Below are positions 1-64,000 of a stretch of 64,000 nt of DNA, in pieces. This DNA is from Octopus vulgaris (lineage: Eukaryota). The notes under the pieces were generated by a model. It did not search any database. It saw only the letters and a list, made by a program, of their open reading frames with translations, and had not been told where the DNA came from. Numbering within the stretch: the first letter of the stretch is position 1; the number at the start of each line of letters is the position of its first letter. Made by a program: the position numbers and the translations under genes. The stretch is from the NCBI GenBank assembly GCA_951406725.2, contig OX597830.1, forward strand, positions 11,718,001 to 11,782,000, read 5' to 3'.

Positions 1-330
1 TCAATGACTGCCCCTGTGCTTTGTTGATGGTCATCGCGAAGCTCAGGCGAATAGGGAATTGGACGCGTTTCATCGGGTAAACACAGTCCGACAGATTCAA
101 TGGCATGAGGAAAATAAAAATAACATCCCCTACTCCTTGACCCATGATAATTTTTGCCTCGAGAACGTCATCCGCAAGTACATCCAGCTGATGTACTTGC
201 GCGTACAAATGCACGTTCCCACGGCTTTATCGATCGCATTCTCATCTGGAATTGATTTTTGAATTTTTTTCAAGACTTATACACGCCCTGATACCGCCGG
301 TATCTACATATCAAATTTGAGCGCAATAAA
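1..330 (-). mobile_element. Helitron fragment: PIF1-like helicase C-terminal piece plus probable 5' end region
   Basis: Minus strand of 1-200 reads DVLEAKIIMGQGVGDVIFIF..MKRVQFPIRLSFAMTINKAQGQSL, the PIF1/Helitron helicase C-terminal motif; runs off the window edge. Confidence 0.85.
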
Positions 331-444
331 TAATAAATAAATAATAAAATACTTTACATGCCGGTATTAATACGTATAGTATAAATTATATAATTCAGTT
401 GCATAATTTATAAATTAAAACCGATAAAAAGGCTTGCTTTTTAC

Positions 445-700
445 TTAGGAGTGGGAGGGGTGTGCAGATCAAATATTTGTAGCAAGGCAGATGTGTGAGA
501 AATTTTTAGCAAAAGAGAAGGATGTGAATTGAGCCTTTATGGATCTAGAAAGCATGTAAATGGTAGATTGTTGAGGGCAGTACAAAATTTTTATAGAGAA
601 AACAGGGCGTGCGTTAGGGTGGGTGGTGAAGTGGTTTGATGTGAATGTGGGGTTAATACAAAGTTGTGTGATGTCTCTGTGGCTGTTTAATTTATACATT
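445..700 (+). pseudogene. RTE-type LINE reverse transcriptase fragment
   Basis: RSGRGCADQIFVARQMCEKFLAKEKDVN*AFMDLE ... WFDVNVGLIQSCVMSLWLFNLY (degenerate QGC.MSP.LFN); has a stop and deletions. Confidence 0.8.
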
Positions 701-719
701 CTGTATTCGTTTTAAAACC

Positions 720-1802
720 TTTTGTGTTTGTTGGAGAAAGAGAACGAGAACTTATTTTGTTTTTTCTTCCGCCTTGCAACTGACCATTCCTCCTCACTTA
801 CCTCGGTAGATGTGGACGGTCTAGCTTCCTCTGCGCAATCCTCTTCCACTGTCTTCTCTGCCTCTTCCAGCTTCTCTACCTCCTCACCTGGAGCGTCCTC
901 GTTAGGCTTTTCTTGCTGTTCCTTTTGTTCATCCTGTTTTTCCCCCCTGTGCTTCAGGTTGAAGGATCTGGGGGCACGTTTTCCATATGTGTCCCTTCAG
1001 TCCGCACTAGAAACACCTTGGGGTTCTGTTCTGGACCGAGACTCAGTTTTGTCTCATCAGGCAGAATTATAAATTCTGGAATTTCCTCCAATTCTGCTGG
1101 TGTGTCTTGAATTGTCGCCCGAAAACTCCCACCACACCAGTTCTGCATTTTTTCCCCCTCGAACTCCAGCAGTTTCACCTCCTCCTTGATACTGGAGCAA
1201 GCGGCTGCCAGAAGCCACACCGATCTAATTTCGGGTGGATAACCTTCTATTGCGATTTTTGTGGTTCTTTTGCCAAGGTATGACGGTAAAAGAGCCGGCT
1301 CGTTCGTGTGTAGGGTCGCGGAATCCTCCCTAGCGTCGTATTCTGACTTGAATTGTACCTCGATGGTACCGAATTTCTTTCCTCTTTTCATGAATGCCAC
1401 CTTGAACAATATAGGCTTTAAGGTCTTTTCAACTTCTTCAGTAGACACCAATCTTCGTTTTAAAAGATAGTGTTTTATAAATTATTGTCCTTTTTCTTGT
1501 TTCTTCACGTTTGCTCCCTATTCTCGCAGAAATGGTTGAAATTTTTTCACGGCCTCTGGCCTGATGTTGTATCTTCTTTGTTTTTTACCGACCTCTGCTG
1601 CATAACCTTCCACACTTTCTTCTGAGTCACTCCAACACTTCATACAAACCATTAGTCATTCTGTGCGGGTTCAATTACCACACAAAATGCAAACAATTCA
1701 CCCCTAATGGAAGAACACGAGGTGGTCCCAATGGGAACAACTGCAACAAAACGACGTCAAACAACAAATAACCAACCGCAACTCAAGGAAACACGGCACA
1801 CT
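720..1802 (-). mobile_element. Tx1/L1-like ORF1 (gag-like) element, degenerate, with 5' UTR
   Basis: ORF 954-1451 (FGTIEVQF, LLPSYLGKRTTKIAIEGYPPEI, NWCG, EIPEFIILPD) followed in another frame by the knuckle RCF*CGLKGHIWKTCP (CX2CX4HX4C); homologous to the copies at 47.3-51.8 kb and 56.2-57.5 kb. Confidence 0.8.
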
Positions 1803-1990
1803 GTTGATTCTTTATTAGCCACTAAGGACTCAGACGCAGATACGGACGATACAAGGACAGACAAGACAGTACAAGTGAGGACATAAAACATACAACGATG
1901 AATGAAAAATGACAAATGTACAAAAAGGGGATGGTCGTCCTTGCTTGAGCCCCACCCTCAAGCAATCGCGTTTACTGTTCTTTACAATCC
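1803..1990 (-). mobile_element. 3' tail module of the ORF1-only element family (hairpin + AATAAA)
   Basis: Similar to 47293-47410 and 50829-50990; hairpin ttgcttgag-ccccacc-ctcaagcaa at 1941-1965. Confidence 0.7.
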
Positions 1991-2029
1991 AATTAATTAT
2001 CAGTCTGAAATCCAAGTTATCATAACCTT

Positions 2030-2206
2030 TGTACGGTTTAGGACAATTGCCTTGCTATCTCACAGGGGTGTCAGGATTTCACCACAACAATTCGGTACAG
2101 TGGAGGTAAGATTCGCCTTCACAGAAAAAGCAGTAAAGAACTCCACTGCACCTATAGGAAATAAGAAATGAAGGCTCCTGCCAATTTAATTGGATAGAAG
2201 AATAGG
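2030..2206 (+). pseudogene. ORF1 fragment of the same family, inverted
   Basis: FGTVEVRFAFTEKAVKNSTAPIGNKK*RLLPI*LDRRIGRVRVDK aligns with the FGTIEVQF...LLPSYLGKR segment. Confidence 0.65.
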
Positions 2207-2632
2207 TAGAGTAAGGGTTGACAAGTAAATACATTTCTTTTATTTATTATCTTTATTACCCCCCCCCCCACCTTTTTTTTTTCAATTTCCCGGGAAGAAA
2301 TTAGAATATTTTTTTTTTTCGTTTTGGTTCTCCTTGCAAAAGTTCCGTTTGCTTTCTTTTCCTAGTCGCTGTACTCGTTGGTTCGATTATTCCTTGAGGT
2401 GTCCGGATGTCAAAAATACCATGAAGACATTCCACGTCTTATTCTTTCTTCCGTAAACCTTTTTTTTCAGTTGGTTTATGTGTCTCTTGTGTTCCCACGT
2501 ACGACCTTTTCGACATGTACATTATTTTTCCTAAACGTTTACTTATTGTAACTTCTTAACTTTCCGTTCCGTTTCTGTATATTTAAAAAGAAAAACAAGG
2601 TTCTTTTTTTAAGTATTTCACCTTATTATGTA

Positions 2633-2981
2633 CTAGCAGTATCGCCCGGCGTTGCTTGGGTTTGTAAGGGAAATAACTATATAAGCATTTTTAGAGATGT
2701 AAAGGGGAGTGTTACTGTAGCTTTTTACGTTCTGAGATTTAATAATACATTTTTAGAGAGTTACTTCCCTTATATATGCCAAAAATGCATTAAAAATGGG
2801 AAAAATTGATGGTAATTTTTTTTTAAATCGTAGACGCGCGCTAATACCCAGAATGGCTCGATATGAATCACGACTATAAGATACCCGGTTTTGGTTACAC
2901 TGCACCGCAAAATGTGGGAGTAGTTAGGAATCTAAATCGTAGGAGACAGACAGCACACAACCTCACTTTTATATATAAAGA
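2633..2981 (-). mobile_element. Non-autonomous Helitron (family H1)
   Basis: Minus strand starts TC and ends with a GC-rich hairpin then CTAG, inserted between A and T; near-identical to 13752-14058. Confidence 0.85.
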
Positions 2982-2999
2982 TTTCATCATGAAGCATTT

Positions 3000-3935
3000 C
3001 ATCCCATTTTCGGTGTTTCTCTCCGTTTTTTTCTTTTCTTCCCGGTAGTAATTTGTCAAACACTGACCTGACTTTCCTGATGAACATTAGTTCAGCTGGC
3101 AACACACCTGATGTGGTGTTGGGGTTAGGGGATATTGGGAAGACACTTAAGGATTGCGTCATTGCAGTATCAGCTAGTAGTTCATTCTTAGATTTTTTCA
3201 GCTAGTCCATTCAATCTCGGATGGTATGGTGGAATAGTAATATGCTCTATTGCATGCATTTTGCGAAAGTTTTTACATTCCTTTGATATAAACTGTGTTC
3301 CGTTATCAGACACTATAGTGTCTCAGACACCATATCGCGCAAAAAGTTCGTTCAGAAATTCCATCGTTACTTTGGAGGTTGGCTTCCTGCATTTACATAT
3401 TTTCGGCCATACAAAAGAAAATATTCTTCCTTCCTATCCGTGGTCTGCTGTTCTTTCTTTTCCTGCATGCTGGGAGTCTCTTTGTTATTTTGCTGTGGTG
3501 TGTCGCTTTCTATCTCTGTTGTTTTTGGGTTATTTTCATCTTCTTTTTGGAAGTTTTCAGGGACGAGTCACCCATACCTCTCTTTTCATTCGGGAATTCA
3601 ATTACCTCTGGAATCTCGTTCATATCGACCAGAGTTATCTGAACCAACAACTCAAGGCCGTATCCCCAGCAGTTTAGTTTCTGCGTTCTTGCAGCTGACA
3701 TAATGCTGGGTTCTTCTTTTGTAGTGGATAGGACTTGTCAACCCTATCCACGACTATTAGATAATACCCGCTATTTAACGGTTCTGCAAAGTGTATGCGT
3801 AATCTTGACCAAGGTACGTCAGTGTTGGGCCAAGGCTGAATTTTTATAGGTGGTGCCTTTGCTGCCAGGAAACAACTCCTGCAGGCTTTTACCAATTTTT
3901 CAATATCCTCGTCCATATTCGGCCAGTAACCATCA
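3000..3935 (-). pseudogene. Ty3/Gypsy integrase fragment, interrupted at about 3410-3745
   Basis: YWPNMDEDIEKLVKACRSC..PWSRLRIHFAEPL..YLIVVD, then FARYGV*DTIVSDNGTQFIS..PPYHPRLNGLAE and TPNPNT..PAELMF. Confidence 0.9.
3410..3745 (-). pseudogene. ORF1-family fragment nested inside the Gypsy integrase
   Basis: NCWGYGLELLVQITLVDMNEIPEVIEFPNE matches N.WGYGIEV..EMPETLELPNG of the 48.8-kb copy. Confidence 0.7.
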
Positions 3936-3944
3936 TTCCATCCT

Positions 3945-4190
3945 TTCATTTATTCATTTTACTTTTTCAGTTTCATTCGATTTTGGTCCTACGTGTAAAG
4001 TGCTGTGTTGTCCCCTCTTTGTTTAGCCCCCTGTGGGCAATAAAAACTTCAACAGTGTGGGATGTTCAGGTACTTTGTGACGACTGTCGTAAAAGTCCTT
4101 GAGAAGAGATATTGTCTGTTACGTGTCGTTTCTGATTTATATTTGTATTGTTATAACCTTGTAGCGGACGCTTAGTGAAATTTTCTCTCT
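3945..4190 (+). mobile_element. Tail-plus-head junction of the ORF1-only family
   Basis: gtcccctctttgtttagccccctgtgggcAATAAAaacttcaacAGTGTG; same junction as 1790-1825 on the minus strand (AATAAAagaatcaacAGTGTG). Confidence 0.6.
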
Positions 4191-4249
4191 CTCTCTGTCA
4201 TATATAACATAATTACGGACGTAGCAGATAACAGCTAACCTTCGATCGC

Positions 4250-4330
4250 TTGGGCCCTGTTGTATCCACTACTCTGATTGGTTGGCATTGGCCCTGTTGT
4301 ATCCACTACTCTGATTGGTTGGTATTGGCG
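4250..4330. repeat. Tandem duplication of about 38 bp
   Basis: ggccctgttgtatccactactctgattggttgg occurs twice in tandem. Confidence 0.9.
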
Positions 4331-4445
4331 CAGTTTGTCTCTTGCGGTATTATGCGCGCAGCATCACTGAACATTTTTTAAAACCAACACAAAATTTTTA
4401 CATGATTAATTTCTTCTAATATTAATTTCTTCTATATATATTTCT

Positions 4446-4495
<50 letters not shown>

Positions 4496-4875
4496 GCGCC
4501 TCTAGATCTGGTGAGTGAAATCAATTTTTGATTTAATAACTAGTAGATGTACACAATGTCGGAAGGTCATTAATTCATATTATGTTTTCAAGCCCTAAGG
4601 CCAGGGTTTGAAAAAGTACACTTTGACCTACCTAAAGGTTTAGTAATCTCATTTCGAATTTAAACATAAGGTCGGGATGTGGTCAACCATATAACACGTT
4701 TTATAGCCATATCAAGTTTCCAAATCTCCCCTCACATTCTTTTCTCTTAAAAACTATAATAATCTAGCTAAATAACGTTAACCACGACTACATACAGTCA
4801 GTCGCCATGATAGATCGTTAGCCACTATAGACATTTTTTTCTCTCCTTGCTTCTCTCCTTGTTTTTTCTGTATCC

Positions 4876-4911
4876 CTTTCTGTAGAAGAGCGTAGGCTCG
4901 AAACGTAAAAG
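4876..4911 (+). ncRNA. Minimal type I hammerhead-like motif with a non-canonical core
   Basis: cttt-CTGTAGAA-gag(cgtagg)ctc-GAAA-cg-TA-aaag: helices I and II and a palindromic helix III are present, but the core differs from CUGANGA. Confidence 0.4.
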
Positions 4912-5214
4912 ACTTTTTCTATTCCTGAGCGTTATACTAATACATCAGTTTGTTTTGTACACCACCTCTCTTAGTCTTTTGTTTTTTTCGTAAACTCTCC
5001 CTACATACACTTAGTTTGCTTTGAACCACATCTGTGTCCAGACCTTGAATAAAGTCGCATAGATTGCTAACCAGTCGGAAATTGTTGGATGCCAATGCAA
5101 TTGCTAGTTTTCCATGCAACAGAAACGTACGTCGGACATTTTTAAAGTGAAATATGTTGTATAATTGACTGTAGAAAAAAAAAATGCAGATGTATTAATC
5201 TCCATATTTATTGC

Positions 5215-7335
5215 GTGGACCGGTTCAACTTTCGCAGATGTCCCCGATATTTTAACATCTCCCCGACCGAACCCTCGGCCCTCCGATGTCTCGCACGCCG
5301 CAAAGATATTATCATAAAACTGGCCGACAAGGGTGGAGCCGTAGTGGTGTGGCGCGCAATCCTCTACAAGGCTGAAACTTTCCGCCAACTATTGCCCTCT
5401 GTCATCCAACTGTACGCCTAACTACTGACAGAATGTGTCCCCCACTATTCATGGCCTCATTTCCTCCTCCTGTCTCCCTCCCACCGCCTCCATACTCATC
5501 GTCCGCACTCCACGCACCCCCACCATTTACCTCCTTCCCTAAATCCACAAGCCCAACAACCCAGGCCACCCTATCGTCTCTGCCTGCAACTGCCTTACGG
5601 AATTGATCTCTAAATACCTATTTCATTACTACCCACAAGGGGCTAAACACAGAGCGGACAAACAAGGACAGACATAGGTATTAAGTCGATTACATCGACC
5701 CCAGTGCGTAACTGGTACTTAATTTATCGACCCCGAAAGGATGAAAGGCAAAGTCGACCTCGGCGGAATTTGAACTTACAACGTAACGCAGACGAAATAC
5801 CGCTAAGCATTTCGCCCGGCGTGCTACCGTTTCTGCCAGCTCGTTTCTAACGTTTCTGTCCTTGACCCGAGTGGCTTCCTTCCCCTCCCATATCCACGAC
5901 ACTAACCTTGCTTTCTGTGTCTTTATCTCTTTCTCCTTTCCTTCTGGCCCCTCTAAACTTCTCTTTACTCTTTGTATCGAGAGTTTACATACAGTGATAC
6001 CACACAACGAAGGACATCTTACATTGAAACACTTTCTGGACCTTCGACCCAACCCCCAACCTGCCACCTCCACACTTCTTCGTCTGGCTGAACTTCTTCT
6101 CTCCCTCAAGGCTTCTCGTTCGCGGGGGATTTTTACCAACACAACTCGGGAGTGGCCATGGGAACGAGAATGGGTCCCCAACTATGCGAAACTGATCGTT
6201 GGCTACGTTGAGGCCCAAATATTCTCCCGATTCACTGGTCCAACTCCCGAATTATAGGCTCGTTACATCTCACTCTCCCACGAACAACTAACTCCTTCCT
6301 CCCTTTTGTCCAATCCTTCCATCCTGCTCTCGAATTCTCCTGCACTATTTCTAACTCTTCCGTCGCATTTCTCGACATTTCTGTCAATATACACCTCTCC
6401 GCTCTCACTACCTCCATCCACTACAAACACACCGACTCACACCTTAACTTTTCCTCCTCGCACCCTACCCACACCAAGCACTCCATACCCAACTCCCTAT
6501 TCCTGCGTCTACGCTGGCTCTTCAGTGACAACTTATGGCTCGCCACTTCATCCTTCATGGATATCCTCTCACTACCAACCATACTGCCCTTGCCAGGGCA
6601 CGTTCTGTGGACCGTGCGTCTACTCTTTCTCCACGCACCCGCTCCGCCGTTGTCCGTCTCTTGTTTCCCCCCACCTGTCACCCCTCCAACGCACTATTCT
6701 CCGAGCCTTCCGGCGACTCCAGCCCAACCTCTCCATCTCGCACATCTTCCCCAACCTACCTCTTCCCTCTTTCAAACTAGCCCACAACCTGCGTGACCTC
6801 CTGGTCCACAAATTCTTCCCTAACCCCACCTCCCGGCCTAGCTCGTTCCCCTGCTCCCGCCCACGCTGCCGTACTTGCCCCTACTTCTCCAACACCACCA
6901 TCCTCACAGGCACCCATCATCGTCCCTATCACAGCACTGATTCCTTTACCTGCACTTCCTGCAACGGTCATACCGGACGCTGCCTGGTTGACCGGTTCGC
7001 GGAGCACCTCCGAGACATCAGACTCGACAATGACACCCCGGTCTCGCGCCATTTCCGCTCTACCGGTCATACACTACAACATCTGTCTGTGTTCAGACTG
7101 CCATAGTACAGGGGTCATCCGGACTCCCGCCTTCGCCGTGAACAGAAATTAATCTTCTCTCGTCGCTCTTTTGCTCCACACGGGCTCAACTCCCCTCTTC
7201 TCTTCATCGACTCCACTCCTCTCTTCACTCCTAACCACCTCTCCTCTCTTCATCTGACACCTACTTCCTCTCTTCACTCCTAACCACCTCTTCTCTTCAT
7301 TGATAACACCCTACCCTACCCTACTCCTACTCCTA
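5215..7335 (+). mobile_element. Penelope-like retroelement relic (RT + GIY-YIG endonuclease)
   Basis: DIIIKLADKGGAVVVW; IHKPNNPGHPIVSACNCLTELISKY; LFTLCIESLHTVIPHNEG; GVAMGTRMGPNYA; CSRPRCRTC..FTCTS..GHTGRCLVDRFAEHLRDI..PVSRHF; many frameshifts; SINE inserted. Confidence 0.92.
5619..5843 (-). mobile_element. tRNA-derived SINE family A, inserted in the Penelope element
   Basis: Head gagctggcagaa..gttcaaattcc (A/B-box-like), body gcctttcatcctttcggggtcgataaattaagtaccag; multiple copies in the window. Confidence 0.9.
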
Positions 7336-8384
7336 ATAGTTTTCAGAATATTGTTGTTTCTTGTAATGTTTTTATCGAAAGGATGTTTAATTTCGGGAAG
7401 AGAAAGCTATATTCAATGCAAATTTAATATTAATCGTTTGAAAATTAAATATTTTATTTGAGGACGACGGTCATGATGATCATAACAATTGAAAATTCAA
7501 AATTAACATTCGTCGCATTATTGAAATAAGTAACAAATAGAATTAAAATATTTAATAAACGGATATAAAATGTATTGCAGATTCGTATTATTCGTGTTAT
7601 TTTTTTGAAAGATAGCTGAAACCATAAATTTGGTAGAATAAGTTTGACAAAAATATATTTATATTTTATCCTGTTTTCGTTTCGTATCTTTTAAATACAA
7701 ACCATACAGAAAACAGAAATGTGATAAAAAAAAAAGCGTTAATGCTGCTATCAAACAAATAAAAACTAAGCTGTAAATATATACAGTACTATTAAAAACA
7801 AATACATCACTTAAATACCAATATGTATTCATGGTCATGACATTTTGTTGAATGATATCCAAGAAAACCTTCAATCCCGAAACCATTTCGAAGGAGATAA
7901 CACTAGTTTTTGCAAAAGGCAGAAGTTAGATAAGAAATGTCACATCCAGCTAATTTTCTGAGGAGAAACAAAAGCGCAAATAAAAGCAAAATTCATTGCA
8001 GTGAATGCAGCTGTATGCAAGCATGAACTTCCACAAATAATTAATAGGTTTCATATCTATCTGTATTACGTGTACTATCACATTAAATTTTTGAGATAAT
8101 TTAATTTCTGAATCTTGACGTTAAAAATCGAATGTTTCAGAAGAAAAAGTGATAGAACAAACATTATTATTTAGTTGATACAATGTTGGTGAAGTAACAA
8201 AAGTCGGACGAAACAAGAGCAGATGATGTAAAGTTCCATTTTACAACATTATGAGCTCAGTTCTCGTTATGCTGACTTTTCGTAATTCCGAAGTTAATAA
8301 AATAAATAAGCTCTATGTATGAAGAAGGGCTAATTCAATCAGCTATATCTTTATTCAAAGTTATAGTGTCTAACTTTGTTTTTG

Positions 8385-8764
8385 GAAGCACTCCGTCGGT
8401 TACGACGACGAGGGTTCCGGTTGATCCGAATCAACGGAACAGCCTGCTCGTGAAATTAACGTGTAAGTGGCTGAGCACTCTACAGACACGTGTACCCATA
8501 ACGTAGTTCTCGGGGATATTCAGCGTGACACAGAGAGTGACAAAGCCGGCCCTTTGAAGTACAGGTACAACAGAAACAGGAAGTAAGAGTGAGAGAAAGT
8601 TGTGGTGAAAGAGTACAGCAGGGATCACCACCACCCCCTGCCGGAGCCTCGTGGAGCTTTAGGTGTTTTCGCTCAATAAACACTCACAATGCCCGGTCTG
8701 GGAATCGAAACCGCGATCCTATGACCGCGAGTCCGCTGCCCTAACAACTGGGCCATTGCGCCTC
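8385..8764 (-). mobile_element. tRNA-derived SINE family B (resembles octopus OR-type SINEs)
   Basis: Head gaggcgcaatggcccagt..gtttcgattccc; near-identical copies at 43450, 54710 and 55373; flanking repeat tagtg(t/a)ctaact. Confidence 0.9.
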
Positions 8765-8837
8765 TACTAGTGACTAACTAATCATTAGGACAGTAGTGTA
8801 TGGCTTGTGTTTATTCTCAAACACTCTACTGCTACAG

Positions 8838-8990
8838 TTCTAACCAATCAACGTTTTACAGTGAAAAGCAACTTCACATGTGCTTCGGAAAACCTAATAT
8901 ATGTATTAACTTGCTCAGGGTGTCGAGAACAATATATTGGTCAAACTAAAAACGGTACGCCAAAGGATGACGGTACATAGATCCCAGATT
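8838..8990 (+). pseudogene. Penelope GIY-YIG endonuclease fragment
   Basis: QRFTVKSNFTCASENLIYVLTCSGCREQYIGQTK; near-identical inverted copy at 10890-11030. Confidence 0.85.
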
Positions 8991-9134
8991 AGCGCGGAAC
9001 ATGGCTTCTTGGAAAACGTACGTGAATAGTTACTTTTATTTTGGCAACTTTCAGATAATGAAGATCACTTTGGAAGCACCTACATTGCTAGAAATAAGAG
9101 CTAAAATGCTTTAAAGCTGCCGAAGTAGAGCCAG

Positions 9135-9185
9135 TCCTTACTGATGAGGCCATGGAAATTGCCGAAACTGAATTTAGTATAAGGA
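9135..9185 (+). ncRNA. Type I hammerhead ribozyme
   Basis: tcctta-CTGATGA-ggc..gcc-GAAA-ctgaatttag-TA-taagga: full core, 6-bp helix I, self-complementary helix III, GUA cleavage triplet. Confidence 0.85.
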
Positions 9186-9497
9186 ATTCTCGAACGGTAT
9201 TTTCGGACGATTATGTATATTATGTCTGATTATGTAGATATGTATACAATTATGTGCTTTGACTATAGCATTAGAGCATTTTAGCTCCCCTTTTTTTTTT
9301 AGGAAGGTAGGTGCTTCTAATACCTAGTTACATTTAGTGACAATTATAGTTTTCCTTTTTGGTAAGACATTGGACATTACTGTCTACTTTAATTTTAGGT
9401 ATATACATTAGCGATTCGTTAAACCATCCCTAGATTTTTATGATGAAAACCTATACAGACAAAGAATTAAGTCCGAAATCTGCCGAAGTAGAGCCAG

Positions 9498-9548
9498 TTT
9501 TTACTGATGAGGCAACTGAAATTGTCGAAACTAAATCCAATATGAGGA
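9498..9548 (+). ncRNA. Type I hammerhead ribozyme, degenerate helix III
   Basis: ttttta-CTGATGA-ggcaa(ctgaaa)ttgtc-GAAA-ctaaatccaa-TA-tgagga. Confidence 0.65.
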
Positions 9549-9727
9549 ATTCTCGAACGGTATTTTCGGACGATTATAGTCCCTGTCTGTATATATGTAT
9601 ACAATTATGTACTTTAACTACAGCATTAGAGCATTTTAGCAATATAGGTGTTTTTAACACCCTAGTCCCAATTAGTGATAATTATAATTTTCCTTTTTGG
9701 TAAAAAGTTGCAAACTGCTGTCTGTTT

Positions 9728-9779
<52 letters not shown>

Positions 9780-9815
9780 AATATAATATAAATTAAAAAC
9801 AGAACACAAAGGATA

Positions 9816-9910
9816 TCGCGGTACACGTGTTTCAAGCTTTATAAACAATCCGTTATGACATCAGTGTATTATTGATATAAAAGATGGTTTGAAGCTCTCT
9901 TCAGCCGCAA
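9816..9910 (-). ncRNA. Type I hammerhead ribozyme with extended helix II
   Basis: Minus strand: ttgcgg-CTGAAGA-gagctt..(about 55 nt)..aagctt-GAAA-cacgtg-TA-ccgcga; palindromic helix III ACACGUGU. Confidence 0.8.
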
Positions 9911-10869
9911 ACATTGTTAGTCCAAAGATTACATCACAATATAAAAAATATGAAAAGTGCATGTAGTATTACCCATTATAATAGGTTTATCATATCTCCT
10001 TGAAAAAATATATTTGTATAATTGTATAACTGTGTAAATGTATAACGATTCATTGGATTTCAAAAATCTGCCCATATTGTACCACCATTCAGCATAAGGT
10101 GAATGTTAAATAGATTGGATTGAGTTTATATTTAATATGCTTGTATAAGATAGAAAGAAAAATAAGAAAGAAAGAAAAAATAGAAAGAAAAAAAAAAGTT
10201 AACAAATAAAAAAAAATAAGGAATAAGAGTAATGGAAGCAAAGGACAATAAAAGCAAAAGACAAGAGTAATAAAAGCAAAAATAATAAAAATAATAAAAT
10301 TAAAATAAGGATAATAAAGTTAGATACACATATGAATAAGATTTAGCCAAATTGGAATAAAGTAACAAAAGAAATAACAAGAACATAAAGTAGAGTAAGA
10401 GATAAAGAGATAAGATGCTAAAGAGCTGAAAATAAGATTTTGGCTTTGATATATATATATAAGGAAAATAAGACAAGGTAGAGAATACTGAAATAATTTT
10501 ATCATGAACTACGCTTTAGTACCGGTTTCCGGCTTTTAGACTTTTTCAACTAGGAGTAAAATAAGAAAAACAACTGGAGAAAAAAATTAAATGAAATGTT
10601 TTGTAGATATTTATTTCCATAGTCTTTAAATAGGTAAATATTTCCATACTCTGCCTCTCCCTTCTATTCTTTTGTGAATGCATCGTAGGTGGCTAGTAGT
10701 AAATCTGAAAGAATAGTTTGGGTACATTTTAAGCAGAAGCAGCTGAAAGAGAAGAAAAACAAGAAGAAAAGGAGATGAAGGAGGAAGAGAAGTAGAAGTA
10801 GGGAAAGAAGTGGGAGGAGATTGTTTGTTTGTGGCCCATATATCGATGTCCTCGCTTAATCCTATTTTT

Positions 10870-11835
10870 CTGTATTTTCATATTTTAATCTGGGATCTAT
10901 GTACCGTCATCCTCTGGCGTACTGTTTTTAGTTTGACCAATATATTATTCTCGACACCCTGAGCAAGTTAATACATATATTAGGTTTTCCGAAGCACATG
11001 TGAAGTTATTTTTTCACTGTAAAACGTTGAACCTGTTTGAAGGAGAATTCCGATCCTTCAATTAGGTTGACACATATACCACAGTTAGGTCATCCGCATT
11101 TTTTACTGTCGGTTTCGATGTTCTTGACGAGTGTACTTGGGCCTGTGTTAGAAGACTTTTCATAACTTGGTTTGTCTTTTGCTCTTTATGATGGTGTGCG
11201 TTTGGAGGATTTGATCCATTCTATGGTCCCTTTTTAGTAAAAGGATTCTCTGGAGGATGGTGTCGAAGGCCTCATTGTTTAGGGGGTAGGGCTTTTGGTT
11301 GTAAATTCTTCTTTAGTCTGGGGGTGTCTGAGTTCGTGGATGTTGAGCTGTAGTGTACGTTGAAAGCCTATATCGATAAGTGATGGTGGGTAGTTCCTGC
11401 TGATGAGTATATCAGCTCATGTCACCGTGTATCCCTGGTGCTTGTATCAGATACTATAGTATAAATCCTTTTTGCCAGATCGTAAGGGATATTTATTCTA
11501 GTGTGTCTGGGGTGACAAGAGTTGAATGGCAGATATTGCTTGGAGTCCGTGGGTTTATAGTAGATGTCTTTTTCTATTTTGTTGTTGGATTTCTTAATGA
11601 GGAAGACAAGGGAGGGAAGTTGTTGGTGGCTTTATTCCATCATAAACTGAATGTTTATGTGAAGTCCATTCAGAAGTGCTTGAAATTCTATAAGTCTCTC
11701 TATACTTTCGTGCCAAAGAGTGAAACAGTCATCTAGATATCTTTTCTAGTTATTTTCTTTGTACAGGGCGAATGGGTTTCCATATTTTTCTAGTACCTTA
11801 CGATAAAGATTAATTTCTAGGTACCCCATGTTTTT
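10870..11835 (-). mobile_element. Penelope-like element 3' portion (RT YLDD + GIY-YIG), degenerate
   Basis: Minus strand KRYLDDCFTLW near 11720-11745; C-terminal NFTCASENLIYVLTCSGCRE*YIGQTK. The hammerhead at 9816-9910 lies downstream on the same strand. Confidence 0.85.
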
Positions 11836-12270
11836 ACTTTTTTATTGTTTTTATTGTTTTGTTCTTACTGTCCTGTTCTTGTTACCACTTTTACCCCTCC
11901 ACAAAAAATCCCAAATTTTATTTAATTTGCTTTGCGGGAAGGACTGTTTCAACGAAGTCACGTCTTGTCCTTACCTTCGAAACGCGGAGTAGATGAAACT
12001 GGGACAACTGAAGAAGGGGTATATTCCTTATGTTGTATGTCTTGTTCTCTGTTTATTTTCGTTGTTTGAAAAAAGTTTATTTCTATGTTTTTGTTTTTGT
12101 TTTCGTTTCTCATTGTGTTCCACGTTTTTTTTATGTCCTGTACCCATATATGCATGTGTATATACATATATATGTAGGTATGTATATATATGTATGTATA
12201 TATGCATATATTTATATATTATTTATATCATTATATGATCGAACACCACGCATCCATTTCCAAGTAAGCT

Positions 12271-12334
<64 letters not shown>

Positions 12335-12337
<3 letters not shown>

Positions 12338-12492
12338 GGCGCAGGAGTGGCTATGTGGTAAGAAGCTTGCTTCCTGCGCATGCGTGTTGTCAGTGTTGTT
12401 TTTTCGGACCACTCATTGGAGTCGTCCCGCTGGATTGTGTTTACGTCCCTGTAACTTAGCGGTTCGTCATGAGTGACTAATAGAATAAGTAC
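12335..12492 (+). mobile_element. SINE family D, internally deleted
   Basis: Head ataggcgcaggagtggctatgtggtaagaagcttgctt and a body piece gtaacttagcggttcg..tagaataagtact. Confidence 0.7.
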
Positions 12493-13145
12493 TATTTCGG
12501 CCACCATTTTCTCCGGCAGAAAACATAATTTCACGGAAGCATGCTATCCCGTCGTTTCGGCCATCGCAAAAATCGATGAACAGGGGAGAAGCACAGCAAA
12601 ACAAAGACATACAACGTGGCAGTACGGCTTTAATCGACGACGCAGGTCAGCAGACTGATGCCTGAGGGTCGTATCAAGTGTCTTCTAGCGACGGAATCCT
12701 GAACTACAACGGATTTGTCCCACAGAGAACGTTTCCGGTTACTTTTGGGCACCTTCTCGTATGTATGTTTACATTGAACTTGGCACCTTTTTCAGATGAA
12801 TGATCGGAGGTTCCCTAAGTAGATGTTATATGACAAACTTATTTGAGGAAAACGCCCCCATCCGTAGCCAAGGCTACCATTTAGGGATTGTGTAAAGTTC
12901 TCGTTGAAGGCATATTAGGTATGGAAGGTCAAATCGAAAGGCAATATTTGTCATCGCCATTAACAGAGGAAGCTGCTCGAAAGCCCAATACCAGTGTAGT
13001 GAATGGTCAATATCTGCGTGTACGTTTATCAAGAGCTGAGGTCGCCCATCAATAGCGGAGCTACAAGTATAAAATAGAGATTTGTATGAGTGCACAGTGT
13101 TCTTAATAGTCTGTCATGGGCTTCTCGGTCACAAGTGGACAGCCA

Positions 13146-13187
<42 letters not shown>

Positions 13188-13196
13188 ATATATATC

Positions 13197-13457
13197 TCGG
13201 TGGAATTTGACCTCAGACGAAATGCCTATTTCTTTATTACCCACAAGGGGCTAAACACAGAGGGGACAAACAAGGACAGACATAGGTATTAAGTCGATTA
13301 CATCGACCCCAGTGCGTAACTGGTACTTAATTTATCGATCCCGAAAGGTTGAAAGGCAAAGTCGATCTCGGCGGAATTTGAACTCAGAATGTAGCGGCAG
13401 ACGGAATACCGCTAAGCATTTCACCCGGCGTGCTAACGTTTCTGCCAGCTCGCCGCC
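13197..13457 (-). mobile_element. SINE family A, plus a short partial second unit
   Basis: Full-length match to the other family A copies. Confidence 0.9.
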
Positions 13458-13751
13458 TTCCAGGACTAGTTACCATGTCGAACTGTAATAAGCAGAGGTG
13501 ATTTTACATTTGCCGACCGTGAGCACGTAGTGGTAGATAGGTTGACCGAGAAGTAGAATTCAGAGGAGCTTTGCTGTATGCTCAACAAAACAGGCCACAC
13601 TCTCATGATTCCAAGATAAACTATATACTACTAGTGGCGAGGTAGAGGAAAAAATGTTAAATGACCGAGAATAGAACATTTACTAGTAAAATTCATGAAT
13701 ACGAAAGTATCAAAGCAAAAACGATAAATTTCTGAAGAGATATATATTTTA

Positions 13752-14058
13752 CTAGCAGTATCGCCCGGCGTTGCTCGGGTTTGTAAGGGAAATAACTATA
13801 TAAGCATTTTTAGAGAGTTACTTCCCTTATATAAGTCGAGCAAAAATCATTAAAAATGCGGAAAAATGATGGTAATTTTTTTTTTAAATCGTAGACTCAT
13901 CGTTGACGCGCGCTAATACCCAGAAGGGCTCGGTATGAATCACGACTATAAGATACCTGCTGTTGGTTAAACTGCACCGCAAAATGTGGGAGTAGTTAGG
14001 AATCTAAATCGGAGGAGACAGAGTCTCGCACACACAACTTCAATTTTATATATAAAGA
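13752..14058 (-). mobile_element. Non-autonomous Helitron (family H1)
   Basis: TC start, cccgagcaacgccggg hairpin, CTAG end, A|T insertion site; paralog of 2633-2981. Confidence 0.85.
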
Positions 14059-14097
14059 TTAATGCAAGAACAATGACGGATTAATTCTCAGAGAAAT

Positions 14098-14304
14098 ATT
14101 GGTTCCAAATTTTGGCAAAGGCATACACGTTCGTAGGAGGGAGCAAGTCAATTATATCAACCCCAGTAACCAACTGGTACTTGCTTTATCGACCCTGGAA
14201 GTATGAAAGGTAAAGTCAACCTCGGTGGAATTTGAACCTAAAGACGGACGAAATGTCACTAAGCATTTTGTCCGGTGTGCTAATGATTCTACCGACTTAC
14301 CGCC
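14098..14304 (-). mobile_element. SINE family A, older subfamily with a different tail
   Basis: Same head and body, different tail ending ccaaaatttgg; 17-bp TSD ttaattctcagagaaat (14081-14097 / 14305-14321). Confidence 0.8.
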
Positions 14305-14404
14305 TTAATTCTCAGAGAAATGTTAAACCCGATAAGTCAGTATCAAAGTCAATTTGTTTTTCCGTGGTTGAACGTTCCTTGTTATTTATGTGTACGTTAA
14401 TATA

Positions 14405-14635
14405 TATTTCTTTACTACCCACAATGGGCTACACGCAGAGGGGACAAACAATGACAGACAAACAGATTAAGTCGATTACATCGACCCCAGTGCGTAACTG
14501 GTACTTAATTTATCGACCCCGAAAGGATGAAAGGCAAAGTCAACCTCGGCGGAATTTGAACTCAGAACGTTGCGGCAGACGAAATACGGCTACACATTTC
14601 GCCCGGTGTGCTAGCGCTTCTGGCAGCTCGCCGCC
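14405..14635 (-). mobile_element. SINE family A
   Basis: Full length; flanking repeat tacgttaatata. Confidence 0.9.
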
Positions 14636-15491
14636 TTTTATACGTTAATATATGATGTGTAGGTTAATATATGATGACTAGATACGGGGAAAGTTGTAGC
14701 TGGAGGGATGGTTGAACAGAAATGTCTAGTATGACGTCACTGTAGTTAGCTTAATGACTTAGCAGGATGTGTTTGTTTGGATTTATTGCATAGCTAAAGT
14801 GTTTAGTTGAAGAGTTATTTGCATGTTTTTAGTTCTGACGTTATTTCATAGTTAAAATAATAATACATTTAGTTGAATTATATAATTTGTTGAAAGGAGG
14901 AAACTACAAGAGCTTTTAGGTACTCAACGACAGTATAATTAATAGGAAGATTAATTTACCCAACTGTATATTACATAGTAAAAGCTTTGCGTCAAGAGTG
15001 TTCGGTCCATGATCACAAGCTCACGCGTTCAATTCCTTGAGCAAGGCACTTCATTTCACGTTTACCCTTTCAATATCAATGGAAATAGGTAAGCCAGTCT
15101 CTTTGATCAGTACAAAGACGTAATCACTTCTCATATCAAAGAACAAATTTGTATTTCATCTTCTGTAATCATGTCACAACTTGAAACCGTCAGAATTACA
15201 AGTATATGCACACATGCTATTGTAAATACCGCACAATAAATACTAGGATGTCGTATAAGTGTGTACAATTTATCAGCTGGAATGAACTGAAGCCAGTTGT
15301 TTGCTGATTGGTGCTTATCTCTAACAACCGATAAAGCAGTGTTGATCGAAGTACAGGTGTGTGCAATTATATTTAACGCGTTCGCATACACTCAAAATAA
15401 TCTGACGCTGAAGTGTATTTATAGGAGAATAACTTCTCCCTTTTAGACAAAAATGTGTTCAATGTACTTGGCTCATTGACGCATGGTATTC

Positions 15492-15534
15492 TGAGATACT
15501 GGTGTTTCGACATGTTGTGTCTCATCAGACTGGT
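15492..15534 (-). ncRNA. Hammerhead-like motif with weak helix I
   Basis: Minus strand: CTGATGA-gaca(caaca)tgtc-GAAA-c(acca)g-TA; core and helix II intact, helix I mismatched. Confidence 0.45.
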
Positions 15535-15616
15535 CGGAAGTTTGAGATCAGTCAAAACCGTTGGCTTTGCTCATGCTTTCAGCGAATACAGTTGTTTACT
15601 GATTAGTGCTTACGTA

Positions 15617-16897
15617 CGAGGGGCGTTCAATAAGTAATGCCTCTGACCCACTTCCCATAGTAGTAGAGCAACAAAACTCGGCACAGGTATTAGTCTTTTT
15701 CTACATAGGAACCACCCAGAGTTACGCATTTCTCCCATCGTTTGATGCAGCTCTGGATACCGTTTTTGTAGAAGACCCCAGCTTGGTCCTCCAACCACGA
15801 CGTGACTTCAGAAATCAAGGCTGCATCATCTGGTAAACGCTTTCCTTTCAAAAACAACTTCATGGGTGGGAAGAGGTGAAAATCAGAGGGTGCAAGATCA
15901 GGAGAGTAGGGAGATGGGGGAGAAGTTCATAGCCGCACGCCTGTGCTTTTGATCTGGCGACACGCGAGTTGTGGACCGGAGCGTTGTCCTACAGGAGGAT
16001 GCCTTTGCTGATCTTGCCCCGCCTCTTGATTTTGATAGCTTCTCTTAATTTCCTCAAAAGTGAAGCATAATAGGCTCCTGTAATTGTGGTACCCTTTGCC
16101 AGAAATTCTGTCATCACTACTCCGTCCTGGTCCCAGAAGACTGTGAGCATGACCTTGCCAGCGGAGGGTTGCACCCTTGCCTTCTTTGGAGGGGTGAGTC
16201 ACGGTGCTTCCACTGCATTGACTGGGATTTGGTCTCTGGATCATCGTGATGGACCCAGGTTTCATCCTGTGTAATCAGTCTTTTGAAAAAATTTGACTCA
16301 TCTTCTTGGCACATCTCCAAATTTATCCTCGAGCACTCAACGCGTTCTTGCTTCTGGAAAGGTGTGAGCAACCTGAGAATCCATCTGGCAGACACCTTTT
16401 GCATATGTAAATGGTCATGAATGATAGTTTCCACAGACCCGGTACCAATCTTGACTTCATGGGTTATTTGGCGAATAGTTATGCGTCGATCTTCCAAAAT
16501 GGCAGCCTCAACTTGACGGACAGATGCCTCATCAATGGCAGAAAGGGGGCGACCAGATCTGGGAGCTGTTTCCACAGAGTTCTGACCAAGTTTGAATTCA
16601 CGATGCCAGCGTTTTACAAGGTCATATGATGGGGCATCATCACCATAAGTTACTTTCATTTCATCAAAAGTCTCCCGTGGTGTGCGTCCTTTCAAATACA
16701 AAAACCGGATCACTGCTCGACACTCAACAGGCTCCATTTCACACCTGACTCAGTTCAAACACCTGTAAATCAGAAACCACAATTAGTTCAGAGCTGTAAC
16801 TTAATCTATAGAGATATAAATAATTGCACATGCAAAATTTCAGCTAGATCAAACAACTGCAATTGGGTCAGGGGCATTACTTATTGAACGCCCATCG
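15617..16897 (-). mobile_element. Full-length mariner transposon with frameshifted transposase
   Basis: TIRs cgaggggcgttcaataagtaatgcc / ggcattacttattgaacgcccatcg, TA TSD; transposase from 16737: WILRLL, LITQDETWVHH, DNAPVH, PYSPDLAPSDFHLF. Confidence 0.95.
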
Positions 16898-17062
16898 TAA
16901 GTGTTAAACGATAAAAACATATATTCATTTGTTATTTCGCTGTAGACGGTGCGAACAACGATATTTTTTTTTATCGGTTGTCAGAAATAAGTACTGATCA
17001 GCAAACAGCTTTGTTCGCTGAAAGCATAAATAAAGTCAGTGGCTTTGACAAGTTTCAAAGTT

Positions 17063-17470
17063 CTTCTTTTACTCTTTTATTCTTTTACTTGTTTCAGTCA
17101 TTTGACTGCGGCAATGCTGGAGCATCGCCTTTAGTCGAGCAAATCGACCTCAGGACTTATTCTTTGTAAGCCTAGTACTTATTCTATCGGTCTCTTTTGC
17201 CGAACCGCTAAGTTACGGGGACATGAACACACCAGGTTGTCAAGCGATGTTGGGATGACAAACACAGACACACAAACACACACACACACATATATATATA
17301 TATACATATACACGACAGGCTTCTTTTAGTTTCCGTCTACCAAATCCACTCACAAGGCTTTGGTCGGCCCGAGGCTATAGTAGAAGACACTTGCCCAAAG
17401 TGCCACGCAGTGGGAATGAACCCGGAGCCATGTGGTTGGTAAGCAAGCTACTTACCACACAGCCACTCCT
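17063..17470 (-). mobile_element. tRNA-derived SINE family D with internal microsatellite (resembles octopus OK-type)
   Basis: Head ggagtggctgtgtggtaagtagcttgct, internal (TA)n/(TG)n, tail gactgaaacaagtaaaaga repeats. Confidence 0.9.
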
Positions 17471-17698
17471 ACTTCTGGCAAACGAGACACATGTCGTAAC
17501 ACCAATGTCCAGTGTCCATCCACTAAAGGAGACAAGTGTGTTGAGCACACTGTTGTCTAAAACGGAGAAGTTATTCGCCAAAGACAAACACTGCAGCACC
17601 CAGCATATTTTACATCTGGACCTGCCTGGAAGTGTTAAGAATAAATATGCTGTTGATGGTGCACACAACGATAGTTTAATAAGGAAAATAATAGAAAC

Positions 17699-17891
17699 AT
17701 TCTGTTGTGTCTGGGGAGAGTCATTCTCTTTTAGTGCCTTATTATTTAACACACTCAAGACTATTGAAAAGGTTGCAACACGCAACGAAAATTTTAGAAA
17801 ATAAAAATAAGAAATAAGTGGAAATTTACCGGTGAGTGTGTTAAATAATAAAGCACTAAAAGAGAATGACTCTCCCCAGACACAACAGAAT
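17699..17891. repeat. Inverted repeat with 59-bp arms and a 75-bp spacer
   Basis: attctgttgtgtctggggagagtcattctcttttagtgc..acactca (17699-17757) is reverse-complemented at 17833-17891. Confidence 0.9.
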
Positions 17892-18966
17892 ATGCTTCAA
17901 CACACGAACTCATATAAAGAATCTTGCAAACCAAATCCAAAAACGAAATAGAAAAATTATCATATCGTATTTCGTGTCACTGTTCTTTCATTTTAATTTA
18001 CGCTTGATTTTATTCAAATAATGCCTTTTGTATAAATCCTATACTCCTAAAAACTTCGTTCTGGTGCAAGAGGCGATATGTATCAAAGTAATTTAGGTCA
18101 AAACAATACATGCAATTAATGATATGCATTAGAGATCATTTTTAATTTGGTCTCTTAGTGTTAAAGTTGGTGATATGCAAAATAAAAGCATAACAAAACA
18201 AATCAAAATAATTATTTCTTTCAGTTAAAACTCCACCGTATTTCTGATAAAGACTTTCAAAACAGGCCAGTAATTAAAAATGATAACATGTAATTTACTC
18301 GATTACTTTAAACCATTTTCACCCGCTCATGTAGTCGTTATGTAGTTTATTTTTGTACATTGACTTACTAAATTACAAAGGATTGCCCAATATTTCGAAT
18401 TCTTGTTCGTAATTATCTACAATCTGCTATACTCTGTAGCAAACTACATAAATGAACAAGCCTACAGAAACCAGTAAATAAGCAAATTAACAAAACAGTG
18501 AAATTATATACTTTCCTTTGAATACAACAGAGAATTTACTTATTTAGGGTATTGTTATGTAGCATATATGAAATGTTACACTAAAAGCGACTTTATACTA
18601 CACAAATTGCTGATAGTGTTCCATGAATTGATTACTTTCAAGCATTTTCACCCAGTTTTCTTTTAACTGATCCTGTTTATGTTCATTATGAAAACTATTA
18701 GCACAAAAGCAGACACCCAAGGATGACAATATGGTCGAAACTATGAGTAGACAAGATAATTCTAAAGTAATTGAAACCTAACTATTATTTTTCTGACTGA
18801 TTTACTCATGCCTTACCACTCATTTTATAATAGCTTGTTTGTGATAATTTTCCTAAATTAAAAATTGAAAATATATATTATTGGCAATAATTATTCATAT
18901 TTTCTCAGTAAGCAAAGATGAGTGGAAATTTCATGCAGTGAAAAATATATTGAAAGACAATTATTC

Positions 18967-19134
18967 ATAGGCGCAGGAGTGGCTGTGTGGTAAGTTGCTT
19001 GCTTACCAACCACATGGTTCTGGGTTCAGTCCCACTGAGTGGCATCTTGGACAAATGTCTTCTAATATAGGCACGGGCCCACCAAAGCCTTGTGAGAGCA
19101 TTTGGTAGACGAAAACTAAAAGAAGCCCGTCGTA

Positions 19135-19173
<39 letters not shown>

Positions 19174-19412
19174 GTATGTGTGTGTATGTGTTTGTGTGTC
19201 TGTGTTTGTCCCCCCAACATCGCTTGACAACCGATGCTGGTGTGCTTACGTCCCCGTCACTTAGCGGTTCGGCAAAAGAGACCGAAAGAATAAGTACTAG
19301 ACTTACAAAGAATAAGTCCTGAGGGGCGAGTTTCTCGAGTAAAGGCGGTGCTCCAGCATGGCCGCAGTCAAATGACTGAAACAAATAAAAGAGTAAAAGA
19401 GAAAAAGAGAGT
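18967..19412 (+). mobile_element. SINE family D, full length
   Basis: Same structure as 17063-17470. Confidence 0.92.
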
Positions 19413-20348
19413 ATAGTTATTGTCCTGGGTTATGACCAAATGACACTTGAACATTTCCTGATACACAAGATGTATTATAAGACTGATGGCACTCAGCTAA
19501 GAAAATAATATAATTTCGTTTTATCAGTTAGTCCTTGGAAAAGAACTTGTACCTGTGATTCGAAACCTCAGCCGCTAAATAATGGGACAGACACCACGCG
19601 CGAATCACCATAGTTTCATGTGATCGGGTTATTAAGCAACCGTTCAGTGTAAAGCTGTGGCGTGATGTGGTTTTCTAGAAGTTCTTTATTGTACCCTGTA
19701 TGTCCGTTTTGCCGCGCGAGTAATCGCAGAGTGTAGAAGATTGCCGACTCTTGCACCTTCACGCTTGCCATTCCGACGGTTCAAGACATTTGCGCTGCCA
19801 ACTCGAGGTTCTCGGACAGACTCATCTAGAACAGTCGCACAATGTCTTAAAAGTAACTTCTATGGACACAGCGCAGGTTTACTCTCTCTCTCATTCAGCA
19901 AACATCTTATGTTGCTCATTGTAAATAACCAGCATCCAATATCTTTACGACCAGCAGTAAATATTTCAGTTAAATGTTTGCGAGTGTACTTCAGTTATTA
20001 TTCACGTAACCAACGAAATATATCTTCATTTACCAGCTCCACATAGCACCAACCAAGTTACCATCGCGACAGACTTTATCCATAATTCTCCTCGGAGCTA
20101 CTTTCAGGTGCTCATGGGCTCGGGTAGAACACCGAAGAAGCGAGTCCTCCACCGCCATAAAAAAAAAAAAATGACGAAATTGTCTTTCCCCCATTAAGGA
20201 TTTATAGGCCCATAAATCGTTGGGTTGCAGTACTCATAGTACACACTTTGCATTAGACGGCATTAATTTCCCAGATTAGTGAATATGATAAGATTTTATT
20301 CATCGAAAACTTCTAAGGAACATATGTGTTTATGATTACGAGGTGTTA

Positions 20349-20491
20349 TGAGGTCGACTTTGCCTTTCATCATTTCGGGGTCGATAAATTAAGTACCAGT
20401 TACACACTGGGGTCGATGTAATCGACTTAATCCCTTTGTCTGTCCTTGTTTGTCCCCTCTATATTTAGCCCCTTGTGGGTAGTAAAGAAAT
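20349..20491 (+). mobile_element. SINE family A, 5'-truncated
   Basis: Body plus tail; flanking direct repeat acatatgtgtttatgattac. Confidence 0.85.
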
Positions 20492-20510
20492 ACATATGTG
20501 TTTATGATTA

Positions 20511-21018
<508 letters not shown>

Positions 21019-21144
21019 CTTCCAGAACATGGTTCGATGATGTAGTCTTGAAGTGAGTATTAATGCTTGTTGTTTTGATGATGGAAACGGCACCGAACGA
21101 AAGGTTGAGAGACGGATGCGATGGAGAAACGGCAGAGAAAGTTG

Positions 21145-22067
21145 TGTTACGAAATCCACCTGCCATCGCTCAAACTCTTCGGAAAACCCGGGACCCTACC
21201 AAGTCGAGCGACGACGATTTACCGGTCCGATCGATCGGTGAATTCGCCACGGACTCAGAGAGAGAAAGAATTCGGTGGGGGGAGGGCGGCAGCGAACCCG
21301 GCAACTGGAGATAAGAACAACAATAAACAACAGCAGGAAGAGACACAAAGAGAGACGGCGGAAGGCAATTGACTACATTTAACAACAGTTTATACAATTA
21401 TTACAACATGAAATTAAATACATGCAAGAAAACAACAAATCAAATTAAAGCATGCAGACACAGTATACAGTTCAGAGTCCCATTAATGTTCAGATCAATT
21501 TAAAACAAATAACGTTCACATTAACGATACAGTTCAATACATTAGAGTCTTTCTCCTTCTTTCTTTAACAGTTCTTTCTTTTTCCCTTTTTTCCTTCTTT
21601 CTCTTTTTTCAACACATCAATTCTTTTACATTTCTTTCTCCTTTTCCTTCTTTTTTTTTCACATATCAGAACATAAATAAACACATACCATTACACAACA
21701 GCCAGTGCCCTCACACCGTAGTCCCTCTCTCTTAGCTCCGTAATACTATCTGTCTGTCTTCCTCTACTCTGCCATTCTCTCGCTTGTCAGCTCCTCAGAT
21801 TCCCTGTCTGTCTTCCTCTACCGACCGCCCTCGTATCAGTCCCGTCTCTGCTAGAGCTGCCGGCCGACTGTTTAACAGGCTCACATCTCCTGCTTTTTAA
21901 AGGGGTGTTTTTTCGAACTTTCTTTCACCTGAAAAGGGTCGAAGGTCTTCCCAAAACTCATCAATCCTTCCAGAATCTGACGGAACAAAGGATCTACTCG
22001 CCTGCCCGACGCCAGTACACAAAAAGTCGGTCGCAAGCACTGTCCCTGAATTGACCTACTCATAACA
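21145..22067. mobile_element. Solo LTR (about 920 bp), probably Ty3/Gypsy
   Basis: Termini TGTTACGA...TCATAACA (inverted, TG..CA) flanked by the 4-bp direct repeat gttg (21141-21144 / 22068-22071); no coding capacity recognised. Confidence 0.7.
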
Positions 22068-22155
22068 GTTGCAACAAGTGGTAGGCAAGGTAGTAACAGT
22101 GAATGAAAAACAGAAACAAAATGAAACTTTGCTGAATCCGATAGAAACGGGTAAT

Positions 22156-22565
22156 CGAGCTGGCAGAATTGTTAGCACGCGGGGCAAAATGCTTAGCGGT
22201 AGTTCGTCTGCCGTTACGTTCTGAGTTCAAATTCCGCCGAGGTCGACTTTGCCTTTCATCTTTTCGGGGTCGATTAAATAAGTACCAGTTACGCACTGGG
22301 GTCGATGTAATCGACTTAATCCCTTTGTCTGTCCTTGTTTGTCTCCTCTGTGTTTAGCTCCCTGTGGGTAGTAAAGAAATAGGTATTTCGTCGGTCGCTA
22401 CGTTCTGAGTTCAAATTCCGCCGAGGTCGACTTTGCCTTTCATTCTTTCGGGGTCGATTAAATAAGTACCAGTTACGCACTGGGGTCGATGTAATCGACT
22501 TAATCCCTTTGTCTGTCCTTGTTTGTCTCCTCTGTGTTTAGCCCCTTGTGGGTAGTAAAGAAATA
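22156..22565 (+). mobile_element. SINE family A tandem dimer
   Basis: A near-full unit (to about 22381) is directly followed by a 5'-truncated second unit. Confidence 0.9.
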
Positions 22566-22951
22566 GAAATCATATAGGCACACGCGTCAGCAATGCACAA
22601 ACATAAGCACGCACGCGCACACACACACACACACACACATACATACATACTTAACGATCCTTACAACTATAACTGCTTGTTCTGTTGATGATGATATAGG
22701 AGGGTTTTATTTAATGGAGGAAGGTGTGGTTATTGTACGTAGTAAGAAGCTTGCGGCTTTTTATTTATTTTTTACTGACATTAACAAAAAAAAATTCACC
22801 GGATAATTAAATACACGTGCTTCAGAGCAAGTTATTGCCACCGCCGCCTCCAGCATTACCATGACTACCATCAACAAACAAACAACAACTGTCACAAACA
22901 ACAAATAAACGTCATCACTTATCGCTGCCGTCGTTTACTATTGTCATCTCT

Positions 22952-23679
22952 GGATCTTTTCGGTTTGAACGGCACTTTGTAACATAATTTTTAGGTTTAC
23001 TAAAAAGTTTTAAACTTCGTATACTGCTAGAATGTGTTTATAAGACATCATTTTCTCTTGGTTTTATTGAGAAAATTCTATAGTTTGTAAGATATTTCGT
23101 CTGAAAATTCGAGCATTTCGGCAATTTTAACCAATCGATTACCTCCATTGAGCTAAAATCATTTGCTGCGTCTAAACCTGAAACAACATCGTGTCACTAA
23201 CCCTAAACCTCACCCTAACTCAAAATTTTTTTTCTTAATTGTTAAATTAATTTAATTGTTACGCGTGTAAAAAAAACGAAAGCGTGTGTTACGGAAAGCG
23301 TGTGTATAAAATTATAGAATTATTTTGTTTGTTAATTGTTTAAATTATTTTCCATTGCTTTCGTTTTTTTTACACGCGTAACAATTAAATTAATTTAAGA
23401 ATTAAGAAATAAAAATTAAGGTTAGGGTGAGGTTTAGGGTTAGTGACAGGATGTTGTCTCAGTTTTAGACGCAGCAAATGATTTTAGCTCAATTAGAGGC
23501 GATTCATTGGTTAAAATTCAAAATATTAAACTACGTTAAACAAACGAATTACAATTTTATCAATAAAGCCAAGAGAAAAAAATGTTTTATTTTGACACAT
23601 TCTACCAGTATACGAAGTTTTAAAGTGTTTAGTTAACTAGAAATTGTGTTGAAAACTGCCGTTCAAAAGGAAAAGATCC
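22952..23679. mobile_element. Foldback MITE with GG...CC termini and 8-bp TSD (Merlin-like)
   Basis: ggatcttttcggtttgaacggc...gccgttcaaaaggaaaagatcc; TSD tcatctct; inverted arms of about 330 bp. Confidence 0.9.
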
Positions 23680-23887
23680 TCATCTCTTTTTTCTTTTATT
23701 TTCTTCAGTATTCTTTTTCTCTTTTTTTTTCTCCAGTTTATTCTTTTCTTTCCCGTGACGCAAAAAGTAGGTAGGTGAGAATGTACTATCAAATATGTAG
23801 ACACGCTGTACCCGTGAAAATGCCACGTTTATATTGAAAACTATAAGATAGAGCGAAGTGTATAGAGAATTACGAAATACATAATTC

Positions 23888-24302
23888 AGATCTTTTCGGT
23901 TTGAACGGCAGTTTTTCTAGCGGTGTCATACGAAATTGTCACCCATAATTATGACCCTAGTATCGATCTATTGCATTTCAATCTGTTTTAGGGTTAGGGT
24001 TAGGGGTGGGGGGAAGGGTATCTTTTTATCTTCACAAATGTAAATAAACCCAATCTATTTCTTAAACGGGGGACATATTCATACGGCACAGAATGCTTTT
24101 TAACTCCATAGACGTCAGTGATTGGTTGAAATTGCCGAAATTGAAGAAAAAAATAACAAATATCTTACAAACTATAGAATTTTCTCAATAGAGCCAAGAG
24201 AAAAAGATGTTTTATAAACACATTCTACCAGTATACGAAGTTTAAAATTTTTTAGTTACCTAGAAATTATGTTAAAAACTGCCGTTCAAACCGAAAAGAC
24301 CC
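23888..24302. mobile_element. MITE, about 415 bp, 8-bp TSD, internal TTAGGG repeats
   Basis: TIR of about 28 bp; TSD cataattc. Confidence 0.92.
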
Positions 24303-24964
24303 CATAATTCCTTTTAAAATTCAACTTTTTTCATACATGATTCTTGAGATGGTGTAATTGTTTACACAGGTTGTATAGAAGGTGCAGTTTCAGGTGAGAA
24401 CATCCTTGCAAGCTATATTCTTTGTTATACACTTACCATTTTTCTGCATCGCGAGTCGTATTTACTATTTTTTGCTTTATCCCAAGAAACACTGTTAATT
24501 AAGGAACAAAATCGAAAATATTATCTATAGTTTTTAATCAGCTATGGTATGGCTACTCGGTAAAGCCCTAACAAATCTTGATACACTGTATTATCTCCTT
24601 ATTTCCGAGAAATCAACCTGACTGGATTTGGCTCCAAAATTCCAGCGAAGGAGCTGTAGATTCTGAAAAGAAAGGAAAATGAAAATGTAGGTGCAAAAAC
24701 AATATGGATAAAAGGTATGTTTGGAAACGATGAGGTTCTTGGCTCGGTCCCGCTGTAAAGTACTCTGGGAGACTACCTTCTACTTTAATGATGCTTTGAG
24801 TAAAATAACCCTGGCACACATCCACATATCTGAGTGTTTGAGTGTGTGTATGTTTGCACTTATGCAACTTAAGACTGTGATGTTTATGAACCGTAACGTG
24901 GCAGTTCGACAAATATACATCGGTAAAATAAGTAACAAAGAAATATATACTGGGAGCAATTTTT

Positions 24965-25275
24965 TTTATTTATTTGTTCCTTCTCGAGCCATGCCTGGCT
25001 CATAAGGGCCGGTTTCCCGGTATCCTTGGCGTATAGGTTCCCCACCTGGACGGGACGCCGGTCCGTCGCAGGTGAGCTGCAAGATGCAGGAGGAAAGAGC
25101 GAGAGAAAGTTGTGGCGAAAGAGTCAGCAGAAGTTTCGCCATTTCCTTCTGCCGGAGCCGCGTGGAGATTAGGTGTTTTCGCTCATAAAAACGCACATCG
25201 CCCGGTCTGAGATTCGAACCCACGATCCCTCGACCGCGAGTCCGCTGCTCTAACCACTAGGCCATATACCTCCAC
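24965..25275 (-). mobile_element. tRNA-derived SINE family C (related to family B)
   Basis: Minus-strand head ggaggtatatggcctagtggttagagcagcggactcgcggtcgagggatcgtgggttcgaatc; flanking repeat actgggagc(a/g)at. Confidence 0.85.
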
Positions 25276-25513
25276 ACTGGGAGCGATATGTTATGCTAAG
25301 CCTTCAAAGGCTGTACCCCAGCATTGCTGCAATCCCCAAATCAGTAAAGCAATATTAAATAATTAAAAGAACAAACATACATAGACGCACACACATATAT
25401 ATCGTACACGTTTGATGATATTCAACAGTCAATTGCCTTGCAAATCGTACAACTGAAATGTATTTCTAATAGGTTATACCTTCAGTTTTCTTCTGTAGTT
25501 TATCAGTTGGTTG

Positions 25514-25715
25514 GGATCTTTTCGGTTTGAACGGCAGTTTTTAACATAATTTCAAGGTAACTAAAAAATTTTAAACTTCGTATACTGGTAGAATGTGTTT
25601 ATAAGACATCTTTTTCTCTTGGCTTTATTGAAAAAATTCTATAGTTTGTAAGATATTTGTTGTTTTTTCTTCTTCAATTTCTGCAATTTCAACCAATCAG
25701 TGACGTCTATTGAGT
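25514..25715. mobile_element. Truncated MITE (one end only)
   Basis: Matches the first 200 bp of 26254-26673. Confidence 0.85.
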
Positions 25716-26253
25716 TTTCATTATCGTCTTTTTTAAGTGTATCATGGATTATTTTACTGAATACAGAATAAACTATAACGGAGTCTTTGTTCACTTCATG
25801 AGCATATTGTCAATTTACTCTTATAATTTATGTATCATATCTATATGTACATATATTATCAATATGCGCAACACATATGCCTGCTAGTTATTTTAATTAT
25901 CTATAATATTATTCTGTTTCAAAGTTGGTAGCGCTTTAACATACGTCAGTATGCTTTTAACAGGACCAATGAAAATTATGGTCATTGAAAACTAAGACAG
26001 TAATTACTCATACATATATTTGTATAATCACACAAAATTTCCTTGAAACGATTTAGCACCTACGGATGGATAGAAGAGAAGGGAAAAAGATAAAAAAAAT
26101 AAATATTACTTTATTTACATTGATCAATAATAAATCAATAATTAATAACAATGCAGTATGATAACAGTATAGTTATTAGACCATTGTATCATTTGAATCT
26201 TTAGGCAATTAAATATTACTATAAATTTATACCACTAGTTTAATACTTGCTTT

Positions 26254-26673
26254 AGATCTTTTCGGTTTGAACGGCAGTTTTTAACATAATTTCTCGGTAA
26301 CTAAAAAATTTTAAACTTCGTATACTGGTAGAATGCGTTTATAAGACATCTTTTTCTCTTGGCCTTATTGAGAATATTCTATAGTTTATAAGATATTTGT
26401 TGTTTTTTTTCTTCAATTTCTGCAATTTCAACCAATCAGTGACGTCTATTGAGTTAAAACGCATTCTGTGTCGCATGAATATGTCCTCGATTAAGAAACA
26501 GATTGGGTTTATTTACATTTGTGAAGAAAAAATATACCCTTCCTCCACCCCTAGCCCTAACCCTAACCCTAAAACAGATTGAAATGCAATAGATCGATTC
26601 TAGGGTCATAATTATGGGTGACAATTTCATATGACACCGCTAGAAAAAACTGCCGTTCAAACCGAAAGGATCC
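26254..26673. mobile_element. MITE, 420 bp, 8-bp TSD
   Basis: TSD cttgcttt; orientation opposite to the 23888 copy; ccctaaccctaaccctaa inside. Confidence 0.92.
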
Positions 26674-27109
26674 CTTGCTTTTATGCCATGTTTTAGTGAT
26701 AGTTTTCCTCTTTATTTTCCTTGCCTATTGTTATTGTAACAAGAACATCAGTTAGTTTCCTAAATCAAATAACTGCAACATATAACTGTCCACGACTAAA
26801 TACACGTGTTTTATTCAATGTTACTGAGTAAGCTAATATAAGAAGAAACTGAATTCTTAGTAAAGTAAAAAACAAATTTGCTTCGCTTGATGTTAGTTGA
26901 AGTCTCGGGATCAACGCTCACCTGCCTGCAAAAGCTCTGTTTCTGAACAAACCGTTAATACGATTAAGATGTAAGTTAACAATTTCTAGTCTAGTTCCAT
27001 TACAAGGCTTGCTGAATTGATATATCATAACGTTACAACTTATACTATTTATGAATTCAATCTATGCAGCGGCATTCTAGTTTAGGTGAAGTAAATAAAT
27101 TAAATAATT

Positions 27110-27500
27110 CTATGTGCGAACATTAGCTTCAAGGTTCATCCAAGACTGGGACCACGGGCCATACGTCCCCTGCCCAATTCAGGATCACAGCATATATGTA
27201 CACTGCAACATAATTTCTTTTCCTCAACAAGCCCTGCCCTATTTAACATTGTCCCGAAAGAGATCAAAGAGGAAAAGGATCCCATCAACTTTAAACGGAG
27301 TCTGGATAGATTCCTTCAAGGAAACTAGATAAGCCACCCATAATTGGATACAACTCACTCTACAAAAACTCACTACTTGAATGAACCACAAACAAAACTT
27401 GACTTAAACAGGATTTAGATAATCATATCAGGTGGTGCTATTAAGTTAGACATGGCCTGGACCAATCTTTGGTCGAAGCATATCTAAGTTTATCTAAGTT
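27110..27500 (+). mobile_element. CR1/L2-group LINE 3' end
   Basis: ALFNIVPKEIKEEKDPINFKRSLDRFLQ; 3' hairpin gacca-atctt-tggtc and a (tatctaagtt)2 tail. Confidence 0.7.
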
Positions 27501-27900
27501 TATGTGCAGCATTTATTACCTGCCTGGTTATTACTAATTATTTGATCTTTAGTGAAATGCATCTGGATATTTTCTGCTAATAGTTCTAAAATCTCGTTTA
27601 AAGAAAGACAGTCGGAGTTCTTTGGTGAAAGTATTACATAGGATCGCCTCTCTTCTTTAGATGCTTTACTGAAGATAGAATTTACTGGCATAGTTAGAAT
27701 GGTTCTATTTCCAATGAGAAACAGTCAGTTTCCAAAGTCCCTTTGTGCTTCAGTGGCTCTCATGTTTTAAGTTCGGCAAAAAATTCCGCTAGATCATATG
27801 AATAATAGCCATTTATGCTACTCGTAGAAGAATCAGTAAAACTTCTGTAATCCTCCCCCAATATGGAGATTTTCTCCAAAAATTATTTTTGATTCCACTA
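27500..27900 (-). pseudogene. Possible hAT transposase relic
   Basis: ILSPKN..NEILELLAENI resembles the hAT YLSP.IQNE.I..LA motif; highly degenerate. Confidence 0.35.
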
Positions 27901-27956
27901 ATATCTTGAAGATATTTACCAATAATGGCATGAAAGGCAAAAGTTGGCATTATGGA

Positions 27957-28064
27957 AGGTTTATCAATATGTATTAAACAATCATAAGAGACAGGTTTAT
28001 CAATATGTATTAAACAATCAGAAGAGACAGGTTTATCAATATGTATTAAACAATCATAAGAGAC
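27957..28064. repeat. 36-bp minisatellite, three units
   Basis: aggtttatcaatatgtattaaacaatca(t/g)aagagac three times with no spacers. Confidence 0.95.
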
Positions 28065-28489
28065 GGGCTTTCGCAGAGTCAGGAGATATAATGCAAGGAT
28101 ACTGGTAGTGTAAATAAGCTATGTAATATCTTACCTCTTGCAAATAATGTAGCAGCATTAATACAAAAACGCTTGAAACATTAAAATTGTTGGTTCTAAG
28201 ATGAGTATTGATAATATTAATTAAATGAGTTTTATTGTTCTGAAATTCCTCCTCTTTTCTTTTCAATTACATCTACCATTACAGTGACGATTATGATTTG
28301 CTCATTATTCTTGTTCATCTATATCCCTAAATTCGCCTTGAAGTTTTTTTTTTTACATAGGGGACAGGAAAGAGAAGGCGCAGTTTCAGTTACCTATGTA
28401 AAGAACAGAACCTCACCCCAAGAAGCAACAATACCAAAGTTGAATTATATTATGTGGGTTGAAAAGGAAAAAAAAAGCTGCAAACATTT

Positions 28490-29000
28490 ACTCTAAGTTG
28501 CAATGACATTCTAAATGCTGAAGTTTCTTCTAAAATGTTTTCTAACCTATTATCATTTTCTAATAACCCGTGCCGTAAGCAAGCTCCTTTAAAAGTTGGT
28601 GTAATTTCTCCATCATTTCCTTCTGGTACGTGAAGCAGCAACAGGTGGAAATGAAATTTTTCGCCACTTTTGGACTCTTCAAATGTATGCTTTCTTTGGC
28701 TGGCATTCCATTTTTGACACGTTTCTTCCGCACACATTGAAAAGCAATTTCAGAATACTGCTACTGACATGAATTTTCATTTTAATCGTTGAGATTGAAA
28801 CATGCAGTGAGATTTATCCTGGTCACATTGAGCTTTCGCTGCTTGAAAGAGCGCGTTGTCTTTGAAAATACTTTTTTGTTGATGTGGAAGATGATTGGAA
28901 AGTCTACAAGCTGTGTGAGACATGTTGTGCATCTTACACAGAGATAACCGCCATATGGCTTCCGAAGGTGAGGACATCTCCAGTACAAATAGAGATGCTG
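28490..29000 (-). pseudogene. Helitron Rep/helicase fragment
   Basis: SEAIWRL..MHNMSHTACRLSNHLPHQQ and GEKFHFHLLLLHVPEG..PTFKGACLRHGLLEND, both typical of the Helitron RepHel linker region. Confidence 0.85.
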
Positions 29001-29301
29001 ATTTTCTTGTTCGTTAGCAGCGACATCGCAGTGCAGTCATAAGCTTCGTAGACATGCTTAAAAAAATACATTTCTTACTTTTGACAGATGAACATACTTT
29101 CAGATATATTTGCATGGAATTTCTTCAGCAGAAAGACATAATGCCACACTGCATTACTACTGTTCTACAGAATATTGTCCAACTTGTTTTTTCATTGTTT
29201 GGCCTTTGTTTGTCTCAGAAGCTTTTTGTAAAGATTTTCGTTTTCTTGAATGTTTTTTTCGTTCAAGAAGTGGAATGAATGGTACCATATGGAACATGTA
29301 T

Positions 29302-29552
29302 CTTTTATCGTTAACTTGTTTTAGTCATTGGACCGCGGCAATGCTGGGGCACCACCGCCTTGAAGTGTTTAGTCAAGAAAAATCAACCCCATTACTTATT
29401 TTCTTTATAAAGCCGAGTACTTTTTCTATAGGTTTCTTTTGACAAACCGCTAAGTAAAAGACATTTGCCCAAGATTCTACACTGTGGGATAGAACCTGGC
29501 ACCATGTGGTAGGCAAGTAAACTTTTTTACCACCCAAACAGGCCAGCGCCTA
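29302..29552 (-). mobile_element. SINE family D, old and deleted
   Basis: Degenerate head and tail. Confidence 0.7.
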
Positions 29553-31239
29553 TCATGATTTCTTTTTTGACAAGATTCTGCAATGGAATGTCTTGATTTG
29601 AGGTGTTTCTGCAGAAAATGATTTGTCAAATTCATCTGCATTTCTAATTTTATCTTCTTCCCTAAAGAAAAATTTACATGTAGCAGTGTGAAAGATTTGT
29701 TTACTGAAATTCAGCAGTATACCCATAAAACCTTCGGTACACGCAATACGTGTCTCATCTTCAGAAGTTCATTAAGATGAGCATTATAAACTTTTGCATT
29801 TCCACTATTTCATTCTGCTGTAGGTTATTGTTAATTTCTTGTTAAGATTAATAGAAAGGTCTGGTTTGTTATATTTTGCTACTGTTACCGTAGTATTTTG
29901 GAAATAACTGATGCGTGTCCCATGAACTTTTTTGAAATGAGGAAAACAATATAATGGGAATTTCTGATTGAAATTTTTTTCTTCTACTGCTTAGAGATGT
30001 CCATTAGTCCATTATACCGTTCGACGCTACACTGCAAATGACATGTTTTATCTTTTACATACATTTGTACAATCATTTTCTCTTTTACATTCAATACTGA
30101 CTGCTAAAATAGAATTCTTGGCACCTAGCTGCCAGTCGAAAATTATAAAACTGTTGCTTGGAAACCCGGGTACGAACACGAGTCTTGTTTGCTTTATGGC
30201 GTTGGATTACGTTGTGCCATCCAAATTTTAAATATATAGGGTAATTTTATTGATTTGATTGCATTACATCGGAACTTCATGGCATGACAAATAAGAAATT
30301 CTTTCGGGAGACATATATCTAGGATAAATTACAACATTCTTATTCTCTGGAGGATCTCTGTTTTCACCAGCAGCAATGCCACTACTCGTTGGAAAATTTT
30401 ATGTCCGGTTCTCGTCTGAAATGACTTTTGGAATTAGGAACATTGTTTCCCAATGCACGGACTTCTATCTCCACTGAACGTATGTTTTGATATTAATAAA
30501 TATACGGATTACAATGTTGGCTAAACATTTAGAATTTTGAGAAGCTTCCATCTGGTGATGTAATTGCTTCATTAACATTTCTTAACATTTCAGTGGCCAC
30601 ACTGTGAGTTTTGATTTTCAGAATGAAGAGTTAAGTCATATAGCAAGTTCGTCAGTGAAATTTTAAGCAATAAAGTCTCTATTCTTCAGGTGTACTTAAT
30701 TTTGTTCCAAATGAAGCAAAGATGAGGCACAACTATAGTTCTTAATATTTTTAGGGAAGGAGGTCAATTATGCATTATTTTCATTAAAAGAAACCCCTGT
30801 AGAGCATAACTTTGCCCATCTGGCATAAATTCAGAGGTTCATTTATAAATTTAAGGGCTTCATAATGATTACAGAAACTATTCTTATCACCGATGATGTC
30901 AACGTTCAGTCATGAGATTCTAGTTTTCTTGACTTTTCCTTTTTTCTTCTACGCTACTGTTCTCGTACTTGTTACTAGTAATTCAACCTTCTGTTCCTGT
31001 CTAATCTGTTCCCTATACTTTCTGCCTCTTTCACTTGTTAGCTCACGTCATCTATCGCTGTCCATTTTTTATAAACACATATGAACATTTCATTTGTTTA
31101 AAGCGCGTGCATTACGTGATGGGTGAATTAAAACATTTCCGGTCAATAAAAAAATAAAACCACAGTCATTGCTATTATCATCTTACGAGTCGACTACAGT
31201 AATATAGTAAACAAATATGAATTTTAAGTTAGCAGGCTT

Positions 31240-31417
31240 TGGAGTGGCTGTGTGGTAAGTAGCTTGCTTACGAACATACATACATACATACATACATACA
31301 TACATACATACATACATACACACATACATACATACATACATACATACATACATACATACATACACACATACACCTTGTGAGTGGATTTGGTAGACGGAAA
31401 CTGAAAGAAACCCGTCG

Positions 31418-31448
<31 letters not shown>

Positions 31449-32021
31449 GTGTGTGTGTATGTCTGTGTATCTGTGTTTGTCCCGATGCTGGTGTGTTTAC
31501 GTCCCCGTAACTTAGCGGTTCGGCAAAAGATCCGATAGAATAAGTACTAGGCTTACAAAGAATAAATCCTGGGGTCGATTTGTTCGACTAAAATATACAA
31601 TAGATAGGTACGTAGGTAATACGGATAGACGGGCACATACACACATACATACATACATACATACATACATACATACATACATACATACATACATACATAC
31701 ATACATACATACATACATACACACATACATACATACATGCAAATGAAGACTGAAACACATGACCATATATACATACGCACACTTTACGCGAGGACACATA
31801 TGGAGACATTCATACATAACAGATGCACATACTAACACACAACACATACAAACATGCACACATAAGGAGACAGCTGCACTCACAGAAATGCACACACACA
31901 TACACACATACACACACACACATACAAGCACGCAAACATCAACGCAAACACACACACAAACGCACAAACAAGAACATACACATGGATATGCAGAATACAT
32001 ACATACAAACGTGCACACTTG

Positions 32022-32085
<64 letters not shown>

Positions 32086-32280
32086 TACACACATATACAT
32101 GCATACACTCATACATGTAGAGTATATACATACATACATACATACATGTCACTTAGCGGTTCAGCAAAAGAAACCGATAGAATAAGGACTAGGCTTATAA
32201 AGAATAAGAACTGGGGTCGACTTGTTCGACTAAAAAGGCGGTGCTCCAGCGCGGTCGCAGTCAGATGACTGAAACAAAAA
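31240..32280 (+). mobile_element. Fragmented SINE family D pieces broken by (CATA)n/(CA)n expansions
   Basis: Head at 31240, body 31372-31590, second 3' half 32148-32280. Confidence 0.75.
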
Positions 32281-32317
32281 AACAAAGAAACAAAAAAGAA
32301 AATACATAAATACATAC

Positions 32318-32361
<44 letters not shown>

Positions 32362-33521
32362 TGTGTGTGTATCTTCGTCTCTCTCATCAACTAATCATTT
32401 AGCTCCACCGCCACCACATTCCCTTCCGCTAGATACCCTCCTCTCACCTCTCTCTCTCTTACCTCCCACCGCTAGCTCGTCCCATGCCACTAATCACTCT
32501 TATCTCTCTATATATTAGCGACTGGGACAGTGTTAAAACTGAGAGCTAATATTTATCCTCACTTAAACGTGGATGTTCCGTTAGAACAAACTATACTGCA
32601 ATAGAAGCCACGAGATCAACTTTTCATACTGGATTTTGGAGCAAAATGCACCCTTATCTATATAGCTGTTGGAGAGATAAATCCCCATCACATCCAACGC
32701 TAAGACAACCATGTCACGTGATTTCGACCTTCATTAGTTTTTGTCAATGATGGACGCTCGATCCCTCGAGATAGCAGCAACTCACCTCACTGCCAGCGAT
32801 AAATAGAATAAAAGTGCCAGGAGAGGCGTTGGTGTCGCAATTAGCCAGTGAGGTTGTTAGAAAACATTCATTAGCGACAGACGCTGTATTATTAATACCG
32901 GTCTCTTGTCTCCCCCCCCCGCTCTCTCTCTCAGCATAACATATGTACACTACTATAATAATATCATAGATGTTACCGAATAAATAACTATCAATTTTGA
33001 AAACAATCTAGGTTTTAAAATAAGAATTGGATAATTAGCATTCCTACCAAACTGTACGACTTCAGTATTTGAAACAAAATAAATATTTTACATATTTGTT
33101 GCATGTATTATCAAAACCGATAAAGCATTCAGAAAAAAGGACAAAACTTTGCTGAATGTTTTGTTTTCAAACAATAAAATGCTCAGTGTGTAATTAGTAG
33201 GTTATTCTAATATGCAATGCAATTAAACGATAAAAATGACGCTATATTTCCAAAATTATCTCGAAACATCTCTTATCTAGTGATAGTAGGTGTAATTAAT
33301 GTGCCAGACGAATGAAAGAAAGGAAATGCTTTTCATTGCTTGTTGATACAAAAAAAAAAAGAAAGCAAAAACAAAAAACAACAAAAACAACTACAAAATA
33401 GAAAGATTATTAGTGCAGAAGAATGAGGTATTTGAGTGTGATTTATAGAAATTTTCAGAGAAAAGTTTTGTACATATTTGGTATGAAGAAAACGTCCAGC
33501 GAGTCGCAAATTATGGCTGTA

Positions 33522-34769
33522 TTAGGGTGTTCCGAAAATAATGGTTGCTCTAAGTATCGTGATTTTGACACGCAATTTTATCATAGTATTTTAATTATAT
33601 TTTAGGTGAGTTTCGACATACTTAATGATTGATGTATGCTCTTTAATAATTTTCTACTTATTTCAGACAAAAAACATTCTTGTAGTATAAGCGCCCTTAA
33701 TTATGAACATGACAAAAATGGACTTTCGCTTACTTTTCTTGCATGAATTCAAACTTGGGCACAATGACGCCCAAACTGCTGCCAATGTCAACAGAGCATG
33801 GGGAGAGGGGTCCACAAGTGATCGCACCGTACGAAGGTGGTTTCAGAAGTTCCGTAGTGGTGATAAGAGCCTTGAAGATGAAAAAGGTAGAGGGCAGTCA
33901 TGCAGTCTAGACAATGAACGATTGGAAGTAATTGTTGAATAAAACCCACGTCAAAGTGTCAGAGAAATGTCTCAGGCATTTGGTGTCGGTATTGCAACGG
34001 TCTCACGCAATCTGCAGAAGACTGGTAAAGTGAAAAAGCTCAATAAATGGGTACCGCATGAGCTCAATGAAAATCAAATGGTTCGGCGTTTTGAAGTGTG
34101 CTCGATGTTCTTTCTGAGAAACACCAATGATCCTTTTCTTGAGCGAATAGTCACTTGTGATGAAAAGTGGATCCTTTATGATAACCATAAACGATCAGGT
34201 CAATGGCTTGATCGTGACGAGTCCCCCAAACATTTCTCAAAGTCAAAGTTGTATTCGCAAAACTGGTGGTCTGCAATTGGTGCTGTCCATTACAGCTTTC
34301 TGGAAGCCAATCTGAGCATTACAGCAGAGATTTACTGCAATCAACTTGCTGAAATGCATGCTCACTTGCAAAACCTGAAATCTGCATTGGTGAATCGGTG
34401 TGGCCCAATTCTTCTTCACGATAATGCAAAGCCACATGTTGTAAGAATGACCCTGCAGAAGCTCACAGACTTAGGATATGAGATTTTACCACATCCTCCA
34501 TATTCTCCTGATCTTTCACCCACTGACTACCATTTTTAAAGTGATTAAGCTTTCAGGTCCAAACCAGAGGTGGAATCAGCTTTCGAAGATTTTTTTAGCA
34601 TCAAAGCTAATGTTTTTATCAACGAGGCATAAATAATCTCGTTGATCGATGGTAGAGATGCATAGATGTTCCCGGCTCATGCTTTGACTAATCAAAACAT
34701 TTCTATTGTTAATTATTCCAGAATAAAATTATGTTTCTGAAATCGGCCGTTATTTTCGGAACAACCGAA
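33522..34769 (+). mobile_element. Full-length mariner (Hsmar1/cecropia-like) with disrupted transposase
   Basis: TIRs ttagggtgttccgaaaataa / ttattttcggaacaaccgaa, TA TSD; WVPHEL, IVTCDEKWILYDN, HDNAKPH, HPPYSPDLSPTDYHF; stop at 33940. Confidence 0.95.
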
Positions 34770-34869
34770 TAGCTTATGATTTTATTCGAAGAGACTAAGT
34801 CATGACAATTATTGAGATGTCAGTTGAAGAGAAAAGAGAGAGAGAGATAGCAGAAAAGATATTTCAACA

Positions 34870-35069
34870 ATAGGCGCAGTCCTGGCTGTGTAGTAGAAGC
34901 TTGCTTTCCAGTCACATGGTCCTGTGCCGATCAAAGCCTTGTGAATGAATTTAGTAGACGAAAACTGAAAGAAGCCCATCGTTTGTATGTATGTATGTAT
35001 GTATGTATGTATGTATGTATGTATGTATGTATGTATGTATGTATGTATGTTTGTATGTATGTATGTATG

Positions 35070-35160
<91 letters not shown>
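34870..35160 (+). mobile_element. SINE family D 5' half ending in (GTAT)n(TA)n
   Basis: Head taggcgcagtcctggctgtg; body ..gaaaactgaaagaagcccatcg then microsatellite. Confidence 0.7.
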
Positions 35161-35164
<4 letters not shown>

Positions 35165-35294
35165 CAATATATATATATGTATAATACAAATAAGAAAATG
35201 GAGAAGCAAATTCAGTTTGTTCATCAACTTTCAGATATTATAATGTTAGATTATGTATTAATTTTACAAATGAGAACATCAAAAGCATACAAAA

Positions 35295-36255
35295 TCTCTC
35301 TCTATATATAAACGGCAGTTTGTCTGTCTGCGTGTCTGTGTGTCTGTCAGGTTGTACCCTCACCCTGACCACGGCTTTCAACCGATTCTGATGAAACTTG
35401 ACACACACATAGCCCAATGTCATAATTCAAAACTAACGCAGCGAAAATTTTGAAAAGTTCCCCCAGTTCTGAAAAAAATCGATAAATTCGACATGGGGTC
35501 GAGAATCAGAAACACAAACCACAGACTGTCTAGGGGACGCAACTCGACCTTTTTAACTCTCAACTCCATCAATATCCAGCTACTTGAAGCTATTCCTGGT
35601 GATGTCCACGTCTACAAATCTATTGATAGGACAGCAGACCCCGCCTTTCTTGCCGATTATCCTGTTGAATTCCTGAATTCACTTGAACTGCCAGGCCTGC
35701 CGCCACACAGCCCGAAGTTAAAAGTCGGTGCGCCCATTATGCTCATCAGGAATTTGGTTCCACCTAAACAGTGCAACGGCACACGTCTGGTGTGAAACAT
35801 TTGCCACCACATTTAATGACTGCCACAATACTTACCCGTTGTGGGAAGGGAGAGGACATCTTCATTCCACGCATGCACCTTCAACCGTCGGGCGCTGACC
35901 TACCAATCCACTTCAGGCGTTCTCAGTTTCCTGTTAAACTCTGCTTCGCAATGTCCATCAATAAATCCCAAGGCCAAACGCTACAAGTCGCTGGGTTACA
36001 GTTGGGCGAACAGTGCTCCGCCCACGGTCAACTCTACGTGGGCTGTTCACGCGTTGGGAAGAGCAATGATGTTTTCATGTTTTCGCCCAAAGGGACAGCT
36101 AGGAACATCGTATACACAGAAATATTCGAGTGAAGAGAAGACATTGCAACCTACACATGCGCCTTCGTTCCCTAGAGGGAAAGGACTAGATTGGGATTAG
36201 TCGTTGCCTACTAGGGGCTCTTACATACCCGGGCAACGCCGGGCTATGCTGCTAG
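35295..36255 (+). mobile_element. Non-autonomous Helitron (family H2) carrying a PIF1 helicase C-terminal fragment
   Basis: TC start; cccgggcaacgccggg hairpin + CTAG|T; YPVEFLNSLELPGLPPH..LKVGAPIMLIRNL..CNGTRL, QFPVKLCFAMSINKSQGQTL, HGQLYVGCSRV. Confidence 0.95.
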
Positions 36256-36343
36256 TATTATATAAATCAATAGATAATATAATAATACAAATATAGTTTT
36301 TAAAAGTCATATTGTAAATTATTGAAATCCAGAAATCACTTCT

Positions 36344-36477
36344 TACAGCTGTTTCAGCCTATGGTCAACTGTGAATCTAATTTTTCTTTGCCTATGGATG
36401 TCAACATACTAGGATTATAGGCATTAAAAAATATATAATACTTATGAGTTAAAAGAACCATAGGCCTCGTCAGCGGT
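36344..36477 (-). ncRNA. Hammerhead ribozyme core with long helix II and disrupted helix I
   Basis: Minus strand: CTGACGA-ggcctatggtt..(about 90 nt)..gaccataggct-GAAA-cagctg-TA; palindromic helix III ACAGCUGU. Confidence 0.65.
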
Positions 36478-36842
36478 TATAATTAACTATAAAAATATAA
36501 CAATAATATTAATATACTAAACATGCTGCACGTATTATTTAATATGTACAAATAAACAATAAACAAATATCCAAACATAAAAATACACATATACATACAT
36601 ATACATACATAAGCAAAGCGTACAAACTATTCATATGCGCAAAATACATTAATGAACACAATTGAACAATAAATTACATTAAATATACCATGTGTCGTAT
36701 ACTTATGTAAATATATTAGAACGTATATACACCACTATGTTTATCAGTAACAAAAATGTTATTGCATTAACGATAATCATCAACAGATTATACATACTAT
36801 ACTAATGTCTACTCACATATCAAAAATTCACGATACAAGGTT

Positions 36843-36892
<50 letters not shown>

Positions 36893-37345
36893 CATATACT
36901 TATATATACATGCTCATATAAAATTACATGCGTATAAGTATATAAATCAGATAATCATAATTATAGTTATTACTTTATACATCCACGTAAAGCGAACAAA
37001 TTCAATTTTAAAATCCAAAAGAGTAATTCCAAACTTTTTGTCAAAGCTGAATTTAATCCACAATGTTTATGCTTCTGTTTTATGCATATTAAAGGTTTTA
37101 AAAATATATTGGGGGTTAGGGAGCGGTCATTTTAAATCATAAGCTATTTCCAATTGGCTAATTCGTTTGAACTTATCCGCTAGTGTGTTACACCCATAAC
37201 CCCTATCTTACTTTGTACTATAAATATATATTGGCCTGCTCGCTTGGCCAGCGGGGTGGCGTCATTTGAAGGCTAAAACAATGCTAAGCGCATTGTGACC
37301 AGCGATGTGTAGCAACATCTGATAACCTGGTCGGTGACGGTGATA

Positions 37346-37454
<109 letters not shown>

Positions 37455-37668
37455 ATGTGTGTGTGTCTGTATTTGTCTCCAACCATCTCTTGGCAACCTG
37501 TGTTGGTGTGTTTATGTTCCCGCAACTTGGCATTTAGGCAAATGTAACTGACAGAACAAGTGCCAGGCTTAAAAAAATTTAAGTACCGGGATCGATTTGT
37601 TCTACTAAAATTCTACAAGGCGGTGCATGACCGCAGTCTAATGACTGAAACAATTAAGAGTGAAAAGA
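37455..37668 (+). mobile_element. SINE family D 3' half, degenerate
   Basis: Follows (TA)n; ..gcagtctaatgactgaaaca tail. Confidence 0.7.
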
Positions 37669-38302
37669 CAGTAAGATAATCCAACATAATACATTGAGTA
37701 TTAGTTTAGGATGAGGGTTTCAACATTTTCCTGAAGATTATTTGCTCTATATTATGTTACTATATACTCTGACAATATTTCAGATCGATCTCATTGTATT
37801 GCACATTTCAGTCAAAAGACTGCAGAATATTCTAATGCTTTGTACATGAAATTCGGTAGATGGAAACCAGAAACCTGTCAAAAGGATTATTCCTGTACTT
37901 AGGTAGTAAACACAATTCGTGCCTCGTTTTACGCTACCATTTGGTTGCATGCGTGTCGAGAATATTTTGACCAGGTTTCCGGTGTGAAAATAAACTTCCT
38001 CTTACAAGTACGGAGGTTCTGAAAGTTCTTCCTTCGATTAAACTACTGAAATAAAATAAAATAAAATAAAATAAAATAAACAAAAGCAAAAACACAATCA
38101 TCTGGTTTCTTCTCTTTTCTTTATTGTTTTTTTTTCTTTTTTATTACGTCTTTTATTTCTTTCAGTGTTAATATCAATTGATAAATAAAAATCGAGAGAA
38201 ACATTAATTTAAAAACGTTGGCCTAAAAACTCAGTAAAACCCCGTTTCACAGCCGGTCGAACGATCGACAAGATTGTACGTAGTGTACTCTACACATCGG
38301 TT

Positions 38303-38510
38303 GCAAATTTTGGCACAAGGTCAGCAATTTAAAGGGAGAGGTAAGTCGATTACGTCGACTCCAGGTTTCAATTAGTACATTATTTTTTCGATCCCGAAGT
38401 ATTGAAAGGCAAAGTCGACCTCAGCAGAATTTAAATTCAGAACGTAAAGACGGATGAAATGCCACAAAGCATTTTATCCGGTGTGCCAACGAGTCTGCCA
38501 GCTCGACACC
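38303..38510 (-). mobile_element. SINE family A, older subfamily with the alternative tail
   Basis: Tail gaccttgtgccaaaatttg, like 14098-14304. Confidence 0.75.
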
Positions 38511-38968
38511 TTGTGTGCTGTCTACATATCCATTTCTAATTTAATTCTCTGTTTTATTAAGGATGATACTATAAGTAATCGTTTATGTCATGGAGTGCAG
38601 TAAAACCAGAACTGGCCCTAGAGTTGCTAGCGCCCCGGACAACCTTAAATTCGGCATCCTTAGAAGTTTAATTAATCTTTTTAATTTTTGCAGAGAGTAA
38701 AACCAGCAACTGTGGGATAAAGGGTTTTATAATTCACTAGAGGAATAACGGGTTTATTTTATTCATTATTTTCATTTACCCTTTTCAATGAAAGATCCTA
38801 AGCATATGACGTAACGTTCCCAAGTACGTGTCGTCCCGGTCGACTTCCCTCAGTTGTTGGCGCCTTTAACAATCCCTGAATAAAACAGCCCAGAAATGCT
38901 GCTTTTTTCTCTCATTGTCCAGTATGAGTTTGGATACCCCTGTATTATAATTCCACAATAGAAGTGCA

Positions 38969-39134
38969 TATAGGCGCAGGAGTGGCTGTGTGGTAAGTCG
39001 CTTGTCTACCAACCACATGGTTCCGAGTTCAGTCCCACTGCGTGGCATCTTGGGCAACTGTCTTCTACTATAGCCTCGGGCCGACCAAAGCCTTGTGAGT
39101 GGATTTGGTAGACGGAAACTGAAAGAAGCCCGTC

Positions 39135-39194
<60 letters not shown>

Positions 39195-40233
39195 GGCAGT
39201 TTGTCTGTCTGTGTGTCTGTGTGTCTGTCAGGTTGTACCCTCACTCTGACCACGGCTTTCAACCGATTCTGATGAAACTTGACACACACATAGCCCTATG
39301 TCATAATTCAAAACTAACGCAGCGAAAATTTTGAAAAGTTCCCCCAGTTCTGAAAAGAAATCGATAAATTCGACATGGGTCGAGAATCTAAGCTTTTTAT
39401 ATGCAACACATTTTCTACAGACTGTCTAGGGGACGCAACTCGACCTTTTTAACTCTCGGAACACGTGGGGTAAGTATCCCAAAATGTATAAAAATGTACA
39501 AAAACGGCAAAAAAGCGGGCAGCAATGTGAGTGACAACAACGAAAAAGTCAAAAGTGACCAAACTGAACAAACGAATGGAAAAGGTTTTTTGATGCACAC
39601 GACAAAAGCGGTTTATAATAAACCAAGAGTTTGCAAGTAGCGTCCGAGAACTCTTAGGGTACGTCAAAAATTTAAGGTAAAACGTTTGGGGTGGTAGTTA
39701 TAAAGAAAGTGTAAACAAAAAAAGTATTCGAATAAATTGCGGCTGCAGCAGCTATTAGCAGAAGTGGCGGTGTTGGGGGTAAAGTCTCGAATGTAATTTC
39801 TTCCTGGTAGGAATTAGTTGGGTTGAATTATCGATAGCTGTTTGATAGTTATTTGGGAGTGAAGAGAAGACATTGCAACCTACACATGCGTCTTCGTTCC
39901 CTAGAGGGAAAGGACTAGATTGGGATTAGTCGTTGCCTACTAGGGGCTCTTACATACCCGGGCAACGCCGGGCTATGCTGCTAGTATATATATATATATA
40001 TATATATATATGCGTGTGTGTGTTTGTGTATCTGTGTTTGTCCCCCAAACATCGCTTGACAACCGATGCTGGTGTGTTTATGTCCCCGTAACTTAGCGGT
40101 TCGGCAAAAGAACCCGATAGAATAAGTACTGGGCTTACAAAAGAATAAGTTACGGGGTCGATTTGCTCGACTAAAGGCGGTGCTCCAGCATGGCCGCAGT
40201 CAAATGACTGAAACAAGAACAAGAGTAAAAGAG
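38969..40233 (+). mobile_element. SINE family D interrupted in its (TA)n by a Helitron
   Basis: 5' half 38969-39185; 3' half 39985-40233. Confidence 0.92.
39185..39984 (+). mobile_element. Non-autonomous Helitron (family H2) with a different interior
   Basis: Shares about 250 bp of 5' end and about 125 bp of 3' end (hairpin + CTAG) with 35295-36255. Confidence 0.92.
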
Positions 40234-41179
40234 TATATGTTGAACTTGGCTCAGTAAACTAAATATATCTCTTGTGAATTATACAATCTGATACTGATTA
40301 GAACATGTAATTGTTTTCAAGATTGTGACACTTACGTTTGCTGGACTGGATAATTTCAGAGTTGAATATCTTAGCCATAGACGTTGTCGGTGATAGGATA
40401 AGGACTGGACTTCTCGGCTAGTTATCTGTTATCCTCTTCGAAGTTTTATCAGCGCCCTCAATTTTAGAAGATGCTTGTGTCAGTTGTTCTATTACCAAAA
40501 GCAGAAAATTCATGATAATAAGCTATATATCGTATCTTAGATAAAAACCAAGTTTATATCATTTATTAAATGAAAATCAAACAATAGATGAGAAAACTAT
40601 TTCTAGTAGAAAATTCTGCTATTTTATTTACCATATGAAGTACAAGGGAATCCAAAATATTACTACAGAGAGCAAGTTTTCCCCGATACTTTGGACAAAG
40701 AAATAAGAAAGACAAGAAAGTAGAACTGAAGAGGTGGTAGAAGAGCGTGTATAAAATTTCTTTCTAAAGTTATGGGATATACGAATAGAAGGACATTGAT
40801 GTAGTGTTACATACGGAAGGAAAAAAAATAGAGAAGCTCATGCAGGCTCAGGTAGACGAGTAATGCCTCAAAGGTGTGTTGAGTGACGTAGATTTTTATC
40901 ACTTGCGCCTAACGATATGGAACAGTGGAAATAAAATTGTTTTCAAAAGCAAAGACATTTCACTGCTCTATATAAGAGTGAATTTATCCTTATTTCTATT
41001 TACAAAAGACAGCGAAAGCCGAAGGTAGCGTTGATAAATTCCGATGTGCTGAAGTAAGATCTTTAATATGTTCTTACTGGAAACTGGCCGTGAATCGGCA
41101 CAGAAACTGCCCGCAGATCGGCACAGAAATCCTAGTCCAGGCTGAACCAAAAAATATTGAAAAAAATCTCCGACCAGAT

Positions 41180-41412
41180 CATCATCATCATTGTTCGACC
41201 GTGGTCGAGACAATGGAATTTACCATGCTACGCCAGACTTCACGGTCCATCATGGCATTACTGAGGTCCTGTTGCTGGATGCCTGCATCCCTGGAGATTA
41301 CATCAGGGTGGGAGAGTGTGCGCCCTCTGGTATTGCGAGTAGATGGCTTCAAGAGGAGAAGAGTAGAAATTACCTCTTTTTCAGCTCTACAACAATGTCC
41401 AGCAAACTGGAC
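41180..41412 (-). mobile_element. RTE-type LINE 3' end
   Basis: VQFAGHCCRAEKE..AMMDREVWRSMV then a (TGA)n tail; 13-bp TSD tctccgaccagat (41167-41179 / 41413-41425). Confidence 0.9.
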
Positions 41413-42168
41413 TCTCCGACCAGATAGAACTGTCAATGGGACCTAACTACATCTTGTAGTAGACAACATAAGATCCAGATCTTACACACGTAATTATTCC
41501 AACTGACTAAACGCCTTTTGCCTGCAGCTGAGCTAAACCATGAAAGACCTGTCTGCTGGTAACACCGCAACTCCAACGATATCAACAGGAGCGACAACAA
41601 TACGAACAGCAAAAGCAGCAGCAGAAAAAGCAGCTGCAATAGTGATAGCAAGACCAGCAGCAGCAGTAGCAAGAGAAACGGCAAACAAAAAAACTGTAGT
41701 CGTCCTGATCTATGCGGAAATACCGACAAATGTAATAGCAAAGGAGTTCTATAGAAAAAATCATACCGCCGCTAACGTTAATGCCACACACGTTCACACA
41801 TGTTCGTAGATGCAGCACCAGCCTAATTCCTCCTGCTTCTCTGAATCTTTTGGCTTTCTGATGAATTACAAGGAGGGGGATAAGCTAAAACTGTGACAGA
41901 TTATTAGCACGTGGAAGGAGAAAATGACCAGCGTCAGTTGTTCTATTACCAAAAGCAGAAAAATTGATAAGCACCAGGGAACTCGCCAAACACACGTCAT
42001 CATTCATCTCCACCGTAGTAGCAAGAACGAACACAAGAACAACAACAAAACAGCTTCAACATCAACGGCAAGCACATGTAAAAATAAGGAAAAAACAACA
42101 GAATTCCTTAATTACGTCGTTATCTGAAGGGTGAGCGCTGATTTGATAGATGAGATAAAACACAGACC

Positions 42169-42563
42169 CCATGATAAACTTCAGTGAAAATCAGATATTA
42201 GTGTTATGTGTAACCAACCACCGAAAAACATGTACACACCACGAACTCACTAAAGTGGAACCAAAGAAAAGGTTCCTAGAAGATTAAGAGGGATTCCGAA
42301 GCAGCCAGCCAGTGCATTGCTTTAAATTACTAATATGTCTATACGTTTGCATAAATTCCTCTTTTGTGAGGAACTGATTGGAAAATGACTAGGATGCAAA
42401 TGTGTCGCAAATCTGCTCAAGACAATTCCAACTATCTAACAGGTATTGACTGGTTTATTTGAATTTACCTGTGGTAACATAGAAATTGCATGGTTCGTTC
42501 ATGTTTTTCGGTGGTTGGTTACACAGGGCATTAATATATGATTTTCCCTGAAGTTTATCATGG
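42169..42563. mobile_element. Putative MITE with about 70-bp inverted termini
   Basis: ccatgataaacttcagtgaaaatc..gtaaccaaccaccgaaaaacatg is reverse-complemented at about 42495-42563; no clear TSD. Confidence 0.6.
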
Positions 42564-42639
42564 TTTGTTGTATGGAGACTGGATATTCATGCACGGTTGG
42601 TATCTAATGTATTGCTTGTAGGTCATTGTTATACTTTTC

Positions 42640-43430
42640 AATTGGCCAAGTGGGCATCGTTTTGCTTTCTTTGTTGTGGAGAGATGCTGTGTGACTTTCA
42701 GTGTTTTTGCACGGCGAATGATTTTGGAGTAGTTGTGAAGTCGTATTTGGGAAATAATGAATGGATGTCAGTTTGATATTGCACAGGAATGAAGGTGTGT
42801 GTACGTTTTGAGAAAGTGTCAAGATTCTTATGCGTACAAGTCGAAAAGATTGAATGAAGAGACGGACCTTTGTAGTATTTCATTCAGGAAATTGTGGGTC
42901 CAAGACGAATTTTGCTTCCTTTCGTACACTTTTGACACCGGACAAGTAATTTGCGAATCAGTGTTAGGAGATTTCAAGTATTTTGTACAATGGAAAATGA
43001 AGTCAAAAAAGCTTGCCTTTGTCGATAGTTTTTTGTTGTTGTCGAAATCCCTTTGCATCTTGTGCTGTTAGCTTCGGGAGTGGTGTGGAATCTGAGTGTA
43101 ATGGCGTGAATCTATGTTACGATTTAGGGTTAGTGAAACCAAGGGTTTTGTGCGTGTGCTTGGAATAGCGATGGGTTTATTACGATATTACTTTACTTGA
43201 GTTTTTGTTAGGTTTTGCAATTGTCATGGGTTTGTTCATCACGTAGAGTTTGGAAATTTAATAGCGTTTGTATGATCGGTTCTAAATGTTAGAAAGAGCC
43301 ATCAAGCCTTTGATATCTTAGGTGTATGCTTGCGATTTTGTCTGGCCTTGAAGATTTTGAGTCTTTTCTTTGGAAATAACTAAAAAAATCTTCCCTGGGA
43401 AGAGATCAAAAAGTATAGTATGTGTTAGAT
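42640..43430 (-). pseudogene. Highly degenerate LINE reverse transcriptase
   Basis: KDSKSSRPDKIASIHLRY (GPD motif), IAKPNK, ILQRSVSSFNLFDLY (decayed PQGS.LSP.LFN.Y). Confidence 0.55.
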
Positions 43431-43449
43431 TTGTTAGATGTATCTGACC

Positions 43450-43760
43450 GGAGGCGCAATGACCCAGTGGTTAGGGCAGCGGACTCGCGGTCGTAGGATC
43501 GCGGTTTCGATTCCCAGACCGGGCGTTGTGAGTGTTTATTGAGCGAAAACACCTAAAGCTCCACGAGGCTCCGGCAGGGGATGGTGGTGATCCCTGCTGT
43601 ACTCTTTCACCACAACTTTCTCTCACTCTTACTTCCTGTTTCTGTTGCACCTGTACTTCAAAGGGCCGGCCTTGTCACTCTCTGTGTCACGCTGAATATC
43701 CCCGAGAACTTGATTCGGATCAACCGGAACCCTCGTCGTCGTAACCGACGGAGTGCTTCC
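43450..43760 (+). mobile_element. SINE family B with an internal deletion
   Basis: Lacks about 75 bp relative to the 55373 copy. Confidence 0.9.
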
Positions 43761-44942
43761 ACCACAATTGTCATGGGTTTGTTCATCACGTAGAGTTTGG
43801 AAATTTAATAGCGTTTGTATGATCGGTTCTAAATGTTGGAAAGAGCCATCTAGCCTTTGATATCTTAGGTGTATGCTTGCGATTTTGTCTGGCCATGAAG
43901 ATTTTGAGTCTTTTCCTTGGAAATAACTAAAAAAAAATCTTCCCTGGGATGAGATCAAAAGTATAGTATGAGATGCATCTTAATAACTACAATGCTCGTG
44001 GCAAGTGTCGAATTAGACCAATACAAGTGTTTTAGTTTACGAGTAATGTCCAATAACTGTTTATTTGGTGTTGTTTTATCGCTGCATGGTCAGTCTTGTG
44101 GTCTTTGTTGTTGATGCTGCGAATCCCTCTCTGTTTTATTGTTCGTCCTTTAGTTCACGTTGAATGCAGACATCTGTCTGTTTGCTGTTTTTTCAATTAT
44201 TTCCTTTCTTATTTTCTTGAATCGTATTTGAGGTTGTCTTGTTTTGTATTTATCGGTTTGTAATGGGAGAGAGGGTTTATTTTTATGTTCCTTGTACCAT
44301 AATCTTTTTGGATGCATCTATATTTATTTGTTGAATTGCAATATTGCGATATCTCTGTTGGCGATTGTAGTGTTCTTGAGTTCCGAAGACTGGTTATGTT
44401 GATAGAACTGGTCCAACTGGGGTTTGTCGAAGCTTGTAAAAATGTTTTGCTTTATTTTTTTGCTTACTTCAGCACATCGGAATCTATCATCGCTACCTTC
44501 GGCTTTCACTGTCTTTTGTAAATAGAAATAAGGATACATTCACTTGATGCGTGGATATCTTATGATAATTAGTAAGGCCGAGTACTTAAAAAGTTCTGCC
44601 TATCACGTAGTTTCACGTTCGATCATGCTGTACGAGAACTTGAGCAAGTTTTTCTGCCACAGCCTCTAAGTTGGTTCATATCTTGTGAGTGGAATTTGGT
44701 AAACGGAAACCGTGTGGAAGCCGATCGGTTCAGATATATGTTCGATAAACACCTGTGTTAGAAATATAGAGAAAGTATAATAGTTAGGTTTTGAAAGCCG
44801 GATTATTTCCTCATACCTAAAGATTTTCTGGGGATGATGCTGGCCAATCAAACTTACCGATATGAACGATTGACTAGGGACTACTGCACGAAACATTTAA
44901 AGCTCGAAAAAATAATCTGCTTTACCAACACAATTATATACA

Positions 44943-45173
44943 TTTCTTTCTTTGTTTCTTTGTTTCTTTGTTTCTTTGTTTGTTTGTTTGTTTGTTTGTT
45001 TGTTTGTTTGTTTCTTTCTTTTTTCTTTCTTTCTTTCTTTTCTTTCTTTCTTTTCTTTCTTTCTTTTCTTTCTTTCTTTCTTTCTTTCTTTCTTTTCTTT
45101 CTTTTCTTTTTTCTTTTTTTCTTTCTTTCTGCACACACACACACACACACACAGAGACACACACAGACAGACA

Positions 45174-45222
<49 letters not shown>

Positions 45223-45235
45223 CTATATATATATG
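44943..45235. repeat. Compound microsatellite (TTTG)n(TTTC)n(CA)n
   Basis: Read directly from the sequence. Confidence 0.95.
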
Positions 45236-45419
45236 GTATTTATATATGTCTCGGCTACCTTTAGACTGTATTTGGTCGTGGGGTCCCGATTCGAGAGTTC
45301 CGGGATTTTGAGAAGTGTGGAACCACGTATTCGCCACTATTGTTTCCAGGTCTACTCCGGACCGGCCCGGAATGGTAGCAGGTTTCAAGGTTCCAGCAGT
45401 GGATTTAATTAGCATCTGA

Positions 45420-45960
45420 TGGGATTGCCTTCAGAAGGAAATCACTCAAAACTTCCTCCAACGGAACCGGAGCGGACAAAGCTCTTCAGTTCTTTTACAG
45501 TTCATCTAAAAGAAGTTAACTCCATGGTCAAGAAAGAGGGTTTCTAACTAGTCATGAAAAGACTGAATCCATGAAGGAGCAATGAAAATGGCTTTTTGAT
45601 GATATGCCAAGAAGAAAAGGAATCAATCACAAAACATCTTTCTAAAGCGAGTTAAAAAGAACAGATTAGCTCTTTTATGCATTCTTAGTATAATCACTTT
45701 CTTTGCGTAAAGAGGAATTTCACTTAGAGGAAGCTAGTCCCATGAGAAGAAGGAAGAAGACAGTAATTTCAATTTTTTTATTAAGTGGAAGGCAAAAGAT
45801 TATCCTCAATTTGTGGCCTTTCTGGAAACTGCACCAAAGAATGCCACATATTTATCTCCTGTTATCCAGAATCAATTGATTGAATGTCTTGCAAAGGTCA
45901 TCAGGAGGCAAATCATTAACGAAGCCATGAAGGCTGACTATTTCAGCATCATGGCTACAA
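45420..45960 (+). pseudogene. hAT transposase fragment (ZMYM1/DUF4371-like region)
   Basis: KKEGFSN ... ETAPKNATYLSPVIQNQLIECLAKVIRRQIINEAMKADYFSIMA. Confidence 0.8.
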
Positions 45961-45969
45961 AGTGTAGGC

Positions 45970-47200
45970 GAAATCAAGAGTAGTTTGTCACCACGTGCAA
46001 TTTTCGCTGTTTTCTTAACATAGGTTTTCTTATTTTCTTTCACGTGTCGGTGTTAATGATTGAAATGTCACTACCAGTGTCCAGTTGTAATTGATTATTT
46101 ACTCCATTTACTTTTATGTGTACAAATTTCCTTATTTGGAAGTCGATTTTACTTTCTGCTGAGAAAACTTTAGCATTTTTTACATTTGACCTTCGTACTT
46201 TTGTCCTGCAGTGTGAATTCCTGTGTCCAAATTTTTGACAACTGTAACATTTTTGGTTTTTAAAAGGACAATCTTTTCTGAAATGTAGGCCCACACATTC
46301 GTAACATTCTTTGGTTATACTTTCTCGGTCGACGTATCTGTAATTTGGCGAAATCCTTTTCGTCCTTTGACACTCTTCTGCAACAGTCAGTAAGGCTAAA
46401 TCTCGTTCACATTTTGAAAGATTTCTTGCCCGTATTTCTGTATCTTCATTTGCTGTAAAGCTTTGTTCAAAACATTTCAGGAGTAAGTTATTTAAGTTTA
46501 AAACTGTCACACATTCTGTTGACTGTTCCTGCATGCGTAATAAAGTCACCACCCTCTTTTTAGTTAAATTCCAAAACTCCATTGGAGTGTTAAATAGAGA
46601 AGTTTTATCACCGAACAAGTCAGACAGTAATTTAATTTTCTTGAAAACAAATTTCACTAGACTTTTTGGGTAATATGAAATTACAGTTCATGCGCAGACA
46701 GAGCTAATTTACGTAATAATGACCCTACTTTTTCTTCGTCTGACCATGTTTTGCAATCCTCCTTCAAAATTTCCTCGTACCTTCTGTAGTACACTGCAAA
46801 AGATACACCCTCCTCTGGGCTATAACTGATTTCTGTTATGGAGTGCAATACACCGTCCGGCGAAAACGAACTTACCGCATTTAAAATTCCAATAATTGTT
46901 GTTGTGGTTGTACTAGTTGATTCTGCAACTCCGGTTGCTGTTCTTGTTATTGTTTTTGCAACTGTATTGTAGAAGCTAATAGGTCCTCCCTCATTTAACA
47001 AGTTGTATCACGAACAAATTGTTAAATAACCTATGTGAGCTTCGAGACCCTCGTCGCCAGATGTTGTATCCTCCGTCTCCAGCGTCGTGGTACCGCCACG
47101 ATATTGTGACGGATGGTTTAGATACACTGTACCAGTGTTGTAACAGTAAACAACCACAAAATAAAAACGATGCAGCCGTAATAACAACGTAACGATCCAA
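45970..47200 (-). mobile_element. Ty3/Gypsy gag-protease relic with primer-binding site and LTR end
   Basis: Minus strand ..ACAACA-tc-TGGCGACGAGG (PBS 47049-47059); CYECVGLHFRKDCPFKNQKCYSCQKFGHRNSHC knuckles; protease LQLDTGSDISIIN. Confidence 0.92.
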
Positions 47201-47292
47201 CCATATCTTCACGAACCAACAATCAATATTCCAAACGAACTAACCAGCCGACAACTTCCGACTTCACTGCGAATTCAACTCGAACTAACACT

Positions 47293-49545
47293 AATTCTTT
47301 ATTCAAGCACTCTGGCTTTTGCACAGAAGGGACAGCACAAGGACAGACAGAACACCACAGTGGAGATAAAAAACAAAAGGAATGAAAATGAGACAAATGT
47401 TATATAATAAATGAAGATGGAATGACCACAAGATTTTCCATTTTTCAAAACTTTAAAGTTCAAAAAACTTTTACAAATGTTCACACTTTTTAAAACGACA
47501 AGTTGACAGAAAAAGATGCGTGGTAAGTAGCTTGCTAACCAACCACATGGTTCCGGGTTCAATCCCACTGCGTGGCATCTTGGGCAAGTGTCTTCTGCTA
47601 TAGCCTCGGGCCGACCAATGCCTTGTGAGTGGATTTTGTAGACGGAAACTGAAAGAAGCCTGTCGTATATATGCATATATATATATATATGTATGTGTGT
47701 GTATATGTTTGTGTGTCTGTGTTTGTCCCTCTAGCATTGCTTGACAACCGATGCTGGTGTGTTTACGTCCCCGTAACTTAGCGGTTCGTCAAAAGAGACC
47801 GATAGAATAAGTACTGGGCTTACAAAGAATAAGTCTTGGGGTCAATTTGCTCGACTAAAGGCGGTGCTCCAGCATGGCCGCAGTCAAATGACTGAAGCAA
47901 GTAAAAGAGTAAAAGAGTAAAGTCTATACGCAGTCTTGAAATTAAATGTCACTCACCATTTTATCATATTTTTTTTATCTCCTTGTACTCCATCACTGAT
48001 GGGCGAGGTTCATTTTCCACTTCCGGTCCCAGTGGATTGATGTCCGAAGGGAACGCCACCTTCAATGCACTATACTTCACCTCGTCAGTCAAGATACACT
48101 TCAGGTCCCTGTCGTACCCCTCTTCCAGATTTATTTTTACAATTCCCTTCAATTTTGCAATGCTTCTCTCTATTTTTAATGTTGTCTTGTAGGTCACTAG
48201 GAACATTTTATTTCTGTCTCTGTCATGTGTGTCTTTTGTTCTATGTTTTTATGTTTTTGTGATTCTGTTTTATTTTTTGTTTGTCTGTCTGTTCTTTTTT
48301 GTCACTGTATATATGAATGTTTGTGTGTCTGTAAGTCAGTCTGTAAATCTGCGCTTCGTTAGTACGTCTGTGCGTTTCGGTTTCTGTAATTCTGGTTTTT
48401 CTAGTGTCTGTTTTTCTATATTTCTGTAGTCTGCTTGTCTTCGTGTTTATGTGTCTGTGGGTCTGGATTTTTGTGTGCTTGGAAGTCTGTATGTTTGTCT
48501 AGCACTGTTCCGTCTGTGCCATTTTTAACTGAAGATCCTATTGGCGTACTCCTTTTACTTAACATTGCTGGCTGTTTTTTTCTTTAGTTTTATGTTCTTT
48601 TGTTCCATCAGCATAGGCGACCTTTTCCTCTCTCTTTTCCTCAATTTTATCTCCACAAAATCTTCCTGTTCCATCAGCTGTTCCTCCTCTCTTTCTCTTT
48701 CTTGATTTTCAGTTTCTGCCATTTCGTTTACTGTCCTAGGGCACTTCCTTTTTAATAACCCCTTTTCGCCGCACCCATAACATTTAGGAGGTCTTCCCTC
48801 ACCAACATTATCTCCATCTTATCCCCATTGGGAAGCTCCAAAGTTTCTGGCATCTCTTCATATCGATCCTGGCCCATCGCGCAAATTACTTCAATCCCGT
48901 ACCCCCACTAATTCACTGGTTGGGTCCGGTTCATTAATATCATCCTCAACTTTTCATTGTTTCTATCTTTATCATTCGCAAAAATTCCTGTAATAATCCA
49001 TTCAGGATCAATGCGGGGTGGGATACTGCCCACCCTAACTGTAGACACTCGTCTGTCAAAATTGGGTATCAATATCCATTTCAAACCGAACTTTACCTCA
49101 GAGGCGTATTTTTTTGCGTTTTCCTCCAGAACAAAAGTAATCCCCATTGATGCGTATCCTTTACCTCTCGTATAGAACGATGTTTTGTCTTTAAAGTAAT
49201 CCTCTTTTATTTCATCTATTTCTTCTTGCGGTGCGTTTTCGAGTCTTCTACTCTTGTTCGAAAAAGTTCTCTTTTCACTTTTTCTCCCTCTGGTAGGGTC
49301 AACTTAATATTCGACCCCCTCTCCTTACCATGTTTTTATATTTCTTGTACAGCTCTTCCTTACTCCGCAACAATTCCTACTTCATCGACAGAAGGTCGGC
49401 TTTCCGTTGCCGCGGCATAACTCTTCTTTATATCGCCAAAAATTCACCACCACCAAACACTAGTGGCTTTACACAAAAAACTGCTGCAAGCAGCACCAAA
49501 AACAACAACCGTTTACAACAAAACTTTCAGCAGAAATCAAATGAT
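47293..49545 (-). mobile_element. ORF1-only retroelement copy 1 (SINE D inserted in its 3' UTR)
   Basis: SYAAA, LIPNFDRRVSTVRVGSIPPRIDPEW, VEGRPPKCYGCGEKG, C-terminus AFPSDINPLGPEVENEPRPSVMEYK* then 3' UTR and AATAAA tail; no EN or RT motifs in between. Confidence 0.8.
47519..47921 (+). mobile_element. SINE family D
   Basis: Near full length. Confidence 0.92.
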
Positions 49546-50828
49546 GATGAAATGGCTGCATGAGCCCCATTCTCATGCAGTACCATTTGAACGTTTTTAT
49601 AGACAGTTTCTAATCTTTTCTTTTTTCCTTTTGTTTTTTTTCATTAGCATCGTTTTTTAAAAAAAATTTTACTTATTCTATTTTCTTTAATAGTTCATAT
49701 ATAATTCCAATTCTTTTTCTTTTTCTGCCTCTACGGAGGAGAGCTTATTCTTTCTTTTCTTTTACATTTTTTAACCACTGTGAACGCTTCTTCTGTTATT
49801 ACCATCTCCTTCACACCATCTTGTACCACTTCGTCCACCTCTTGTTTTTCAGACTGTTCCATTTGTTGTTCTTTCTCTCTCTGGGGGCACCTCGCCTTCA
49901 TGTGGCCTTTCCCCCGCATTGATAGCATATAGGAGGCCTGCCCTCCACTACCACTCTCAGCCTCACATCCTCTGGTAAAATTATTTCCTCTGCAATTTCG
50001 TTTGAGTCTCTCAAACTTGCTTATATGGCCATCGCTATGCCATAACCCAACCAATTTAACCTTTTGGTTTTGTTACTTTAAGTATTTTTATGTCTTCCTC
50101 CTTGTTAAACATTATCGCTGCTACCAACCATGTTACATTTATTTCTGGGGGTACTTTTCTCACTCTCATCCTGGCAACACACTTGCCACAGTACGTTGGA
50201 AAAGTACCCATTTTTCTGTCTGGCTACAGTGGAGTGCTTTATCACTTTGTCTTCAGTCGCGAATCGCGCCTCCACTGTGCCATACTTTCAACCTTTTATG
50301 ATGAAAGTGGTGAACTTCTTGATCTCTTTTAAACACTCTTTAACAGCTTCGATAGTTGCGATTTCAATTTTTCTCGATGACACTTTCAGGGTTTTGTATA
50401 TCACAGTTCTTTTTATCACCCCATTCTTTAATTCATTTGAGGGGCTTAATTTTAGAATATTACCTTCTCTTTTCAGCAATTTCTCACACTCTTTCAGCTT
50501 CCTCGGTTCCACCTTCATCTCATGAACCTCTAAAGCGTCAGAGTTCACTCCTCTGCCAGTTGCGGCCGCATAACTGTGGCCTTTTGCTGGTCCACTTTCC
50601 ATGTTCTTCTCTTCTCAGGGAACCTGAGAAGAGAAGAACATGGAAAGAACGAACACAAATCAACAACTCGTATGTAAAAATAGCAGCATCAATTGCAACA
50701 TTCAACAATCGTAGGTACACCCACGAGGGGAGACCTTCAACAAATCAACAAATATATTATAACATCACTTACTTCTACGGAGTCACAAGGATTTAACACA
50801 CCACGCTGTAGAAACTCGAATTAACACT
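49546..50828 (-). mobile_element. ORF1-only retroelement copy 2
   Basis: MESGPAKGHSYAAAT.., FPTYCGKCVARMRVRKVPPEINVTWLVAA, VVVEGRPPICYQC; 3' UTR hairpin at 49556-49580; 5' end AGTGTTAATTCGAGTT. Confidence 0.8.
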
Positions 50829-51810
50829 TATTCTTTATTAAGCACTCAGGCTTTTACACAGAGGGGACATCACAAGGACAGACAGAACACCACAGTGGGA
50901 ACAAATAACATAAAACGAATGAAAATGGGGAAAATATATAATAAATGAAAAGGAAATGGCTGCATGAGCCCCATTCTCATGCAGTACCATTTCAACTTCT
51001 TACTGGCAGTTCATAATCTTTTCTACTTTCCTTTTGTTTCTTTCCATTAGTATCGTTTTTTTAAAAGAAATTTTACTTACTCCTTTTTTTTAAGTTCATA
51101 AATGGTTCTAATCCTCTATATTCCATCACTGGCGGTAGTTCATCAAACTCCACCTCAAATCCCGGCGGATCGATATTCCTTCCAAATATTTCCTTTAACC
51201 TGTTGTACCGCTCTTTATTCCCTAACAATTGCTCTCACATTTTCCGTGTAAATCTCTGTAGGCAACTTAATCCTTATTATGGATTTAAACTTCATTATCT
51301 TTTTTTCTATCGCCGTGCTCTTGGCGTATGTCACGAAATTCCACTTATGCTTCTTCGGCTTTCATATCTGTTTGTTTTTTCCTTGCTCCACCCTTGGCGC
51401 CATTTTCGAGATGCCCCCTCTCTGGGGGCACCTCGCCGTCATGCGCGCCCCCCGCCCCCCGCATTGATAACACATTGGAGGCCTGCCCTCCACTACCACT
51501 CCCAGCCCCACAACCTCCGGCAAATCCACCTCCTCTGCAGCTCTGTCCAAGTCACCCAAACCTGCCCGTACGGCCATCTCCACGCCACAACCCAAACAAT
51601 CCAACCCACTGGCTCCCGCCACCCCAAATCACCTCTACGTCCTCCTCCATGCCAAACATTACCTTTGCCACCAACCACGCTTCATCCACTTCCGAGGTCG
51701 CCCTTCCCACTCTCACCCCGGTAACACGCCCGTCACAGTAAACCGGCAATAGCACCCATGCCTCCGTCCCTTCGCTTAGGTATTTTGAACTTTGGTTACA
51801 AATCCAGCGT
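50829..51810 (-). mobile_element. ORF1-only retroelement copy 3, 5'-truncated
   Basis: LLPVYCDGRVTGVRVG..AWLVA, VVVEGRPPMCYQCG..RCP, C-terminus FGRNIDPPGFEVEFDELPPVMEYR then 3' UTR, hairpin 50960-50984 and tail. Confidence 0.8.
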
Positions 51811-51818
51811 GTACTTAT

Positions 51819-51867
<49 letters not shown>

Positions 51868-51965
51868 CACATATATATATATAAATATATATATATACAT
51901 ATATATATACATACATATATATATATATATACATACATACATACATGCATACATATATATATATA

Positions 51966-52010
<45 letters not shown>

Positions 52011-52642
52011 CTATATCTATATATGCGTTTGTGTGTGTAAATTTTATGTGTAAAATTGTGTGAGCGTGATCATATGCCTACATTGCATATTTGAACAGTA
52101 GATAGATATATTAATGCACATACGATTGAAATCGGAGCACAAACGTGTTTCGCTCGTGATTTCAATATCCATTTCAGAATAAAAAGAGTATATTTTCATA
52201 ATTAGCGTCCAAAACTAATGCAATATATATTAATTATGGTTTTATATAACTTTTAGCAGAAACAAAATTGATAAATAGGTTTTTATTTATCTCGATGGAA
52301 AGGTCATTTTCTATACTCGCAGATGTTTGCATTTAAAAAATTTCATACGAAATTAGATAACTGCTATCAAGTCTCCTTAGTATAGTCGGTCATTTATGGG
52401 GGTGTCAGTTACCTATCGCACTAGTACCAGATCATTTACGAACCGCTTATCTTCCCTCGAGAGATATCGTTTGCACAACTGTAAGCATTCGTCAGTTATT
52501 CCCTCCCTCCAAAAACACAAAATAACGTTGAATTTTAAAAATCAGTTGCTTAAACCTTCACTCATTCGCACACGTTGATACTCGCACACATAATACATAC
52601 ACTCACGCATACATATTATACATGCGTATACCACCTGTATGA

Positions 52643-52643
52643 A

Positions 52644-52707
<64 letters not shown>

Positions 52708-52727
52708 ACTCACTCAATCAATCAATT

Positions 52728-52762
<35 letters not shown>

Positions 52763-52820
52763 CAATCAATCAATCAATATATCTATCACTCACTCACTCA
52801 CTCACTCACTCAATCAATCA

Positions 52821-52894
<74 letters not shown>

Positions 52895-52912
52895 ATATAT
52901 ATATATATATAT
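52643..52912. repeat. (TATC)n/(TCAA)n/(TCAC)n microsatellite
   Basis: Read directly from the sequence. Confidence 0.95.
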
Positions 52913-53414
52913 AATCCGATTGATCTGTTTAAATTGTGCGCCAAACAGATTCTATGACGATGAGGTAAGCACTTACCTTTAGTTGCTGCTCACCAAACCA
53001 AACTATAACCTTTTGAAGAGACTAAGAAACTTAACCATCTGTACTTATGTATATATAGTTAAAGGCTTTAGTAAATGCTTGTGAACAAAAAGTTAAAAAC
53101 TGCCTATTACTTTGGATGGGAAATGTCTTCAAGTTGTTTTCAACAATCACATTCACATTGGTTTAATTACACAAAAATTAGACAAGACATCTTTTTCCCC
53201 AGTAATCTAGAGGGAGAGCAAAAGAGAAAAAAGACTAGGGCACACAGTACATTTAAGTTGGTCAATAAATTAGGTAAAAGCGTTGATGAGTCACCCCACC
53301 TACCACGATAAACGCATTTAAACATATATACATACGTACAATTCTCATCAATAAAAATTGAAAAATAAAACTGAAAACGCTTGAATATAGCAACCATACG
53401 TAATTATCACCTTC

Positions 53415-53801
53415 GGATCGTTTCGGTTTGAACGGCAGTTTTTTCTAGCGGTGTCATATGAAATTGTGACCCATAATTATGACCCTAGTATCGATCTATT
53501 GCATTTCAATCTGTTTTAGGGTTAGGGTTAGTTAGAGTTAGGGTTAGGGGTAGGGGAAAGGTATCTTTTTTTGTTCAAAATTGTAAATTTTTTTTTTTAC
53601 TGCAATAGACGTCAGTGATTGGTTGAAATTGCCGAAATGCAAGAAATTAAAGACCAAATATCTTACAAACTATAGAATTTTCTCAATAAAGCCAAGAGAA
53701 AAAGATGTTTTATAAACACATTCTACCAGTATACGAAGTTTAAAATTTTTTAGTTACCTAGAAATTATTTTAAAAATCTGCCGGTCAAAGTGAAAAGGTC
53801 C
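53415..53801. mobile_element. MITE, 8-bp TSD, internal TTAGGG repeats
   Basis: TSD tcaccttc. Confidence 0.9.
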
Positions 53802-54140
53802 TCACCTTCAAATAGGAGCTGTCATTGTGAAACTTTATCTACAAAAGTGAGTAACAGAAATCACCCAGCTGTTTATAAGAGAGATGAGGGACTCTCAATA
53901 AAAGCCACAGACGTTCCTTCTCAAGGGTTTACAGATTAAGTTTGGTAAAAAATTTTATTGTGAGAAAAGGATGCAATGTGGAAAGAAGGATATCCAAAAT
54001 AGGTGTTATTTTTGTATTACACCAAAACATACTATCAATGGTTATATCACTGAGACTTCGACAGGAAAGCTTCAGAATAGGAATAAATATGATCTTTTAT
54101 TGGTGATATCTTATCGGTTGCTACCACCAAAGTGTCAGTG

Positions 54141-54227
<87 letters not shown>

Positions 54228-54228
54228 G

Positions 54229-54289
<61 letters not shown>

Positions 54290-54709
54290 GTATATGTATG
54301 CCATGCTAGACAGCATTAACAGTTCTGATTTTAAAGAACAAAGATATGCATATGTTGAAGAATTACTGGTCAATTTCACGCCAGAATCTGATGTTTAACG
54401 TGTATATAGCATGTCTGAACTTATTTCTTCAACACCAGCGTGATAAAAAGATCATTAGAGCTGAAAAAATACTGATATGAAAAACGTCTCGGGATATTTT
54501 CAGAATCTTCCAAATTAACAGAACTGTGATACCAGAAGTGCAACGACTCTGAAGGAATTTGGTTATAATCTGGTTGGATTGTATGAAATATAAAAAGAAG
54601 CTAAGCCAAAAATCAAAAGGTTGCAACGAAAATCTCCAGCTGCGGATTCTGGAGAATATTTAGATTGATAAAAGGTCTGGACACTATAATCAGGGACAAA
54701 CTGGTTGGG

Positions 54710-55090
54710 GAAGCACTCCGTCGGTTACGACGATGAGGGTTCCGGTTGATCCGAATCAACGGAACAGCCTGCTCGTGAAATTAACGTGTAAGTGGCTGAG
54801 CACTCCACAGACACGTGCACCCTTAACGTAGTTCTCGGGGATATTCAGCGTGACACAGAGAGTGACAAGGCCGGCCCTTTGAAATACAGGTACAACAGAA
54901 ACAGGAAGTAAGAGTGAGAGAAAGTTGTGGTGAAAGAGTACAGCAGGGATCACCAGCATCCCTGCCGGAGCCTCGTGGAGGTTTTAGGTGTTTTCGCTCA
55001 ATAAACACTCACAACGCCCGGTCTGGGAATCGAAACCGCGATCCTATGACCGCGAGTCCGTTGCCCTAACCACTGGGCCATTGCGCCTCC
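54710..55090 (-). mobile_element. SINE family B
   Basis: Full length; flanking repeat acaaactggtt. Confidence 0.92.
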
Positions 55091-55372
55091 ACAACAAACT
55101 GGTTACAACCCGTACCATTATCGTGAAGCTAAATACAAGAAGTGATTATATGAATGGTACGCATCGTGTCGATGGTGACGTATTGTTTGACGAAGTTTAA
55201 TGCTTGATATTGACGGGTAGAAATCGACAATATCGAACTGCGTGAATTTGAAGTTACATTTAAGGCTAATTTCCTTGAACCAATCTATAACTGACTTACT
55301 ACGGCCCCAAAATCCGTAAATTTAATTCCCTATTTAACTTGCTTAAAAGTGTTTATGTAATATTGTTTATGT

Positions 55373-55753
55373 GGAGGCGCAATGGCCCAGTGGTTAGGGC
55401 AGCGGACTCGCGGTCGTAGGATCGCGGTTTCGATTCCCAGACCGGGCGTTGTGAGTGTTTATTGAGCGAAAACACCTAAAGCTCCACGAGGCTCCGGCAG
55501 GGGATGGTGGTGATCCCTGCTGTACTCTTTCACCACAACTTTCTCTCACTCTTACTTCCTGTTTCTGTTGTACCTGTATTTCAAAGGGCCGGCCTTGTCA
55601 CTCTCTGTGTCACGCTGAATATCCCCGAGAACTACGTTAAGGGTACACGTGTCTGTGGAGTGCTCAGCCACTTCCACGTTAATTTCACGAGCAGGCTGTT
55701 CCGTTGATTCGGATCAACCGGAACCCTCGTCGTCGTAACCGACGGAGTGCTTC
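55373..55753 (+). mobile_element. SINE family B
   Basis: Full length; flanking repeat taatattgtttat. Confidence 0.92.
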
Positions 55754-55784
55754 TACTCTAATATTGTTTATACTGGCAACGAGC

Positions 55785-56075
55785 TCCCCAATCCTATGGA
55801 GTTAGTGATTTGCTCACAGAAAGGTAGAAAAGCTATCCTGATACATAGCTTCTTCGTGAACGACTTGAAGGTATATACTATATGGGCTGCTTTGAACACT
55901 ATCAAAAACCCAGAAACTACGATCTACCATTTAGAATTAGTGACTGTAGGAGCATTTGGAATGGTAAAAAAAGGAAATGAAAATTAATTGAGAATGATCC
56001 CTGGCTCACTATCCAGTGCAAAAGATTGTTTAACGGGTACGTCACACGTATTGAGAAGAGCATTGTCGAGTTGAG
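55785..56075 (+). pseudogene. R4/Dong-type (restriction-like endonuclease) LINE C-terminal relic
   Basis: LVTVGAFGMVKKG..IPG..VQK..GTSHVLRRAL resembles the PVVIGALG..IQK..LGTA.ILR ending of RLE-type LINEs. Confidence 0.6.
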
Positions 56076-56149
56076 AACGATTACCACCCATGTAAATTTA
56101 TTTTTCTTTTCATAACTTCATTTAATTTTGCACGTTTTTATTTTCAAAT

Positions 56150-57241
56150 TTTCTTCGAACATTTGCTTCGAAGAAAGTAAACATTGAAGATGGCGACGAA
56201 AAGCTGGAGTGAAGAAAGAAGGTGGCACGGCAATTTGCATGTGGACTTCCCCGTCCTCCCCACCACGATTGGCAGCAGACAACAGAGAGAAAAGAAGGAC
56301 GAAGAAGAAGTGAAGAGCCAAGAAAAGAAGAAAGAAGAGGAAAAGCAGAAAAGGCGAGAGAAAAGAAAGAGTAAAGTCTTCCTCACTACATGGAAATTGT
56401 ATTAGCACGAAGAACAACATTGACAACAGCGGCTGCGAAGAATCTAACAAAAATGGAATTAGCGGTGGGGAAGAAACTTTTGCAGATATCACAAAAGCTT
56501 GGGTTAACATCTCATTGGAGAACAAAATTGAAAAACTAAACAAGGCAGTAGAATTTATGAAAATGAATGGGAGTAGGGCAGAATCGACGCCTCCGAACAA
56601 CTGCTCAGAGCAACAGCGAAACGAACAGTCGTCTACAGGTGTGTAAACACAAATACAAGGAAGCTCGAAAATGCTAAACGCGACCAGGTGGAAATAGCCC
56701 TGAAAAACATATGGCAAGATATCCACTACATTGCGAGAGAGAGGCAGTAAAGCGGGGTAGAGGTCCTTTTTAAGACCTTTTAAAGCAGGCAATGCAGAAC
56801 TAGGTGATCACCGAGGAAATTACCCTCTTCCCAACGTATGTGGGAAGGAGAGTGGTACGAATCACAATACCTGCAGTCCCGCCAGGATTGGATCTATGGT
56901 AGAGTCTCGTGTGTATTTGTAGGGACGGCGGGCTGGAAAAATCCCCTGGACGTAAAAAGATCGAGAAGGGAGAATTGGCTTGGGACAACCGTGGAGGTTC
57001 TTCTCCACGTGAAACCAGAGCAGTTAGAGGAAGTCCCAGACTTGATTTCCCTCTCGAATGGAGTAGCTTTGAGGGTGATCGTGGAGGGCAGAAAGACGAG
57101 ATACCACGATTGTAGTTTAACAGCCCACTTACGGTTTTTCTGCCCACAGAACCAGAGTAGCAGGACAGAAAGAAATGACCAAACGAAGGTACCTCCACCA
57201 GCACCAGCACCAGCACCATCACCACCACCATCACCACCACA

Positions 57242-57309
<68 letters not shown>

Positions 57310-58195
57310 GAGAGGCAAGGGAACAGAAACAGAAATGGAACCCAAGGAGACAAAACAGAAAGATGTCACAGTAAAGGTGGCAGTGGGGGTTCCCAGCGGA
57401 ACCCAACAAAACAGACAGGGTGGGAGAACTACTCGAACACAAACAGCACCAGGAGAGTAAGTGACACGCTCTGTTTCCTTTGCTCACTTTCTGGCCAGCA
57501 TGGCGGTTCTTAAAGTAGGGTGTGTAAATAAATGTACGTGGCTTGGGGGTCGTCGTGGAAGCAAGGACGCTTGCGCAACGACCTCAGGTGGCTTAGTTTG
57601 GATGTAATAGCTGTCAGTGAGACACACGGACCTTGGCTCCCATTTTCGATGACTTTGAGATTTTCGCATCTCTTGTCAACTGGGAATGGTGGGGTGGGGT
57701 GGCAGTGTTGTTCAGAAAAGGCCTGGATCTTGAGATACGGTCAGTCTTCCTGGACCCGGAAGGTAAGTCGGTGGTCCTGGACGTGAGGGACAACGAAGGC
57801 AGTGCTTTTAGACTGGTCGCAGTGTACGCACTGGTTTGGGGCAGCCGGAGTTCTTCAGACACCTGGAGGCCTTTTTAGGGACGTCTCGCTCTTTAGTGGT
57901 AGTGGGCGATCGGGAAGCCATTTTAGATGCGCGTGTGGATTGGGTGGGGCTAGCGGATAGGAAAGCGAGGTGCGCAAGCTTTGCAAACCTGCTTAGTCGT
58001 TTCCAGTTGGCGGACAGGTTCAGACTGGATGTCCTGAACACTCCAGTGTGGACATGGGCAAACAGTGTCAGGTCATCCAGATCTTATCTAGATAGGGTAC
58101 TTTGTAGGCCAGCAGTTAGGAATAGCATAGGGTGTCCACAATTTGAAATCATCAACTACACAGACCACACATTTGTGATCTATACAGTTGACCTT
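56150..58195 (+). mobile_element. Tx1/L1-like LINE: ORF1 plus APE endonuclease of ORF2, truncated before RT
   Basis: ORF1 LFPTYVGRRVVRITIPAVPPG, NWLG, EEVPDLISL..VIVEGR + decayed knuckle; ORF2 from 57500 MAVLKVGCVN/VRGL..LDVIAVSETH..VVVGD.EA..SYLDRVL..YTDH. Confidence 0.9.
57243..57308 (+). repeat. (AAC)n expansion within ORF1
   Basis: About 22 units, read directly. Confidence 0.95.
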
Positions 58196-59282
58196 TGAGC
58201 ATTTGAGGCACAATGCTTTATGAGTAAAAAAAGGGAAACTTTGCAGCCGAAGCGACTCAAAACATACACTCAATTTATGGGAAAGAAAGCTTAATGAAAG
58301 AACTTTCAGAAGATGGTTTGCAAAATTCAGAAGTTGAGATTTTAGACTTGGAGATGAAGACCGAACAGGACGTCCAGTTGAGTTTGATGATAAGCTCCTT
58401 GAGGCATTACTTGAAGATAATCCTGCATTATCAGTTGAAGAATTGGCAATAAAGCTTACTTCAAACCATACGACTGTTCATCGTCATCTTCAACAACTTG
58501 GAAAGGTTTCTAAACTTGGAAAATGGGTGCCTCATGAATTGTCCGAAAGCAACCGCAAATCTCGAGTTGACATCTGCTCTTCTCTCCATTCTCGCGAACT
58601 AATTTCACCCTTTTTAGATAGACTTGTGACTGGTGACGAATAATGGATCTTCTATCGAAATGTTAAACGTCGTAAACAGTGGCTTGGTAAAAGAGAAAAA
58701 GCTTAACCACAACCGAGAAGGGAACTTCATGGGAAAAAGGTTCTTCTATCTACCTGGTGGGATTGCAAAGGAGTAATTCACTTTGAATTGTTACCACCTA
58801 ATGCAACAATCAATGCTCAAGTCTACTGTCAGCAATTAGAGCGTTTGAACCAAGCTTTGAAGGAAAAAAAGACCCGCTTTAGTGAATCGAAAAGGCGTGA
58901 TGTTTCACCAGGACACTGCGCGACCCCACACTGCAAAGATCACATCACAGAAGATCGAAGAGCTTGGTTGGGAAAAAATTTATCATCCACTTATTCCCCC
59001 GACCTTGCTCCTTCAGACTACCATTTGTTTCGTAGTTTACAGAACCATTTGGGGGACATAACTTTCGCAAGCCAGGAGGAGGTCGAAACTGGCATTTCAG
59101 AGTTCTTCGCTTTGAAACCAAAAGAATTTTACATTGATGGGATTAAAAAGCTTGTAAATAGATGGAAGGAAGTCATAGATAATCAGGGAAAATACATTGA
59201 TAATTAAATTTCAATTAAACATAACATTTGATCACTTGTTTTCTTTATTCAAAATTCGGACAGAACTTATGGGATGACCTGA
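58196..59282 (+). mobile_element. Mariner relic lacking its 5' TIR
   Basis: WVPHEL, LVTGDE*WIFYRN, YSPDLAPSDYHLFRSLQ; 3' TIR gaacttatgggatgacctga + TA. Confidence 0.92.
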
Positions 59283-59628
59283 TAGTTTGCATGGATGGCT
59301 CTGTGGATTTAACCACTACGGATCCCTATATCCCTCACTTGACATTCTGTTTACCAGGTTTTTTGCATAGAGTGTTGACTGAGGTATTCGTCAGCTTTTC
59401 TTCAATTCATACTTTCTGTCATCGTATAGATATATATAAAACAAAAGTAGTTTGGCAATCGTTAATCAGTTTAACTCACCAGTTTTCATTGTGCTTTCCG
59501 TTCTCAGTAAAATTGTAAATTAAAGATGTGCAATCTAAAATTGTGTTTTAGTGATTTCATAACAGCAATCGGCCTTTATCCCACATGCTGCAAACTTCTA
59601 CTTCAATCCCTTCTTAGACACATTTTTC

Positions 59629-60055
59629 GGATCTTTTCAGTTTGAACTTCAGTTTTTTCTAGCGGTGTCATATGAAATTGTCACCCATAATTATGACCCT
59701 AGTATCGATCTATTACATTTCAATCTGTTTTAGGGTTAGGGTTAAGGTTAGGGTTAGGGGTGGGGGGAAGAGTATCTTTTTTTCTTCACAAATGTAAATA
59801 AACCCAATCTGTTTCTTAAATGAGGGACATATTCATACGGCACAGAATGTTTTTTTTTTTTTTACCTCAATAGACGTATTTGATTGGTTGAAATTGAAGA
59901 AAAAAACAACAAATATCTTACAAACTATAAAATTTTCTCAATAAAGCCAAGAGAAAAAGACGTTTTATAAACACATTCTACCAGTATACGAAGTTTAAAT
60001 TTTTTTAGTTACCCAGAAATTATGTTAAAAACTGCCGTTCAAACCGAAAAGATCC
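59629..60055. mobile_element. MITE, 427 bp, 8-bp TSD, internal TTAGGG repeats
   Basis: TSD catttttc. Confidence 0.92.
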
Positions 60056-60285
60056 CATTTTTCTATTAACTTTAAAACGTAATTTATATCAGTTACTTAA
60101 CATGGTTTGCTAAAAAATCTAAATATCTTAGTACATTTTCCATACAATGCCAAAAATAAACAAAATTACTATTATTTCTGAGGTGCGCGTGTGTGTATGT
60201 GACTTGTAGGTTAGGCTAGTCTTAAATTTTACCTTCGTTTTAACTAAAGCAAACAGTATTTCGACATGACTATTCAACTGAATTA

Positions 60286-61800
60286 CGAGATTGGGTTGAA
60301 AAGTTCATAAGCTGACTATGAAGGAGTGATACCAGAGTTGTGAAATCTTTCATCCATTAAATTCAAACCTTTTTAATAACCTAATGTTTCTTTCCGAGTA
60401 AACTGACTTCTGACTGTTCAAAGAAGACTTCAAAAGTAATTAGTAGTGATTTCTCTTGAAAATAGACAAAAATCTGGCATCGTGGTATTATCAAGTAAGG
60501 CGTTGAGCTGGCAGAAACGTTAGCGCGCCGGGCGAAATGCTTAGCGATATTTCGTCTGTCGTTACGTTCTGAGTTCAAATTCCGCCGAGGCCGACTTTGC
60601 CTTTCATACATTCGGGGTCGATAAATAAAGTACCAGTTACGCACTGGGGACGATTTAATCGACTTAATACCTATGTCTGTCCTTGTTTGTCCCCTCTATG
60701 TTTAGCCCCTTGTGGGCAATAAAGAAATAGGTATTATCAAGTACCTGCAGAAAAAAAGCCCGCAACAACAACATTCGTCATGACATTAGAAGATGACGCT
60801 CTAGCTTTATCAACAGTGCAAAAATGGGAAGCTGAATTTAGGAGGGGCAAGGAGAGTTTTGAAGATGGTTCATAGTCTAGATGTTCTGCAAATGCCACCA
60901 CCGAGGAAAACATTGATTGTGTTTACCATATGCTGACAGATGACCGGCGATTGGCTATAAATTAAATAGCCAATGCTATTAACATATCCCTTGAGAAAGT
61001 GGAGAATATTCTGCACAATGAACTTAGCATGCCGGAGGTTCCTTCTCAGTGGCTGCCACGTCTTCTGACACCTCATTAAAGGCATACCAGGCCGATCACA
61101 TCACAGGAAAATCTGATATTGTTTGAAGCAGATCCAGCTGGTTTCCTCGAACGTTTCCTAACCCAGGATGGGTGTTGGGTTCATCACTTTGAGTCAAAGA
61201 CACAGAGACGATCCATGTAGTGGAAATATCCTTTCTTACCCGCTCCAAAGAAGGCTAAGGTCATTTCATCTGCAGGGAAGGTAATGGCCTCCATTTTTGG
61301 GGATGCAAAGGCATTGTGTTTATTGTGTTTATCTTCAAAAAGGGCCAACTCATCAATGGAAAGTACGATGCGAACTTGCTGAGGCAGTTACGAGAGGCTA
61401 TCAGGACCAAATGGCCATGAAAACTGATGAGAGGACAATGCTTCAGCACACAAGTCTTTGGTTTCAATGGCTATTGTACGTGACTGTGGCTTTGAACTGG
61501 CTTATCACCCTCACTGTTCCCCAAATTTGGCCCCGTTCTACTGTCATTTGTTCCCAAATATGAAATAAAAAGAAATCCACTTGGTAGTATCGCAGTGATG
61601 ATGACGTCATAGCTATTGTTGGTGAGTTTATTTTTTGGCCAACGGAATAAAAGCTTCTTCACCAATGGGATCCAAGCACTGCAGCACCGATGGAAGAAGT
61701 GTGTGGAGAGCAAGGAGGACTACGTTGAAAAATAAATCTCATTTGGTTACATTCTCTGAGAGTATCTTGGTCGGCCCATGAATTTGTCAGGCGAACCTCG
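60286..61800 (+). mobile_element. Old mariner relic with a SINE insertion
   Basis: TA-cgag..aaaagttcat / atgaattt..cctcg-TA; WLPRLLT, FLTQDGCWVHHFE, SAGKVMASIF. Confidence 0.85.
60499..60729 (+). mobile_element. SINE family A
   Basis: Full length; 14-bp TSD ggtattatcaagta. Confidence 0.93.
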
Positions 61801-62721
61801 TATATTATTACGTTTATGTGATGTTATATCACAGATATTGCAGCTTTTGCGATATTCGGTGGCAAGATGGAGAGCACTGAGACACCATTGTTACAAGCTT
61901 TCAAGTTTGTCATATTCCTTTCAATATTCTGCATTCCTTCATCATTATTTGACAAAAGCAATATTTTTTTTGCTTAATCGTGACACATAACACAGGTATT
62001 ATATGAAAGAAAAAAAAAGAAGAAAAAGGAATGAAAAAATATAAAGAAGCTGGTTTATGAAATTTTTTCTCTATTCGTTCTCTACGTTTTTCTTTCAATC
62101 TGACTCTTTTAGTTAAAATAACAATACACAACTTGTTCCTATAACAAATCCATGCGACAGACAGCGATACTAAAAAATTACACGTGACTCAAAGTTGCCG
62201 TGTAACGAAGCTAACAACATACGTTCTTACTGCAAATGTAGTCGTCTGAAATTAATCAATTATATGTCGACTGTCAACTCCTCTCTATCGTTCTATCTTT
62301 AATAATTATTCCTACACGCAAATATACTTTACCTACATAAGAGTAAGACTACCAATAACTCCTAATAAAACGGACAATTTTTCATTGACTTTTCAATTAA
62401 TATTTCCAATATTAAACAAGGATTTAAAGCATTCAATGCAATTAATATTTGGGGATTTTGTAAATATTTCCCGGTTATTTTTGCGATCATTTTGATTTGG
62501 TTGAAAGGCCTCTAATTAATGAGCGTATTTCTTCAAGGTTTAATTGTTTTAGTGAAGTTGTGCCAGAAGATCGAAAAGGGGTTACAGAAGCAGTTTATAG
62601 GGAATTTGGTACCTATTTTAAAGCGCTCAAAACAGATTCTATTTTCTAATTATTTTTTTATTAATTTTTCTATATAAAATGCATAGAAAACCTGGCAAGA
62701 TTTTAAAAATTCATTGTAACA

Positions 62722-63303
<582 letters not shown>

Positions 63304-63440
63304 AAACTTTCATAACCATCGTTATGTATCTGTCCAACTGTTCGAATAATTGCTTTCCACTTTACGCATTTCTTTAATCTTCTACCTTTATCTCTGATTT
63401 GTGCTTCTCATGCCATTCTCTCTGACTTGAAAATGCGCGC

Positions 63441-64000
63441 GCATACACACATACATGCATACATACATATATGCATACATACATACATGCATACATACAT
63501 GCATATATACATACATACATGCATACATACATACATACATACATACATACATACATACATACATACATACATACATACATACATACATACACATACATAC
63601 ATACATACATACATACATACATACATACATACATACATACATACATACATACATACATACACATACATACATACATACATACATACATACATACATACAT
63701 ACATACATACATACATACATACATACACATACATACATACATACATACATACATACATACATACATACATGCATACATACATACATACATACATACATGC
63801 ATGCATATATACATACATACATACACATACATACATACATAGATACATACATACATAGATACATACATACATACATACATACATACATACATGCATACAT
63901 ACATACATACATACATACATACATACATACATACATACATACATACATACATACATACATACATACATGCATACATACATGCATATATACATACATGCAT
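63441..64000. repeat. (CATA)n microsatellite, more than 550 bp
   Basis: Read directly; runs to the window end. Confidence 0.95.

Follow-up and report, generated by a model that had tools for sequence, protein, structure and literature searches.

Junctions between LINE tails and Gypsy LTRs in Octopus vulgaris point to insertion at a fixed distance behind TATA promoters

Results

Two arrays of LINE units in the window

The window analysed here is a stretch of 64,000 nucleotides of Octopus vulgaris DNA, in which four junctions join the 3' tail of a LINE unit to a downstream sequence beginning with or containing AGTGT. The AATAAA of the tail begins at 50839, 47303 and 1816 on the minus strand and at 4039 on the plus strand, and AGTGT lies at 50828, 47292 and 1802 on the minus strand and at 4054 on the plus strand. 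The four junction strings quoted in the original prediction are all present (that for 1802 with one surplus A), and two further parts of it hold: the tail is not followed by poly(A) at any of the four junctions, and an ORF1 lies downstream at 50828 and 1802. The pattern AATAAA-N3-10-AGTGT matches the window five times against 0.98 expected, a count of at least five being reached by 1 of 100 shuffles; the fifth match, at 33173, is unrelated to the four junctions. About 130 nt of tail can be aligned among the four, and past AGTGT there is only short similarity, which pairs 50828 with 47292 and 1802 with 4054.

The first pair belongs to an array on the minus strand in which three decayed units (51818-47293) precede part of a Gypsy element:

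50829-51818, minus strand: unit 1, an ORF1-only LINE, decayed and 5'-truncated, whose 3' end is the shared tail (AATAAA at 50839-50834).
50813-50828, minus strand: junction A, a target-site duplication (TSD) that copies the first ~16 nt of R of Gypsy LTR family 1, the same target as at 47292 (comparison with locus L061).
50796-50810, minus strand: part of the unit-2 head that may be a 5' tag, weakly resembling the start of R of LTR family 2 (score 12).
49540-50795, minus strand: unit 2, comprising head and ORF1 (ATG at 50602; CCHC knuckle), its tail end deleted (tblastn).
47293-49440, minus strand: unit 3, a divergent ORF1-only unit interrupted by a SINE (47517-47921) and ending in a tail that was assigned by position (AATAAA at 47303-47298).
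47062-47292, minus strand: junction B, R-U5 of a Gypsy 5' LTR of family 1, from its predicted start to the CA end (LTR comparison).
46000-47059, minus strand: primer-binding site (47059-47049) and broken Gypsy gag/protease region (PF23309, E 1e-8).

The U3 of the LTR at junction B was not found within the window. A 53-nt near-perfect palindrome (50595-50647) lies just ahead of the ORF1 start of unit 2.

The second pair lies in and around a Gypsy element of another LTR family:

3935-4158, plus strand: junction D, a tail (AATAAA at 4039-4044) followed by ACAGTGTG (4052-4059) and by family-2 R-U5 up to the LTR end (LTR comparison).
2223-3923, minus strand: integrase and 3' internal region of a family-2 Gypsy element, holding an ORF1 fragment (3734-3579) and an unrelated insertion (2627-2983).
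2026-2089, minus strand: U3 of a Gypsy 3' LTR (family 2) in which the TATA is mutated and the 22 nt after it are missing (LTR comparison).
1805-2025, minus strand: a short 5'-truncated unit, tail only (AATAAA at 1816-1811).
1797-1804, minus strand: junction C, with TSD-like ACAGTGTG derived from the start of R in LTR family 2 (comparison with locus L256).
690-1796, minus strand: an ORF1-only unit of a second subfamily, its 3' end missing (tblastn).

The interval 2025-690 thus adds two decayed units, one of them reduced to its tail. The family-2 integrase (3923-2990) and U3 (2089-2026) both lie on the strand opposite to the R-U5 behind 4054. Because an intact version of this arrangement is seen at locus L072, an inversion has probably divided a single 3' LTR between junctions C and D, D then being the other end of the array at C in inverted orientation; this unity rests on the arrangement, the best BLAST matches between the tail at D and the subfamily at C being just 37-44 nt long.

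What had been described as four separate loci is therefore better regarded as two insertion sites, namely a three-unit array within one Gypsy 5' LTR (50828 and 47292) and a second LTR family that holds both 1802 and 4054, probably within a single LTR divided by the inferred inversion. The reported lack of a TSD is likewise reversed, since the sequence that follows each tail is the TSD itself, and the GT-rich, 5'-UTR-like tract said to lie downstream is at 47292 and 4054 the R-U5 of an LTR and not a LINE 5' UTR. Neither array in the window retains an intact joint between U3 and a unit, so that their origin has to be read from genomic copies.

Genomic copies of the tail

From the 2.8-Gb genome, 463 candidate tail copies were obtained, and the best 30 by search score (i.e., not a random sample) were examined: 15 run into LTR R-U5, 5 into the next unit and 4 into other recurring repeats, while 6 are unclassified. 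The sequence after the tail is thus not random. With the Gypsy families pooled, 15 of 30 tails end in LTR R-U5, a share above the level of more than 20% of flanks in one sequence type that has been used for target-specific Tx1 elements (PMC4494074). AGTGT itself is not a family motif, as it occurs within 10 nt of AATAAA in just 6 of these 30 copies, read by eye.

Units occupy the boundary between U3 and R in several Gypsy LTR families, in 5' as well as 3' LTRs and in sense orientation. Three loci are decisive. L061 has a complete 5' LTR and a 3' LTR in which the order is U3, a 9-nt duplication, the unit, the duplication again and R-U5; L070 shows a like split of the 5' LTR, with a 17-nt duplication and an intact 3' LTR; and at L072 a 5'-truncated unit is likewise placed at +30, between U3 and R-U5. 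These loci represent insertion into DNA with a TSD, and therefore exclude concatemers formed by template jumping as well as a tail that is part of the LTR. The TSDs are of variable length (11-25 nt in 51 rows, median 17 nt), truncated copies with TSDs occur, and the 3' end is defined, all of which are hallmarks of target-primed reverse transcription (TPRT).

At 16 hand-picked sites of LTR type the TSD starts 29-32 nt past the first base of the TATA word despite differing R starts; these sites represent 9 families by eye and fewer clusters by script, families 8 and 9 being putative LTRs and the TSD starts of L222, L228 and L235 being set by analogy, without a matched 3' copy.

Spacing between TATA words and insertion sites

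For a broader count, 190 oriented loci yielded 220 ORF1 heads: 78 lie behind a tail, 45 have no tail in the fetched DNA, 32 have no TSD (77 of 220 are thus without a usable TSD) and 65 have a TSD. Removal of exact duplicates reduced these 65 to 58. For the count by cluster, seven of the 58 rows (L080, L118, L119, L121, L123, L161 and L270) were dropped as head-to-head or shifted matches or as weak AT-rich matches and 16 sites were added by eye, giving 67 sites in 28 target clusters; these clusters are partly interdependent, and the loci had been picked by best search score.

The word TATAWAWR, with at most one mismatch, occurs 26-33 nt upstream in 17 of the 28 clusters (binomial p 5e-11), whereas shifted control windows contain a TATA-like word with a mean frequency of 0.097 and a maximum of 0.214. 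The distance from TATA to TSD peaks at 29-31 nt. Recounts give the word in 12 of 19 when restricted to rows found by script, and in 35 of 58 rows when none is dropped; in the antisense control it is found in 0 of 16. No base consensus at the nick emerges over the 28 clusters, the first TSD base being A in just 14 of them. What the sites have in common is accordingly not one conserved target sequence at the nick but a fixed distance to a core-promoter element, as for Ty3 and TRE5-A.

The TATA word is missing in 11 of the 28 clusters and present for just five of ten TSD-bearing 5'-truncated copies; the subfamily of L161 frequently lands at TATA-less sites; and in one subfamily the TSD starts 34-38 nt from the TATA. 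Targeting behind TATA is thus a strong tendency that varies by subfamily.

Other targets are also of note. Arrays at L117, L118, L120, L121, L125 and L161, spread over several contigs, start 31-33 nt past a TATAAAG that seems to be part of a sister family's deleted ORF1; they may go back to one old event that was amplified. Tandem repeats whose motifs are by eye hammerhead-like are the target of sister subfamilies (L166-L172, L208-L219 and L089-L110), which enter them about 28 nt past a TATA-like word. At L088, L115, L124 and L151 the target combines CCAAT boxes with TATAAAA and lies ahead of a long repeat that bears an ORF.

The ORF1-only units and their probable partner

The upstream unit is an ORF1-only LINE of ~1.8 kb, whose intact relatives have a single ORF of about 440-470 aa; no ORF2 remnant was found in any of the five short units tested. 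HAL1 (half-L1) is likewise an ORF1-only, non-autonomous derivative of a LINE, and we know of no site targeting by HAL1. A Pfam search of 31 ORFs from the window returned no LINE domain, and the decayed ORF1s were recognised by tblastn instead. The ORF1 of the short units has a CCHC knuckle (zf-CCHC). Its predicted model has a mean pLDDT of 59.6, rising to about 80-90 over residues 30-220, and the predicted core matches tandem-RRM structures with E ~1e-4 and low TM-scores; the combination of RRMs and CCHC knuckle that characterises ORF1 in the L1/Tx1 group is thus present, the RRMs being those of the predicted model. A search for ORF1 homologues found nothing at E<=0.001 among 7995 candidates, and the sole match of the ORF1 profile to a fish homologue was the knuckle, with a probability of 11.5%.

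A genome search with zf-RVT uncovered many intact ORF2s of 1130-1148 aa. All three ORF2s analysed contain Exo_endo_phos (PF03372), RVT_1 (PF00078) and zf-RVT (PF13966), that is, an N-terminal APE, a reverse transcriptase (RT) and a C-terminal zinc finger; the best match among solved structures is human L1 ORF2p (E 4e-66), with R2 at 4e-26, and a homologue is present in Argonauta. None of the 120 homologues listed for ORF2 is a labelled Tx1 reference. Judged by these sequence and structure matches, the autonomous partner is a non-LTR retrotransposon of the L1/Tx1 group. The intact ORF2 elements have the same 3' tail as the short units, share some targets with them and are intermixed with them in arrays; it is likely that these APE and RT elements supply the enzyme to the ORF1-only units, which would borrow ORF2 through the shared tail.

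The window itself holds a 3'-truncated autonomous member (56100-58195, plus strand) consisting of ORF1 and the start of the endonuclease; by eye it appears to lie inside Helitron helicase DNA, and there is no clear TATA upstream of it. A less TATA-tied autonomous subfamily (L161:2100-2160, L163 and L164) has its own TATATAAAG in the 5' UTR.

Discussion

A proposed mechanism of insertion and array growth

The junctions are most readily explained as a LINE 3' tail followed by a TSD, produced by an L1/Tx1-type lineage, with intact APE and RT members and ORF1-only passengers, that enters Gypsy LTRs and other repeats in sense orientation, ~30 nt past their TATA; we hold this reading with good, though not complete, confidence. 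The spacing between a TATA box and the transcription start is canonical and was used to place the predicted +1; on this basis the landing spot is likely to be the transcription start of the host repeats, and the TSD would comprise the first ~9-25 nt of the host transcript. In TPRT, as known from L1, the first nick sets the tail-side start of the TSD. Here the tail-side end of the TSD is fixed and the other end variable, which would put the priming nick in the template strand, at the predicted -1/+1.

The U3 promoter would survive upstream of each insertion and keep drawing new copies, and later copies would therefore enter at the same base, building arrays in the order tail, TSD, head; the arrays do have the local TSD between their units. 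Transcription of the first unit would probably be driven by the host promoter and start exactly at the 5' end of the unit, the TSD serving as leader. The cue to the position is most likely TBP, the pre-initiation complex or DNA distorted by that complex, and not sequence: a fixed distance without a sequence consensus favours either tethering, by TBP or by the initiation complex, or the nicking of distorted DNA. Between the two, a protein tether appears to have slightly better than even prospects, and an endonuclease that reads DNA structure is a possible but lesser candidate.

This proposal also recasts the first of the explanations offered in the original prediction, namely insertion of new copies precisely where a resident copy begins. 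The outcome is as described (78 of 220 ORF1 heads follow a tail); the cause differs, as the upstream host TATA promoter would fix the site and the resident 5' end would merely coincide with it, first insertions entering naive LTRs.

Borrowed promoters might leave 5' tags. In a test for such tags, 4 of 51 reached a score of at least 10, against 1 and 0 in controls, two of the four matches having been added after being seen; at a score of at least 9 there were 5, against 7 and 3 in controls. The head of unit 2 (50810-50796), which entered the test after its tag had been noticed, would weakly suggest an earlier host promoter. At L099:1356-1390, two additional bases lie between the TSD and, after it, a second copy of the first 15 nt of a sister target, which looks like a clear 5' tag. 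A more far-reaching interpretation strikes us as an even bet: that the lineage reads the Pol II pre-initiation complex and not DNA sequence, inserts at +1 of TATA promoters with near-nucleotide precision and replaces the host transcript; that Gypsy LTRs serve it as safe, renewable promoters which are silenced in passing; and that 5' tags record this history.

Alternative explanations

The best-surviving alternative, which we nevertheless consider unlikely, is ordinary sequence-specific targeting of the Tx1 kind, in which the endonuclease of each subfamily reads a short sequence of a repeat and the TATA spacing arises incidentally, from the closeness of those sequences to promoters. In line with it, subfamilies favour groups of targets (LTRs for the type in the window, hammerhead-like repeats for L166-L172), many LTR targets start with (G/A)GT, and target choice in Tx1 elements has been credited mainly to the endonuclease (PMC4494074). 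What speaks against it is that a single tail subfamily enters R starts as unlike as AGTGTTAG, GGTACAG, CAAGCAG and AGTTGAC, 29-32 nt from TATA, and that the 28 clusters provide no base consensus. Within a single subfamily, pure sequence specificity may nevertheless apply.

Decidedly less probable is a relay of the HeT-A kind, in which the tail is both promoter for the next unit and next landing site, so that arrays grow 3'. The precedent of HeT-A for a promoter in the tail (10.1101/782904) lends it some appeal, as do the 11 of 30 subfamily tails in which a TATA-like word, mostly TGTAAAAG, precedes the junction by 30-32 nt, one tail with TATAAAAG (L002) and a junction order at L126 that is consistent with insertion behind a resident tail. 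Yet in a wider set just 3 of 58 tails have such a word, and those tails form arrays too, while first insertions require a host U3. TGTAAA, moreover, is a weak or dead variant of TATA. The tail as promoter or pseudo-LTR, the second of the explanations first proposed, is thus unlikely; a relay could possibly run in addition to insertion behind host TATA promoters. Arrays of the HeT-A type would be terminal, without TSDs and with a promoter in the 3' UTR; those of octopus are interstitial, with TSDs, and the TATA-like word of their tails is not conserved.

Template jumping or circular intermediates, by which the RT, having copied an LTR or LINE RNA over its full length as far as the cap, would switch to the 3' end of another RNA, would account for junctions at a predicted RNA 5' end and for the lack of a proper U3 joint in the window arrays, and are very improbable: at L061, L070 and L072 a U3 lies directly upstream of the unit and the partner LTR is intact, and every junction bears the TSD of its own local target, for which reason the third of the first-proposed explanations, concatemers, is rejected. 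An extra G at some junctions was considered as cap-derived and ruled out, the G being encoded by the target.

That the tail is a U3 part of the LTR or a Penelope pseudo-LTR, or that the loci are one segmental duplication, can be dismissed: although the sequence downstream of 47292 and 4054 is indeed ordinary LTR R-U5, intact LTRs carry their own U3 and not this tail (most of 30 family-1 loci have a TATA-bearing U3, and the two with a LINE tail in front are joined to it ~30 nt past the expected TATA position), tail variants and targets are freely combined across many contigs, and the partner encodes an APE and an L1-type RT, with neither the GIY-YIG or endonuclease-less PLE-type RT nor the pseudo-LTRs of Penelope elements, an Rfam scan having found no match, and so no hammerhead, at the junctions.

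Relation to known systems

That Tx1 elements home into transposons, including LTR elements, is already known (PMC4494074), target-specific examples being Tx1L in Tx1D, crocodilian Tx1-Mar, Tx1-8_Crp and Tx1-4_AMi. The octopus lineage resembles them as an APE, RT and zf-RVT LINE with TSD-separated tandem copies and with a non-autonomous passenger that has a common target, and transcription driven by the flank has been proposed there as well; it differs in that each of those families has one target sequence or repeat, whereas here insertion is tied to TATA across unrelated targets without a consensus at the nick, and the passenger keeps ORF1 (PMC4494074).

Position-specific insertion set by the transcription-initiation machinery is likewise found in the LTR elements Ty3 and Tj1 and in TRE5-A, an L1-clade element of Dictyostelium: Ty3 inserts within 1-4 nt of the Pol III start, and the ORF1 protein of TRE5-A binds TBP, Brf1 and Bdp1 (PMC5911963). 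Those elements, however, address Pol III genes via TFIIIB, and TRE5 lies ~44-54 bp upstream in opposite orientation (PMC5911963), whereas the octopus lineage enters the predicted +1 of LTR TATA promoters in sense, and contact with a factor is here hypothetical.

HeT-A, with TART and TAHRE, offers a parallel for an ORF1-only element with head-to-tail arrays, an autonomous partner and 5' tags from an upstream promoter; it adds to chromosome ends and has the promoter in its own 3' UTR (10.1101/782904), whereas the octopus arrays, interstitial and with TSDs, begin downstream of a U3 that is foreign to them. Double insertion at a preserved target is known to yield head-to-tail copies split by a TSD, as in R1 arrays (10.1101/158386), and the TSD-separated tandems of SINEU-3 arose from repeated insertion (PMC4494074); for double-insertion tandems and R1 the preference is for a sequence motif or the rDNA site and not for a fixed distance from TATA (10.1101/158386).

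The literature surveyed, which did not extend to Repbase entries or to the supplements of PMC4494074, where positions of the crocodilian LTR insertions might be given, contains no account of a LINE that targets TATA+30. The octopus repeat-annotation paper lists L1-Tx1 families, and the passages surveyed have no match for 'target', 'nested' or 'promoter' (PMC13282606).

The usual explanation for site specificity in LINEs is that their endonuclease prefers certain sequences. If the present reading is true, a LINE at TATA+30 of many unrelated promoters would be the Pol II counterpart of Pol III position targeting (PMC5911963); this would explain both how targets are switched and how the elements live without a promoter of their own, and would make such LINEs parasites of LTR retrotransposons, which they sever from their promoters. 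With young intact copies in the genome the tether is testable, and the mechanism might suggest how to put genes under the control of an endogenous promoter.

Additional observations

Long young arrays of near-identical ORF1-only units are present at L111-L112 (C4:70.04-70.06 Mb) and L115-L116 (C4:27.05-27.07 Mb); some of their junctions have A-runs of up to ~28 nt and others none. At 9129-9173 of the window (plus strand) there is a weak hammerhead match, with an E of 0.16 and under the family cut-off. Finally, the tail is also carried by a tRNA-type SINE, at 13220-13459 of the window (minus strand) and at L062, L064, L090 and L199, and 5 of 12 SINE tails enter position ~50 of the same SINE, giving nested chains.
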